Below are positions 1 through 64,000 of a DNA stretch of 64,000 nucleotides, piece by piece. Made by a program: the position numbers and the translations under genes. The notes beneath the pieces are model-generated. The model made no database searches. It had not been told where the DNA came from and saw only the letters and a list, made by a program, of their open reading frames with translations. Source of the stretch: Naegleria gruberi (lineage: Eukaryota); NCBI GenBank assembly GCA_000004985.1, contig GG738894.1; one strand, written 5' to 3'. The first letter of the stretch is position 1. Every line of letters starts with the position of its first letter.

Positions 1-3000
1 NNNNNNNNNNNNNNNNNNNNNNNNNNNNNNNNNNNNNNNNNNNNNNNNNNNNNNNNNNNNNNNNNNNNNNNNNNNNNNNNNNNNNNNNNNNNNNNNNNNN
101 NNNNNNNNNNNNNNNNNNNNNNNNNNNNNNNNNNNNNNNNNNNNNNNNNNNNNNNNNNNNNNNNNNNNNNNNNNNNNNNNNNNNNNNNNNNNNNNNNNNN
201 NNNNNNNNNNNNNNNNNNNNNNNNNNNNNNNNNNNNNNNNNNNNNNNNNNNNNNNNNNNNNNNNNNNNNNNNNNNNNNNNNNNNNNNNNNNNNNNNNNNN
301 NNNNNNNNNNNNNNNNNNNNNNNNNNNNNNNNNNNNNNNNNNNNNNNNNNNNNNNNNNNNNNNNNNNNNNNNNNNNNNNNNNNNNNNNNNNNNNNNNNNN
401 NNNNNNNNNNNNNNNNNNNNNNNNNNNNNNNNNNNNNNNNNNNNNNNNNNNNNNNNNNNNNNNNNNNNNNNNNNNNNNNNNNNNNNNNNNNNNNNNNNNN
501 NNNNNNNNNNNNNNNNNNNNNNNNNNNNNNNNNNNNNNNNNNNNNNNNNNNNNNNNNNNNNNNNNNNNNNNNNNNNNNNNNNNNNNNNNNNNNNNNNNNN
601 NNNNNNNNNNNNNNNNNNNNNNNNNNNNNNNNNNNNNNNNNNNNNNNNNNNNNNNNNNNNNNNNNNNNNNNNNNNNNNNNNNNNNNNNNNNNNNNNNNNN
701 NNNNNNNNNNNNNNNNNNNNNNNNNNNNNNNNNNNNNNNNNNNNNNNNNNNNNNNNNNNNNNNNNNNNNNNNNNNNNNNNNNNNNNNNNNNNNNNNNNNN
801 NNNNNNNNNNNNNNNNNNNNNNNNNNNNNNNNNNNNNNNNNNNNNNNNNNNNNNNNNNNNNNNNNNNNNNNNNNNNNNNNNNNNNNNNNNNNNNNNNNNN
901 NNNNNNNNNNNNNNNNNNNNNNNNNNNNNNNNNNNNNNNNNNNNNNNNNNNNNNNNNNNNNNNNNNNNNNNNNNNNNNNNNNNNNNNNNNNNNNNNNNNN
1001 NNNNNNNNNNNNNNNNNNNNNNNNNNNNNNNNNNNNNNNNNNNNNNNNNNNNNNNNNNNNNNNNNNNNNNNNNNNNNNNNNNNNNNNNNNNNNNNNNNNN
1101 NNNNNNNNNNNNNNNNNNNNNNNNNNNNNNNNNNNNNNNNNNNNNNNNNNNNNNNNNNNNNNNNNNNNNNNNNNNNNNNNNNNNNNNNNNNNNNNNNNNN
1201 NNNNNNNNNNNNNNNNNNNNNNNNNNNNNNNNNNNNNNNNNNNNNNNNNNNNNNNNNNNNNNNNNNNNNNNNNNNNNNNNNNNNNNNNNNNNNNNNNNNN
1301 NNNNNNNNNNNNNNNNNNNNNNNNNNNNNNNNNNNNNNNNNNNNNNNNNNNNNNNNNNNNNNNNNNNNNNNNNNNNNNNNNNNNNNNNNNNNNNNNNNNN
1401 NNNNNNNNNNNNNNNNNNNNNNNNNNNNNNNNNNNNNNNNNNNNNNNNNNNNNNNNNNNNNNNNNNNNNNNNNNNNNNNNNNNNNNNNNNNNNNNNNNNN
1501 NNNNNNNNNNNNNNNNNNNNNNNNNNNNNNNNNNNNNNNNNNNNNNNNNNNNNNNNNNNNNNNNNNNNNNNNNNNNNNNNNNNNNNNNNNNNNNNNNNNN
1601 NNNNNNNNNNNNNNNNNNNNNNNNNNNNNNNNNNNNNNNNNNNNNNNNNNNNNNNNNNNNNNNNNNNNNNNNNNNNNNNNNNNNNNNNNNNNNNNNNNNN
1701 NNNNNNNNNNNNNNNNNNNNNNNNNNNNNNNNNNNNNNNNNNNNNNNNNNNNNNNNNNNNNNNNNNNNNNNNNNNNNNNNNNNNNNNNNNNNNNNNNNNN
1801 NNNNNNNNNNNNNNNNNNNNNNNNNNNNNNNNNNNNNNNNNNNNNNNNNNNNNNNNNNNNNNNNNNNNNNNNNNNNNNNNNNNNNNNNNNNNNNNNNNNN
1901 NNNNNNNNNNNNNNNNNNNNNNNNNNNNNNNNNNNNNNNNNNNNNNNNNNNNNNNNNNNNNNNNNNNNNNNNNNNNNNNNNNNNNNNNNNNNNNNNNNNN
2001 NNNNNNNNNNNNNNNNNNNNNNNNNNNNNNNNNNNNNNNNNNNNNNNNNNNNNNNNNNNNNNNNNNNNNNNNNNNNNNNNNNNNNNNNNNNNNNNNNNNN
2101 NNNNNNNNNNNNNNNNNNNNNNNNNNNNNNNNNNNNNNNNNNNNNNNNNNNNNNNNNNNNNNNNNNNNNNNNNNNNNNNNNNNNNNNNNNNNNNNNNNNN
2201 NNNNNNNNNNNNNNNNNNNNNNNNNNNNNNNNNNNNNNNNNNNNNNNNNNNNNNNNNNNNNNNNNNNNNNNNNNNNNNNNNNNNNNNNNNNNNNNNNNNN
2301 NNNNNNNNNNNNNNNNNNNNNNNNNNNNNNNNNNNNNNNNNNNNNNNNNNNNNNNNNNNNNNNNNNNNNNNNNNNNNNNNNNNNNNNNNNNNNNNNNNNN
2401 NNNNNNNNNNNNNNNNNNNNNNNNNNNNNNNNNNNNNNNNNNNNNNNNNNNNNNNNNNNNNNNNNNNNNNNNNNNNNNNNNNNNNNNNNNNNNNNNNNNN
2501 NNNNNNNNNNNNNNNNNNNNNNNNNNNNNNNNNNNNNNNNNNNNNNNNNNNNNNNNNNNNNNNNNNNNNNNNNNNNNNNNNNNNNNNNNNNNNNNNNNNN
2601 NNNNNNNNNNNNNNNNNNNNNNNNNNNNNNNNNNNNNNNNNNNNNNNNNNNNNNNNNNNNNNNNNNNNNNNNNNNNNNNNNNNNNNNNNNNNNNNNNNNN
2701 NNNNNNNNNNNNNNNNNNNNNNNNNNNNNNNNNNNNNNNNNNNNNNNNNNNNNNNNNNNNNNNNNNNNNNNNNNNNNNNNNNNNNNNNNNNNNNNNNNNN
2801 NNNNNNNNNNNNNNNNNNNNNNNNNNNNNNNNNNNNNNNNNNNNNNNNNNNNNNNNNNNNNNNNNNNNNNNNNNNNNNNNNNNNNNNNNNNNNNNNNNNN
2901 NNNNNNNNNNNNNNNNNNNNNNNNNNNNNNNNNNNNNNNNNNNNNNNNNNNNNNNNNNNNNNNNNNNNNNNNNNNNNNNNNNNNNNNNNNNNNNNNNNNN

Positions 3001-6000
3001 NNNNNNNNNNNNNNNNNNNNNNNNNNNNNNNNNNNNNNNNNNNNNNNNNNNNNNNNNNNNNNNNNNNNNNNNNNNNNNNNNNNNNNNNNNNNNNNNNNNN
3101 NNNNNNNNNNNNNNNNNNNNNNNNNNNNNNNNNNNNNNNNNNNNNNNNNNNNNNNNNNNNNNNNNNNNNNNNNNNNNNNNNNNNNNNNNNNNNNNNNNNN
3201 NNNNNNNNNNNNNNNNNNNNNNNNNNNNNNNNNNNNNNNNNNNNNNNNNNNNNNNNNNNNNNNNNNNNNNNNNNNNNNNNNNNNNNNNNNNNNNNNNNNN
3301 NNNNNNNNNNNNNNNNNNNNNNNNNNNNNNNNNNNNNNNNNNNNNNNNNNNNNNNNNNNNNNNNNNNNNNNNNNNNNNNNNNNNNNNNNNNNNNNNNNNN
3401 NNNNNNNNNNNNNNNNNNNNNNNNNNNNNNNNNNNNNNNNNNNNNNNNNNNNNNNNNNNNNNNNNNNNNNNNNNNNNNNNNNNNNNNNNNNNNNNNNNNN
3501 NNNNNNNNNNNNNNNNNNNNNNNNNNNNNNNNNNNNNNNNNNNNNNNNNNNNNNNNNNNNNNNNNNNNNNNNNNNNNNNNNNNNNNNNNNNNNNNNNNNN
3601 NNNNNNNNNNNNNNNNNNNNNNNNNNNNNNNNNNNNNNNNNNNNNNNNNNNNNNNNNNNNNNNNNNNNNNNNNNNNNNNNNNNNNNNNNNNNNNNNNNNN
3701 NNNNNNNNNNNNNNNNNNNNNNNNNNNNNNNNNNNNNNNNNNNNNNNNNNNNNNNNNNNNNNNNNNNNNNNNNNNNNNNNNNNNNNNNNNNNNNNNNNNN
3801 NNNNNNNNNNNNNNNNNNNNNNNNNNNNNNNNNNNNNNNNNNNNNNNNNNNNNNNNNNNNNNNNNNNNNNNNNNNNNNNNNNNNNNNNNNNNNNNNNNNN
3901 NNNNNNNNNNNNNNNNNNNNNNNNNNNNNNNNNNNNNNNNNNNNNNNNNNNNNNNNNNNNNNNNNNNNNNNNNNNNNNNNNNNNNNNNNNNNNNNNNNNN
4001 NNNNNNNNNNNNNNNNNNNNNNNNNNNNNNNNNNNNNNNNNNNNNNNNNNNNNNNNNNNNNNNNNNNNNNNNNNNNNNNNNNNNNNNNNNNNNNNNNNNN
4101 NNNNNNNNNNNNNNNNNNNNNNNNNNNNNNNNNNNNNNNNNNNNNNNNNNNNNNNNNNNNNNNNNNNNNNNNNNNNNNNNNNNNNNNNNNNNNNNNNNNN
4201 NNNNNNNNNNNNNNNNNNNNNNNNNNNNNNNNNNNNNNNNNNNNNNNNNNNNNNNNNNNNNNNNNNNNNNNNNNNNNNNNNNNNNNNNNNNNNNNNNNNN
4301 NNNNNNNNNNNNNNNNNNNNNNNNNNNNNNNNNNNNNNNNNNNNNNNNNNNNNNNNNNNNNNNNNNNNNNNNNNNNNNNNNNNNNNNNNNNNNNNNNNNN
4401 NNNNNNNNNNNNNNNNNNNNNNNNNNNNNNNNNNNNNNNNNNNNNNNNNNNNNNNNNNNNNNNNNNNNNNNNNNNNNNNNNNNNNNNNNNNNNNNNNNNN
4501 NNNNNNNNNNNNNNNNNNNNNNNNNNNNNNNNNNNNNNNNNNNNNNNNNNNNNNNNNNNNNNNNNNNNNNNNNNNNNNNNNNNNNNNNNNNNNNNNNNNN
4601 NNNNNNNNNNNNNNNNNNNNNNNNNNNNNNNNNNNNNNNNNNNNNNNNNNNNNNNNNNNNNNNNNNNNNNNNNNNNNNNNNNNNNNNNNNNNNNNNNNNN
4701 NNNNNNNNNNNNNNNNNNNNNNNNNNNNNNNNNNNNNNNNNNNNNNNNNNNNNNNNNNNNNNNNNNNNNNNNNNNNNNNNNNNNNNNNNNNNNNNNNNNN
4801 NNNNNNNNNNNNNNNNNNNNNNNNNNNNNNNNNNNNNNNNNNNNNNNNNNNNNNNNNNNNNNNNNNNNNNNNNNNNNNNNNNNNNNNNNNNNNNNNNNNN
4901 NNNNNNNNNNNNNNNNNNNNNNNNNNNNNNNNNNNNNNNNNNNNNNNNNNNNNNNNNNNNNNNNNNNNNNNNNNNNNNNNNNNNNNNNNNNNNNNNNNNN
5001 NNNNNNNNNNNNNNNNNNNNNNNNNNNNNNNNNNNNNNNNNNNNNNNNNNNNNNNNNNNNNNNNNNNNNNNNNNNNNNNNNNNNNNNNNNNNNNNNNNNN
5101 NNNNNNNNNNNNNNNNNNNNNNNNNNNNNNNNNNNNNNNNNNNNNNNNNNNNNNNNNNNNNNNNNNNNNNNNNNNNNNNNNNNNNNNNNNNNNNNNNNNN
5201 NNNNNNNNNNNNNNNNNNNNNNNNNNNNNNNNNNNNNNNNNNNNNNNNNNNNNNNNNNNNNNNNNNNNNNNNNNNNNNNNNNNNNNNNNNNNNNNNNNNN
5301 NNNNNNNNNNNNNNNNNNNNNNNNNNNNNNNNNNNNNNNNNNNNNNNNNNNNNNNNNNNNNNNNNNNNNNNNNNNNNNNNNNNNNNNNNNNNNNNNNNNN
5401 NNNNNNNNNNNNNNNNNNNNNNNNNNNNNNNNNNNNNNNNNNNNNNNNNNNNNNNNNNNNNNNNNNNNNNNNNNNNNNNNNNNNNNNNNNNNNNNNNNNN
5501 NNNNNNNNNNNNNNNNNNNNNNNNNNNNNNNNNNNNNNNNNNNNNNNNNNNNNNNNNNNNNNNNNNNNNNNNNNNNNNNNNNNNNNNNNNNNNNNNNNNN
5601 NNNNNNNNNNNNNNNNNNNNNNNNNNNNNNNNNNNNNNNNNNNNNNNNNNNNNNNNNNNNNNNNNNNNNNNNNNNNNNNNNNNNNNNNNNNNNNNNNNNN
5701 NNNNNNNNNNNNNNNNNNNNNNNNNNNNNNNNNNNNNNNNNNNNNNNNNNNNNNNNNNNNNNNNNNNNNNNNNNNNNNNNNNNNNNNNNNNNNNNNNNNN
5801 NNNNNNNNNNNNNNNNNNNNNNNNNNNNNNNNNNNNNNNNNNNNNNNNNNNNNNNNNNNNNNNNNNNNNNNNNNNNNNNNNNNNNNNNNNNNNNNNNNNN
5901 NNNNNNNNNNNNNNNNNNNNNNNNNNNNNNNNNNNNNNNNNNNNNNNNNNNNNNNNNNNNNNNNNNNNNNNNNNNNNNNNNNNNNNNNNNNNNNNNNNNN

Positions 6001-9000
6001 NNNNNNNNNNNNNNNNNNNNNNNNNNNNNNNNNNNNNNNNNNNNNNNNNNNNNNNNNNNNNNNNNNNNNNNNNNNNNNNNNNNNNNNNNNNNNNNNNNNN
6101 NNNNNNNNNNNNNNNNNNNNNNNNNNNNNNNNNNNNNNNNNNNNNNNNNNNNNNNNNNNNNNNNNNNNNNNNNNNNNNNNNNNNNNNNNNNNNNNNNNNN
6201 NNNNNNNNNNNNNNNNNNNNNNNNNNNNNNNNNNNNNNNNNNNNNNNNNNNNNNNNNNNNNNNNNNNNNNNNNNNNNNNNNNNNNNNNNNNNNNNNNNNN
6301 NNNNNNNNNNNNNNNNNNNNNNNNNNNNNNNNNNNNNNNNNNNNNNNNNNNNNNNNNNNNNNNNNNNNNNNNNNNNNNNNNNNNNNNNNNNNNNNNNNNN
6401 NNNNNNNNNNNNNNNNNNNNNNNNNNNNNNNNNNNNNNNNNNNNNNNNNNNNNNNNNNNNNNNNNNNNNNNNNNNNNNNNNNNNNNNNNNNNNNNNNNNN
6501 NNNNNNNNNNNNNNNNNNNNNNNNNNNNNNNNNNNNNNNNNNNNNNNNNNNNNNNNNNNNNNNNNNNNNNNNNNNNNNNNNNNNNNNNNNNNNNNNNNNN
6601 NNNNNNNNNNNNNNNNNNNNNNNNNNNNNNNNNNNNNNNNNNNNNNNNNNNNNNNNNNNNNNNNNNNNNNNNNNNNNNNNNNNNNNNNNNNNNNNNNNNN
6701 NNNNNNNNNNNNNNNNNNNNNNNNNNNNNNNNNNNNNNNNNNNNNNNNNNNNNNNNNNNNNNNNNNNNNNNNNNNNNNNNNNNNNNNNNNNNNNNNNNNN
6801 NNNNNNNNNNNNNNNNNNNNNNNNNNNNNNNNNNNNNNNNNNNNNNNNNNNNNNNNNNNNNNNNNNNNNNNNNNNNNNNNNNNNNNNNNNNNNNNNNNNN
6901 NNNNNNNNNNNNNNNNNNNNNNNNNNNNNNNNNNNNNNNNNNNNNNNNNNNNNNNNNNNNNNNNNNNNNNNNNNNNNNNNNNNNNNNNNNNNNNNNNNNN
7001 NNNNNNNNNNNNNNNNNNNNNNNNNNNNNNNNNNNNNNNNNNNNNNNNNNNNNNNNNNNNNNNNNNNNNNNNNNNNNNNNNNNNNNNNNNNNNNNNNNNN
7101 NNNNNNNNNNNNNNNNNNNNNNNNNNNNNNNNNNNNNNNNNNNNNNNNNNNNNNNNNNNNNNNNNNNNNNNNNNNNNNNNNNNNNNNNNNNNNNNNNNNN
7201 NNNNNNNNNNNNNNNNNNNNNNNNNNNNNNNNNNNNNNNNNNNNNNNNNNNNNNNNNNNNNNNNNNNNNNNNNNNNNNNNNNNNNNNNNNNNNNNNNNNN
7301 NNNNNNNNNNNNNNNNNNNNNNNNNNNNNNNNNNNNNNNNNNNNNNNNNNNNNNNNNNNNNNNNNNNNNNNNNNNNNNNNNNNNNNNNNNNNNNNNNNNN
7401 NNNNNNNNNNNNNNNNNNNNNNNNNNNNNNNNNNNNNNNNNNNNNNNNNNNNNNNNNNNNNNNNNNNNNNNNNNNNNNNNNNNNNNNNNNNNNNNNNNNN
7501 NNNNNNNNNNNNNNNNNNNNNNNNNNNNNNNNNNNNNNNNNNNNNNNNNNNNNNNNNNNNNNNNNNNNNNNNNNNNNNNNNNNNNNNNNNNNNNNNNNNN
7601 NNNNNNNNNNNNNNNNNNNNNNNNNNNNNNNNNNNNNNNNNNNNNNNNNNNNNNNNNNNNNNNNNNNNNNNNNNNNNNNNNNNNNNNNNNNNNNNNNNNN
7701 NNNNNNNNNNNNNNNNNNNNNNNNNNNNNNNNNNNNNNNNNNNNNNNNNNNNNNNNNNNNNNNNNNNNNNNNNNNNNNNNNNNNNNNNNNNNNNNNNNNN
7801 NNNNNNNNNNNNNNNNNNNNNNNNNNNNNNNNNNNNNNNNNNNNNNNNNNNNNNNNNNNNNNNNNNNNNNNNNNNNNNNNNNNNNNNNNNNNNNNNNNNN
7901 NNNNNNNNNNNNNNNNNNNNNNNNNNNNNNNNNNNNNNNNNNNNNNNNNNNNNNNNNNNNNNNNNNNNNNNNNNNNNNNNNNNNNNNNNNNNNNNNNNNN
8001 NNNNNNNNNNNNNNNNNNNNNNNNNNNNNNNNNNNNNNNNNNNNNNNNNNNNNNNNNNNNNNNNNNNNNNNNNNNNNNNNNNNNNNNNNNNNNNNNNNNN
8101 NNNNNNNNNNNNNNNNNNNNNNNNNNNNNNNNNNNNNNNNNNNNNNNNNNNNNNNNNNNNNNNNNNNNNNNNNNNNNNNNNNNNNNNNNNNNNNNNNNNN
8201 NNNNNNNNNNNNNNNNNNNNNNNNNNNNNNNNNNNNNNNNNNNNNNNNNNNNNNNNNNNNNNNNNNNNNNNNNNNNNNNNNNNNNNNNNNNNNNNNNNNN
8301 NNNNNNNNNNNNNNNNNNNNNNNNNNNNNNNNNNNNNNNNNNNNNNNNNNNNNNNNNNNNNNNNNNNNNNNNNNNNNNNNNNNNNNNNNNNNNNNNNNNN
8401 NNNNNNNNNNNNNNNNNNNNNNNNNNNNNNNNNNNNNNNNNNNNNNNNNNNNNNNNNNNNNNNNNNNNNNNNNNNNNNNNNNNNNNNNNNNNNNNNNNNN
8501 NNNNNNNNNNNNNNNNNNNNNNNNNNNNNNNNNNNNNNNNNNNNNNNNNNNNNNNNNNNNNNNNNNNNNNNNNNNNNNNNNNNNNNNNNNNNNNNNNNNN
8601 NNNNNNNNNNNNNNNNNNNNNNNNNNNNNNNNNNNNNNNNNNNNNNNNNNNNNNNNNNNNNNNNNNNNNNNNNNNNNNNNNNNNNNNNNNNNNNNNNNNN
8701 NNNNNNNNNNNNNNNNNNNNNNNNNNNNNNNNNNNNNNNNNNNNNNNNNNNNNNNNNNNNNNNNNNNNNNNNNNNNNNNNNNNNNNNNNNNNNNNNNNNN
8801 NNNNNNNNNNNNNNNNNNNNNNNNNNNNNNNNNNNNNNNNNNNNNNNNNNNNNNNNNNNNNNNNNNNNNNNNNNNNNNNNNNNNNNNNNNNNNNNNNNNN
8901 NNNNNNNNNNNNNNNNNNNNNNNNNNNNNNNNNNNNNNNNNNNNNNNNNNNNNNNNNNNNNNNNNNNNNNNNNNNNNNNNNNNNNNNNNNNNNNNNNNNN

Positions 9001-9860
9001 NNNNNNNNNNNNNNNNNNNNNNNNNNNNNNNNNNNNNNNNNNNNNNNNNNNNNNNNNNNNNNNNNNNNNNNNNNNNNNNNNNNNNNNNNNNNNNNNNNNN
9101 NNNNNNNNNNNNNNNNNNNNNNNNNNNNNNNNNNNNNNNNNNNNNNNNNNNNNNNNNNNNNNNNNNNNNNNNNNNNNNNNNNNNNNNNNNNNNNNNNNNN
9201 NNNNNNNNNNNNNNNNNNNNNNNNNNNNNNNNNNNNNNNNNNNNNNNNNNNNNNNNNNNNNNNNNNNNNNNNNNNNNNNNNNNNNNNNNNNNNNNNNNNN
9301 NNNNNNNNNNNNNNNNNNNNNNNNNNNNNNNNNNNNNNNNNNNNNNNNNNNNNNNNNNNNNNNNNNNNNNNNNNNNNNNNNNNNNNNNNNNNNNNNNNNN
9401 NNNNNNNNNNNNNNNNNNNNNNNNNNNNNNNNNNNNNNNNNNNNNNNNNNNNNNNNNNNNNNNNNNNNNNNNNNNNNNNNNNNNNNNNNNNNNNNNNNNN
9501 NNNNNNNNNNNNNNNNNNNNNNNNNNNNNNNNNNNNNNNNNNNNNNNNNNNNNNNNNNNNNNNNNNNNNNNNNNNNNNNNNNNNNNNNNNNNNNNNNNNN
9601 NNNNNNNNNNNNNNNNNNNNNNNNNNNNNNNNNNNNNNNNNNNNNNNNNNNNNNNNNNNNNNNNNNNNNNNNNNNNNNNNNNNNNNNNNNNNNNNNNNNN
9701 NNNNNNNNNNNNNNNNNNNNNNNNNNNNNNNNNNNNNNNNNNNNNNNNNNNNNNNNNNNNNNNNNNNNNNNNNNNNNNNNNNNNNNNNNNNNNNNNNNNN
9801 NNNNNNNNNNNNNNNNNNNNNNNNNNNNNNNNNNNNNNNNNNNNNNNNNNNNNNNNNNNN
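1..9860. other. Assembly gap (run of N)
   Basis: Uninterrupted n characters from 1 to 9860; real sequence starts at 9861. Confidence 0.99.
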
Positions 9861-11305
9861 TCCTTGACCACTCGAATATTAATACTCAATCTTTTTCTAT
9901 TTCTGATTTTGGTTTTCCTAATTTTGTTCTTTTTGGTTCGAATTGGCACTTTGTCAGACCAATACTCCTCTGTGTCATAGCCAGAGAGACTGGATTCTTC
10001 TTCGGTGGCTTCTTCTAGCTCAGTAAAAATTGTTTCGTTTTGGGATTCGGATTCGGGTATGGTAGTTACATCTTCATTTAGTTGTTTTTCTCTATCGTAC
10101 TGTCCTTTGTCATTTGTTTTTTCTAATTCCAAATCAACCTCAGTTCCCTCTTCATCTGAATCAAACTCATCGTCATCACTCAGTGAGCTATATTCATCAT
10201 CACTCGAAAAGTCTTCTTCACTTTCCGCTCCAGAATAAACCATTTGAGGTTCTGTCTTGTCCAAGTATTGTTGAGATGACAATGAAAATTGTTCTAACTC
10301 TTCTGTCAATTTGCTGTCCCATTTTAACCTTTTCCTTAATTTCTTAGCTACTGGAAGTTTATAAACTATATCACAAAAGTAGTTTTCAAAGTATGAGGAT
10401 GTTAGTTCAATGAGATGGGAGAAATTTTTTACTCCAATATTGTACAACATTAACTCAACTCCTGCCAATATTCTGCCAAGCCTTTTTCTTGTTCTGTCAT
10501 TGTAGCATGAATCATTTGTTCTGACATCAAGTACTTCACTACTATTTGCACTCTGCCTCGAGGTTGTAATAAATTTACTGTTGGGGAAGTTTGACATGTA
10601 CGATTGAGCTGCCAGTAATGTGTATGCTGGATCTACAGTTAACGAAAGTTGTTTCATGTTCATGACAGAATAAACATTTCCATTATTCTTAATAAAGGTT
10701 GAAGGGTGGTCTTTTTCTACAAATTGTGAGAAGTCCATTTCTCCATATTCCAAAGAATAATCAATATTCTCCAAGGCCTTCTTTGGTGCCTTTTTTTTTG
10801 GTGAACCTAATTCAGAAGAAGCAGCTCGTTTATTAGATTCCTGAGGTGTTGGTTCAGAATTTTCTAAAAAAGAAGATGGTAAAAAAGACGACTGGGTGCT
10901 TAATACATCAACATTTGAATCTTGAGTCAAATTGAGTCTTTGGGTATTTGAAATTGGAGATGTGTTATTGAAAGGAGTTGTCACATGTTGAATGTTGACT
11001 CGTTGTTGGAAGTTTGATGTTGGAGTTGTTGTTGTTTCATGTTGACCAATGTTAACTCGTTGTTGAAAGTATCTTACATGATTTGAGGTAGGAATAATGT
11101 GTTGAAGGATAGGTGTTGGACTCGGAGACACCACATAGTTTGGAGAGGTTATGTGGATTGGTATTTGAGATGTGGGTGTTGTGTTGAAGGCTCTGATATT
11201 GGGGCATGTTGCTGGTTGACAACGGAATGGGCTGTAGAGTAAGGGTGATCTGTATGATTGACGTTGGTTGATGATTACCTGATGGTTGACTTGTTGATTC
11301 ATTTT
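9861..11305 (-). CDS. Hypothetical S/T/N/Q-rich protein, 3' end truncated by the gap
   Basis: Reverse-complement reading from ATG (plus 11303-11305; MNQQVNHQVIINQRQSY...) stays open for >480 codons to the gap edge. It is absent from the ORF track only because it has no stop. N-terminal low-complexity region with an internal repeat FQQRVNI(G)QH..TT, a basic patch SPKKKAPKK, then an acidic DDEYSSLSDDDEFDSDEE tail. No recognisable domain. Confidence 0.45.
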
Positions 11306-11395
11306 TTTGAATTTAAATTGAAACGGCTATATCTATTGAACAACAATTTCCATGTCTTTCTCGCAATTTGAATGATGACTAGACTTGATTGGATC

Positions 11396-12172
11396 TTACA
11401 CTGATGGTAGGGAGATGTAGTTAATTTTCATCCTATGTAACAAAACTTTTTGGCCAAATTTGCACGTGTTGTTGATAAGCTTAACCTGAAAGTTGCCCCA
11501 ATCATCATACTTATCCAAACATGGAAGACAATTCTTGAATCGAAATTGGATACATTCTTCCTTAACTTTAATACCATGCTTCTTAACAACTTGGAACCAT
11601 TGATTGAATACACCATTTGTTTCCTTCAATATCAAGTAAAAGACTGTTGGTAGACATGAACCAAGAGTAAGATGGTGGACTCTACTAGTGTTTCTCATTT
11701 CCAAATGATCATTAATGATAGAACGGGCACACTTGGCAAACATATCCCAAACCACTCTATAAACCTGTTTTACCTCACTTGAAATATCTGTCCAACATTG
11801 ATACTTTGGTGCATATGAATAAACTCCCTTTTCCAAAATAAAATCACACTCCTCATAATCACGTTCATCATCCTCATCCAAAATAACTTTCCTCTTCTTT
11901 GCCTTTGATTTAGATCTTTTTCCACTTGAACTTTGTTTGGTTTGTTCAGATGTTTGAAAGTCGGATGATGTTGAAAGATGAAAAACAAGTGATGGAGAAT
12001 TAGATGACGGAGAAGATGAAGAATTACTACTAATATTGATGCTAGTAAAAGATGGAGCATCAAACATGTCTAAAGTTCCTTCACAGAGTACAGTTTCATG
12101 GTTGTTCATTGTTAGTGTTGTTGATGTATTATGATATTTGTTTTGAGTTGAATTTGGTATGAACAAACGCAT
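11396..12172 (-). CDS. Hypothetical protein (Ser-rich N-terminus, KRSKSKAKKRK basic patch, Cys/Trp-containing C-terminal region)
   Basis: 258-aa ORF in the track. Same strand as, and directly upstream of, the previous gene. Composition is coding-like, with an NLS-like basic patch. No family recognised. Confidence 0.4.
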   Translation of the reverse strand: MRLFIPNSTQNKYHNTSTTLTMNNHETVLCEGTLDMFDAPSFTSINISSNSSSSPSSNSPSLVFHLSTSSDFQTSEQTKQSSSGKRSKSKAKKRKVILDEDDERDYEECDFILEKGVYSYAPKYQCWTDISSEVKQVYRVVWDMFAKCARSIINDHLEMRNTSRVHHLTLGSCLPTVFYLILKETNGVFNQWFQVVKKHGIKVKEECIQFRFKNCLPCLDKYDDWGNFQVKLINNTCKFGQKVLLHRMKINYISLPSV

Positions 12173-12836
12173 TGTTGTATTTATTCATTTTTTTCAAAAT
12201 GGTTCAAGTTGGTTGTACGGCAACCATTACAGCAACTTGTCGTTTAATAAGAAAAGAGGCTGAAAAATATTGCAGTGAAATATTTTCTCCTCAATGTATT
12301 TATTTATTCTGTATTTCTTCTTTTTACTCCTCAAAAACTGTAATACAATTGATGGTTACTTTAACACATGCTCATTCACTACAGAAACACTCAAAAAAAA
12401 AACTAATTCTTTAATAAGGCTTTTAAAAAGCTTTAGAGATGGCACCTCATTCCCGGCACGCATGGTAATCATGGCCTGTATTCAATCGGTGTTGAATTCA
12501 GTTGTGGAAATCAGAGGATTCCACTGCCAAGCAAGTACTTTTCTGGCATCTCTATGAGGTGCTGATCTGGGCAGCTTTTCTTTTTTCTTATGCTGTATGC
12601 TCCTTTGTCAAGAAGCACAATAGATTTGATAGTGATGACTTGATAAATAGGTGAAGAAGGGAAATTTTCATAAACCGTTATGGTTTGAAAAAACTGACTT
12701 CCACTGTTTACTGGAACAAAATCTACAGAATACAGAATACGGATTCTGTCATTTTGCAAAACATTTTCTGATTAGGGCCAAACTTAATCCTCTAACATGT
12801 TCAACATACTTCTAATTACTGTAAATCACTTGGGTA

Positions 12837-15800
12837 TTGTTTCGGACCGGTAGAACTATTCATGAATATTGGCAACTTCCACCAATCAAAGGATCCATGG
12901 AAGGACGCACCTCTGCGGAGGTTCATTTATGTTATCTTGCAATATCCTGTTCATGTTCAAATGAGACAATTAAATTGGTATATAGGGCAACACAGGAGGC
13001 AACAATAGAAATTAGAAAGGCACCAAAAAAAATGCACAATATTAGTATCTCCTATTGGTGTGTTGTGATATTGTTATTCATCTGTTTTGCACAACCTTTT
13101 TTACTGCAGAGGAGTTGTGTTGTTGTTGCAGAGGAGTATCAATTACATTCCCTGACAGGACATAAAGGAAATGGACAAGATTTTGACAGGACATTCTCTG
13201 CTAAACATGCCTTTCTGGCAGAACCGTGTGGAATTTGTTTTGGACTAAATGATGAAATTTACATTTCAGATTGTGTAAGAAACTATATTTTCAAGATATT
13301 TCCAAATGAAAGTATGATTGTGTTTGGAGGGTTGGGCAGTACGGGATTCAATCAGGATGGTTATGATGTAAAACAAACTCTTTTCGACTCTCCTTCATCA
13401 TTGAGTGTGGCACCTAATGGTGATTTATATATTGCTGATACGAACAATGATAAGATTCGTGTGGTTTCGGCGGAGACAAGATTGGTTTCATCATTGCCAT
13501 TCACTTTCAAACATCCATTGGGAGTGTTTGCTTCCTCTAACAACATGCTTTATATTGCAGGTAAGTTGTCTTTTGCTATTTCATACGAAACCAAAATAGA
13601 TACTGGAAACAATATGATAAAGAAATATGATATTTCCCAAAAGGTATTGACAACTATTGCTGGAGGAACTGGTTATTTGGATGGATCATATGATAATGTT
13701 GATGGAAATTCAATCATTCTTCACTCACCAAAGAATATTCATGTTGTTTCGAGTGGTAAAGATGACACTGTTTATTTCACTGATGAAGAAAGACTAAAAT
13801 TAATTGATAGCAATGGAAAATATCGTGTGATTGCCATTCCTGAACTTAAATCCAATTTGTAAGTGTCCACTGCTTTTTTTATTGTTCATTTTACAATTCA
13901 AATTCACAAAGATATGGAATAGCTGTAACATCAGCGAATGAAATATGGACATCTTCAGATAGACAACATTTCATTCAAATGAATTCCATTGGATCTTCAC
14001 AACCTTCAACAATTATTGGTGAAAAAGATTCTTTTGGATACGAAGGTGATAATTTGATTGATTCCTTTTCGAGTGTGAGATTTTATGAACCTCGATCTTT
14101 GATAGTGAAAGATTCAATTATTCTAGTTATTGATAGGTATAATAATTGTGTGAGAAAGATTGATACACAGAAAAAGACAGTTTCAACATTCTCTGGAGGA
14201 TTAATTAATCATTCATATGGTGAAGACATTCCCAGATTTGAGGTGTCACCACTCAATACATTATATAGACCATTCACATACAAGAATGAGTTGTACTTCA
14301 TAGAGCAAAATTATATAATTAGAAAGGTTTCGAACAATGATGGGCTTATCAAGACAATATTTGGATCGGGTATTCAATTGAGAACTGAAAATTCACCAAC
14401 AAGAGTCTTTAGGTATATCGCAAGTGTTTTCTGTTTTCCAAATGGAGATTTAGTAATTACTAGTTCAAACGAATTCTATATTCTCAATTTAGAAACATTT
14501 ACAATGCAGAAAATTACTAATGTTGGCCCCAAGACAATTCTTTCAATTTCAGCAATAGTTGGCATTGGGAATTCTTTCAAGAATAGCACTATATATTTCT
14601 CCAATGAAGGTACTATTTACAAATATCAGAATGAAAGTGTTCAAGACTCCATGCCAACAGGTTTGGTGCCATCTAACCTTGCAATTTTGAACAATGATTT
14701 ATACTTTTCTACATCAGGATATCTTGTAAAAGTTAATTGGAACGAAACTACTACTTTGATAGCCGTTCCAAGGGGTGTTAACAGGATATCACAAGATTCC
14801 AAAACTGGAAAGATTTATCTTTCCAATACATACAGACTCTACGAAGCAAACGTAAGTAATTTCAGAGTTGAAAAGGTTGCTGGTGTCGATCCATTTGAAT
14901 ATTCTGTTGGGAATAGCATTGATTTTTTTGGATATAGTGGTGAGAATGTGAATGCTAACCAATCGGTAATGTAAGTAGCTCTTTTACAAATGTTATTCGA
15001 AATATTATGTATCAATTAGCTCTGTTTCTTTTATACATGCTGACAATGATAATGTTTATCTCTCTACTGCTTCCTCATACATACGTGTGATATATAATGG
15101 AGTTGTGCGCACTGTTGTGGGAAGTAGTCCATTTTCGAAAAAAACTGGAAGAACCCTATATTCATTTTGTAGAGATCCTATTAATGAAATTATTTACATG
15201 TTGGACAATAATGTGTTGAAGAAGTATGATGAGAAAACAGGAGAAGTTACATCTCTTCTGCCAGCTGTTGAAGTAATTTCATCAAATTCGTTAGTTCAAA
15301 CAAGTGCTTCTCCTTTTTTAGCAATTAAACCAAAGACTGACACGAAAATGATATTCTCAACATTTGATAACATGATATATTTCTCTGATTATTGTAGAAT
15401 ATTACAAATTGACCCAAAAACATTGAAATATCAAAAAGTGGCGGGAAGTATGTGTGGAGATGTAATACCAGATATTCCAGCTATACAATCTCCTTTACCT
15501 ACAAATCCCCCAAAAGGCCTTTCAGTTAATCCTGTAAATGGTGATCTCTACATTAGTTATGCTGATTTTTTTGGAAAGCTTGAAAAGACTTCAGGTATGA
15601 TTCGTGCATTATTTAGGAGTTTTCCATTTAGTCCAATAGAACCAAGTGATGGTCATGTTGGAAATAGCACTTTTATTGGGACGATCTCAACTTCCTATGC
15701 CATTAGTGATCAGACAATTTACTTTAGCACAAATACAAAAATTAGAGTTTTGGAGCTAGCTCAAAATGGTTCATACTACCTCAGAACTATTGTTGGAGAT

Positions 15801-17422
15801 GGGAATGGCGGATATTCAGGTGATAATTTACCTGCATTGAGTTCATCTGTACAAAACCCAAAGGCATTCCATGTTAAAAAGAATGGGGATATTGTATTTG
15901 TGGATGAAGGAAATTACCTTATTAGAAAATTTGTAAAAGCAACAGGTCTATTGAAGAATATAGCAGGAAAACCTCGTCAAATGACAGGTTATTATTCAGG
16001 AGAGTTGAAAGGGCTAGATACAATCTTTATTAATTTGGGATATTCATTTAGTTTCAATGAGAAAACAGAAGAAACTATTTTTTCTGAACACTCAGTTATT
16101 GACACATTCCTTATTAGAAAGCTTTCTCCTATCTGTGAAGGAGGAGCACGCTTCAATTCATTCAATAATACTTGTGACTGTTTGAGTGGATTTTATGGAG
16201 AGAAATGTCAAGCAATTACTTGCAATGGAACAATATCATCAGATGCAACAAGTTGTAATGGAAAGGGAACTTGTGTTGAATTAGATGTTTGTGAATGTTT
16301 GAATGGATTTGAAGGGCAGTATTGTGAAAAATCTATTGACAAGTTGGCAACCGATCAGTCAACAATTTTGATTGTTTCCATTGTCATTCCTATTCTTGGA
16401 GTAGGTCTGATTATCGTGATATTGATTGTAATTATTGTCATAGCATTACTACTTTTCAAAAAGAAGAAATCAAAGGAAATTAATGAAATTGCAACTGCAA
16501 ACATTGTGGAAATGTCAGAATTTCCAAGTAGTTCAATCATTATTTCATCATCACTTGGTTCTGACATGTCAGAAAAGGAAGACATACTTTCTAGGTATAT
16601 TAATATGATTAGAGTTGGGCAAGGCGCATTTGGAAGTGTTTTCAAAGTGACAGATACAAAGAGTGGAAATAAGGTAAAAGCAATCAAGATTGTGAGATTT
16701 GAATCATTCACCGATTTGAACACAATTATGAAAGAAGCATCTCAATTGAGTAATATCAATCATCCAAATATATTGCGAGTGAATGATTATTTCATCACTA
16801 ATGACAATTTGCTTTGTATAGATATGGATTATTATGAGAATGGTGACTTGACAAGGTTTACAAAGAAGGAAATATGTTCTGAAGATATTATTCGCAAGAT
16901 TATGAAACAAATGTTAAGTGCATTGAATTATGTCCACTCAGAATTGTCAATCATTCATAGAGATATCAAACCTTCAAATATTTTTATTCGAAAACTTTCT
17001 GGAAATGACATTGAAGTTGTTTTAGCTGATTTTGGATTGGCTAAAAAGTATCAAGAAATGAAAGGTCAATCCTATGCTGGAACTCCACTTTTTATGAGGT
17101 TTGTTTTATAATTATGCATTAGTTTTAAACTTTTTAAAGTCCTGAAATTGCACTGGGCAGCTCATATTCATTCAATACTGATATTTTCTCACTGGGAGTT
17201 TCGATTTATCAAATCATGACAAAAGACGAAACCATTCCTATTGGAAATTTATTGATGGGAAATCAATTAGCAAATGCAGAAGCCATTCTCACCCAACAAA
17301 TGAAACAGAATACTAGTTACTCGAATGAATTGATTGAAATTGTTATGAAAATGTTGGATAAGAATCAAGAAACTCGATCAAGTGCTGTTCAACTTCTTCA
17401 AATGCCTTATTTCAAACACTAA
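12837..17422 (+). CDS. Receptor-like Ser/Thr protein kinase with NHL-repeat ectodomain and EGF-like Cys-rich modules (4 exons)
   Basis: Exons 12837 (first ATG; more likely signal-peptide ATG at 13032, MHNISISYWCVVILLFICFAQP)..13858, 13912..14970, 15020..17098, 17140..17422. Introns of 53, 49 and 41 nt start with GTAAGT/GTTTGT, end in AG, and each restores frame across an ORF-track stop. NHL-like repeats (YIADTNNDKIRV, DNDNVYLSTASSYIRV). EGF-like CxC stretch (CDCLSGFYGEKCQAITCNG...CECLNGFEGQYC). TM segment ILIVSIVIPILGVGLIIVILIVIIVIALLLF. Kinase motifs VKAIKIV, HRDIKPSNIF, LADFGLAKK, GTPLFM|SPEIAL spanning the last intron, DIFSLGVSIYQIMT. Confidence 0.8.
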
Positions 17423-17526
17423 CTCTCTTTTTTAATAAAGTTGGACTTCCTCGATTCATTGTTGTTAAGCCATACCCGAATGAGAAGGGGGATATTTAGT
17501 TTATTAATACAAATAATATCTGCTTC

Positions 17527-18660
17527 CTAATAGCTCTCTGATTTGTTGAACTTATTTGCTCCCCACAGTAGTGAATTCTCATGATTTAGTCCTTGATCAC
17601 CAATTCTATTGCCACGAATATTAAGTGATGTTAATTGTTTCATTTCACTTATATATTTGGCTCCTTCTACACCAATTCGATTGCCACGAATATTAAGTGA
17701 TGTTAATTGTTTCATTTCACTAATGAATTTGACTTTGCCACAAATATTAAGTGATGTTAATTGTTTCATTTCACTAATGAATTTAGCTCCTTCATCACCA
17801 GTTCTATTGTAAGAAATATTAAGTGATGTTAATTGTTTCATTTCACTAATGTATTTGACTCCTTCTATACCAATTTCATTTTCAGAAATATTAAGTGATG
17901 TTAATTGTTTCATTTCACTAATGAATTTAGCTCCTTCTATACCAATGAGAGTGTAATAAATATTAAGTGATGTCAATTGTTTCATTCCACTTATATATTT
18001 GGCTCCTTCATCGCCAATTATATTGTAAGAAATATCAAGTGATGTTAATTGTTTCATTTCACTTATATATTTGGCTCCTTCATCGCCAATTTCATTTTCA
18101 CGAATATTAAGTGATATTAATTGTTTCATTTCACTGATATATTTAGCTCCTTCATCACCAATTACATTGTAAGAAATATTAAGTGATGTTAATTGTTTCA
18201 TTTCACTGATATATTTGGCTCCTTCTACACCAATTCGATTGCCACGAATATTAAGTGATGTTAATTGTTTCATTTCAGTTACGAATTTGAGTTGTTCTAT
18301 GGCTTCCAGCAAATTTGTTGAAAATTTAACATCAACAATACTATTCATAAACTGACTTTTCATGAATAATTCAACTCGTTTCTCTGTAATGTTGTTTTTA
18401 AATTGAATAACAAGTTTTGAACGTTCCTTGATCACATTAAAGAATTGTTTTGAAATTAAAGTACAATTATTTAAAATAAACCACGAATCATCAATCATGC
18501 AAATTATTTCAAAACAAATATCATCTGAAAATATTTCTTGTTCGAGTTTCACATGCTTTTTTACTTTCTCTTCCATATTATTATTATTATTGTTAGTGAA
18601 TATTTCCTCCGAATTAATTAATTGATGATTTTCAAAATCTTGTCTGTTTCGTTTGCTCAT
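17527..18660 (-). CDS. Leucine-rich repeat protein (LRR_RI-type, 24-aa repeats GAKYISEMKQLTSLNISYNVIGDE)
   Basis: 377-aa ORF. About 10 tandem 72-nt repeats each encode one LRR. The N-terminus (DICFEIICMIDDSWFILNNCTLISKQFFNVIKERSKLVIQFK) is F-box-like. Paralog of 49469..50320. Confidence 0.8.
   Translation of the reverse strand: MSKRNRQDFENHQLINSEEIFTNNNNNNMEEKVKKHVKLEQEIFSDDICFEIICMIDDSWFILNNCTLISKQFFNVIKERSKLVIQFKNNITEKRVELFMKSQFMNSIVDVKFSTNLLEAIEQLKFVTEMKQLTSLNIRGNRIGVEGAKYISEMKQLTSLNISYNVIGDEGAKYISEMKQLISLNIRENEIGDEGAKYISEMKQLTSLDISYNIIGDEGAKYISGMKQLTSLNIYYTLIGIEGAKFISEMKQLTSLNISENEIGIEGVKYISEMKQLTSLNISYNRTGDEGAKFISEMKQLTSLNICGKVKFISEMKQLTSLNIRGNRIGVEGAKYISEMKQLTSLNIRGNRIGDQGLNHENSLLWGANKFNKSESY
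17590..18290. repeat. Tandem 72-bp coding repeats (LRR units) inside the LRR gene
   Basis: Recurring ...gttaattgtttcatttcact(a/g)at(a/g)(a/t)atttggctccttc... units are visible on the plus strand. This is protein-coding periodicity, not a CRISPR array. Confidence 0.7.
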
Positions 18661-18747
18661 TTTTTCTTGAGATTTAAATTCATGGGATTTACTTTGGTTA
18701 GAATTGTTGGCATTGTAATGTTAAATAACATTTTGAGAAAATGATAT

Positions 18748-20790
18748 CTACAATATTTCTCTTTGCATCATAATCAGTCCAAAAAGGACTTGATGCAGCA
18801 CTGATAGTTCAACTCGTTCTTGCAAACAGGTATCTCTGAATCGGATAGTCACAGTTGCATTCAATAAACTCTCTTCATCAATAGTGATGGCAATAGGAAT
18901 TCCAATTTCATCAGCACGTTTATATTTCTTTCCAATTGAGTGTGCACTTTCATCATGTTTGAAGGGAATGGAAAGAGTTCTTATAATTTTAGTAACCTTT
19001 TCTAGTACCATCTTTTCCTCATTAGTTTTGACTTTACAGTTAGAAACCAGTAATACCTTGATTGGAGCCAACTGACTTGGTAAAGAAAGAATAGGCCTTT
19101 CCTCATCTCGAGTCCAAAATACATGTTCCAATAAGCTCAATAATATTCTACTAACAGAAAATGAAAGATCAATGATGTGAGGAGTAATCTTTTCTCCATA
19201 AACTTTTTTCACACATTCCACAAACGAAATATCATCTTTGGATAATTGGAAATTCTTTCCATTGATATCAAGTGAGATTTTGTGGTTGGTTTCCAACTCT
19301 GTTTGATATTGAGATTTCTTCTCCTTAGATAGTCCACTAAGGTGCTCTAACAGTATTTTGGTATCATTCTTGTAACGTTTTCCAAGCTTTTGATGTGAAA
19401 ACTCCACAACTATTTCTCTCTCCTCAAGAGGTTCATCAAATGAATCAAATAGAGAGAGATCAGAGTTAGAATGTTGAGAATGTTGCAGCAAATCGTAACC
19501 TGCTTTGGATTGAACATTAACAACCTCTACCCAACCAATGGTTGTCAACACCTCACATGTCCACAACTGCTCCAATCTATATGAAAATTGTTTTCGAAAC
19601 CGTATTCCTTCACTCAAAAATCCACATTCCTCCATGAATTCTTGTGTTCTGGCAAGATAGTAAGCCAATGATTTGTTAGCTATGAATTCTTGTTCCGCAG
19701 CATCTTTGATCGAAATCTTGGTTTCTTCATCATTTGAATCTAAAAGCAATCTCACAATTACTTGCTCGACTTTCTTGGAGTACTTTTCACAATTATTTTT
19801 CTTTGCTCCATTGCAGAAATGCATTATTTTTGCGCTTGAATTTTCCCTCAGTTTCGAATAGTGGCCAGTAGTTGTAGAATTATCAAAAATGGACCCAACC
19901 TGTGCAACTGAAAAGGGTAACCGTTTTCCACCATATTCCCATAACCGCTTAATATTTGTGTAAACACCTTGATCGAGATCAGGTCTCAAATAAACACTTG
20001 TTCTACCTGTTACTCCAATTTGTGTTTTAATCGCAAACGTCCATTCAAATACTTCAGAAATTTGATTTCCATCCATACTCCTAATTCTAAACCTCTTAAT
20101 AATATTATTCATGGCACCACCATCATAAGAATGAAGATTTGCAAGAATTTCTCTGAAATGTTTGATTTGAACACTTGTTAATAAATCCTCGTTGCCCAGC
20201 TTTTCCTGTATGAAATCCTCAATAACTTTGGTGGCAAGAATGATCTTATCAGTCTTCATATCTTTCACAATAAATTCATTAAAAGGAAAAAAGAATCCAA
20301 AAGCTCTGTAAACTTCATCAAGTACAAGTGAGCTCGTTTCCATTTCCATCATTTCTTCCTCCAATACGAAATGTTTCCTCCATAATCCAATCACATTATT
20401 CTTCAAATTGCATCCCAAAGGACCTAAATCCACCAAACCACTCACTCCACCATAAATTTCGAATGACGGTAATACGAAACAATTTTTCAATAAACATGCC
20501 CTTAATAACTGATCATTGAAATGTAATTTACTCGATTCGGAACACTTCTTTGCAATTATTTTCAATTCCAAATTTAATAATTTAATTCTCTCCTCATCAC
20601 GATCGGAAGAAGAATTAAAATTTGATAATTGTTGTAATTTTTCTTTGAATAATTGATTAATAGCAATTCGTTCTTCTAATGTTGCAATTTTAGGTTGATT
20701 GTTGGTGGTAGTTGTCGAAGAAATTGCATTTTCCGTTGATGTGTTGTTGCCTATCTGATTGTTGATCATTTTTTTAATTTGTAATTTCAC
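18748..20790 (-). CDS. Glycyl-tRNA synthetase-like protein (class II, eukaryotic dimeric type) with substituted catalytic motifs
   Basis: 680-aa intronless ORF. FVLPSFEIYGGVSGLVDLGPLGCNLKNNVIGLWRKHF matches the GlyRS N-terminal catalytic core. YLRPDLDQGVYTNIKRLWEYGGKRLPFSVAQVGSIF matches [36 protein letters not shown]. The C-terminal anticodon-binding region (PIKVLLVSN...SIGKKYKRADEIGIPIAITIDEES) matches GlyRS. The motif-2 positions FRNEISPR...RVREF read FDNSTTTG...KLREN, and KTSGHVDKF reads RAFGFFFPF. Confidence 0.75.
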   Translation of the reverse strand: MKLQIKKMINNQIGNNTSTENAISSTTTTNNQPKIATLEERIAINQLFKEKLQQLSNFNSSSDRDEERIKLLNLELKIIAKKCSESSKLHFNDQLLRACLLKNCFVLPSFEIYGGVSGLVDLGPLGCNLKNNVIGLWRKHFVLEEEMMEMETSSLVLDEVYRAFGFFFPFNEFIVKDMKTDKIILATKVIEDFIQEKLGNEDLLTSVQIKHFREILANLHSYDGGAMNNIIKRFRIRSMDGNQISEVFEWTFAIKTQIGVTGRTSVYLRPDLDQGVYTNIKRLWEYGGKRLPFSVAQVGSIFDNSTTTGHYSKLRENSSAKIMHFCNGAKKNNCEKYSKKVEQVIVRLLLDSNDEETKISIKDAAEQEFIANKSLAYYLARTQEFMEECGFLSEGIRFRKQFSYRLEQLWTCEVLTTIGWVEVVNVQSKAGYDLLQHSQHSNSDLSLFDSFDEPLEEREIVVEFSHQKLGKRYKNDTKILLEHLSGLSKEKKSQYQTELETNHKISLDINGKNFQLSKDDISFVECVKKVYGEKITPHIIDLSFSVSRILLSLLEHVFWTRDEERPILSLPSQLAPIKVLLVSNCKVKTNEEKMVLEKVTKIIRTLSIPFKHDESAHSIGKKYKRADEIGIPIAITIDEESLLNATVTIRFRDTCLQERVELSVLHQVLFGLIMMQREIL

Positions 20791-21627
20791 AACAAGTCAT
20801 CATGAAACAATCAAATTTGTGAAACTATCAAGAAGACGCACTTTCTGTGCAATTTAATCCAACCACTCAGTTTGTTAATCCCAATGAGTGGAATAAAAGA
20901 TTCATAACAGCTAATACATTGGCATTATAATCCAAAATAGTTCCAATAGATAATGCATTAAGAGTAGCTTAATATTTCAATTAAAATGTTTACAAAAGTA
21001 TACCAGTATTCATAAAGTTGGAAATTACCAGGATTCACTCCTTTCCAGTATGGTAGCATTTCTGGAAAGTAGTTAGATATGGAACGATGAATTAAAATTA
21101 TTAATTATCAAGGTTTTCGAGTGCAACCATGGCTGGATCAAAACCATTAGAAATGAAAGTATTAGACTCTAAATAAGAGGAAGTTAGTGTTACTTTTTCT
21201 ACATGAATTACAAGCAGATTTTAACAATCACGTTCCGAAACTTAATTCCAAATTTTAGGATGCTAGGTAGATAACCTACCAACTCGTATTTCCATGCAAC
21301 TAATTATTATTAATTCGTGATGATGTGTTGACTTCAATATTTGCTGCGTTTACGAATTTGAATTTGAAAAAACCCTTTCAACTTCCAACTTGTCGCCTCA
21401 AATTTACCAAATTAATCAAAATTCACTATCAACACAAATGTTGTATGGAAGGAACTTTGTATGAAAGATCAAAGATAACTCTCTGTGCAATTATTAATAG
21501 CTACCTGATAGAGGAAGTCAGGGAATTCAAAAGGTGGATCGATGAAAACTTCGTCTTGTATTTTTTCAAGTAAAAAACAAATACAAAAGATCTTCATCAA
21601 TTAATTATATTATTAATAATCATCAAA

Positions 21628-23097
21628 ATGCCAGCCAATGTCGGAACTAGAAGAAAATTGAATCCAAATCTTAAGAAGGGATATGTAGCTCCACCAGTTG
21701 AAGATCATATCATCATTGAAGAGGATCAAAAGCAAAAATCACAACAACAACAACCTGTAAAAACAAAGAAGCAACAACAACCAATTGCTAATACTTCATC
21801 ACCAGCAACCACTACTACCACTAACAAGGTTGTTACCAATGCAAATGTACCAACAACAACAACAACAACAGCACCAAAAGCAAAGAATGTAAAATCATCA
21901 TCAGAATCACGTTTTGAAAAGTACGAAAAACAACATGAAGCCTTCATCAAGCAAATGGAAACATTCATGAAGTCCTTCCTTGATTTTGAAAAGGAGAGAT
22001 TGGCCTTCATGAAAGAACAATTCGGATCAAAGAGTGTTGGCACAACCACCACTACACAAACAACTGTGGCCAACAATAAGAAGGATAACAAGACAATTAC
22101 AGCCACAACAACAACTACACCAACAAAAACTACAACTCCTCCTCCAACTAACACAACTGTTAAAACAACAACAGCAACAGCAGCAACTACTACTCCTAAG
22201 AAAAAGACAACAGAACCAACCACAACTCCACAAAATAATACCAATGTAACATCACCAAAATCAACCAAGAATGAAGCAGCAAAGAATAAGGATCCTGCTG
22301 TTGATGCTTCTCCAACTAAGCAACAAACCAAGAAGGCAACAACTACTACTAGCCCTACCACTACTGCCACTACCACCACTACAACTGTACCAACAAAGAT
22401 TAGAGAATTGACTGTAACAAAAGATGAAATTTTTGATAATCTCAAAGTTGTCTATGTGAGTGGTGAAAACATCAAGGCAATTGCCGAGGCTAATAAGGTA
22501 TTCGATACTTTGGAAAAGAAGGATGCTGTATATGGATTTGACATTTTGTGGAATGCAAAGGAGGAAAAGACAATTAACGAAAGCCCAACCGAAACTCACA
22601 TCCTTGTACCAATCAGACTCATCTTATTGGCTAATCATGACACTGTCTTTGTTTATAGACCTCCAACTGCCGAAGAGATGCTTGCTGAAAAGATTGATAG
22701 ACCTCTCCCAGTAGCTCTTTACAAAATTCTCACTCAAAATCAATGTGTCAAGGTTTCATTTAATGCTATTGAAAAGGTCAACTACTTGTACCATAATTTG
22801 AACACTACCTATGTTAGTCATGTATCTGATATCAACTCCCTTTTCGTGAAGGAACCATATGGTTCTGCATTGGATATGTTAAGTAAGGAATTGGAATTAC
22901 CAACAGAACAAGTTTCCAAAGAGCTCAAAATGAGACATAATATTAATTATAGCAAGGAGCTCAGTAATGGCCAACTTGTCACAGTTGCCAAGAGATGTTG
23001 GTTGGAATTAAGACTTGTTGAAAAATTCTCTGAAAAACAAAAAACCAAGACAAATCTATTTGACTTTGTGACCAAAAACATGAAAATTGAAGATTAA
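21628..23097 (+). CDS. Thr/Gln-rich low-complexity protein with a C-terminal globular domain (weak 3'-5' exonuclease/DEDD-like resemblance)
   Basis: 489-aa ORF. The N-terminal two-thirds is poly-Thr/Pro/Lys/Gln (mucin-like). The C-terminus (VYGFDILWNAKEEK...IRLILLAN...) loosely resembles the GFDxEW / LIQL opening of WRN/RNase D-type exonuclease domains, but with the acidic residue replaced (E to L). This domain call is low confidence. Confidence 0.5.
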   Translation: MPANVGTRRKLNPNLKKGYVAPPVEDHIIIEEDQKQKSQQQQPVKTKKQQQPIANTSSPATTTTTNKVVTNANVPTTTTTTAPKAKNVKSSSESRFEKYEKQHEAFIKQMETFMKSFLDFEKERLAFMKEQFGSKSVGTTTTTQTTVANNKKDNKTITATTTTTPTKTTTPPPTNTTVKTTTATAATTTPKKKTTEPTTTPQNNTNVTSPKSTKNEAAKNKDPAVDASPTKQQTKKATTTTSPTTTATTTTTTVPTKIRELTVTKDEIFDNLKVVYVSGENIKAIAEANKVFDTLEKKDAVYGFDILWNAKEEKTINESPTETHILVPIRLILLANHDTVFVYRPPTAEEMLAEKIDRPLPVALYKILTQNQCVKVSFNAIEKVNYLYHNLNTTYVSHVSDINSLFVKEPYGSALDMLSKELELPTEQVSKELKMRHNINYSKELSNGQLVTVAKRCWLELRLVEKFSEKQKTKTNLFDFVTKNMKIED

Positions 23098-23101
23098 ATT
23101 T

Positions 23102-24022
23102 TTACTTTTTCCTACAGACAACTCCCCAGTTATCTTTTTCGTAATACATATTCTTTACAAACTCAAAATCGAATGATTGAACTTTTTCTCCAGTTTGTGG
23201 ACAAGTTGTGAAGGATGCTTCTTCGACCAATTTTTCCAATTCTCCTTCTTTGAACAAGTGATAAAATCTCTTGTAGACCTTTTCTCCATCTTCTCCTTGA
23301 ATAAAGTTTTCAGCATTTTGAGCTGGTTTCTTATCAAATTGTTTTTGTAAATGCCAAGGTACAAAGACATCTTGTTGTGGATACCTGTAGGAAGGTGTTG
23401 AAGAATCTTGTGACTTTTTCTTTGATTGTTGCTCAAAAGCCCAAACATAGATTAAAACTTCACCTCCTTGTTTACAAACTCTGAATAATTCTCTAATGGC
23501 ATTCATTCTTCTTTCAGGTGTAGCAAAATGGTGAATGACAGCCACACTAATCACAACATCAAATTTTTCTGATTTAAATGGTAATCTAGTATTATCGGCA
23601 ACCATAACTTCCAAATCTCTTCCTTTACAAATTTCAGCAAGTCCATCACTAATATCAGTACCAATAAAACAATTACTAGTTGAAATTTTTGATAATTTGT
23701 TTCCTCTATTAAATTCAAGAGTTTCCTTCCATGATTGCATATATTTACCATTTCCGCATCCGATATCAGCAAACAAACAATTTTCCTTTCCGAGAATATA
23801 TTCATTAATAAATGGCCATCTAGAATATCTAGTATTTGAAAAGTGTGGAGCAATTTCATTATAAACTTGTGTTACAAATTGTTTTTCAAATTGATGTAAT
23901 TGCATAGAATCATTTTCAACAGTATTAATGACACGATTAGCATCCAATTCGGGATCAATTTGTTGTGCTGTTGTTGAAGAAGAGGAAGAGGCAGCAGATG
24001 ATGAAGATTCTTGTTCACTCAT
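23102..24022 (-). CDS. Trm9/ALKBH8-type tRNA (mcm5U) methyltransferase
   Basis: 306-aa ORF. VYNEIAPHFSNTRYSRWPFINEYI, SAM motif I DIGCGNGKYM, ISVAVIHHFATPERRMNAIRELFRVCKQGGEVLIYVWAFEQ and C-terminal QDVFVPWH...YKRFYHLFKEGELEKL are all characteristic of Trm9. It is convergent with the previous gene (stops 4 nt apart). Confidence 0.8.
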   Translation of the reverse strand: MSEQESSSSAASSSSSTTAQQIDPELDANRVINTVENDSMQLHQFEKQFVTQVYNEIAPHFSNTRYSRWPFINEYILGKENCLFADIGCGNGKYMQSWKETLEFNRGNKLSKISTSNCFIGTDISDGLAEICKGRDLEVMVADNTRLPFKSEKFDVVISVAVIHHFATPERRMNAIRELFRVCKQGGEVLIYVWAFEQQSKKKSQDSSTPSYRYPQQDVFVPWHLQKQFDKKPAQNAENFIQGEDGEKVYKRFYHLFKEGELEKLVEEASFTTCPQTGEKVQSFDFEFVKNMYYEKDNWGVVCRKK

Positions 24023-24535
24023 TTTTTAAAAAATTAAAATTAGAAAAATGCTTTTTCATAGATGTACAGATTTCTGGAATAATTTTTCAATCTATGTCGA
24101 TACTTGATGAACTTGTTATTGGATTGCAAGATAGGCGGAATGTTTGAATAATATCGTTCCATTCCAATGGGACAATTCAACGCTTGGTAAAATTTGCGTT
24201 AGCTTTGTTAAAATCTTATCCACGTGTGCTGTCCAGGTTTCCTTAATGGAGGGAGATGCAACCATTTTTCATAGTGTTTGTCCTTAAATCCTTATGTAGA
24301 ACTGCTTATTCATTTAAGGAGCAAAGAAAAATGCCTCATCGTCCAGGTTTGGGTAAATCACGCAAAAGCAGAGGGGCTTTGATGATGCCTCTTTGTTCTG
24401 AAATAGAAATTTAAACAGGCGCAAACACTCTCGAAAAAACCAACCAAACAACATTAAGCTGTGTTATATTTCAATTAAAACTGAGAGTATTGCTGATATC
24501 CAATAACCAAAAACTCAATACTTGAATTTCAAAGT

Positions 24536-25381
24536 ATGGACAATCGTTCAGCTTTTCTTGCCTCAGATTATTCAATTCTTCAACTTGTCCAAACAATGTT
24601 TCATGTCTTACTCCTCATAATTGCCAAAATACTTGATACACTATATAGCTCGTTTGTATTTGAGGTAGAGAGTATAAGCAACAATGGCTCCACCTCAATC
24701 ATAACAAATAGGAGAGGTAATTCTTCAGATAATATAACTGACGAAGACAATGATGATGAACCACCATTAAGCAAACAACACTCCAAGAGAGAACACATTA
24801 CATTTCAAACTCCTTCCTCTACACCATCATCGGATCTGAATCCAATCAGCAAACCTTCAAATCATCCATTAAGGCGAATGAGTAATTTGTTCTTCTTCAA
24901 CAATGACTCTATAGATACTAGGCTTGATGAATTAATAGATGATGATTCAATATTATGGAGGAAGAGAGCCATATCGGCGCCCTCTGATGTTTTGCCCAGC
25001 CCCTCAAACTCACCAGAAAGTAACACTAACAATGAGCAAAATGATAATATGATTTTAATTGAGGACACTCATAAACAATTATCAACATTGAACGAAGAAC
25101 AATATAGCGAACAACAACAACCAATTTTGACCACGAACGATGAGGCTCAACCAGCAATGAACATTATAGAAGAGCATTCTAGTAACAATTCAAAGAGAAG
25201 AGGATTCCTTACCAAATCATCTTCCACAAATACACCTCCTCAAAGAACAAAGCAAAAAACCTCCCCTACTACCAATGGATCATCATTTACTCCACCTCCT
25301 CTGGGAAAAGGCAATTCTTTTGTAGAGCTTCGAAAGCAATTAACAGAGTTTGAATTTCCAAAGAAAAAATCAGAGGATTAA
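24536..25381 (+). CDS. Hypothetical Ser/Asn/Thr-rich protein
   Basis: 281-aa ORF, low complexity after a hydrophobic N-terminal stretch. No domain recognised. Confidence 0.35.
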   Translation: MDNRSAFLASDYSILQLVQTMFHVLLLIIAKILDTLYSSFVFEVESISNNGSTSIITNRRGNSSDNITDEDNDDEPPLSKQHSKREHITFQTPSSTPSSDLNPISKPSNHPLRRMSNLFFFNNDSIDTRLDELIDDDSILWRKRAISAPSDVLPSPSNSPESNTNNEQNDNMILIEDTHKQLSTLNEEQYSEQQQPILTTNDEAQPAMNIIEEHSSNNSKRRGFLTKSSSTNTPPQRTKQKTSPTTNGSSFTPPPLGKGNSFVELRKQLTEFEFPKKKSED

Positions 25382-25499
25382 ATTCAATTTTCAAAAAATC
25401 CTTATTCTCTTTCAGTTTCGTCAAGTTAGAGTTCCAATCCAGTTCCTTGTTCTTTGAAGTTTGAAATATAATTAAATTCAAAAAAATATCAATTATTCA

Positions 25500-26654
25500 A
25501 TGCAATACGATTCAGAAGAATTCATTCCTCCAGCCATTTCAATAGATATTGGTTCGGGTAGGTTTAAATGTGGCTTCTCTGGAGAAGAGGCTCCACTCTT
25601 TGACATGCCAACCATTTGTGGTAGAACTGCAACATCACCAATGCATTACTACAACGGTCACAGGACTACTGGCTACCAGGCTAAACCAGATAAACCCGAT
25701 GATAAATTCTTTGGTGAGGAGGTTCTCTTGCAAAGGAGTTACTTGACAATGAATTATTTCATTGAGAATGGAGTTGTAGTGAATTGGGATAATTATGAAT
25801 ATGCAATGCATCACATGCTCTATAAGAAAATGAAAGTTGAACCAGAATGTCATCCAGTGATATTGAATAGCCTGCCTCATAATCCAAGGGCTGATAAGGA
25901 AAAAGCAACACAGATCATGTTTGAAACATTCAATATACCAGCCATTTATTTTGCAAATTCAGCACAAATGGCATTGTTTGCCTCGGGGAGAACTTTTGGA
26001 GTTTCATTATTGTGTGGTGATGGAGTTTCATTGGTAGCTCCATTCACAGATGATCTCCGTGCCAACGATGTTTATAGAATGAATTTTGGTGGAAGAGATT
26101 TGAATGATTACTTATTGAAATTGGTCATGTCGAGAGGAAAATGTTCATTGACAGAATTTATTGGAAGGGAAGTCATGAGGGAAATTAAGGAAAGTGGCTA
26201 TTTCACATGTGACACCTCTGAGAAGATAACGAAAAAGTATTTTACTTTACCTGATGGATCCAGGATTGTCATGGAGGAGGAATTATTGGAATGTACAGAA
26301 CCATTATTTAATGTTGAATTGATTTCATCGAGTTTTCAATTTTCTGGTTTGCACGAAATGTTAAATCATTCCATTTCTAACATGCCAATTGAATATAGAA
26401 AAGATCTTTATTCGAATATAGTTCTCTCAGGAGGAACAACACTTTTCAATGGATTTAAGAAGAGATTGGAAAGTGAAATGGATTCCATCTCAAAATCAAA
26501 ACTTTCCATTATTGCTCCTTCTCAAAGAAACCATTCCATTTGGTTAGGTCAATCAATCTATAGCTCCCTAGAATCATTTCAATCCATATGGAAAACAAAG
26601 GAAGAATATGATGAATCGGGTCCAGGTGTTGTGTCACGAAGGCCTTGTTGGTAA
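25500..26654 (+). CDS. Actin-related protein (divergent actin-family ATPase)
   Basis: 384-aa ORF with actin-fold signatures: ISIDIGSGRFKCGFSGEEAP (cf. actin VVDNGSGMCKAGFAGDDAP), ETFNIPAIYFANSAQMALFASGRTFGVSL, NIVLSGGTTLFNGFKKRLESEM, IIAPSQRNHSIWLGQSIYSSLESFQSIW. Confidence 0.75.
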   Translation: MQYDSEEFIPPAISIDIGSGRFKCGFSGEEAPLFDMPTICGRTATSPMHYYNGHRTTGYQAKPDKPDDKFFGEEVLLQRSYLTMNYFIENGVVVNWDNYEYAMHHMLYKKMKVEPECHPVILNSLPHNPRADKEKATQIMFETFNIPAIYFANSAQMALFASGRTFGVSLLCGDGVSLVAPFTDDLRANDVYRMNFGGRDLNDYLLKLVMSRGKCSLTEFIGREVMREIKESGYFTCDTSEKITKKYFTLPDGSRIVMEEELLECTEPLFNVELISSSFQFSGLHEMLNHSISNMPIEYRKDLYSNIVLSGGTTLFNGFKKRLESEMDSISKSKLSIIAPSQRNHSIWLGQSIYSSLESFQSIWKTKEEYDESGPGVVSRRPCW

Positions 26655-27301
26655 AACAAGGTGCAACTTATTCTTGCCATATATTCTACAAAATCAGTAT
26701 TATCCTTACAGTAGTGATGATTGTAATTATGCAAGAAGGTAGTTGTCTTGCTCTCTTTATAGTGTAATTAGTGCCACGTTTGGTAGAGCAAGAATGGACC
26801 AAGGAAACAAAATACATTCGAAACAAGCCTATTGACTTTACCTCAATCAAAAAAAATTTTATTTCAGTGTAGCTGATCCCAATAGGATCATGAGGTATTA
26901 TCTTGAATTAAGAGAACCTCAATCAAAAAAAATGTTTTACTTCCTCATTAGCATGATCATGATTGTGTGGATCAATATTTCCATACAGCATTTCTTTATC
27001 CGAATCAGCGATATGTATCTGGGCTCTTTCTTTTCTGAAATCGTACCATGAAGAATTTCCAATAACACAATCCACCCATGAGGTTTGTTAACAACAAACT
27101 CAAAAATCAAAACAAGCCTTTTCATTACTTTCATCAATTCATCCATCAGAGAAGAAGTAAATAATCAAGTAGCAGAGAGAACAACAAATGAACATGTTCT
27201 TTAAATAGCCTTCATCAATTTAAAAAACCAAATAAAAAAACAAATCAAACTCATCAACAGCACCTACACCCACATATAATTTTTCATCACATATTATCAT
27301 C

Positions 27302-28036
27302 ATGTATATGCATAACTTGAGTAGAGTTATTACAATAATTCCAAATGATTCTGTGGAATTATTGTCGAATAATAGTAGTAATATCACGAATCAAAGTGCT
27401 ATTTCTGCTACTACCATTAATAATGGTGGAAATGTAATAAATAATGATGATTCGGATATTGATACATTGGTGGATGAAATTGTAAATGGAGAACAAGTGG
27501 ATGAATACTTTTTTAATTGTGCAGGTTTAATTTCGAATTTGGAATATGTTAAACAAGTGATAGAAAAGAAGAAAACTGGAAATTTGATTGATTTGGTTTG
27601 TTTCACATATGAATTTTTTATTGGAATGTTTTTGTGTTTTGGATATTTTTGAAAATAATTGAAAAATAGATGGGTAGGAATATATTACATCATGCCTGTA
27701 AATGGGGAAACTTGAATATTGTCCAATATGCCATTTCGAAAGGAGTTTCGGTTAATTTGAAAGATATCCATGGAAACACTCCAATTCACTTTTGTTGTGA
27801 GGAAGGTTATACTGATATTGTGACGTGTTTACTTCATCATCCAAATATTAAAGCAACATTGAAGAATAAGGTAAGAACAATCTCATTTCCATAACTAATA
27901 ATTCTTATGAAACCTTTCGAATAATTCTAAAATTTAGGACGGTGCAACACCAAAGAGAAAGGCTCAATATTCTGGCTATTCAAACGTAGTTCTCTTACTG
28001 GAAAGATATTTGGGCAATATTTATGTAAGTTGTTGA
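27302..28036 (+). CDS. Ankyrin-repeat protein (3 exons)
   Basis: Exons 27302..27595, 27670..27870, 27938..28036. The 74-nt and 67-nt introns start with GTTTGT and GTAAGA. The joined product has ANK repeats (GRNILHHACKWGNLNIVQYAISKGVSVNLKDIHGNTPIHFCCEEGYTDIVTCLLHH, DGATPKRKAQYSGYSNVVLLLERYLG). The 3' end is less certain: an alternative GTAAGT donor lies at 28025. Confidence 0.65.
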
Positions 28037-28382
28037 ATATTTTCACAAATTTCGTTTCGAACTATTTTCATTAGCTGTTTAAGGAAAATTTGAAAAATCA
28101 AGTAATTGATGTTGAGGAAACTTATTCCAACTACAAATTGAGTGATATTTCAATAAGGATAGTTGATTAAAAATTTAATTACCCTTTGATCTTATTTATT
28201 GTAAAAACATTACAATGAAGAGTTTCATTCTCCCAGAAGGGAAATATTGAAAAAATCTTTTTCCACTGACCACAGTATTGTTGTAATCAAGATCAGAGCG
28301 AACTCTAAAAGTCCATTGAATATATCGCCACCACCTTTCATCTTGTGAAAAATAATATCATCACAAAAAAACGAGTTTAGAG

Positions 28383-31300
28383 ATGGTTATTATTCGAAAG
28401 GTTTACTTGTCTAAACCTTGGTGGTTATTTGTGCTACTGTTTAGCTGCATCGTTTTCACAATACACAACAACAACCTTGTTCATTCTAAATCGCCTTCTC
28501 TATACATTCCACAAGTTTCGGATACAAGCCAGACTAATAACATTCCATCTTCTCTATCATCAACAAGTTCCACCTCATCGGATAAATGTAAAACAACTAA
28601 TCCCTTCATATTTTCCCTTCCTACACCATTCTTTCACTGGGCAGAATCGGATTTCAATAACATTGGTTCGAAAGCTTTTTATGAAAATAATTGTTTACAA
28701 ATTGAACAAGTAAATAGATATAATGGATATATTCCATATGATCAAGTCAAGAAATCTCTCACCACCACTTCGACAACATCTAATATTGCAGAATTTTTAA
28801 TCATTGACGATTATTCACTTTTCAAATTGTGGAAAGACAATATTACAAACTTCAAGCTCATTTCACAATTTGCCAAATCAACGAATCTAATTCTAATGTC
28901 CAAGAAGGAAAAACAAATTACATCGATGAGAGATTTGAAAAATAAGAAGGTTGCTGTTTGTCAACATCATTTGGAATATTTGATTTATGAATTATATAAA
29001 CTAGGAATGAGTTTGAGTGATATTAAATATGAGATTGTAAATTATGACCTCATGTATATGAGGGTTTTATATGAAGATATTGATGCATACTTTGTGGATG
29101 ATCGATACATTTTCACACAAGTGAGAAAGACAACTACAACTCTTTATTATCCTAGAGAGTTTAATATTATTGAATCATCACTCAATTATACAAAGGATGG
29201 AATCAACATGTTCAGATATGGTATTATTGTGAAAGATAATCCAAGTGTTAGTGGGCTTGAAGAAATTACAAGAAGATTCTTACTGACACAAACTCAAATG
29301 TACACCTTTTGTAGAGATAATCCTTTGGAGTGTTTTGAAAGATGGGTCGTCTATGATTACATGATTGATAATTTGAACAATTTATTGTGGCCTTCTATTG
29401 ATGGTTTTGGAAATATTAGTAGAGTTTCAATTACAAATTCAATGTCTATATATTTGGGAAGAAATCCAACTTCAACAGAATCAAAAATATTTATCAACCA
29501 GTTTGTCAATTCAACCATAATGGATGAGATTATTTCGAATTGTACTGATAATTTGTGTACAGGCATAGATGGATCTGTATTGAATATTACAGGACTTGCC
29601 TATTCAGATGCAACTCCAACATTTTGTGAGGATTACATATTCCCATATCCACTCTCTTGTAAGAGATATTACTTGTACTTTAGATTGTACTGCTCATTTG
29701 TTCCATTCCTTATTGGTTCCCTAATTAATTTGATATTTGCTGTCATTGTTCCATTCATGAGAAGTGAACACTTGATGAAGCATCGTTTCATAGCCCCATT
29801 TGTAACACCAGTTTGCTTTTCAGGATTTTTACTCTTCTCTGCTATATTATTTTGCAGGTTTTCCTATTTTCCTGAGAATGTCATTTACGGTTTGGCAAGT
29901 GCCTGTATCGTTACAGTTATTATTACACGTTCCATGAATGTGATTCGTTACTTTTATGTGAGAAATATGTTCAAGCTCATGAAAAAGAGGAATAAGAATG
30001 AAAATAATGGATCAGCATACAATTTCTCAATGAAAGAAGATAAGGAAGTATTGGATAGGAATATTCGGTTTCACAGAGTTGCAGCATCCAAATTGGTCTT
30101 TGTTATTATTTGGATAGTACTGGTAGTACTTATTGCTCCGTCATTTTTCATAGCTCAATACTATGCTCCGGAGAATTATATTATAAGAAATGGAATTTCC
30201 ATTATTGTCTATGTATTGGCAACATTTTTCATGGTTTTCCTCTTTATTTTTGATTTGATTGTTAATAGAAAGAGATTGAAAAAGAGAGGTTTCATTTCCT
30301 TCATTCTATTCGACGATCCACTATTGTACAGATTGGAATTATTATTGTGTGGGTTTGAATTGATTTCAATTGTTTGGATTTCTCTCAGTGATTACTATGT
30401 CTATAACATTGCTGCCTTCTCTGCACAAGCTGTTGGTTTCCTTTCTTTGGGCCTTTCTGGTGCTGTAACATGGTCTTATGGATTTGCAGCAGCTGTCATT
30501 CTCTATAGACGTGGCAAGAAGTTTATCATGTCCAAAGTTTATAGAAGAAGAGCAATGAAAAGTAATTCAAACCTCTCTACAGAATTGAGTGGAAGTGCAA
30601 TCCAAGCTGATTTCTTGGAAAAGTTAATTGAAAATGATGATTTTTATTCTCTTCTTGAAGGTATGTTATAGATTGAATAGTTACGAATTTAATGCTTGTA
30701 TAGATTATGCTAAGAAGGAATTCTCATCGGAAAATCTCTTCCTTTACAATGTAAGTTTTCATTAACTCAATCCTCATTTACATGTTCAATCTTTTTGGCA
30801 ATAGATACTGAGACAATATAGAAAAAGGAGAGAACTCTACATTTCGGATTTACTGTTCATTTACAATAATTATGTAAAGAATTATTCACCATTTGAAGTG
30901 AACGTCTCCTCTGAAACTAAGAAGAGCGTTAGAGAAATTCTCTACACTTACCATATGATTGAGTCAGCAACTTCTAAAGACAGATTCTCTAAAAGAATCA
31001 CCCAATTTCCAACAGATATTTTCCCAAATTATGATTCATTCTCGGGAGCTACTCCTTATCAGGCCTTTGATGATGTTCATTCATCGCCAAAACTTGCAAG
31101 TAAGGCGACCATGCCACCTTCATTTCAGAATAACAACTCTCCAATGATGGGTCGATTTAAAGATAGTTTCAGAAAGCTATCATCTGTTTCAGATAGTGAA
31201 GCAAGTAGGGGGGATGATCTTGTTGGAGATGACGCAGATATAGGATCAGATCAAAGCAGAACTCCTAGAAGAAGTACTGTAAGTGGAGGGGGACCAGTTA

Positions 31301-31449
31301 TTCCATTCAATCAAATTCAAGCACTTTACAATGATGTTACACAGAATGTTATGGATACTTTCAGTAGATTATGTGAAACGAGTGAATATCAGCAATGGGA
31401 ATCCCTTAATAATATGGCATTGTTCATCTCCAATAAGGAATTGGCTTGA
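28383..31449 (+). CDS. Solute-binding-protein-like ectodomain + multi-TM + C-terminal RGS domain receptor (3 exons)
   Basis: Exons 28383..30660, 30704..30750, 30805..31449; the two introns begin GTATGT and GTAAGT. N-terminal signal/TM segment. The ectodomain resembles bacterial SsuA/NMT1-type periplasmic binding proteins (RDLKNKKVAVCQHHLEYLIYELYKLGMSLSDIKYEIVNYD...DIDAYFVDD). At least 7 hydrophobic helices lie between ~29650 and 30480. The RGS hallmark spans the introns (DYAKKEFSSENLFLYN|ILRQYRK..., SPFEVNVSSETKKSVREI). Confidence 0.75.
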
Positions 31450-31587
31450 GATAAAAAGTGCTTTGCTCATTTGTAAAATGATAAGCTGAGACACCTTTCT
31501 TTACCCAAATAATGGGCTGGACTCATTTTGTTCTGAGATACGCTTTATCTTAAAGAAATTTTTTTAAAAGTGAATAAAAAGTTTAAT

Positions 31588-31660
31588 CGCCCCACGTGGG
31601 GCTCGAACCCACGACCGTTGGATTAAAAGTCCAACGCTCTACCGACTGAGCTAGCAGGGC
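31588..31660 (-). tRNA. tRNA-Lys (anticodon UUU)
   Basis: The reverse complement GCCCTGCTAGCTCAGTCGGTAGAGCGTTGGACTTTTAATCCAACGGTCGTGGGTTCGAGCCCCACGTGGGGCG folds as a cloverleaf. The acceptor stem has 7 bp including 2 G-U pairs. D-loop AGTCGGTA, anticodon loop CTTTTAA, T-arm GTGGGTTCGAGCCCCAC, discriminator G, 73 nt. It closely matches eukaryotic tRNA-Lys-UUU. Confidence 0.9.
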
Positions 31661-31863
31661 TGCTCGTATTTGACATAAAATGTTTTTTCATGAAAATAAC
31701 AAGCGAGATTTTCATTATATGAACAATGAACATCCTCCTTGTTTGTTGATGTCACCAAGCAAATGAACCTTCGTGGCCAAATAAATCCACCACAAGAAAT
31801 TCACCTTTTTCTCAATCCAAAAAAAATAGATTTAAAACAATCCATATATTTACAAACAGTAAA

Positions 31864-33315
31864 ATGTCAACACCAAACAACAAATTGTCAGTTCGTGTCG
31901 ATGGCAATCAAATTAGTTTCTACTCACCAAACGATCCCGATGATAATATCATCATTACCTTCCATAGAACTTTACGTATACCTGATGATGGTAAGATTTA
32001 TCCTCTGCCACCATCATTAGGTAATTTCCCTGTAAAGAGAGTTGATGATTATCTTGATAGAGTTCCTGAAAAGTGGAAAAAGACAGGTGGTATATTTATT
32101 CCACTCTATCAACGTGAAGCCATGTGGATGGAATTCCTAAATGTAAGCTCTGAACATCCTCATGCTTTGAAGGTTGCAGTTGGTAAAGTGAATGCTTTGA
32201 GTGGTGAAATGTGGGATGAAGAAATGAAGGACAGATCTGTTCAGGATTATGTAGTAACTCCATTGCAACCATGGTTGGATGGTATTAATAGTGGAGATGG
32301 AACCATTAAACAATTCATTGCCATGCCACTCGGACAAGGATACACTGTCGAATCTCAAGTCACTGGTGAGGATAAAGTAGGAGGTGCTCAAATTATCTGT
32401 TTCAATCCAAATGAACAAAAGAGAAAGAGACAATTTGCTCCACAAGAACCAGTCAGAAGTGTTCCTCAACAACCAAAACCAATTTATCAACCACAAGTTT
32501 TATTCACACCACCTTCAATGACTTCTCCTCCTCCTCCTACTTCTTTTGGATTCTCAATGGTTTCACCTCAACCACCACAGGGTTATCAACAACATTCTGT
32601 TGTGCCATGTTGTGAATTAGTCAACTTGGGTTCATATGAAAAACAAGCTTGTGACTCTATTCAATCTCTTTCCTTTGATTGTTGTGAAAGTGAGGAATCC
32701 TATGCTCCTCCATCTGCTCCATCTTATCAAAATTCATACTCTTCACAACCATCATCATCATCATCTTTAGTATCTGATTTATTCTGTGCAACAACCTCTT
32801 CAACAGCCACCACTTTATCCAAACCACCATCAAATAGTGCACCAAAGATGAGGAAATCAAGCGATTCAAAATCTGAAAGAAAGAAAGAAAATTCATCAGT
32901 ACCTTCTTCTGTTAAGGCTCAAGAATTGGGTCTTGCATCAGGAGGTAAAATGAAACAACAAATCATTGAAGATCCATATGGAGCTGAATTCTGGGACGTC
33001 TCCACCAAGGCAAGAGTTTTCATCCACATTGTAAATAGTGAAATGTTTGCCCAAATTACTGGTGAATCTGTTCCACCAACTCCAATTTCTGCTCAAACCT
33101 ATTCCAGTTATAATTATCCTTGGTTTGATCACTACACTGAAAATGTTGGAACTATTGGAAAGAGTGAAATCTTGTCTGGAGTTAAGAGTGTCAAGCAAAT
33201 CGATGAAGAAAAGTACGCATGGTCACAACAAGATGATTCCACAGTCAAAATCAATAATGTTGTGACACACAAGGAAACATTTGATAAGAATAGTGTTAGA
33301 GATGGAGATTGGTAA
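31864..33315 (+). CDS. Conserved hypothetical protein (structured N- and C-terminal regions flanking a Pro/Ser-rich linker)
   Basis: 483-aa ORF. N-terminal region ITFHRTLRIPDDGKIYPLPPSLGNFPV...GGIFIPLYQREAMWMEF. The linker is Pro/Ser-rich (PPPPTSFGF...SSSSSLVS). The C-terminal region IEDPYGAEFWDV...YPWFDHYTEN partly echoes the N-terminal motifs. No family assigned. Confidence 0.5.
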   Translation: MSTPNNKLSVRVDGNQISFYSPNDPDDNIIITFHRTLRIPDDGKIYPLPPSLGNFPVKRVDDYLDRVPEKWKKTGGIFIPLYQREAMWMEFLNVSSEHPHALKVAVGKVNALSGEMWDEEMKDRSVQDYVVTPLQPWLDGINSGDGTIKQFIAMPLGQGYTVESQVTGEDKVGGAQIICFNPNEQKRKRQFAPQEPVRSVPQQPKPIYQPQVLFTPPSMTSPPPPTSFGFSMVSPQPPQGYQQHSVVPCCELVNLGSYEKQACDSIQSLSFDCCESEESYAPPSAPSYQNSYSSQPSSSSSLVSDLFCATTSSTATTLSKPPSNSAPKMRKSSDSKSERKKENSSVPSSVKAQELGLASGGKMKQQIIEDPYGAEFWDVSTKARVFIHIVNSEMFAQITGESVPPTPISAQTYSSYNYPWFDHYTENVGTIGKSEILSGVKSVKQIDEEKYAWSQQDDSTVKINNVVTHKETFDKNSVRDGDW

Positions 33316-34085
33316 ATGTAAATTATTAAAAACTATGTAATATGTAATTAAGATTAAATTTGTAGGTTGTTTCTTATTTCTAGATATCTCAATTATAGTT
33401 TGGAGTCTTTGAAACAACTTGTATACCGTTGAACAATTCCTCATTCGTTTCAAGGAAGTACATTCTTCGACGAAGAGATATCTACTTTAGTACATTTCAG
33501 TTATTCTTACAAAAGCTATCCTTTCCACTATTCTACTTTAAAATCCAGCAGTGCTTACTTTGAACACCAACAATATTTTATCTGCTTAATACAACCTCTC
33601 CTCTTGGCCTAGGTCATGTTGTGTATTCTGCTTAAAACACTCCAAGGTACAATTTGGTAAAATTCCTTCCAAAATAGCAACTAGGGGACTTTTTACAAAC
33701 AAGGTATCGGTAAAGAGTCCACTCCAATATTCAAGCAAACTTGGAACTGCAGTAAAGGTAGTGTATTGCATCTGGAGCAGGACAGTGTCGCAACTTGGAT
33801 TAACACTACAAACTACACACCTCAGAAAGATACTAAAGCAAGAAATGAGCTAAAACAAAAAATTAGTGTGAAACAAAAAACATGTGCGACGAGAAAAGCA
33901 AGCCAAAAAGAATCGTTTCCTAATCCTTGCTTTAGGTGCGAATAGATTGTAGTGCATGGATATCACGAAGCCCTCCAGGCAAGTCATTTGCTTGTCTATC
34001 CAACAAACGACGAGCACCTTACTTTGACATGATCCTCAACACACACCTCCCTCTCTATTTTATTTGTTAACCACCCTTAAACAAA

Positions 34086-37000
34086 ATGCCTCAAAGTAGA
34101 ACAATTACACCAAATTTTCCCTCCATCAACATGTTCCTATTTCATCGAGAACCGTACTTTTTAGATTCGAGTGAGGATAAAAATCGTATTCAAATCAACA
34201 ACAAGAACAATAATAGGGATGATGGAGAAGCAAAAACAATATTAAGGATGAGAAGTTTGGATGAAACTGTGCGGGATGATGATACGCATTCTTCTTCAAT
34301 ACATCATCAAGAAGCCTTGGAACATGTTTTTGGTAAGACAAGAACATCTTCCGCTACAACGAGAACAGTATCACAAAATTCAAGGAATACTAATTATTTT
34401 AATGCTAATACAATAGCAAAAAGCGAGAATAACAACAACTACAAGAAAAACCTTATTAATCACCTGATAATATTATTATTAATTACACTCTTAGTTGTAC
34501 TTCCAACCTTTGTAGAGTGCCTACATCCATTCGCCACATACAATTGGAACAATGATGATGAGATTTGGTTTGCTCAGTCGGCACCATTTTCTGGCCCTAG
34601 TAGCACAATTGGGACAGGTAAGTAGTATCAACATGTAAATGTTCTATAGTGAGTACTTTAATTAGAATTGAGAAATGGAATATTAGCTGCTTTTAATGAA
34701 ATCAACTCTGTTGGAGGTATATTCGGAAAGAAGAAGCTGAGATTGATCAGTATGGACGATGGCTATGAACCACCCAATACAGTTCGCAACATTAATAATT
34801 TTCTGAATGGAAACAAGACAATATTTGGATTTATTGGAGTGGTAGGCTCACCCACTATTCTTGCAGCCTATGATTTGGTAGTGTCGTCTGGTCTTCCTCT
34901 GATTGGAAGTTACACAGGAGCTACATTTTTGAGACAGCCCTTTCATGCAAATTTTGTAAACATTAGACCATCATACTATGATGAAACAGCTGCAATTATG
35001 GATGTATTGATTGGAAAAAACATGGCGAGGAAAATATCAGTCCTTCATCAAGATGATCCTTTTGGAATTAATGGATATGAAGGAGTTAAACGTATACTTG
35101 ACCATATGGGAATTCCAATGTGTTCATCAGGAAGTTATCAAAGAAACACACTCAACGTTGAGGATGCATTCTACAAGATTGCAAAGTGTGATCCAGATGC
35201 TATTGTTGTAGTGGCACTGTATGCACCAGCAACAAAATTCATCAAAATGGTTACCAACTCGACCCTTTACCGAAAGGATATTTTATTTGCAGCAACCTCA
35301 ATAGCCAGCGATTTAATTGTAAAGGAGCTAGGCCCTGAAATTGCTCCAAGAGTTCTGTTTTCACAAGTTGCCCCTTCTCCAACAGATACATCCTCGACCC
35401 TTGTTAAATCTTTCATCACCGCAAGGAAATCAATAGATTCTAATTTTACACAAGGTACATTTATTGAAATAGAGGGATATATTGCTGGAAAAATGACGTA
35501 TCACTTGCTCCACAGAATAATTGGATACATGTCCCCCAGTAACATGCTGACTAATCTTTACTATTCACAAGAAGTTATGTTTGACAATTTGAAATTAGGA
35601 CCATTCTCTTCAGTGTCTGTCAAGGATCCTGTTTACCTTATTCAAACAAATTTTTCCACTCAATTTGATTGCAATCAAGGCTCAAAATCAGTTTGGAGGA
35701 CGAAAGCTGATTCTAACTTGAATTTCTATAATTATGCACCTCCATTTTCATGGTACACTTCTGGCACATGTATTTCAACCCCAGGCGATGTCATCAATCC
35801 AATTTTATTAGCACAACTTGTTTATAACAATCTAGGATCTTCTAATACCTATCTCACTAACGGAATTAAAGCCGCCTTATCCACTGCATATGTCCAGGGA
35901 AGACCTATACATCTACTAACTCGCACTTACTCAGATTTCCAATCTCTTATTTCCACCACTCAAGATCTCGTTGAAAACTACTATATTACTGCATTGGTTG
36001 GATCTTCTGGATTGGGAGAAGTTATTAGTTTAAATACTTCCTCTATTGATCTATTCAGAGAGATATTTAAAACATCCTTCCCACATATTCCTCTGATTGG
36101 AAGTGTAGTTGACAATCCGTCAATCATGTCAACAACTGGTTCGTTGTTTATCCCATCCATGGTAAACATTAGAAGTACAATCATTGAGGAAATTGGAACT
36201 TTGCTTCAACATGCATTCAAAAGAGGAGTTACCAGAATATCAATAGTGAACTGTCCTGCATACGTCCATATCAACAAAATTTTCAAACTTTTAATGTCAA
36301 AATTGCAACTAACAATTGAGAGTGAGCATGGATGCTCAGATACCATTCTTTTCGATAGCATCTCGATAAACCCACAAGTGGTTCTAGTAGCATGTGCATC
36401 TGCCATTCTCCCTGGAACTCTTTTAAAGTTGGATGCAAGTAGTAATCTTAGACAAGATGCATTGTTTTTTGTTTTGGAAGAGAAGAAAAAGCTAGTCTTG
36501 TCAAGCCTTGAGAGTGGACCTAAAGGTGTACAAAGACCTATCTTATATAGTTCTTCATTCCCAGATCCAAAAATCTCGGCCGTAACCATTGTTTCAAGAT
36601 TTAAATCAACTACACCGCCTCTAACAGATCTTTCTGGGTATTATTCTTCTGATTTGGCTCTTGAAGGATATTTTATTGGAGAGTTTGTTGGATCAATATT
36701 GGGATCAGTTGCAGATTCAGCACCCTCAATAACAGGTCAGGCAATTATTGACTTTATATACAAAAGTCAACAGATAGTGGTGAGAGACCAAAAGTATGGA
36801 TACTTTATTAGAGACAAGAAAAATTCATTGTGCAATATTGGGTCGAGAACAAGATTTCTATTCCAGATAAGAAATTGTTCAACCTCAATACTATCAACAA
36901 CAGGTTTCCAACAACAATCATGTTGTTTACAATCTGTTTTAGAGGATTCCAGTACCCTCAACTTTAGAAGACCAATGCAGTTCGTTAGATTCAAACCAGG

Positions 37001-39125
37001 AGACACTGAACAACTTACCATCGAAGCAATAGATGATTTTGCAAAAGGAGTAATATCTTTCATTAATGATATTAATACCATGGGGAAATATTCATTTGCC
37101 TTTCAATTTCTTACTCAAACTTTTAATGGATCTTCTGATATTCAAATGTTAGCTAACGATTTAACCTCTAAACAGCAAATATTTGGTGTTATCGCTCCAG
37201 ATGTAGATTATGACATTGAAATGTTTACGAACATTAGTTTACCAATTATCGGCCCCAAAACTGCTAACATGCAATACAGAAATTACAAAAAAAATGTAAT
37301 TAACATCTACCCTTCCTTAATAGATGAAATCTTCAATTTGGTTGAATTTTTCCTAAAATTTAGTGACGCAATTACTATTGTTTATGAGTCCTTGGATGTT
37401 AATAATTATGCTCAACCCCAGGTATTGAAAACTATCCAAAATATAATAACTAACAGACAACTTTCAAGAGTTTCCCTCACTTGTATGACTTGTGTCAGTG
37501 ATCAAGCAGGGTCAGTAATAATTATGGCAGAAACAGAAGAAATCATTCAGTTTATTAGAGCAAATCAGAAGATAATGAACAGAGTTGGTTTGATTTCAGA
37601 AGCATATGAAGAGCATGATGATCTTAAAGAGTTGTTGTCCCTTCATTCGAATGTTTACATGTCCACTATAGTATCCCTCACAACAGAAATGACGGGATTT
37701 GTGGAATCTGAATTCACAAAGCATTTTCAAGTTTCGTTTCCAAACGACGTGCCAACAATAGAGTCTATAGATGGTTTCGTTTCCTTTTTGTTTGTTGAAA
37801 AAGTATTTGAGTCATTCTTAGATAGAATACAACCAAGACAACAACAGGCTTTCATTGACAAGATATATAGTCTCTCTGTTTTAGATATTGGTGACATTAC
37901 TCTTGGAAAGTTCACCAATACCTGCAATCAAGGAACAAGAAGATTGTACGTTAGCAGATTTTCCCTTAGTAACACAAGTGAAGTCATAACAGTCACAGAA
38001 CCAAACAGTCTTTTCACAATTTCAACATGTGGGTATAACTTCCCTTCCCCTGCAGTCATGGATTATCTTTATTATATTCTAATTTCTATATTGGCTATAA
38101 TTTTTTTGATTGTAGCCATGGGAATATCAGGTTTATTAATTTACAGACAGTATAAGGCTAAAAAGTCACACCTTCATGCTCCAAAAGGAGGAGTCATTTC
38201 TTTTGCGTTTACTGATATTCAAAATTCTACTGTATTGTGGCAATACAATGAGAAAGCAATGAAATTAGCTCTTGCTATACATAACAAGATAGTTAGGGAT
38301 AATATTAAGAAATACAGAGGTTACGAAGTCAAAACTCAAGGGGATTCATTCTTTGTTGCTTTTAGAAAGATAGAAGATTGTATTAATTGGGCATTCTCTG
38401 TTCAAAGTGATTTATTGAAAGCAAATTGGCCATCTGATATTATTACACAGTATGATTGTAGACCAGAATTTGAGGAAGGAACAAAAGTTTTGATTTATTC
38501 TGGTTTGAGGGTAAGAATGGGGCTTCATTGTGGTCAAGCTGAATATATTTTTGATAAGACTGTGAAAAGACCAGATTACTTTGGCAACACCATTAACCAG
38601 ACTGCCAGAATTCAAGCTCTTGCAAGAGGAGGAGAAATATTATGTAGTGAGGCCATGTTACAAGAAAGCAAATATTTATTTAAAATTTCTGGCCCAAGTT
38701 TCGAGGAGGAATTGTCGCATCAATCCTTAAACATACCAAGAAGAAGCTCTGAATCCACATTGTCAAAGAAGCGTAGATCAGTTGTTCCTGGATCCAATCC
38801 AATCTATACAGCCGAAGATTTTGGATATTGCTCCCTAAAAGGTATTAAGGAGGAAGTCAGAGTCTTTACACTTAAAAATAATGATATGAAACTTAGAGTT
38901 TTTCCACCTATTGGAAGATACAAAAATATTGAGGAAACATCGAACAATACCTTGCGATCGATTGCTTCCGTTCCAACATTTGAAACATCAAGTATCAATG
39001 GAGATGATATCATTGTGCACATTCCTGATCAAGCATCAGACAACCAAAAGAGCAAACCTGAACGGTTGAACACTCAAGCGATTGAACTTCCAGAGATTAT
39101 GATTTCTGGTGTAGATAATAAATAA
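34086..39125 (+). CDS. Receptor-type adenylate/guanylate cyclase (periplasmic-binding-protein type-1 ectodomain, single TM, class III cyclase domain; 2 exons)
   Basis: Exons 34086..34617 and 34666..39125, with a 48-nt GTAAGT...AG intron. Exon 1 encodes the signal/TM segment LIILLLITLLVVLPTF and the start of an ANF-receptor/LIVBP domain, which continues in exon 2 (GILAAFNEINSVGGIFGKKKLRLISMDDGYEP...GFIGVVGSPTILAAYDLVVSSGLPLIGSYTGA). TM helix MDYLYYILISILAIIFLIVAMGISGLLIY. The cyclase catalytic core includes ISFAFTDIQNSTVLW, YEVKTQGDSFFVAF, VRMGLHCGQAEY and FGNTINQTARIQALARGGEILCS. Confidence 0.85.
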
Positions 39126-39145
39126 AATGGTTTAATGGAAAGAAT

Positions 39146-42100
39146 TTACTCCATTTTCAAAAGTTGACAAAGTCTGTCCAAGTCTGGATGATTTTCCATA
39201 TATGCAACAGTATCTTTTTCAAAGAGAGCAAATAATTCATCATCAACTTCATCGAGTCCCTTATCTCCCAACCCAGGAACATTCAATCTAAAGTATTCAC
39301 ACAAACTCTTTCCTTCCTTAAAGAACTCGAGCTGAGCAGTAGCCATTTTGTGAATTCTATCACTGCTCAATTGTAAGTTTACCACTGAAAGTAGTGTGTT
39401 CAATGTTTGAGAAATACCCTTGAATGCCTTCATGATTGACTTTTTCCTTGGTTTAGTATTAGTTCCTTGTGGACTTAAATTTAAATTGACTTCTTCATCT
39501 CCATCTTCTTCACTATTTTTCCCTGATAATGCTCCTGTTCCCAAACTAACAAAAACAAACTTGTCATGATTAGGGAATATTTGCTTAGCCTCATACATTG
39601 CTAAAATATAATTTTAAAACACAACACTTCTAATTAATACTTACAAAGTTGAATTGGATTATTTGCAACAACTGCACCATCTATAAATTCAGAATCACCA
39701 ATTACTCTTGGCTTGAAGTACATTGGGGCAGCAGAAGTAGCTCTAATAACATCCATAGCTGTAATACCAGCACCTGTGCTAGTACCTCGGTAGAATGATG
39801 GCTGTTTCTTTGATGAGCTTGTTAAAGATGAAGACTCACTTTCCTCTGTGTAGTCATAAGGGTCGCTGTATGTTCTGAAAACAAAGGCTGTTGGCTCATC
39901 CAAGTTCATTTTAGGATTCGAAGATTTGTCCATTGTAGAGACAAGGAATGTAAAAGGTTTCTTTTTGTGAAGAGTATTCAAGTCAACATCTTGAGTAAGA
40001 TTCATTGAGGTCATCTCAAGATGATATCCATCATACCAACTTCTACCTCTGAGGACTTTCATTGTCTTGACAAGAGACTTGTTGTGGGTTGTCTTCAAGT
40101 CAAAAATATTTTTACCAATGTCAATATAATATTCTTTAGCAAGCTTCATTGGAACTCCTCCATTAATAAGCAATGCAACAATTCCACCAGTACTTGTTCC
40201 AGCAACAATGTCAAATATTTCACAAATCTTCTTACCAACTCTTTCTTCAATTACCTTTAAAATCTCAATCAAAATAAGACCCTTCATACCACCACCATCC
40301 ATAGAAAGTACCTTTACAGTTTTGCCTTTCTTTTCCTCTCTGTGTTTGGAAAAGTTGGTAATGATATTGTCATTATCATTTTTCCATATTGGAGATTCTT
40401 CGAGGCCAACTTGTTCATCTTCAATTTTAACGTTAAACAACTTTCTTCTTCTATGAATTCTCTCTTTCAGTAAATCTCTCAAATAGATTGGTTCGGCAAA
40501 GTGAATCTTTGTACCTTCTTTGTGGAAAAATTTACATTTTTGCTTTACAGGATCATACTTCTCTTGCAAATACTTTTCCAACCAAAACTTTCTATCCAAA
40601 GTTTTAAGAATCAAATAATCAAATTTGTATTCCTCCTTAAACTTTGGACACTGCTCAAGAAGAGAATTGATCAAGTTCAATAGGTAAGTGTGGTTCTTGA
40701 TCTCTTGTTTTTGGTGGAACTTTCTGTACTTTTTGAGAATTAATCTCTTTGGAACATAATAAATAAAATTGGTATCTCTATTTCTTTCTTCCTCTATTAA
40801 TAAATCCAAGTAGTCTTCTGGAGTGAAAGGTAAATTTTCTTTGCATGTTGGGGTTGCATCATCAAACTCGTCACCCTCCTTACCTTGTTCGTTTGGAGTA
40901 GCAGGAGATGGTGCTGAGTTTGATACCTTTGCGTGTTCTTTTTCTTCCTTTTCCTCTTTTTCTTTCTTCTTCTTTTCAATATCTCTATATTCTCTATAGT
41001 ATTTCACCAAGGTTTTTGGTAAAACATTCTTACTCTTGAGCTTTTTACCACTTAATTTTTCAATGACTCTTCTAGCAAAGGAAAACGAGTGGTAATTATA
41101 GTAGGAGTATTTCTGTTTGGTATTGTATTCATTGATAATTTGACATGTTGTGTCTAATACTTTGGAAAGTGGTTGTTCAGACAAGTTGAATTCAATTGTA
41201 GGACAGTCAGATAAATCAATCTTATCTGTCGAAAATTGATGGACCAGAGAATCTTCAAGCCAAACATAAATTCTATTAAAAATTTTAACTCCAAATTTGA
41301 TAAAATCTAAATCTCTAATCCATCGATCTGCCATTATTCTAATAGGTTCAAATTTGGTCATGTAGGTATCAATATCCATCATTATAAGTTCAACTTTAAC
41401 ACACTTGATATCAAATTCTGACCCAAAAACTCCAGCAGCATGAGTCAAGTTAAAGCTTTTCACTCTTCTGTGAGCTTTCTTCTTGAGTGGTGATTGCAAG
41501 CTAGGAGTCTTTTTATCTAGGGCGACAACACTACCAGATCTAAGTAAACGAGGAGATACTGGCGAAATTCCTTGGTTATCAAGTTCTTGGAAGGCATTTG
41601 AAGTCACAGGAATAGACCTTGGTGAAAATGCATTAGCTGCCACCAATGGTGAAACTGGAACAAATGGTGAAGCAGAGGGATCAATCATGAATCTAATGTC
41701 ACCATCCCTATTACTAGCCAAAATATCAGTATCTCTCTCAACAGTTGATGGTACACCTGAGGAAATATCGTCTGCTGAATCAAAACGGTTTGTGAGTGTA
41801 ATTTTCTTTGTTGGTGTTTTAAATCCTGGCTCATCAGCAGTGCTGCTGATGATAGAAGCATTCCACAATGTAGCACTATCACTCAATGCCCTACGATGAA
41901 CGTATTGTTCGGAATTATTCTCTGATGAACTTGTTGATGTTACTACTCTTTCCACTTTTCTATTATTTTCTGTACAATTTACTTGTTGGTTTTGAGGGAG
42001 TTCGAGCTGAATTTCATTTGAATCATCTTCCTTAATTGAATTATTTTGTGTATTATCATTATTAATAACGGTTACAGATGACGTTTTTGTCTCATCTTCC

Positions 42101-42150
42101 CCAACTGTCTTGCCTTGCTCCGTAGTACTATGTTGTTGTTGTTGATTCAC
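39146..42150 (-). CDS. Patatin-like phospholipase (PNPLA) with long N-terminal extension (2 exons)
   Basis: Exons (minus) 39645..42150 and 39146..39600, with a 44-nt intron (GTAAGT...TTTTAG on the minus strand). Patatin motifs: KVLSMDGGGMKGLILIEIL (GGGxK/RG), DIVAGTSTGGIVALL (GxSxG), DGAVVANNPIQL|S (catalytic Asp, split by the intron), FVFVSLGTG. Confidence 0.8.
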
Positions 42151-43231
42151 CTTGTTCCATCTTGTTTGCCTTATTATTTGTAACGGCTATATTTAAGGCT
42201 GATTGTTGTAGATCCACAGCAAGTGATACGTTTGATGCAAGTGATGGTGTTTTTGAGGTGTTTTTTTGTTTATCCTTGTCAGTAAGACGTCCACCTGCAC
42301 CACCACTAGTATTTGTTGGCGGGAAATTGAGATCCTTATCGTTATTGTTGGTGGTTGATGATGATGTCGATGATGATGATGAATCATTCATACTCTCCTC
42401 ATAGGGAAGAATATAATTTTCATACGGAGTGTAAAAGTAATATTGTTTGCAATAATTTAAATGATCAACTTGATGATGATGATTAGGACTATCATTATGG
42501 GCTGATGATGATGATGAAGCCTTCTTATAGGAACGTGATAAGAATAATTGTTTGGCCTTGAATTCATTATAGACTGTTCCACACATTTCACTGATGAAAC
42601 CATATTGTTGATTCTGCCAAATATTCCTCTTATTATTGGGAAGGATCACTTCATCGAGTTGATTGTGTTGTATCATGTTCGGATAAGTCTCTACCAAATA
42701 TCTGGTAAAATAGACTGGTGATTGGGCAATCTTATTCTTGAGAACATTCAATCGATTAATGTCCTTCTTATGGGCCAGCACAATATCTATATCATGATCT
42801 TCATCATCCTCTTCTTCAATATCATGATCTTCTTCATCTTCTTCTTCTTCGGATGAATCTCTAAAGGCAACCTTCTTATGATGATGATTATTATTATTAG
42901 TAGTAGTAGTAGTACTGGTGATGTTGGAACTATTAGAACTGTTATTACTAAAAATTGTTGGTGCTGTTGGTGTACCTCCTGGTGATTGAACACTAATGTT
43001 GAATAAATTGGCTTCACTATTCGAATTGCTCATTGTTGTGGAGGTGGTAGTAGTACTGGTACTTGTACTAGTAATTGAAGAAGTTGTGGTTGTAATGGAG
43101 GAAGATGATGAAACATGAGGAATTGGTTGATTAAAGGCATCAGCTGAGAGTGGAGTAACTTTGTGTTGTTGCTTGGAAGACGAAGAGGTACTTTCGTCCG
43201 ATTGTTGTTGTGTGTTGTGGAAACTGGTCAT
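42128..43231 (-). CDS. Hypothetical Ser/Thr/acidic low-complexity protein, possibly the 5' part of the patatin gene
   Basis: 367-aa ORF on the same strand. Its stop overlaps the patatin ORF start by 23 nt in a different frame. The switch falls inside a (CAA)5 tract (NKMEQGESTTTT* versus MNQQQQHSTTEQ). Confidence 0.4.
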   Translation of the reverse strand: MTSFHNTQQQSDESTSSSSKQQHKVTPLSADAFNQPIPHVSSSSSITTTTSSITSTSTSTTTTSTTMSNSNSEANLFNISVQSPGGTPTAPTIFSNNSSNSSNITSTTTTTNNNNHHHKKVAFRDSSEEEEDEEDHDIEEEDDEDHDIDIVLAHKKDINRLNVLKNKIAQSPVYFTRYLVETYPNMIQHNQLDEVILPNNKRNIWQNQQYGFISEMCGTVYNEFKAKQLFLSRSYKKASSSSSAHNDSPNHHHQVDHLNYCKQYYFYTPYENYILPYEESMNDSSSSSTSSSTTNNNDKDLNFPPTNTSGGAGGRLTDKDKQKNTSKTPSLASNVSLAVDLQQSALNIAVTNNKANKMEQGESTTTT

Positions 43232-43922
43232 GGGTAATGTCAGTTTAAACTGTGGAGGAAAGGGATAATGAAAATGGGTTTCAGTGTGGTTGAATGACCA
43301 GCTCTTTCAACCTAATGAATGGTGTTTCGTACAAAATTGATTCTTTTTTTTTGAGAATGTTTCGTCTACAGTCTAATAGAGTTAGGAGGATGACTGAAGT
43401 AGAAAAGGTGCGTCTTTATGAATTACCGTGAGAGGAGTGAAGGACAACTGAGGTTTGTGCTCAAAAGAGAGTACGGTCTTTTAGGCGTGTGTACTTTTTT
43501 TTCAGTGATGTGAAGAAACCTTTAGAATAAGAATAAGAAGAATCAACAATTATTCATTCAAAATACTCAGGTTCAAGACAGAAAAGCAAAGTAATATAAT
43601 CGACCTATTAATCGTACAAAAAACTGGATCACTTTCATTTGTAATTGTCTCCTTTTTAAATCTGACTTGTGACTTGACTGGGTCTATTTGGTTTGATTCC
43701 ATGTCATGCAATTTTGTAACACAGATATTTATTCCTTGAAGAAAAGTACTACACCAATTGTAATCCATTCCTTTTTCATTTGTATACACTAGAATACTAA
43801 TTGAATTTAATTCACATCTTAAAACTCGCACTCGTGAAACAATTAAAAATTCAAAATAAGCGCTCATGCAGAATTTCCACAAGTTATCTTTAAAATAAAA
43901 AATTTAAACGTTTATTAATCGT

Positions 43923-44097
43923 ATGAACCCGACGGGTTCGTCTTGATGATATTACGAATATTAAATAATAAATTCTTTCTTGTTGGGATTGCTTTGTTCA
44001 TTTCTTGTAACTCTGTGGACACAAATACTTGGCTTGAACACCCTATGCTGGAACCCCGGGTAGTATAGGGTACGGTGACTTAACCCGACGTAAGTAT
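43923..44097 (-). ncRNA. Candidate snRNA-like structured ncRNA (U1-like 5' end AUACUUAC, terminal GC hairpin)
   Basis: A GC-rich island sits in an AT-rich spacer. The minus-strand transcript would begin AUACUUACGUCGGG, complementary to the GUAAGU donors used by this window's introns. It has GGGU...ACCC and CCCUAU...AUAGGG stems, an A/U-rich single-stranded tract (GAAUUUAUUAUUUAAU), and a terminal hairpin GAACCCGUCGGGUUC at 43925-43939. The only ORFs here are two spurious ones. Confidence 0.3.
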
Positions 44098-44403
44098 TGC
44101 GGCAACACACTGTGGTCTCAGGGTCAACAGTGTAGTTACTGGGTGGTACGACATTTTTTTTGAGACGCTTTAAAATAAAAAATGAATAGAATGAGTCGGG
44201 CATATTTTCAAATGTGGAGGTGCGAAGGGTTGGGATGTCCTACTACTAATAATCATCAAGCTAGGACGGTGGTATCATCGTCGGGTGGTGAGAAGGATCA
44301 TGATTGGAGGCGCACCAATTCAATATTAAAATTATTTAATCTTTTTGATCGGAATAGTAGCAATAGTAGTGGTGGTTATAAATATTGTAAAAATAATTTT
44401 TCC

Positions 44404-45600
44404 ATGATGATGATAAGTTTTGGAGTGATGATCATGTTGTTAATGTCATTATTGAATAGTACGAGTTTTGTGAATGCTGCTGAAGTGCCATTATTATTGG
44501 GAAGTGGATCTTCACTTGTTGAAGAATTTCATAAAGAAGCAGCAAATTATTTTATTGGATACATGAGAAGAAGTGTCGATGTAATGTATGATGCCTCTGG
44601 ATCGGGGACTGGTGTGAAAAATTTATTTAATTCGAATGGAGTTTATTCATTTGCAGCAACTGATTATGGATTAAAGGCAGCTGACAGAAAAATTAATACA
44701 GATGCAAAAGTGTTGCCAATCATGACAACATATATTTCAATAATTGTATGTAGGATAGCGAAAGAAATTAATATTGAACATAATTAGAGTAATATTGAAG
44801 GATTGAAGGGTGGTTATTCAATTACCTTTTCCCAGGAGGCGCTTGTAGGAATATTTAATGGAACCATTTCCAGATGGAATGACCAAACATTGCAATTGTT
44901 GAATCCATCACTTGCACTCCCAAATACATCAATTTATGTGGTTGTTAGAAATGATTCAAGTGGCACTACTGACATGCTCACTACTGGATTATCATCATTT
45001 TCAAAGGAGTGGGCTTCAACATATGGATCGGGAACTTTAATCAAATGGTCATCCCTCTTATCGAACAGAATAATCTATGCAGAGGATGCCAAAGATGTTT
45101 CTTTCATCATTACTAGCACACCAAACACTATTGGGTACTCTACACCTACTACTTTTGAGCAGCATGCTCCAGCAACTATCAAAACAAAATTAGGAGCTTC
45201 TGTCACTCCCTCATCGAGCTATCTAAAAGGTGTAATAACAAGTGGAATATCATTTAATGAGAATTTTATGCATCCTTCTGTGGTTATAGATAGGCCAGAT
45301 ATTTACCCATTCGTTGGTGTTTCTTATATTGTCTATTTGTCATCCACAATGAATGATTGTGTAAAGGCTACTTATTTGGGCAAGCTTTTGGAATATTATA
45401 CTTCAGATAGAGCTACCAAGATTATTGAGGATGCCGCCTTTTCTTCACTCTTCATTGATGCATCTGTAAAGGAAAGATATATGGGATATTTGAAAAATTT
45501 CACATGTAATGGTAAACCTGTACTGAGTTCCAGTTCCATCACTCAATATTCGATAGCACTTTTAATTTTATTGATTATTCAATTATTATGTATTTTATAA
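44404..45600 (+). CDS. PstS-like phosphate-binding protein (bacterial periplasmic binding-protein fold), secreted with a GPI-anchor-like C-terminus (2 exons)
   Basis: Exons 44404..44745 and 44788..45600. The 42-nt intron GTATGT...AATTAG contains the in-frame TAG that splits the two track ORFs. Signal peptide MMMISFGVMIMLLMSLLNSTSFVNA. PstS family motifs GSGSSLVEEF, YDASGSGTGVKN and ALVGIFNGTISRWNDQTLQLLNPSLALPNTSIYVVVRNDSSGTTDMLTTGLSSFSKEWASTYGSGTLIKW correspond to LADIYLGKIKKWDD...NPGLKLP..I.VVRRADGSGT.F.FT.YL...W....G.G..V.W. C-terminal hydrophobic tail ALLILLIIQLLCIL. Confidence 0.75.
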
Positions 45601-45610
45601 GTTATATATT

Positions 45611-46623
45611 TTACAAAACCAAAGCAAATAATGCAACGATAACCATAATTAAGGAAACAAGATGCATACTCAATACATTTGCGCTATTAACTCTTGTATC
45701 GAAAGTGGTATATGTTTGTACATAATCCAAATAACTTGTAACATTTGTATAGATACCTCTATTTGAAACCGATCCTGCAGTTCCACATCCGTTAGGTCCA
45801 AAACTAACAATACCAAAAACAATATAATCATTTGTAGAATTAGGAGCTTTGTAAAATAATGGCCCTCCAGAATCACCTTGACAGCTAGTTATCATTAATT
45901 AATTATTGGAATTAATATTTTCAACTTAAATAATGAGGAATAAATACACCTACCTGTCATGTCCTTTTCCATCGCCAGCACAGATTTGTTTTGGTGATGA
46001 AGCATCCAAGTTAATAGCATTACATTTACTCATATCAACCACAGGTACAGTAACTTTCATCAAATCTGTTGGAAGTGGTTGAGTATCAACAGTTGTTCCC
46101 CATCCAGCAACAATAGATGAGAAACCAATAGGAATTGATCCAATTTCCAAATAGGCAGCCTTAGCTGTTTTACCGTCCAATGTCATTGCTGATTCCAATT
46201 CAAGAATAGCTATATCATTTACAACATTATTATTTGAATCACTATATTGAGGATGGACATGAATGTTCTTTATCTTAATATATTTACGTTGTACATCACT
46301 CACAGAATTTCCACCATATACAGCAATCCAAGGTAATGTATCAGGGGGACTGAAACAATGGGCAGCTGAGAGTAAATATTTGGAATTTATAATTGAAGCT
46401 CCACAAGTGTGACTGTAGCTTTTGGCGCTGATATCATCAGCCTGTTGGAGTGAGACAATGAATGGAAATTCGTTGGTGCTTGCCTTTTCACCATTGGACA
46501 CTTTAGAATCTCTCACTTTAAGTTGTTGAGCAGTTGATAATTTAGATATTAAGGCAACAATACTCAACAGAAGGAGGGCAAGAGTCCTCTTCCTTCCACT
46601 GTTACTACTTCCTCCGATCAACA
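45611..46623 (-). CDS. Trypsin-like serine protease (S1 family), secreted (2 exons)
   Basis: Exons (minus) 45954..46623 (first in-frame ATG of the ORF is 46759; the signal-peptide Met [32 protein letters not shown] is at ~46623) and 45611..45884. The 69-nt intron runs GTAGGT...CTAG on the minus strand. Catalytic triad present: [24 protein letters not shown], with CAGDGKGHD|SCQGDSGGP across the intron. Confidence 0.8.
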
Positions 46624-46793
46624 TTGTGTGAATTTTTATTGTTGTTGAAATAATTAAATTGGAAGTGTGAAGGACAAAACCAATCCAAAGATTACTGTGG
46701 AAGAGGAAATAGAGCGTTCTTTTAGGAGATAATTTGATCATTCTTTTATTATATTTCACAACTATATTGAAGGAACATCATGTGATGACCCAC

Positions 46794-49100
46794 TTAAAAG
46801 TCATATAATTCATTTTCCTTTTGAAGTTCTGTGAGTTTGAGCCACTTTTTGTACTCTGCTGTTTCCTCAAGTCTAGAAAAGGTATCAGATACATTCTTAA
46901 TGACTTCAAAGATGAGGATTTCTCTCAATTCAGAGTAAGGGATTGAGTTTGCAGTTGGTGTTTGCTCACAAACTTGTTTCTTCTCTTCAAACCATTTGTA
47001 AAATGCCTTTTTAGTAGAGTTTGGAAAATTGACCTCAAACTTGGAATAATTTCTCATATAGAGCTCTTCAATTTGGGCAGCCTGTTCGAAAGTTAAGAAT
47101 GAATCTGCAGAATTGACGAGGGAACTTGAACTAAATGTTCGTGAGGTTCTTGAATTGGATGTAGGCAATGAGTCAGTAGATGCTCCCATACTTGATTTCG
47201 ATCTATCATTACCTGAAGATGGGCTTTTCTTATTCTCCAATGATATTAACATTTCATATAACATTACATTTTCAATTGAAAATTCCTTCTTTGCAAACTT
47301 TCTCAATAATTTCATCAAATTCACATCTTCCAATCTGGATTCCAATGTTCTCTTTCCTTTTGGTTCATTGCCTCTGTTTGAAGAAAGTAATTTACTTATT
47401 TTTCTATAAATTTCAATAATCATTGCACTTCCACCAAGAATTAAATAACAAGTCAATGAAAATAGAACTGTCAATACTCCAATGGCAAATTGATTATTAT
47501 ACACTAACAGGGTGATAATTGTGAGTACGAGGAGTAAAAATATGAGTAACAAGTCTATCTTGATATAGAACGGATCATCAAAGAAAAAGTAGTAGTATAT
47601 TCCTTTCTTTTTGATCTTTCTTCGATTTCCAATCATATCCAATAGCAAGAATATTAAACCAATTACAATACATAGAATAATGACAGCACCAAGAGGTGCA
47701 TTTCTGAAATATCCCAAATAGGAAGTAAGGTAAACTTCTTTTTCTAGTATCATGAGAACCGAAGCTCCAAGAGGAATAAAAGGTACTGTTACACTTGTAA
47801 CTAATCCTAACCACTTCTTTCCCAAAAACTTGAAAAATTTGAAATGATCAGATTTTGAAATTATTGTAAACAAATTTCTCAGATAGAAATATCTCACAAC
47901 TGTTATAAAATACAGGAATACAGGATACATTACAACTGCATTGGCTATTCCATTATACAATCGAGTGCAATTGGCAGTAAATACCATAATCTGGAAAATG
48001 TTTCGCATAATAACAAAGAGTGGGCAAAGGTATGGAACAGCCAATCTAATTTTGATGGATTTAGTATTAAATGTCAATAACAGACCAATATAGTAGATAC
48101 ATAGAAAAAAAATTGCATAAACACCTTGGATTTCTTCATATTTAACAGGTTCAAAGGCACAGGTGGAGGATGAACATTCATATACTTCACTGTTCATGTA
48201 AGAAAGGGTGATATTGGAGATTCCAATACTTGAAATTGTTTCGTTTGTATACAATGTGATTTGAGGGTAACTGCTTTGAAGATATTTCACAAAATTATTA
48301 AATTCGAAACTAGAATTTGATAGAGAAATTTTTGATGACCTAAACAGACAATAATCGTGATTCAAATAACATGAAGTACGGTAAGAATCCCCTTTCACTT
48401 CTTCTCTGCACAATCTAATTAATGAATCACATGTTGTAGTGAAGTTGTTAAAATAATCAGTGACACATGAGATTTGGTTTTGATCTAGACTGTTGGAATA
48501 TGAAAAGAACAATGGTGCCAATCTCACAACATTTAAATCTTCAACCTGTAGGTATCTACCTAGCTTGTTATTTCCTCTAATCAACCTCAAAACCTTTGGC
48601 ATTTCTCTGTCAGTTGTTATGATAATTGGACCTTCATTTGATGACCAATAATCAACAAGAATACTTCCAAACACGCAATCAGAGTTGATTCTAACAGCTG
48701 AAAGAATGGAAATAGGTTTGATATCAGCATATGCAGAAGTTGAAATATTATAAATTTCTAATAATGTGTTAAAGGAACTTTCTAATATTTTCAATCGTTG
48801 GTCGGAAACTGAGTAAAAATCAGAATTTGGAGTAAATAGAATGATTCTCTTGTTTTCAAATAGTGATCTTGGTGTAGTAGTTGAATAACCTTTAAGAGCT
48901 ATTGCAATAATAGTTTCATTGGACGAAACTATCTGAATTGGTTGTTGACCATAAATTTCCTTCAATTGACCAATACTCGCTGTCTTTAACCCACAACTAC
49001 AAATCACACAGTGTAGTTGAACTAAACACAACACCAATGAAATCGTAAAGCTGATGTGCATGTTTTTTTGACTTTTCGTTTGGCAAATCTCACATGTCAC
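46794..49100 (-). CDS. Solute-binding-protein-like ectodomain + multi-TM + C-terminal RGS domain receptor (paralog of 28383..31449)
   Basis: 768-aa single-exon ORF. Signal peptide (MHISFTISLVLCLVQLHCVIC), SBP-like ectodomain, a block of ~7 hydrophobic helices, then an RGS domain (FAKKEFSIENVMLYEML...NYSKFEVNFPNSTKKAFYKWF...IFEVIKNVSDTFSRLEETAEYKKWL). Confidence 0.75.
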   Translation of the reverse strand: MTCEICQTKSQKNMHISFTISLVLCLVQLHCVICSCGLKTASIGQLKEIYGQQPIQIVSSNETIIAIALKGYSTTTPRSLFENKRIILFTPNSDFYSVSDQRLKILESSFNTLLEIYNISTSAYADIKPISILSAVRINSDCVFGSILVDYWSSNEGPIIITTDREMPKVLRLIRGNNKLGRYLQVEDLNVVRLAPLFFSYSNSLDQNQISCVTDYFNNFTTTCDSLIRLCREEVKGDSYRTSCYLNHDYCLFRSSKISLSNSSFEFNNFVKYLQSSYPQITLYTNETISSIGISNITLSYMNSEVYECSSSTCAFEPVKYEEIQGVYAIFFLCIYYIGLLLTFNTKSIKIRLAVPYLCPLFVIMRNIFQIMVFTANCTRLYNGIANAVVMYPVFLYFITVVRYFYLRNLFTIISKSDHFKFFKFLGKKWLGLVTSVTVPFIPLGASVLMILEKEVYLTSYLGYFRNAPLGAVIILCIVIGLIFLLLDMIGNRRKIKKKGIYYYFFFDDPFYIKIDLLLIFLLLVLTIITLLVYNNQFAIGVLTVLFSLTCYLILGGSAMIIEIYRKISKLLSSNRGNEPKGKRTLESRLEDVNLMKLLRKFAKKEFSIENVMLYEMLISLENKKSPSSGNDRSKSSMGASTDSLPTSNSRTSRTFSSSSLVNSADSFLTFEQAAQIEELYMRNYSKFEVNFPNSTKKAFYKWFEEKKQVCEQTPTANSIPYSELREILIFEVIKNVSDTFSRLEETAEYKKWLKLTELQKENELYDF

Positions 49101-49371
49101 GTTTCATTGGTAAACATCTTTAAAGGAAACTTTGGTTAAGCTCATGCGTTCATTGCAATTAAATCTCAAGTAAACGGTTCTAGAATCGAGTTGCAAGAAT
49201 ATTCATTTCAAGAAATGAGAAGATTTTAATCTATCCATTGAATGGATGGTTTTATGCCTTCTGCATACGAAGGAATAGGAAGTGATTTTGAACTTGCAAT
49301 TGTTCTCGAATTTTATTCTAAACAATTTCCTGAAACATTCATCAATAGTGTGTTTTCTAAATGAATGTAAT

Positions 49372-49426
49372 GGGGTGTAGCTCACATGGTAGAGCACTTC
49401 TTTAGCATGGAATCCACACATGAGCC
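49372..49426 (+). pseudogene. tRNA-Ala(AGC)-like 5' fragment (degenerate, no intact acceptor/T arms)
   Basis: GGGGTGTAGCTCACATGGTAGAGCACTTCTTTAGCATGG matches the 5' half of eukaryotic tRNA-Ala (acceptor 5' strand, D arm, TTAGCAT anticodon loop). The downstream sequence (AATCCACACATGAGCC) cannot form a T arm or pair with the acceptor strand. Confidence 0.35.
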
Positions 49427-49468
49427 AAAGTCGGAAGAAAAAGAGTAAAAAACACTAATTTAAAAAAA

Positions 49469-50320
49469 ATGAGTAAACTTAACAGACAAGATTTTGAAAA
49501 TCATCAATTCATTAATTCGGAGGAAATATTCACTAACAATAATAATAATAATAATATAGAAGAGAAAGTAAAAAAGCATGTAAAACTCGAACAAGAAATA
49601 TTTTCAGATGATATTTGTTTTGAAATAATTTCAATGATTGATGATTCGTGGTTTATTTTAAATAATTGTACTTTAATTTCAAAACAATTCTTTAATGTGA
49701 TCAAGGAACGTTCAAAACTTGTTATTCAATTTAAAAAAAAATTTACAGAGAAACGAGTTGAAATATTAAAGAAAAGTCAATTTATGAATAGTATTGTTAA
49801 TCTTAAATTTTCAACAAATTTGTTTGACTATTTTGAAGAAGCAAAATTTATAAGTGAAATGAAAGAATTAACATCGCTTAATATTAATGGCAATGTAATT
49901 GGTGCAGAAGGAGCAAAATTCATCAGTGGAATGAAACAATTGACATCACTTAATATTTCTTACAATGTAATTGGTGATAAAGGAGCTAAATTGATAAGTG
50001 AAATGAAACAGTTAATATCAATTAATATTTCTTACAATAGAATTTGTGGTGAAGGAGCTAAATTCATAAGTGAAATGAAACAATTGACATCACTTAATAT
50101 TGCTAACAATTCAATTGGCGATACAGGAGCTAAATTCATCAGTGGAATGAAAGAATTAACATCACTTGATATATATAATAATAGAATTGGCAGAGAAGGA
50201 GCAAAATACATTAGTGAAATGAAACAATTGACATCACTTGATATTGGTGGCAATCAAATTGGTGATGAAGAAGTAAAATTGATAAGTGAAATGAAACAAT
50301 TGACATCACTAAGAAAATAA
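49469..50320 (+). CDS. Leucine-rich repeat protein, paralog of 17527..18660
   Basis: 283-aa ORF. The first ~120 codons are ~90% identical in nucleotide sequence to the 5' end of the minus-strand LRR gene (MSKLNRQDFENHQFINSEEIFTNNNNNN...DICFEIISMIDDSWFILNNCTLISKQFFNVIKERSKLVIQFK). The same 24-aa LRR units follow (GAKFISEMKQLTSLNI...). Confidence 0.75.
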   Translation: MSKLNRQDFENHQFINSEEIFTNNNNNNNIEEKVKKHVKLEQEIFSDDICFEIISMIDDSWFILNNCTLISKQFFNVIKERSKLVIQFKKKFTEKRVEILKKSQFMNSIVNLKFSTNLFDYFEEAKFISEMKELTSLNINGNVIGAEGAKFISGMKQLTSLNISYNVIGDKGAKLISEMKQLISINISYNRICGEGAKFISEMKQLTSLNIANNSIGDTGAKFISGMKELTSLDIYNNRIGREGAKYISEMKQLTSLDIGGNQIGDEEVKLISEMKQLTSLRK

Positions 50321-50371
50321 GCTATTGAAAGATTGGAGAAAAAGGTAATTTATTACTAAATGTTAAAACTC

Positions 50372-52936
50372 TTATTGTTTAGGCATTGTATCACAGTAAT
50401 CTGTGTAGAGTGGGATATCTTCCTTAAGACCCTTTCTCTTTCTGATAGATTTGATGAGTTTGTGAACTTTAGATTGAGGATCATAAACATTGTCTTCCAT
50501 AACTTTCCAGTGACTGAAACTACATTGAGGGAAAGCTTGTCCTTGAGTAACACCTCTCAACTCTTCTGTTAAACCGAAACTTTCCAACACAGGTAAATTA
50601 CCAGTTATACTAACGAGAGGAGTACCAATTACCATTTCAGTAGATTTGATAACACCTCTTCTATTAGAAATGACACTATAGACAGAACCCATCACTGATT
50701 GAGGACATTGAACTTCAACAAGATACATTGGTTCAACTAACTTTGGATCAGCTCTCAATTGACTAGCAGTCATGACACGAGATGTTGCTTGGAGAATTTG
50801 ACCAGCTCCACGATGGATAGAATCTGCATGAAGATTACAATCATTAAATTTGAATAAAACACCTCTCATTGCTTCGTCACATAAACCTCCTGAAGAACTG
50901 CTTTGTTGGAAGCTAGTGACCACATATTGTTGAATTTCATTAATATAGTCAACTGACTTGGTTGCATTTACCAAAATGTTACTACCCTTATCAGCTTCAG
51001 GTCCAAAACTCCAAATTCTCTTTGTTATACTAGGATCCCATTCAAAGTCAATTTCTAAAATCTTTGCTCTCTTATTTTGATCATCCATTGGCAATTGACC
51101 TTCCTTAATCATTTCAATTAATTCCTCACTGATTGGTTCAGCTTGCATGTATAAACGATTGTGGCCGTTAGCACTTCTTGCCATGACCATGTCACCATTC
51201 TTATTTGAAACTGTTTCGTGGAAAGTGACAACAGGAGGAGACTTTTTAATTTGAATTCCTCTTGCATATTCTTCTTCTAAATTCTTTAAACAAATTTCCA
51301 AATGCAATTCACCTGCTGTTCCAAGAATATGTTGACCACTATCATTTTGCTTACATTCCAATAGAGGATCACTTTGAACGAGACGTTTCAAACCTTCAAC
51401 AAATCGAGATAAATCAGCTGGATTGACTGGCTCAACTCCCATTTGAACTACAGGACTCACAGAGTATTTCATATTCTTAATTGGCATACATGCAACTTGT
51501 CCTTCTTCTGTCAATGTACATGATTTGATAATGTACTTGTCAAGACCAACAATACCGACGATGGCACCACAAGAAGCTTGAGTGATACTTTCAGTGTTTT
51601 TACCAACCATGACTAACAATCTTTGAATGCTTGTATGGAAAACATCTTTCTTAGCAATTGGATCATAGTTAGGACCCAAAATTCTCACCTTAGTTGATTG
51701 AGTCAAACTACCAGAGAATATACGAGCTAGAGCAATAAAACGACCAACATTATTACTCATACTAGAGCTAGTATTAGAGTGCATAGGTACCATCTTACTG
51801 ACATAGACAACCAGTGGTGCATTTGGATCACATTCCTTAATACCAGTAGCGTATGGATCTGTCAAATCTTCACCAGTGTAGAGGTTATCATACCTGACCT
51901 TTTGAGCCTCTTTAGGAGAAGGTAAATGGTTGATAATCATTTGAACTAGAGGTTTGTGAGCTGGGAGGAACTTTCTCATGATTGATTTAGCTAAAAGTTT
52001 CGGCTCCTTTCTCTTTTCTTCTTTCGTCAGAGGTATAGACAATGCACCAATGATATTTTCCAAATCTGTTGACAAAATACCTTCACTCGAAATTGTATGT
52101 TCTCTAACCAACTTGAAAATCTTGAAAATAGGTTCTAAAATGAATTCACAGAAAGTATGTTTCAATTGTTGACCACTTGTCGATGAATAAGGTTCAGTGG
52201 TAAACTTCTTAGTTGAGTGATCATAATAATTTTCACCCCACAATTTGTTAATAACCTTCTCAACTGGAAGTTTAAACTTCTTGCTATATAATTGAGCGAA
52301 TTGCTCCAAAGTGAAAGCCCAACCCATCTTACCTGATCCAAAAGCAATGTTACAATCAACTGGATCAACAGAAACTGACTCATCAGAGTAAGTTGATAAT
52401 AGAGCATTCACAGACTCGATAATTCTTAAAAAGTTTTGATAACTTTCTTCTTCAGTAAATTGCATTTCTTCAATCAAACGGTCAACCTTGTTAATGAAGA
52501 GAACTGGACGAATTCTTTCTTGAAGAGATTGTCTAATTACTGTTTCAGTTTGACCTCTACAACCTTCAGCAGCATCAACAATCAGCACTGCACCATCAGT
52601 AATTCTCAAAGCTGTACTAACTTCAGATGAGAAATCAATGTGACCTGGACAATCGATCAAATTAACCAAATGATGATCATTCTCCTTGTCTGGATTTTCC
52701 AATACCATACTCAAACTTGTTGATTTAATGGTAATACCCTTTTCAATTTCATTCTTATCTACGTCACAAACTCTCTTCTCACCTGCAGCATCTTCATCCA
52801 CTAAACCAGCTGCTAAAGCCAATTGATCAGTGAGTGTTGATTTACCATGATCAACGTGAGCAATTATACTAATGTTACGAATCTTGTTACTGTCGAGTAA
52901 GAGCCTTTCGAGTATTTCTTTACTGAACTTGACCAT
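50372..52936 (-). CDS. Translation elongation factor 2 (eEF2)
   Basis: 854-aa intronless ORF. G-domain motifs AHVDHGKSTL, DCPGHIDFSSEV, NKVDR. INKVDRLIEEMQFTEEESYQNFLRIIESVNALLSTY matches EF2 [22 protein letters not shown].... The diphthamide-region histidine is present (SIHRGAGQIL), and the C-terminus reads GQAFPQCSFSHWKVM...RKRKGLKEDIP. Confidence 0.9.
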   Translation of the reverse strand: MVKFSKEILERLLLDSNKIRNISIIAHVDHGKSTLTDQLALAAGLVDEDAAGEKRVCDVDKNEIEKGITIKSTSLSMVLENPDKENDHHLVNLIDCPGHIDFSSEVSTALRITDGAVLIVDAAEGCRGQTETVIRQSLQERIRPVLFINKVDRLIEEMQFTEEESYQNFLRIIESVNALLSTYSDESVSVDPVDCNIAFGSGKMGWAFTLEQFAQLYSKKFKLPVEKVINKLWGENYYDHSTKKFTTEPYSSTSGQQLKHTFCEFILEPIFKIFKLVREHTISSEGILSTDLENIIGALSIPLTKEEKRKEPKLLAKSIMRKFLPAHKPLVQMIINHLPSPKEAQKVRYDNLYTGEDLTDPYATGIKECDPNAPLVVYVSKMVPMHSNTSSSMSNNVGRFIALARIFSGSLTQSTKVRILGPNYDPIAKKDVFHTSIQRLLVMVGKNTESITQASCGAIVGIVGLDKYIIKSCTLTEEGQVACMPIKNMKYSVSPVVQMGVEPVNPADLSRFVEGLKRLVQSDPLLECKQNDSGQHILGTAGELHLEICLKNLEEEYARGIQIKKSPPVVTFHETVSNKNGDMVMARSANGHNRLYMQAEPISEELIEMIKEGQLPMDDQNKRAKILEIDFEWDPSITKRIWSFGPEADKGSNILVNATKSVDYINEIQQYVVTSFQQSSSSGGLCDEAMRGVLFKFNDCNLHADSIHRGAGQILQATSRVMTASQLRADPKLVEPMYLVEVQCPQSVMGSVYSVISNRRGVIKSTEMVIGTPLVSITGNLPVLESFGLTEELRGVTQGQAFPQCSFSHWKVMEDNVYDPQSKVHKLIKSIRKRKGLKEDIPLYTDYCDTMPKQ

Positions 52937-53241
52937 ATTGTAATTATTTTAATAATCTCTGTTTGAATATTGAGCTAAAGAATGAGCTGTTAGTCAATTT
53001 GTTGTTTTTTTTAGTTTGTTTGATGGAGTGAGAATACCTGAGAGCTTGTTTAAATAGAGCTAAATTTGCTTGTTTTCAATTTGAACCTCCACAGCTTCAT
53101 ATTCAGACTTCTGTTTGAATTTGAACCTCTGATTCACTTACGAAAATGAACCTCTTCTTCAATTTCAAATATGCACATTCATTTTCATATTATTTTGAAT
53201 AATTTAAAAATAGAGTGTTGGTTCAAATTCAAGTTATTTTC

Positions 53242-53790
53242 TTATTTTACTTCCGAATTCAAGTGAGCAATGTAAGCTTCCACGGCTTTTGGCAATAAAT
53301 CATAACCATTCTCAACACCATGAATAATTGCCTTCTCAACCAAATGACCAAGTAACAACACAGAACAGTGAATTTCTGTTTCCAAAACATGATAACAACT
53401 ATGTTCGTCAATTGGTTCAATATGTTGATGAGTACTGATCTTTAGAATATCGTGATGACTCAGTGGAGGCATAGTATTACTATTCATGGTATAGTTCAAT
53501 AAATGCTTTTCCTGATGATCGACATAGTGAAATTCTTCCTGACCTAACAAGTGCAACAATGCATGGGGAATGTCATAATCTGGAAATACTTTGGCAGTTC
53601 TCTTGACAATATTGACATCTTCACTTGGAAGTGTTTCAGTTTCAACTTTGTTGAATTTGAGCAGAGGAGCTGTGAATTTATCAAAATCATCAGTAAATAT
53701 TATTTTCCAATATTCTTCTCTACTCAGTGGAATGAGTTTCTTGACGGAGTGTTGACCATGATGATGATGATAATGTTGACTGTAGTGATC
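53242..53790 (-). CDS. YbeY/UPF0054-like metalloprotein (putative rRNA maturation endoribonuclease); 5' exon not resolved
   Basis: The reading frame is open from ~53790 to the stop at 53242 and includes DIPHALLHLLGQEEFHYVDHQEKH, which matches the YbeY zinc motif H..HG.LHLLGYDH. There is no in-frame ATG upstream of the motif, and a candidate acceptor (tatcacag|GAT) sits at ~53783, so an upstream exon is likely. The track entry 53242..53559 is only the 3' part. Confidence 0.45.
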   Translation of the reverse strand, partial: DHYSQHYHHHHGQHSVKKLIPLSREEYWKIIFTDDFDKFTAPLLKFNKVETETLPSEDVNIVKRTAKVFPDYDIPHALLHLLGQEEFHYVDHQEKHLLNYTMNSNTMPPLSHHDILKISTHQHIEPIDEHSCYHVLETEIHCSVLLLGHLVEKAIIHGVENGYDLLPKAVEAYIAHLNSEVK

Positions 53791-53969
53791 CTGTGATATT
53801 TAAATTATTATTATTGAAAATGGATGTACGTGATTCGGAAGGCAGTAAAAAGGCAGTAAATTTCGGATCTGTTTTGTGGTATTTTTTTGTTGTTAGAATT
53901 GACAAACACTATGGACAATAATGTAGTTGACAAATTTAATGCATTTTCAATAGACTCTAAAAAGGAAAT

Positions 53970-54512
53970 TTGACAAGCCTACCACAATTTCTTGATTCTG
54001 AATTCATCAAACTATTAATTAATTATAACATTGACTATCGTATTATTGAGCACATGCCTGAAGTTGTAAAAGTAACACCCATTACATCTGAATTTGTGAA
54101 GAAATGGCCACAAGCTTTTACTCTATACCCAGAATTTTATTCAGACGATGTACAATTCATTACAGATAGTAATGTTATGGCTATTGCATTTGCTCGTGAA
54201 CCAGTGCAACTGGAACACTTGGATTTAGTCGCTCAGGCAGGATTGACAACATTGCAGAAAAATTATACACAAAACTACTCACTGGTAAAAAGAGAGAGTG
54301 GGTAGTCTTTAGATGTGATTTTAATGTGTGCTGGTTCTCCTTTTGGAGGTCATTTGGCTGATCTTATTCCAGAACAAGTCTTGTTGGACAGGGATTTCTT
54401 AGTCAACCTTGTCAGGAGAAATGGCTTTGCTTACCAAATGATTCGAGAAATGACGATGGAAGAGGATGAAGATGAAGAATTAGCTATGGAAGCTTTGAAA
54501 TCTTGGGGCTGA
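53970..54512 (+). CDS. Hypothetical protein (two in-frame ORFs separated by a single TAG)
   Basis: ORFs 53970..54305 and 54315..54512 are in the same frame, separated by TAG at 54303-54305. No domain recognised. Confidence 0.3.
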
Positions 54513-54762
54513 TTTGAATCTTCATTACTATATCAATATCATGATGCTAAAATAATTTACAAGATTTTCAAGGAATTATTGAATCAACGTTTGAAGGCTT
54601 TTTACAGTGAAGATTTCTTTATTCCCTCAAGATATTCTTCACTTGCTTTTAAGGTTTAACATTGAATAGGTTCAATATTTGAGAGGATTTATTTCCTTAA
54701 TCATTATGACTATAGAATAGTCTAAAGTAAATATTGCACTTTGCCACACCAATTTAAAAAAA

Positions 54763-56784
54763 ATGTCGCTATTCCTCACGCACTGTTTCCCTCATGCTAG
54801 CTCATGCACCGATCACTATGAATCCGATTCGGAATATGAATGTCGTGACGATCTATTCGATTTAAACAGATTCACACAACCAATTCACGTCGGATTGGAT
54901 TTAACAATCGAAGGTTCAAGAAAATTAGGACACTACCTATTGATCATCATGTGGAGGTTAATATTAAAAAGTCCCATGTTATTCCGAGTGAGAGATGAAG
55001 CGAAAGAACAAGTCAAATTGTTGGAGAAATTTTGTTGCCAGAGACACGAAGAGTTTGCTAGGGAGGTTTGTTGTTCGAATCATCATTTGTTTGAAGATTC
55101 GAGTGTGGAAGTGTTTGATGATATGCAGGTGTGGGCTTCCATGAGAGAAAGTGAAGAAAATGAGACACGGGAATACGAAGGAGAAAAGAGAATTAAATTA
55201 GATGCTGAATCCCTGTCAAAAGTTTATACACTTTCGAATTATTTTGCTACTATTGTTAAAAAATACATATTTGGAGAGTTGGCGAAACATGGCACTGCAG
55301 AGATTTACAAATTTATCACAAAGCAAAATAAGATTGCACTTACATTTAAAATTGAGGAGCTCAGAGATATGGTATTGAAATATTTCGAATATACTCCTTC
55401 AATGCTTCCATTGGAAGATCAGGATGTTAAATTATATTTTATTGGAATGACAGCCTTACTGGAATATTTGGCAGCTGAAATGATTGAATTGGGTGGAAAT
55501 GCCGCTAGAGATGCCCGTCAGGAATATATTACACCTTCTTGTTTTGAAATAGCCACTTCAGGAGATGCAGAATTGGAAAGGACGGTACTATTTCACATGA
55601 ACCATTTGCCTCTCGTTGATTTCAATTATTTTTATGGAGCCAATCAAACAGTATTACCTCCTATTGATGTGAATGAGAAAGCCAATAGTGGAGAGGAATT
55701 TAATTTTACTCAACTACCAACTGAATTACATAACACCATACTCAAAAATGTTTCTTCGTTGGAAGAACTTTTGGAAATGAGATTGGTTTGCAAACAATGG
55801 AACTATTTCATCATGAATGATAATGATATTTGGAAGAGTTTAATTTGTAACAATACGATTTCAGAAGATTTATTCAGGTTCTGTGATTCAACTTTTACTG
55901 TTGGTGAGTTGGAAACTATTTTGAGTAGAGGAAAAGATCTAAAACCTCTCCATTTTGGCCAACAAGTAATTAATCATTTCTATGAGAAGAATGATTGGAA
56001 GTCCCTATACTTTATTCTCGTACGAAGACATTTGACATTTATACGTGATTTGGATTTGATGAAATCAAGAGAATTTTTCGATGAATATTTCAATTACGAT
56101 TCTTCTGTAGAATCATATGACAACTCGAAAAAGAAACTGCAAATTGGAATTACAAAGGGTGTATTTGCGAATTTCAACTTTACAAAACACCTATCATCAC
56201 GTGTTTCGTCTAAGGTTTACATTCCTAAAGATGCTCTTTCAGAATTTTTGAAATTTGGAAATAATTATTCACTAGTTGGTGTGATTGACTTTTCAAAATT
56301 CTCCTCCTTCATTTCATGTCGTTTGTTCCCAAAAAATGGATTATTATATTGCTTTTATCACAAAATCAATCAAGCAGATTTTCTATTCTTTGAGAATTAT
56401 TCTCTTGAATCTGAACAATTAATTGAATTTGAAATCAAAGACAAAAGCTTTGAATTTCCTCAACCAATTAATCCATACCAAGTCTACCATGAACAAATTA
56501 TTGTCAATCAACCTTCATGTTGTCCACTCTTTTACTTGCAGCAAGCACAAGGTCATCGTTCAGGTTGCAATCTAGCCCCAAGCGTTCTATTTAACAATAA
56601 TGAAGACAAACCTGAAACAATGATTCAATCCTACCTCAGAGAGGATGACGAGGATAATATAGTACTGCTATCAGACACCTTGGAGGAATCAGAAGATACT
56701 TTTTCTATTTACATTTCAAGAGAGGATTTAATCTTAAGAAAGTTTGAGAATGCAAAAATTGAATATGTGAAACCAAACTACTAG
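54763..56784 (+). CDS. F-box protein with N-terminal histone H2B-like + H2A-like fold doublet
   Basis: 673-aa intronless ORF. Residues ~195-290 (KIALTFKIEELRDMVLKY...KLYFIGMTALLEYLAAEMIELGGNAARDARQEYITPSCFEIATSGDAELERTVL) align with the histone H2A core (LQFPVGRVHRLLRK...[50 protein letters not shown]). Immediately upstream, RKLGHYLLIIMWRLILKSP...KRIKLDAESLSKVYTLSNYFATIVKKYIFGELAKHGTAEIYKF resembles H2B (RKESYSVYVYKVLKQVHP...[37 protein letters not shown]), including an exact GELAKH. The F-box follows (LPTELHNTILKNVSSLEELLEMRLVCKQWNYFIMNDNDIW), then ~300 aa of unassigned sequence. Confidence 0.7.
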   Translation: MSLFLTHCFPHASSCTDHYESDSEYECRDDLFDLNRFTQPIHVGLDLTIEGSRKLGHYLLIIMWRLILKSPMLFRVRDEAKEQVKLLEKFCCQRHEEFAREVCCSNHHLFEDSSVEVFDDMQVWASMRESEENETREYEGEKRIKLDAESLSKVYTLSNYFATIVKKYIFGELAKHGTAEIYKFITKQNKIALTFKIEELRDMVLKYFEYTPSMLPLEDQDVKLYFIGMTALLEYLAAEMIELGGNAARDARQEYITPSCFEIATSGDAELERTVLFHMNHLPLVDFNYFYGANQTVLPPIDVNEKANSGEEFNFTQLPTELHNTILKNVSSLEELLEMRLVCKQWNYFIMNDNDIWKSLICNNTISEDLFRFCDSTFTVGELETILSRGKDLKPLHFGQQVINHFYEKNDWKSLYFILVRRHLTFIRDLDLMKSREFFDEYFNYDSSVESYDNSKKKLQIGITKGVFANFNFTKHLSSRVSSKVYIPKDALSEFLKFGNNYSLVGVIDFSKFSSFISCRLFPKNGLLYCFYHKINQADFLFFENYSLESEQLIEFEIKDKSFEFPQPINPYQVYHEQIIVNQPSCCPLFYLQQAQGHRSGCNLAPSVLFNNNEDKPETMIQSYLREDDEDNIVLLSDTLEESEDTFSIYISREDLILRKFENAKIEYVKPNY

Positions 56785-57061
56785 CACGAGCCATCAGCCA
56801 AAATTGTTTAATAAATTAAAAAGACTACAGCACCACAGGTTTCCAAGTTGTCTCCAACCTCAGTACTGATGTGGCTCGACGATGCTTAACTTCTCAAATC
56901 GGACAGGATGAGGTGCATTCATCGTGATATGGCCGTAGCCATTCATTTCCTTAATACAATGAATATAAAGAATATTTAACTAATTGGATCAGAAATTTAT
57001 TCATTTTACATATTAACTCGGGCTATATTGTTGAATCTCTTGTTTCACTCTTTAGAAATAA

Positions 57062-57457
57062 CTACAAATCTTCGTCTTCAAATTGTGGAGGTTTGTGATG
57101 ATCTGGATTAACATTTCCAAACGAAGATGAAGAACTACCTCCTCTATTTCCACTTCCATAACCTCCAAATGGTCCAATGGTAGGATAAACTGGATCAAAT
57201 CGAGAACCTGGTAACATCTGAGGAGGTTTCATATCTCCTCCTCCCATTGAAGAAGCAGAAGGAAAATTCGAACGATCATTGAAAATTGGATTATTTGGTC
57301 CAACTTGATTGCCACCAAATCCACCACTCATTGAGGAAGGAGCATTTCCATGTAAAGGTTGAAAACAAGGCAATGGATTTAAATCTTGATCTCCTACTCT
57401 TCTATTATTATTCATCATCATGTTGTTACTATTATTGTTAAAATTATTGTTATTCAT
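57062..57457 (-). CDS. PI31 (proteasome inhibitor) C-terminal-domain-like Gly/Pro-rich protein
   Basis: 131-aa ORF. GSRFDPVYPTIGPFGG...NVNPDHHKPPQFEDEDL parallels the PI31 C-terminus (ARFDPFGPIG...NPDHLPPPGYDDMYL). The N-terminus is poly-Asn. No PI31 N-terminal FP domain is found in the ORF or the 200 nt upstream. Confidence 0.45.
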   Translation of the reverse strand: MNNNNFNNNSNNMMMNNNRRVGDQDLNPLPCFQPLHGNAPSSMSGGFGGNQVGPNNPIFNDRSNFPSASSMGGGDMKPPQMLPGSRFDPVYPTIGPFGGYGSGNRGGSSSSSFGNVNPDHHKPPQFEDEDL

Positions 57458-57486
57458 GTTGTGTTATTCTTTTTGTGTTGAATTCA

Positions 57487-57585
57487 TTGATTGGCATGAG
57501 ATTTTTGTGCTATTTAAAGAATTTTGAAAAAGGAATTAAAGTTATTTGTGTTACATATTACAAAAATAACTTTTTGAACAACATT
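57487..57585. promoter_or_regulatory. ~95-bp direct repeat copy A (45-nt identical core containing a TTTAAATAG TATA-like element on the minus strand)
   Basis: Core ttttgtgctatttaaagaattttgaaaaaggaattaaagtt is identical at 57499-57540 and at ~58885-58926. The flanks match at ~80%. Copy A lies ~30-120 nt upstream of the minus-strand PI31-like start. Confidence 0.4.
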
Positions 57586-57660
57586 TCTACCCAAGAAACA
57601 GATGATACATATAGTCAAAACATTGAAAGTTGCGTTCAAAATGTTCTTGATAAATAGAAT

Positions 57661-58770
57661 TTATTCAAAATCTATTGAGATATCAGAGAGTTGATTGTTA
57701 ATTATTTTGATCAATAAATTAGATTTGAAACTATTGATATTGTGGAAGCGCTTCATATGTTCATACAAAAGATATCTCAATGCATACAAGGTCAGTAGGC
57801 ATTGGTTTTCATTTCCGTGACTATATCCATACCATGGAGTGAACATTACCTTCTTAGTTTTGTGAATAACCCATGGATATTTCTGCCTTTCACTTACACT
57901 CCTAGCAAGTAAATGCCAATCATTTACATTACTCAAGGTGGTGTCACAAACTCCACAAATGTATAAATCATCCAATTTCAAACAATCCTCAATAGTCTCT
58001 TCCACTTCACCAATTGTTTGAACTCTATTTTCTAATTTGTTCATACACTTATTCACAAATATAGTCAAGCTCTGATTATCCAATTGATTAATATTTTGTA
58101 GCAAGAGTTGTACATAAGTTCCATCTGTATACTCCACATAACCATCATTTGTGTCCTTTCTTCTCACAAAACCAAGTCTCATTGGAACTGATCGTCCTGC
58201 TCCTCTCAAAAACACTACAGACAACTCTCCACTGTTGATTAAATCATTAATCACACCTACAACAACTGAATCAAATCCCGTATAAGTTCCAGAATATAAC
58301 GTGAAGAAAACAATATTATATCCTCTCAGAAAGCTCCTCATCACTTGAGGTTGCAAGCTACAAAAACTGGATTCATTAATCCGATCCACCTTCTTGAATA
58401 TACATTTCTGATCGAGCATGAATCTCGTCCAATGTGATTCAGTGGACTCCTCCGAAGTCTTGAATAATTTTGGATTTTTAACATAATAACACAATCTCTC
58501 TTCAATACATTGCATAAAGTGGGCAGGTTCTGATGTATCTGCTTGAATAATCAAGGCTGATTGTAATTCATCAAATTCCTTTATAGTCAATTCATCCAAA
58601 TTGTCAGTGATTGCAAGTGGAACCAGATCAATGTCCTTCCTATCATGAGGTGTCCCTGCATCTAGATTATTATCAATTGTATCGTAATCATCCATTTTTT
58701 TTGTTGTAATATTTATTCTAAAAATAATTTGGCTCCATGGTAACAATTTGAAAGCAGTTACACGCAACAT
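57661..58770 (-). CDS. Hypothetical protein
   Basis: 369-aa ORF with a coding-like composition (e.g. NIVFFTLYSGTYTGFDSVVVGVINDLINSGELSVVFLRGAG). No family recognised. Flanked by the two direct-repeat copies. Confidence 0.5.
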   Translation of the reverse strand: MLRVTAFKLLPWSQIIFRINITTKKMDDYDTIDNNLDAGTPHDRKDIDLVPLAITDNLDELTIKEFDELQSALIIQADTSEPAHFMQCIEERLCYYVKNPKLFKTSEESTESHWTRFMLDQKCIFKKVDRINESSFCSLQPQVMRSFLRGYNIVFFTLYSGTYTGFDSVVVGVINDLINSGELSVVFLRGAGRSVPMRLGFVRRKDTNDGYVEYTDGTYVQLLLQNINQLDNQSLTIFVNKCMNKLENRVQTIGEVEETIEDCLKLDDLYICGVCDTTLSNVNDWHLLARSVSERQKYPWVIHKTKKVMFTPWYGYSHGNENQCLLTLYALRYLLYEHMKRFHNINSFKSNLLIKIINNQLSDISIDFE

Positions 58771-58871
58771 TTCTTTTCATTTGACAAAGACCAACTGAGA
58801 TGACCTTGAGTAAGGAGTTATTAGAATCCAATGAGGATTAAAGAACTACTAAATTCCTTAGTTGTTTCTCC

Positions 58872-58970
58872 AATTGGATCTTGGTTTTTGTGCTATTTAA
58901 AGAATTTTGAAAAAGGAATTAAAGTTCTTTAGTGTGTGCAAATATTTCAAAAATAACTTTTTAAAGAGTG
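58872..58970. promoter_or_regulatory. ~95-bp direct repeat copy B (upstream of the minus-strand gene starting at 58770)
   Basis: See copy A. This copy lies 100-200 nt upstream of the ATG at 58770. Confidence 0.4.
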
Positions 58971-59246
58971 TTGGAAATGCAAAGGAGCAAAATATTAGAA
59001 TCGACAACTGACTAGACAATTTCACGTTGAAATTCAATGAGGTCTGTAAATTATTAATTTTTGAATTAGTACCCCAGTAATATTAATAATAATAATACAA
59101 CATTGTAAAGACAATATCTTAATGAGAGTGTCAAAGGAGAATTTATCCAATCATTTTTCCCTGACACACCAAATAAAACTTATCAGTCAGTAGTCAATTG
59201 TGAGACAAATCTCAGACAACCAAATTGAGAAGAATCGACACTCCCC

Positions 59247-60454
59247 ATGGAACACAACTCTCATACTTACCCCTCACCATTTCGTTTGACATCCATCTGT
59301 AAAAAAATGTTAGGCAGTAAGATTTGTCTATTGTTGCTTGCATGTTGTGTTGTTTCCCTACTTTTGGTCAACTTCCAAACAGTTAATAGTTCAAGACCCA
59401 ATTGTTCTGATCCATTACCTAAAGATTCCAGTCAATTTAGAAGAAATACCTTGCAACATGCTCTTGAGGAAGAATCTCTTCTTCAAGAAGATGACATGGA
59501 CCACTTGAACACCTTGAGTGCTGTCACTTTGAAAGGTGGCAGAGGTGGTGGAAGAGGTGGACGTGGTCGTGGTGGTGGTAGAGGTGGTAGAGGAGAGGAG
59601 GTAGAGGTAGAGGAGGACGTGGTTCAAGAGGAAGTAGAGGATCCAGAGGTGGTAAAGGAAGTAGAGGAAGCAAAGGTGGTTCAAGATCATCTTCTGGAAG
59701 AGGAAGTAGAGGAAGTAGAGGAGGTGGAAGAGGTAGAGGAAGCAGAGGAAGTAGAAGTGGATCAAGATCATCCTCAAGATCTGGAAGAAACAGTGGAAAG
59801 AGTAGAGGTGGAAAAGCTTCTTCGTCATCATCATCTGCTTCTTCTAAGGGAGCAAGAAGATCTGCAGCATCCAAAGCTAAAGCTACCAACAAATCACCAA
59901 CCGATTTGGGAAGAGTTTCGGTTACTGCCAGACGAACCTCCAAAACTAAAACAACTCAACAACAACAACAACAAGAATCCAAGGAAACTAAAAACAATAG
60001 AACCAAATCAGGAGGAGAAGGTTTACATATTCCATTTACAATGGAAGCTCTCAATATCATGTTCAAGGCCAAGAAGAAATTTGACGGATTTTTGGGACCT
60101 CACACTCAAAGACTTCCTCCAATTCCATTCGTTTCTGATAAACAAACATCTTGTGTGGCATGTAGAGTTGATTGCCTTAAAAGATGGAATGGTTTGGATA
60201 GACGTTCCATTTTTAGTAAGTGTAAGAAACAATTTTACTATTATGGATGTGAAAAAATTGCTCCATGTTTGAGAACGAGAGGAAATGGAGCAAATTTAGA
60301 GGAAGTTGAAGGTATGTTAGGTATTTGTTATGATAGAAATGGTTGTGAATTGGACAGACTTGTCGCCACTCAATATGTCAAACTTTATGGAATTGAAAAT
60401 GCGTCGAGAAGAATTGCAGCTGATATCATGTCTGAAAATCAAGATACTCAATAA
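59247..60454 (+). CDS. Secreted RGG/RGS-repeat protein with C-terminal Cys-rich domain; frame discontinuity inside the GGN/AGG repeat
   Basis: Frame 0 (59247..) gives a signal peptide (MLGSKICLLLLACCVVSLLLVNFQTVNS) and the start of an RGG repeat, then degenerates into an EEVEVEE-type tract. The frame that is open from ~59590 continues the RGG/RGS repeat (RGGRGSRGSRGGKGSRGS...) and runs into a Cys-rich globular domain (CVACRVDCLKRWNGL...CKKQFYYYGCEKIAPCLRTRGNG...ICYDRNGCELDRL) ending at 60454. The two parts must be joined by a frameshift or very short intron near 59580-59595. Confidence 0.45.
59545..59800. repeat. GGN/AGG/GAG trinucleotide-rich low-complexity tract
   Basis: ggtggaagaggtggacgtggtcgtggtggtggtagagg... 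It is open in several frames on both strands (spurious track ORFs 59415..59834 and 59524..59943 on the minus strand). Confidence 0.6.
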
Positions 60455-60655
60455 ATTAGTTTGAATTGTAGTGAAATAATTGCCAAATATTCAAGATTTA
60501 GCTTATTAGAAACTTTATTCTAAAACGCACTAAACTAAAAGGAATTGCATATTAAATCGCTCAATACGCTCGTCGTTCTACCGTTGGCCCCGTTGTTAAC
60601 TTGGGAAGTAAAGGTCTATTTCCACTCTCGTCAATTTAACATTCTTACAAAAAAA

Positions 60656-61720
60656 ATGCTGAAATATTTAGCTGTCATTTGTCTTGTATTTTTTAGTTGT
60701 CATCTTGTGGCTGCAAAATTGCAAGTTACACCAAATAATGAACGTGGCATCAAGGTAGCAAATGGTCAAACTGCTGGTGAACACGAATTTCCTTTCATTG
60801 TTTCCATTCAAAAACAACTTTCGTCCGGAGCTTTCGAACATCTCTGTACAGGAAGTATCCTATCGAGTACATTTGTATTGACAGCTGCTCACTGTTTAGA
60901 CTCATCTACAACACTTGTTGTTGTTTACGGAACTTATGACAATACATGTTCAGATAATTGTAAATACATCAAAGTCAAAAATCAAATTGCTCATCCTTCC
61001 TATCAGAAAGGAACAGAAAGAAATGACATTGCTGTATTTGAACTTGAAAGTGCATTGCCAATTGATGATTCAACTGTTAGTACAGTTTCTATTGATGCAA
61101 ATTCAATTGCAATTCATGATGAGGAAAGTGATTCTTCTAGATTAGTTTTAATTTCTGGTTGGGGAGCTTTGAATTCTAACTTGGATTATCCTAAAAAGTT
61201 ACAAAAGGCATCTGTTCCAATTGTTAAAATGTCATATTGTAATAATTTGAATTTGGGTGGAGTTGATATTGAACAAATTTGTGCAGGAGCTGGAAATGGT
61301 AAGTTTTTACAATTTTAGAAAGTGAATTTCAATAATTTTCATAGGAAGGGATGCTTGCAGTGGAGACAGTGGTGGTCCTTTATTTAGAAAAATATCTTCC
61401 TCTTCAAAATATACTCAATTTGGTGTTGTAAGTATTGAAATACTTTACAAAAAATTATTGAAATATTGTAAAATATTGTAAAATAGGTTTCGACTGGTTA
61501 TGAAACTTGTGGAGCAACTGTTAGTAGAGGACTCTATTCGAATACCACTTTCTATCTATCATTCATTCAAACATACGTCCCAGGAGTTTCTGTTAATCAA
61601 GATTCGGATACTGTCAATCCAGGAGATATTGGAACTGGTAATACTGGAACAGGTTCTCAAATTGTATATACCTCACTATCATTTATTGTACTTTTATTCA
61701 TAATTTCACTAATTTTCTAA
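60656..61720 (+). CDS. Trypsin-like serine protease (S1 family), secreted with GPI-anchor-like C-terminus (3 exons); paralog of 45611..46623
   Basis: Exons 60656..61298, 61345..61427, 61487..61720; introns 46 and 59 nt (GTAAGT donors). Signal peptide MLKYLAVICLVFFSCHLVAA. Triad present: LTAAHC, NDIAVFEL, CAGAGNG|[14 protein letters not shown]-terminal tail SLSFIVLLFIISLIF. The first intron is in the same position (just before GDSGGP) as in the other trypsin gene. Confidence 0.8.
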
Positions 61721-61753
61721 GTTATTTGAAAAACAAAACACTTTACAAAAAAA

Positions 61754-62880
61754 TTAAAGAGAATTCAAAATTTCTTCAGCAGTTTTTTCCACCTCTTGTC
61801 TATTCAAAGTATTAACAATGTAAACTCCCTTCACTTGTTTATGTGAATCGGCTTTAATAAATCTACTCATGAGAAAATCCTTCACTTGATTGACTTGTTC
61901 TGAGCTTTTCACAAATTCTGGAAAGAGAGAGGAAAAGACAACTTTTTGTCTGTGAATGATTTCTTCCAAAATGTCAAGTTTTGTAAAGATTAGAAAGATT
62001 GGAACAGTGGTTGATGAGATAACGTCCTTGAAACATTTCAAACTCTCATTAGCTCTGTTGAAATTCATTTTCCGATATACATATTCGAATAGAGGTAATA
62101 AACTTACCTATTTTCATTCTGATCTTCATAACAATATTGAAAGCATTCACTTAATGAAACCATGAAAAAGATAGCATCTGGAAGAGGATTTGCACTAATT
62201 ACATGTTTCCATTTCTTTCTCTCATTTCTTTGTCCTCCTGTATCTGTTCTAAATTCGTAAAATATTGAATTACCCAATTAGTTAATAACATACATGGTCA
62301 ATTTGAAATTTTTAAATTCAGTTGATCCACAATTTACAATTCCGACTGTCTTTTTCTGTAATCTTGCCAGATCCTCAATTGTTGGCTCATAATTATTCGA
62401 AAGTAGAATTCTCTCACTATTCTTAAAGAAATATTGATGATTTCCTGCGAGATGAAGGAGAGGATACAGTTCTGGATTGTCAATCACATCACAAACTGCT
62501 GGATTTTTCAATAATTTGATAAAATTCTTGCAATTCTTCAACAACACCTCCAAATGTCTCCTTTCAAAATGACTGTCAACATAATTTTCCACTAGGTGAG
62601 CTAATTGCTTGACAATATTTTCATCATCACCTGTAATATTCCTTCTAACCTGCGCATTTGTTGTAATATTCACCAAATTTTGAAGAACACTATATTGAAT
62701 ATGTTCGGAATGAATTTTCAAATTCTTATCAACAACAACTTGATTGGAAATTAATTGTCGTGCAAATGATGATTTGCCACATTCACCAGTTCCCAGAAAT
62801 ACAAACGACTTGTTGATGAATGAGCACGATGGAACAATTCCAGTAAAGAAGGTGAAGGGAGGAGAGGGCTTGTTCTTCAT
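61754..62880 (-). CDS. Heterotrimeric G-protein alpha-subunit-like protein, divergent (3 exons)
   Basis: Exons (minus) 62294..62880, 62108..62248, 61754..62054. Introns of 45 and 53 nt run GTATGT...AG and GTAAGT...AG on the minus strand. P-loop FVFLGTGECGKSSFARQLI. Switch regions YEPTIEDLARLQKKTVGIV and FKLT|ITDTGGQRNERKKWKHVISANPLPDAIFFMVSLSECF. C-terminal IFLIFTKLDILEE ... VYIVNTLNRQ, where NKxD is replaced by TKLD and TCAT by VNTL. Confidence 0.7.
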
Positions 62881-62969
62881 TTTGTTTTTTTTTGTATAAT
62901 TGTAAGTGGGCGGCAATCCTTAGAGCTACTTATTCGATTCTTTATTTATGGAAATGAAGAGTGGTGAAG

Positions 62970-64000
62970 TTATTCCTTCCTGCACAACATAAAGATGTGC
63001 TCTGGATTCCTAGAGAACATTTTTTCAATTCTGTACTGTCTTTGACTAATGCTGGTAATTTCTACAAATTTTGTACAATCTTCATTATTTCCAGGGAATC
63101 TACCAGTCGCAAATGTTGTTCCCATACCATTAACAATTATTGTATAGTTTGTTCCACATATTATTTGTTTGATACCTTCTGATACGAGTGCATGAGGCAA
63201 TAGATTTGTAACTTCGAATAGACGGCACTGAGAAGTCTTATTTCCAATACCCAATTGACCATTAAAATTCAATCCAGCTGCAAACACTCTTTGGTCAACT
63301 GTCATGCAAAATAAATGACTTGATCCACAAGAAACATCTACTAACTTGATATTTTGGCCATCTACATTGAATTGATTAGGGTGAACATATTTCAACCAGT
63401 GGATAGAGGAAGAAGCTCTACTAGCTGAGGATTTAGAGGAAGCTGCTGAGGAAGGTTTTTCATGATTATAAGGAAGGAATTTAGGTATTAATGGCTGCAC
63501 CAACTTTCCTTGAAATGAGAAATCAACTTTTACATCCAATTCTTCTCCATTCTTCCCAGGTTCCAAATTAATATCCACTTTAACAAACTTTTCCACCACT
63601 TTTTCAGATACAGAAAATTGAGCCTCTGTTGGACGATAATTGTTCGCGACGAATGTACCATTAGCAATTACACCAGTCATTCCACAACCACATAGCCATA
63701 ATTGACCATGCTTTGCCAGGAATGCAGAATAATCACTTCCACACATTATTCCATCAATCTCAACAAATGTTTTCTTTGTTCTCAATCTTCTGTATTCCTC
63801 GGTTTCTTGTTGTGTTTCTCTCATAATTTCTACCAATCTTGGTCTGGGAACATACTTAAGTTGAGCCTTTTCTGTTTGTGATAAATCCCCTTTGATATCC
63901 AAAAATCCAAGAACTCCTAGTTGACCTTGAGAACCATTTCCGAATCCATACACTAATCCAGTATCCGTAAGGCAAATAGTATGATGATCACCACAAGCAA
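62970..64000 (-). CDS. RCC1-repeat (regulator of chromosome condensation-like) protein, 5' end beyond window
   Basis: Repeated ..YGFGNGSQGQLG.., ..FAAGLNFNGQLGIG.., ..LWLCGCGMTG.. motifs. The frame stays open to the last base of the window (continuing ...ACGDHHTICLTDTGLVYGFGNG), so the gene starts outside the window. Confidence 0.7.
   Translation of the reverse strand, partial: ACGDHHTICLTDTGLVYGFGNGSQGQLGVLGFLDIKGDLSQTEKAQLKYVPRPRLVEIMRETQQETEEYRRLRTKKTFVEIDGIMCGSDYSAFLAKHGQLWLCGCGMTGVIANGTFVANNYRPTEAQFSVSEKVVEKFVKVDINLEPGKNGEELDVKVDFSFQGKLVQPLIPKFLPYNHEKPSSAASSKSSASRASSSIHWLKYVHPNQFNVDGQNIKLVDVSCGSSHLFCMTVDQRVFAAGLNFNGQLGIGNKTSQCRLFEVTNLLPHALVSEGIKQIICGTNYTIIVNGMGTTFATGRFPGNNEDCTKFVEITSISQRQYRIEKMFSRNPEHIFMLCRKE

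Follow-up and report, generated by a model that had tools for sequence, protein, structure and literature searches.

An F-box protein of Naegleria gruberi with a predicted acidic H2B-like/H2A-like double histone fold

Double histone folds (DHFs) are already known from the cellular proteins SOS, ABTB2/Cca3, SPT3 and HSIH-DHF (PMC13088155), and fused H2B-H2A folds as such are not unique to the protein described here. In animals, ABTB2/BPOZ-2 (Cca3) and ABTB3/BTBD11 carry an N-terminal DHF in which an H2B-like fold precedes an H2A-like fold, with low identity to histones, and the BTB/POZ domain of ABTB2 is reported to bind Cul3 (PMC13088155; PMC4962582). The histone domain of SOS1 (PDB 1q9c) is a single-chain H2A/H2B-like pseudodimer in a multidomain non-chromatin protein, lacks DNA-binding electrostatics and comes from a family found in Animalia plus Capsaspora (PMC13088155). 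The H2B-H2A doublets of Marseilleviridae (e.g. Melbournevirus, PDB 7n8n and 9cvt) are basic, bind DNA and build the nucleosome-like particles on which packaging depends (PMC8357426). The DHF table of a 2026 review lists archaeal/bacterial doublets, SOS, ABTB2, SPT3 and the animal HSIH-DHF, with no entry from Discoba and none combined with an F-box (PMC13088155).

Here a cellular H2B-H2A fusion is described from the window, the 64,000-nucleotide stretch of N. gruberi contig GG738894.1 (assembly GCA_000004985.1) that was analysed. The ORF list of the window contains a single unbroken ORF of 673 aa at 54763..56784 on the + strand, whose product is 97–98% identical, collinearly and over its full length, to N. 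gruberi NAEGRDRAFT_69196 (P0001), a reference protein sequenced independently of the window. The annotation of NAEGRDRAFT_69196 reads F-box protein and nothing more, and a literature search with the locus tags returned no match. The genes around the ORF are all cellular (EF2, LRR, PI31, trypsin, G-alpha and RCC1), and the base composition of the window is uniform at ~35% GC. A viral island was considered for this stretch and rejected on the neighbouring genes. The gene is real, intact and restricted to the Naegleria and Willaertia lineage (Heterolobosea), and its product very probably combines an N-terminal H2B-like/H2A-like DHF with a central canonical F-box and a C-terminal YwqG/DUF1963 (TYPP) domain, laid out as follows:

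54763..56784, + strand: CDS complete in one exon, 673 aa and a stop codon; orthologous to N. gruberi NAEGRDRAFT_69196
54763..54849, + strand: N-terminal segment, residues 1-29; poorly conserved, acidic, without a lysine-rich tail; pLDDT <50 at residues 14-27; 36% aa identity to the metagenomic copy L001
54850..54996, + strand: H2B-like alpha1-L1-alpha2, residues ~30-78; very divergent, placed by MAFFT with the alpha1-alpha2 of natural doublets, by hhalign and by a weak collinear PDB profile piece; dN/dS 0.18
54997..55182, + strand: family-specific insert between H2B alpha2 and L2, residues ~79-140; conserved helix (78-102), then an acidic low-confidence stretch; charge ~-10; dN/dS 0.21
55183..55332, + strand: H2B-like L2-alpha3-alphaC, residues ~141-190, from phmmer against PDB and hhalign; invariant K142-R143-x-K145 and GELAKH (171-176)
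55333..55605, + strand: H2A-like fold (alpha1, L1, alpha2, L2, alpha3, alphaC), residues ~191-281, from tblastn and PDB matches; E234, E239, E242, D268 and E270 kept
55606..55707, + strand: conserved linker, residues 282-315, HLPLVDFNYFYG...LPP; family invariants D286, G292 and P299; low pLDDT
55708..55845, + strand: F-box, residues 316-361; PF12937 30.9 bits (cut-off 24.3), PF00646 24.8 bits (cut-off 20.5)
55846..56139, + strand: conserved helical stretch downstream of the F-box, residues ~362-459, from the family alignment; model helices at pLDDT 40-65
56140..56781, + strand: beta-rich domain resembling YwqG/DUF1963 (TYPP), residues ~460-673; degenerate in the window copy

The histone-like region was recovered by searches with single sequences as well as with profiles. 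In tblastn against the window, human H2A gave E 3.9e-10 at nt 55447-55581 and the alphaC of human H2B gave E 0.036 at 55234-55323. The best PDB matches in phmmer were engineered single-chain H2B-H2A and H2B-H2A.Z chimeras (PDB 2jss, 4m6b, 6w4l and others; E 2.7e-9, residues 153-274), collinear over both folds, with PDB H2A chains alone at E ~2e-7; a family profile against PDB gave E 5.4e-17 in three collinear pieces, with H2A chains at ~1e-12. Natural H2B-H2A doublets, of which there were many among the database matches, were aligned by hhalign from H2B alpha1 to H2A alphaC with a probability of 99.55% and E 2.4e-23. These collinear matches over both folds bear out the H2B to H2A order on one chain given in the initial annotation, and the existence of the engineered chimeras means that this order is structurally viable with a short linker. 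The motifs on which that annotation had relied are all present, GELAKH at residues 171-176, the LTFKIEEL lead-in at 192-199 and the H2A-like LLEYLAAEMIELGGNAARD at 232-250, the last identical at 14/18 positions to the canonical H2A stretch on direct reading. Its remark that a lysine-rich histone tail is missing was also correct, the N-terminal segment being acidic and without basic tails. What it had described as short low-complexity insertions proves to be a single insert of ~62 aa (residues ~79-140), conserved and helical in part, together with a small one before alpha3. The ~62-aa insert occurs in all F-box family members and is absent from the 25 other H2B-H2A doublets of the alignment; in the stand-alone doublet P0016, which is mis-aligned there, it is visible by eye only.

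The degree of resemblance to histones differed along the doublet. The H2A alpha2-alphaC core shared 38% identity with human H2A and up to 46% with canonical H2A, while the H2B-like alpha1-alpha2 shared only 8% with human H2B; identity was 17–25% to eukaryotic H2B/H2A chimeras and 10–15% to viral doublets. In Pfam, neither Histone (PF00125) nor Histone_H2A_C matched the protein at a limit of E ≤10, and five family members were likewise without a match at E ≤1. The PF00125 search proposed in the initial annotation was thus negative, yet histone homology was supported by PDB sequence matches, profile-profile alignment and fold, and given the strength of that evidence the missing match was not taken as a refutation; since Pfam Histone gives no match here, that search used as a test would have led to the doublet being wrongly dismissed. 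Chance similarity was rejected on conservation and dN/dS.

Both folds of the expected handshake pair were modelled by AlphaFold (AF2) at pLDDT 77-94, with H2B-like helices at residues 35-41 and 49-68 (pLDDT 82-90) and at 157-168 and 171-185 (pLDDT 77-91), and H2A-like helices at 197-205, 222-250, 258-267 and 269-281 (pLDDT 83-94). Foldseek comparison of the model with single-chain H2B-H2A and SOS gave TMt values of 0.65-0.80. In this confident model the predicted histone pseudodimer, two helix-strand-helix folds in a handshake on one chain, holds, although the model is not fully independent evidence because its input alignment already held histone doublets; a single-sequence AF2 run on residues 1-376 was unusable (pLDDT 36). 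The F-box and the inter-domain regions were of low confidence in the AF2 model.

Downstream of the doublet, Pfam placed an F-box at residues 316-361 (nt 55708-55845), in agreement with the ~55700-55850 initially annotated, and the domain was also found by Pfam in the N. gruberi paralogue and in Willaertia. It has the canonical motif LPxE..I...L....L...R.VCK.W, and from this we infer assembly with Skp1 and Cul1-Rbx1, so that recruitment of Skp1-Cul1 would make the protein an SCF substrate receptor. The substrate-binding domain of F-box proteins normally lies C-terminal to the F-box. In the Naegleria protein this place is taken by a YwqG/DUF1963-like domain of the TYPP superfamily, to which PDCD2/Tsr4 and YwqG also belong; F-box proteins that have recruited bacterial-type protein-binding domains are comparable. 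The initial annotation had overlooked this domain. The Pfam DUF1963 match was sub-threshold in the window copy (13.6 bits, E 0.087, cut-off 23) and above the cut-off in the relatives P0008 (35.9 bits, full profile), P0009 (34.2) and P0155 (33.5). The moderately confident model (pLDDT 60-84 in structured blocks, <50 at residues 560-627) showed a two-repeat all-beta fold like that of YwqG (1pv5; Foldseek E 0.078, probability 0.92). The TYPP superfamily, predicted to be a chaperone-like protein-interaction module, is marked by a GGxP motif and a conserved Gln (PMC4275035); no GG.P motif occurs in the window protein, and P0008 carries GGNP. A chaperone role dedicated to ribosomal protein uS5 has been described for PDCD2 (PMC7736825). 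Fusion of TYPP domains to an F-box or a histone fold is not mentioned in the papers that were covered.

The family comprises the N. gruberi paralogue NAEGRDRAFT_69753 (40% identity to the window protein), three proteins of Willaertia magna and two copies from metagenomes; its members are 646-679 aa long and share one order of modules. The paralogue and the Willaertia members came from an exhaustive representative search, word-indexed homologue searches having gone no further than the orthologue, the metagenomic copy with the split ORF and a small number of doublets. Three pattern scans for further family loci, two of them over JGI metagenomes and the third over IMG/VR, confirmed no relative. 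Against the metagenomic copy L001, dN/dS was 0.26 overall, 0.28 over the doublet and <0.5 in every module; paralogues and both genera share the architecture, which is under purifying selection. The L001 ORF is split inside its GNAARD motif by a 1-nt deletion (frameshift). This deletion falls where the metagenome assembly is briefly rich in G and A, and it may have arisen in assembly. P0016 is a homologous doublet of 224 aa with the same insert and no F-box downstream; since it stands alone, the doublet module can function without the other domains.

The surface of the doublet departs from that of histones. Its net charge is -19 and its pI 5.0, whereas each human histone fold has a charge of +6. 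In the residue map, most H2A DNA-contact residues are replaced (R29->E, R32->D, R35->L, R42->Q, K75->Q, T76->E and R77->Y), R77 being Y, F, C or V in every family member, and the doublet has probably lost DNA binding, as far as its residues indicate. Because most basic DNA-contact residues and the basic tails are missing and the charge is negative, it ought not to be classed with the histone variants. One DNA-contact site could be retained at H2B L2, where hhalign aligned KRIKL to KKVTL and the K-R-x-K (142-145) is invariant in the family. The acidic patch is kept at 7/8 positions in the window copy and at most positions family-wide, H2A E56/E61/E64/D90/E91/E92 and H2B E105/E113 corresponding to E234/E239/E242/D268/A269/E270 and E172/E180, respectively. 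D268 and E172 are shared by all members that align at these two positions. Position 270 is E throughout the F-box members, and position 239 (equivalent to H2A E61) is E except in the reference strain, which has D; the equivalents of the arginine-anchor triad (E239/D268/E270) are among the residues kept. Variation was seen at E64, replaced by Q in Willaertia, at E91 and at H2B E113. Invariant columns were enriched at patch positions (4/8 vs 23/243, Fisher p 0.006). Acidic-patch residues are among the best conserved in all H2A/H2B, so that their retention could in part reflect structural inertia.

These properties bear on the relation of the doublet to chromatin. The basic surface of H2A-H2B is what nucleosome incorporation and most H2A-H2B chaperones use, and with a charge of -19, a pI of 5.0 and most DNA-contact residues lost, the docking onto nucleosomes or histone chaperones initially suggested for the protein is disfavoured. 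It is very improbable that the doublet is a chromatin histone variant replacing an H2A-H2B dimer in nucleosomes or hexasomes, as the Marseilleviridae doublets do, and so tethering SCF to chromatin. The 38% identity of its H2A alpha2-alphaC core to human H2A and the alignment of the invariant K-R-x-K with H2B L2 would fit such a role, but the acidic charge and the absence of basic tails, the replacement of minor-groove and backbone contacts (R77->Y/F/C/V in all members, R29->E, R32->D, R35->L, T76->E) and the ~62-aa acidic insert at the H2B alpha2/L2 junction, which in the nucleosome structure adjoins the H2B-H4 four-helix-bundle region, all argue against it, as does the unrelated conserved linker (282-315) found where H2A has its docking domain and C-terminal tail. 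The origin of the gene could also be sought outside the cell. Giant viruses of amoebae encode F-box proteins too, and in the search in which viral doublets matched the AF2 model one Klosneuvirus F-box protein gave a weak match; natural H2B-H2A fusions are moreover typical of giant viruses (PMC11222145, PMC9145170). Endogenisation of a doublet from nucleocytoviricota, with the locus as a viral relic, is nonetheless improbable in view of the ordinary cellular neighbours and uniform ~35% GC, the lack of an IMG/VR relative in the pattern scan and an identity to viral doublets below that to eukaryotic chimeras and to the canonical H2A core, although an ancient transfer is possible. The Marseilleviridae doublets share the order of folds with the Naegleria doublet, which differs from them in being acidic, in having lost key Arg contacts, in its fusion to an F-box and a TYPP domain and in its cellular neighbourhood; from the engineered chimeras, laboratory constructs of canonical basic histones, it differs as a natural, divergent and acidic protein with a large insert.

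The chance that the ORF is an artefact or in decay, whether a chimera of separate histone and F-box genes produced by mis-assembly or by the gene model, or a functionless pseudogene, is close to negligible. The split L001 ORF and the degenerate TYPP domain of the Naegleria copies could be read in this way, but the 673 codons are unbroken and collinear with the independently sequenced reference protein, the module order is repeated in the 40%-identical paralogue and three Willaertia proteins, and dN/dS stays <0.5 in every module. A chimeric gene model was rejected on conservation and dN/dS. A possible, if unlikely, alternative is that the doublet packs in cis, against the F-box linker or the pocket of the TYPP domain for example, and controls whether substrate or Skp1 binds, in the manner of the autoinhibition of the Ras exchange factor by the SOS histone domain. 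SOS offers a documented cytosolic DHF which makes intramolecular contacts and lacks nucleic-acid-binding electrostatics (PMC13088155), and the Naegleria doublet is likewise acidic; it is, however, clearly similar to H2A and H2B in sequence, with no sequence-level similarity to SOS1 (12–18% identity in structural alignments), whose partner domains are DH-PH-REM-Cdc25. A cis role sits less well with P0016, where the doublet and its insert exist without an F-box, and with the arginine-anchor triad, whose invariance in F-box members, bar E239->D in the reference strain, points to a basic ligand from outside the protein.

The reading preferred here, that the DHF is a non-DNA-binding interaction module of an SCF receptor, is a reasonably probable one on the residues retained and lost. 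The DHF would no longer wrap DNA or enter nucleosomes and would offer a protein-protein interaction surface instead, whether, most likely, by mimicking the nucleosome acidic patch and capturing arginine-anchor or basic partners or, alternatively, as an SOS-like regulatory module. Since the acidic-patch residues are kept, the doublet is a possible bait for acidic-patch binders, and an acidic-patch decoy as the specific mechanism is put forward tentatively. The TYPP domain, C-terminal to the F-box, would probably bind an extended, possibly basic, substrate peptide. A fuller scheme, in which the doublet would be a soluble DNA-free decoy within an E3, capturing off-chromatin arginine-anchor or basic proteins for SCF ubiquitylation, with the TYPP domain as a second basic-peptide site, is more speculative; if it holds, animal ABTB2, with its doublet and BTB/Cul3, would be a convergent answer to the same decoy task.

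ABTB2 is, by description, the closest architectural and probably mechanistic analogue, its DHF also being joined to a domain that connects with a cullin-RING ligase. The adaptor is a BTB domain in ABTB2 and an F-box (Cul1/Skp1 type) in the Naegleria protein, which has no ankyrin repeats or BTB/POZ by Pfam and carries a YwqG/TYPP domain and the ~62-aa family insert in place of the ABTB2 arrangement of doublet, ANK and BTB; DNA-binding potential has been reported for the ABTB2 doublet, whereas the Naegleria doublet is acidic. As the lineage is Heterolobosea and not animals, the fusion is almost certainly independent of ABTB2. The family represents a second H2B-H2A pseudodimer on a cullin-RING adaptor, after ABTB2 with BTB/Cul3, and this recurrence hints at a selectable function for a histone-dimer mimic joined to an E3. 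An acidic-patch-keeping, DNA-contact-poor doublet in a putative ubiquitin-ligase adaptor is, judged from its sequence, a combination not described before, and with its DNA contacts apparently lost and its patch kept it could serve as a natural reagent for probing acidic-patch recognition. Because Pfam Histone misses the Naegleria domain, more repurposed histone folds may be hidden. The family adds a cellular H2B to H2A fusion in a deep-branching eukaryote, most likely independent of the others.

The gene lies among ORFs for EF-2, an LRR protein, a PI31 C-terminal domain, a trypsin-like protease, a G-alpha subunit and an RCC1-repeat protein, in a window with a GC content of ~35% outside a run of N (bases 1-9860; padding or an assembly gap). 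A viral island at this locus was ruled out, the neighbouring ORFs being ordinary cellular proteins. The gene and its immediate neighbours are as follows.

53970-54512, + strand: two short ORFs (111 aa and 65 aa), just upstream
54763..56784, + strand: histone-doublet F-box ORF (673 aa, from the ORF list)
57062-57457, - strand: ORF with a PI31 C-terminal domain (PF08577, E 1.4e-14), directly downstream

The upstream pair may be a single intron-split gene; no Pfam match at E<=0.01 was found for the 111-aa ORF. Mammalian PI31 pairs with the F-box protein Fbxo7, and the position of a PI31 gene beside an F-box gene may well be coincidence.

The window protein shared 97-98% identity over its full length with N. 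gruberi NAEGRDRAFT_69196 (P0001, the NEG-M reference-strain orthologue), with indels at residues 98-104 (EEFAREVCCSNHH vs EEF-REV-CSNHH) and 440-446 (FFDEYFNYD vs FFD-VFQLD). The window is accordingly a nuclear scaffold of N. gruberi type, and these differences, with E239 against D in the reference, mean that its source is another N. gruberi strain or another assembly. The gene is already in public databases, as a “hypothetical protein” (NCBI) or “F-box domain-containing protein” (UniProt), and both the histone doublet and the C-terminal TYPP domain are missing from the database annotation consulted. The Pfam Histone model, a check proposed in the initial annotation, matched neither the window protein nor any relative, and this blindness to the doublet is why public annotation shows the F-box only. 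Taken alone, that search would have dismissed the doublet falsely, since the other sequence evidence for histone folds was strong.

All motifs quoted in the initial annotation were found where it had placed them, including GELAKH (residues 171-176), LLEYLAAEMIELGGNAARD (residues 232-250) and the F-box (residues 316-361, nt 55708-55845; Pfam F-box-like, 30.9 bits vs a cut-off of 24.3). Histone similarity beyond chance was borne out by tblastn, PDB sequence, profile and profile-profile matches. In tblastn, human H2A matched nt 55447-55581 (E 3.9e-10) and the H2B α3-αC segment nt 55234-55323 (E 0.036). With the whole protein as query, the top PDB sequence hits were laboratory single-chain H2B-H2A(.Z) chimeras, collinear over residues 153-274 (E 2.7e-9), and a five-member family profile improved this value to E 5.4e-17 in three collinear pieces corresponding to H2B α1-α2 (weak), H2B α3-αC and H2A α2-αC. 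Profile-profile alignment (hhalign) with 23 natural H2B-H2A doublets gave 99.55% probability (E 2.4e-23) over 163 columns, from H2B α1 to H2A αC.

AlphaFold gave a pLDDT of 36 with the single sequence; with an alignment of 35 sequences (family members and natural doublets), pLDDT values were 82-90 at residues 30-100 and 77-94 at residues 150-270, so that confident histone folds were obtained in both halves. Model helices spanned residues 35-41, 49-68, 157-168 and 171-185 in the H2B-like half and 197-205, 222-250, 258-267 and 269-281 in the H2A-like half. Foldseek target-normalised TM-scores against single-chain H2B-H2A and SOS were 0.65-0.80, and further structural comparisons are listed below. 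The H2B α1-α2 segment shared only 8% identity with human H2B; its assignment is supported, short of independent proof, as the model's alignment already paired it with doublet α1-α2.

Structural comparisons of the doublet model (target; score; fit)
H2A-H2B moiety of 8uqe; 16.4; 2.3 Å over 166 aa
SOS histone domain, 1q9c; 16.2; 1.9 Å over 153 aa
Melbournevirus H2B-H2A doublet; 14.7; 3.9 Å over 177 aa
Melbournevirus “mini” doublet; 13.5; 2.5 Å over 158 aa

The family was collected by exhaustive HMMER search over 1.84 billion cluster representatives with cluster look-up. Besides the orthologue, members comprised an N. gruberi paralogue (NAEGRDRAFT_69753, 40% identical), three Willaertia magna proteins, a 646-aa JGI metagenomic protein and a copy 65% identical to the window protein (L001; ENA metagenome contig ERZ929261 k127_510267). 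Full-length members were 646-679 aa long with identical module order. L001 was called as two genes (241 aa and 420 aa) owing to a 1-nt deletion in its H2A-like fold, inside the GNAARD motif (771-774), reflecting either an assembly error or recent inactivation. Between the window copy and L001, dN/dS (Nei-Gojobori) was 0.26 overall, with dS ~0.9 and hence near saturation, and 0.18-0.46 per module, the doublet included. No additional family loci emerged when IMG/VR and JGI metagenome contigs were scanned by pattern; within the reach of these searches, every named member is heterolobosean (Naegleria, Willaertia). A stand-alone acidic H2B-like/H2A-like doublet of 224 aa (P0016; L002 6001-6675, ENA contig ERZ27315067 k141_397194) carries the α2 sequence of the Naegleria family and, by eye, the start of its insert (the multiple alignment misplaces this sequence); its contig is eukaryotic, with adjoining intron-split G-alpha and Ras genes, and no F-box was found downstream of it on the contig. 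Other natural histone fusions came from Logan/ENA data: two proteins of 335-346 aa (P0005, P0006) in which H2A precedes H2B and the N-terminus is extended by a long acidic segment, and a 449-aa H2B-H2A-H3-like triplet (P0156).

The insert, conserved over ~62 aa (residues ~79-140) between H2B α2 and L2, consists of a conserved helix (78-102) and an acidic low-confidence stretch; it was present in all F-box family members and missing from the other doublets of the alignment. At its end, K142-R143-x-K145 (nt 55186-55197) is invariant (KRIK in the window, KRVK or KRKI/KRKV in relatives), pairs with the H2B L2 “KR” in hhalign and also fits a monopartite NLS consensus; a remnant of DNA contact and an NLS-like motif are both possible readings. 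In its C-terminal third the protein has a YwqG/DUF1963-like domain (TYPP superfamily): the Pfam model DUF1963 was above threshold in three relatives (P0008, 35.9 bits, profile positions 1-211 of 216; Willaertia P0009 and P0155, ~34 bits) and sub-threshold in the window copy (13.6 bits). TYPP is a predicted protein-protein-interaction, chaperone-like domain, with its YwqG family recorded from “a small group of eukaryotes” (Burroughs and Aravind, PMC4275035); the GGxP motif described there is lacking in the window copy and is GGNP in P0008.

The doublet region had a net charge of -19 and a pI of 5.0, with relatives alike, vs +6 for each human H2A and H2B fold, tails not counted. When human H2B-H2A was placed on the family alignment, DNA contacts were mostly replaced (H2A R29→E, R32→D, R35→L, R42→Q, K75→Q, T76→E and R77→Y, the last being F, C or V in relatives; H2B K85→S and T88→Y), and an unrelated conserved linker stood in place of the H2A docking domain. 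The acidic patch was kept, H2A E56, E61, E64, D90 and E92 corresponding to E234, E239, E242, D268 and E270, and H2B E105 and E113 to E172 and E180. Equivalents of the arginine-anchor triad E61/D90/E92 were invariant in the five-sequence alignment. Exceptions in the patch are E61 (window residue 239; D in the NEG-M reference protein), E64 (Q in Willaertia) and the variable positions E91 and H2B E113. Invariant columns were enriched at patch positions (4/8 vs 23/243, Fisher p 0.006). A role as a nucleosomal histone is unlikely because the doublet is acidic, tail-less and devoid of the minor-groove arginines, a large insert adjoins the H2B α2/α3 region and the docking domain has been replaced.

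Viral H2B-H2A doublets, DNA-packaging histones as described in PMC8357426, share order and fold with the Naegleria doublet but only 10-15% identity in structural alignments, vs 17-25% for eukaryotic H2B/H2A. In a 2026 review on double histone folds (PMC13088155), the cellular families are archaeal/bacterial doublets, SOS, ABTB2/Cca3, SPT3 and animal HSIH-DHF; Discoba and F-box-fused doublets are absent from the families tabulated, and the doublet, F-box and TYPP architecture was not found in the literature searched. The closest architectural analogue is ABTB2/BPOZ-2, in which an H2B-like/H2A-like doublet is joined to ankyrin repeats and a BTB domain for which Cul3 binding has been reported (PMC4962582). 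The same “histone-dimer mimic plus cullin adaptor” logic is thus built from different parts, and the Naegleria fusion is therefore almost certainly independent.

The initial annotation was confirmed as an observation, and its interpretation, an SCF adaptor mimicking an H2A-H2B dimer, was supported in part only. For the loss of DNA-binding electrostatics by a doublet, the nearest precedent is SOS. Modules, conservation and surface pattern are documented here; the mechanism is a speculative proposal, in its most economical form that the doublet serves as a protein-interaction module, with the TYPP domain, C-terminal to the F-box, as the other candidate substrate-binding site. The F-box would recruit Skp1-Cul1, as is established behaviour for F-box proteins. 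As an interaction module, the doublet may either imitate the nucleosome acidic patch in soluble form, capturing arginine-anchor or basic partners that would then undergo SCF-dependent ubiquitylation, or serve as an SOS-like intramolecular regulator; that P0016 exists as a stand-alone homologue speaks for autonomous binding.
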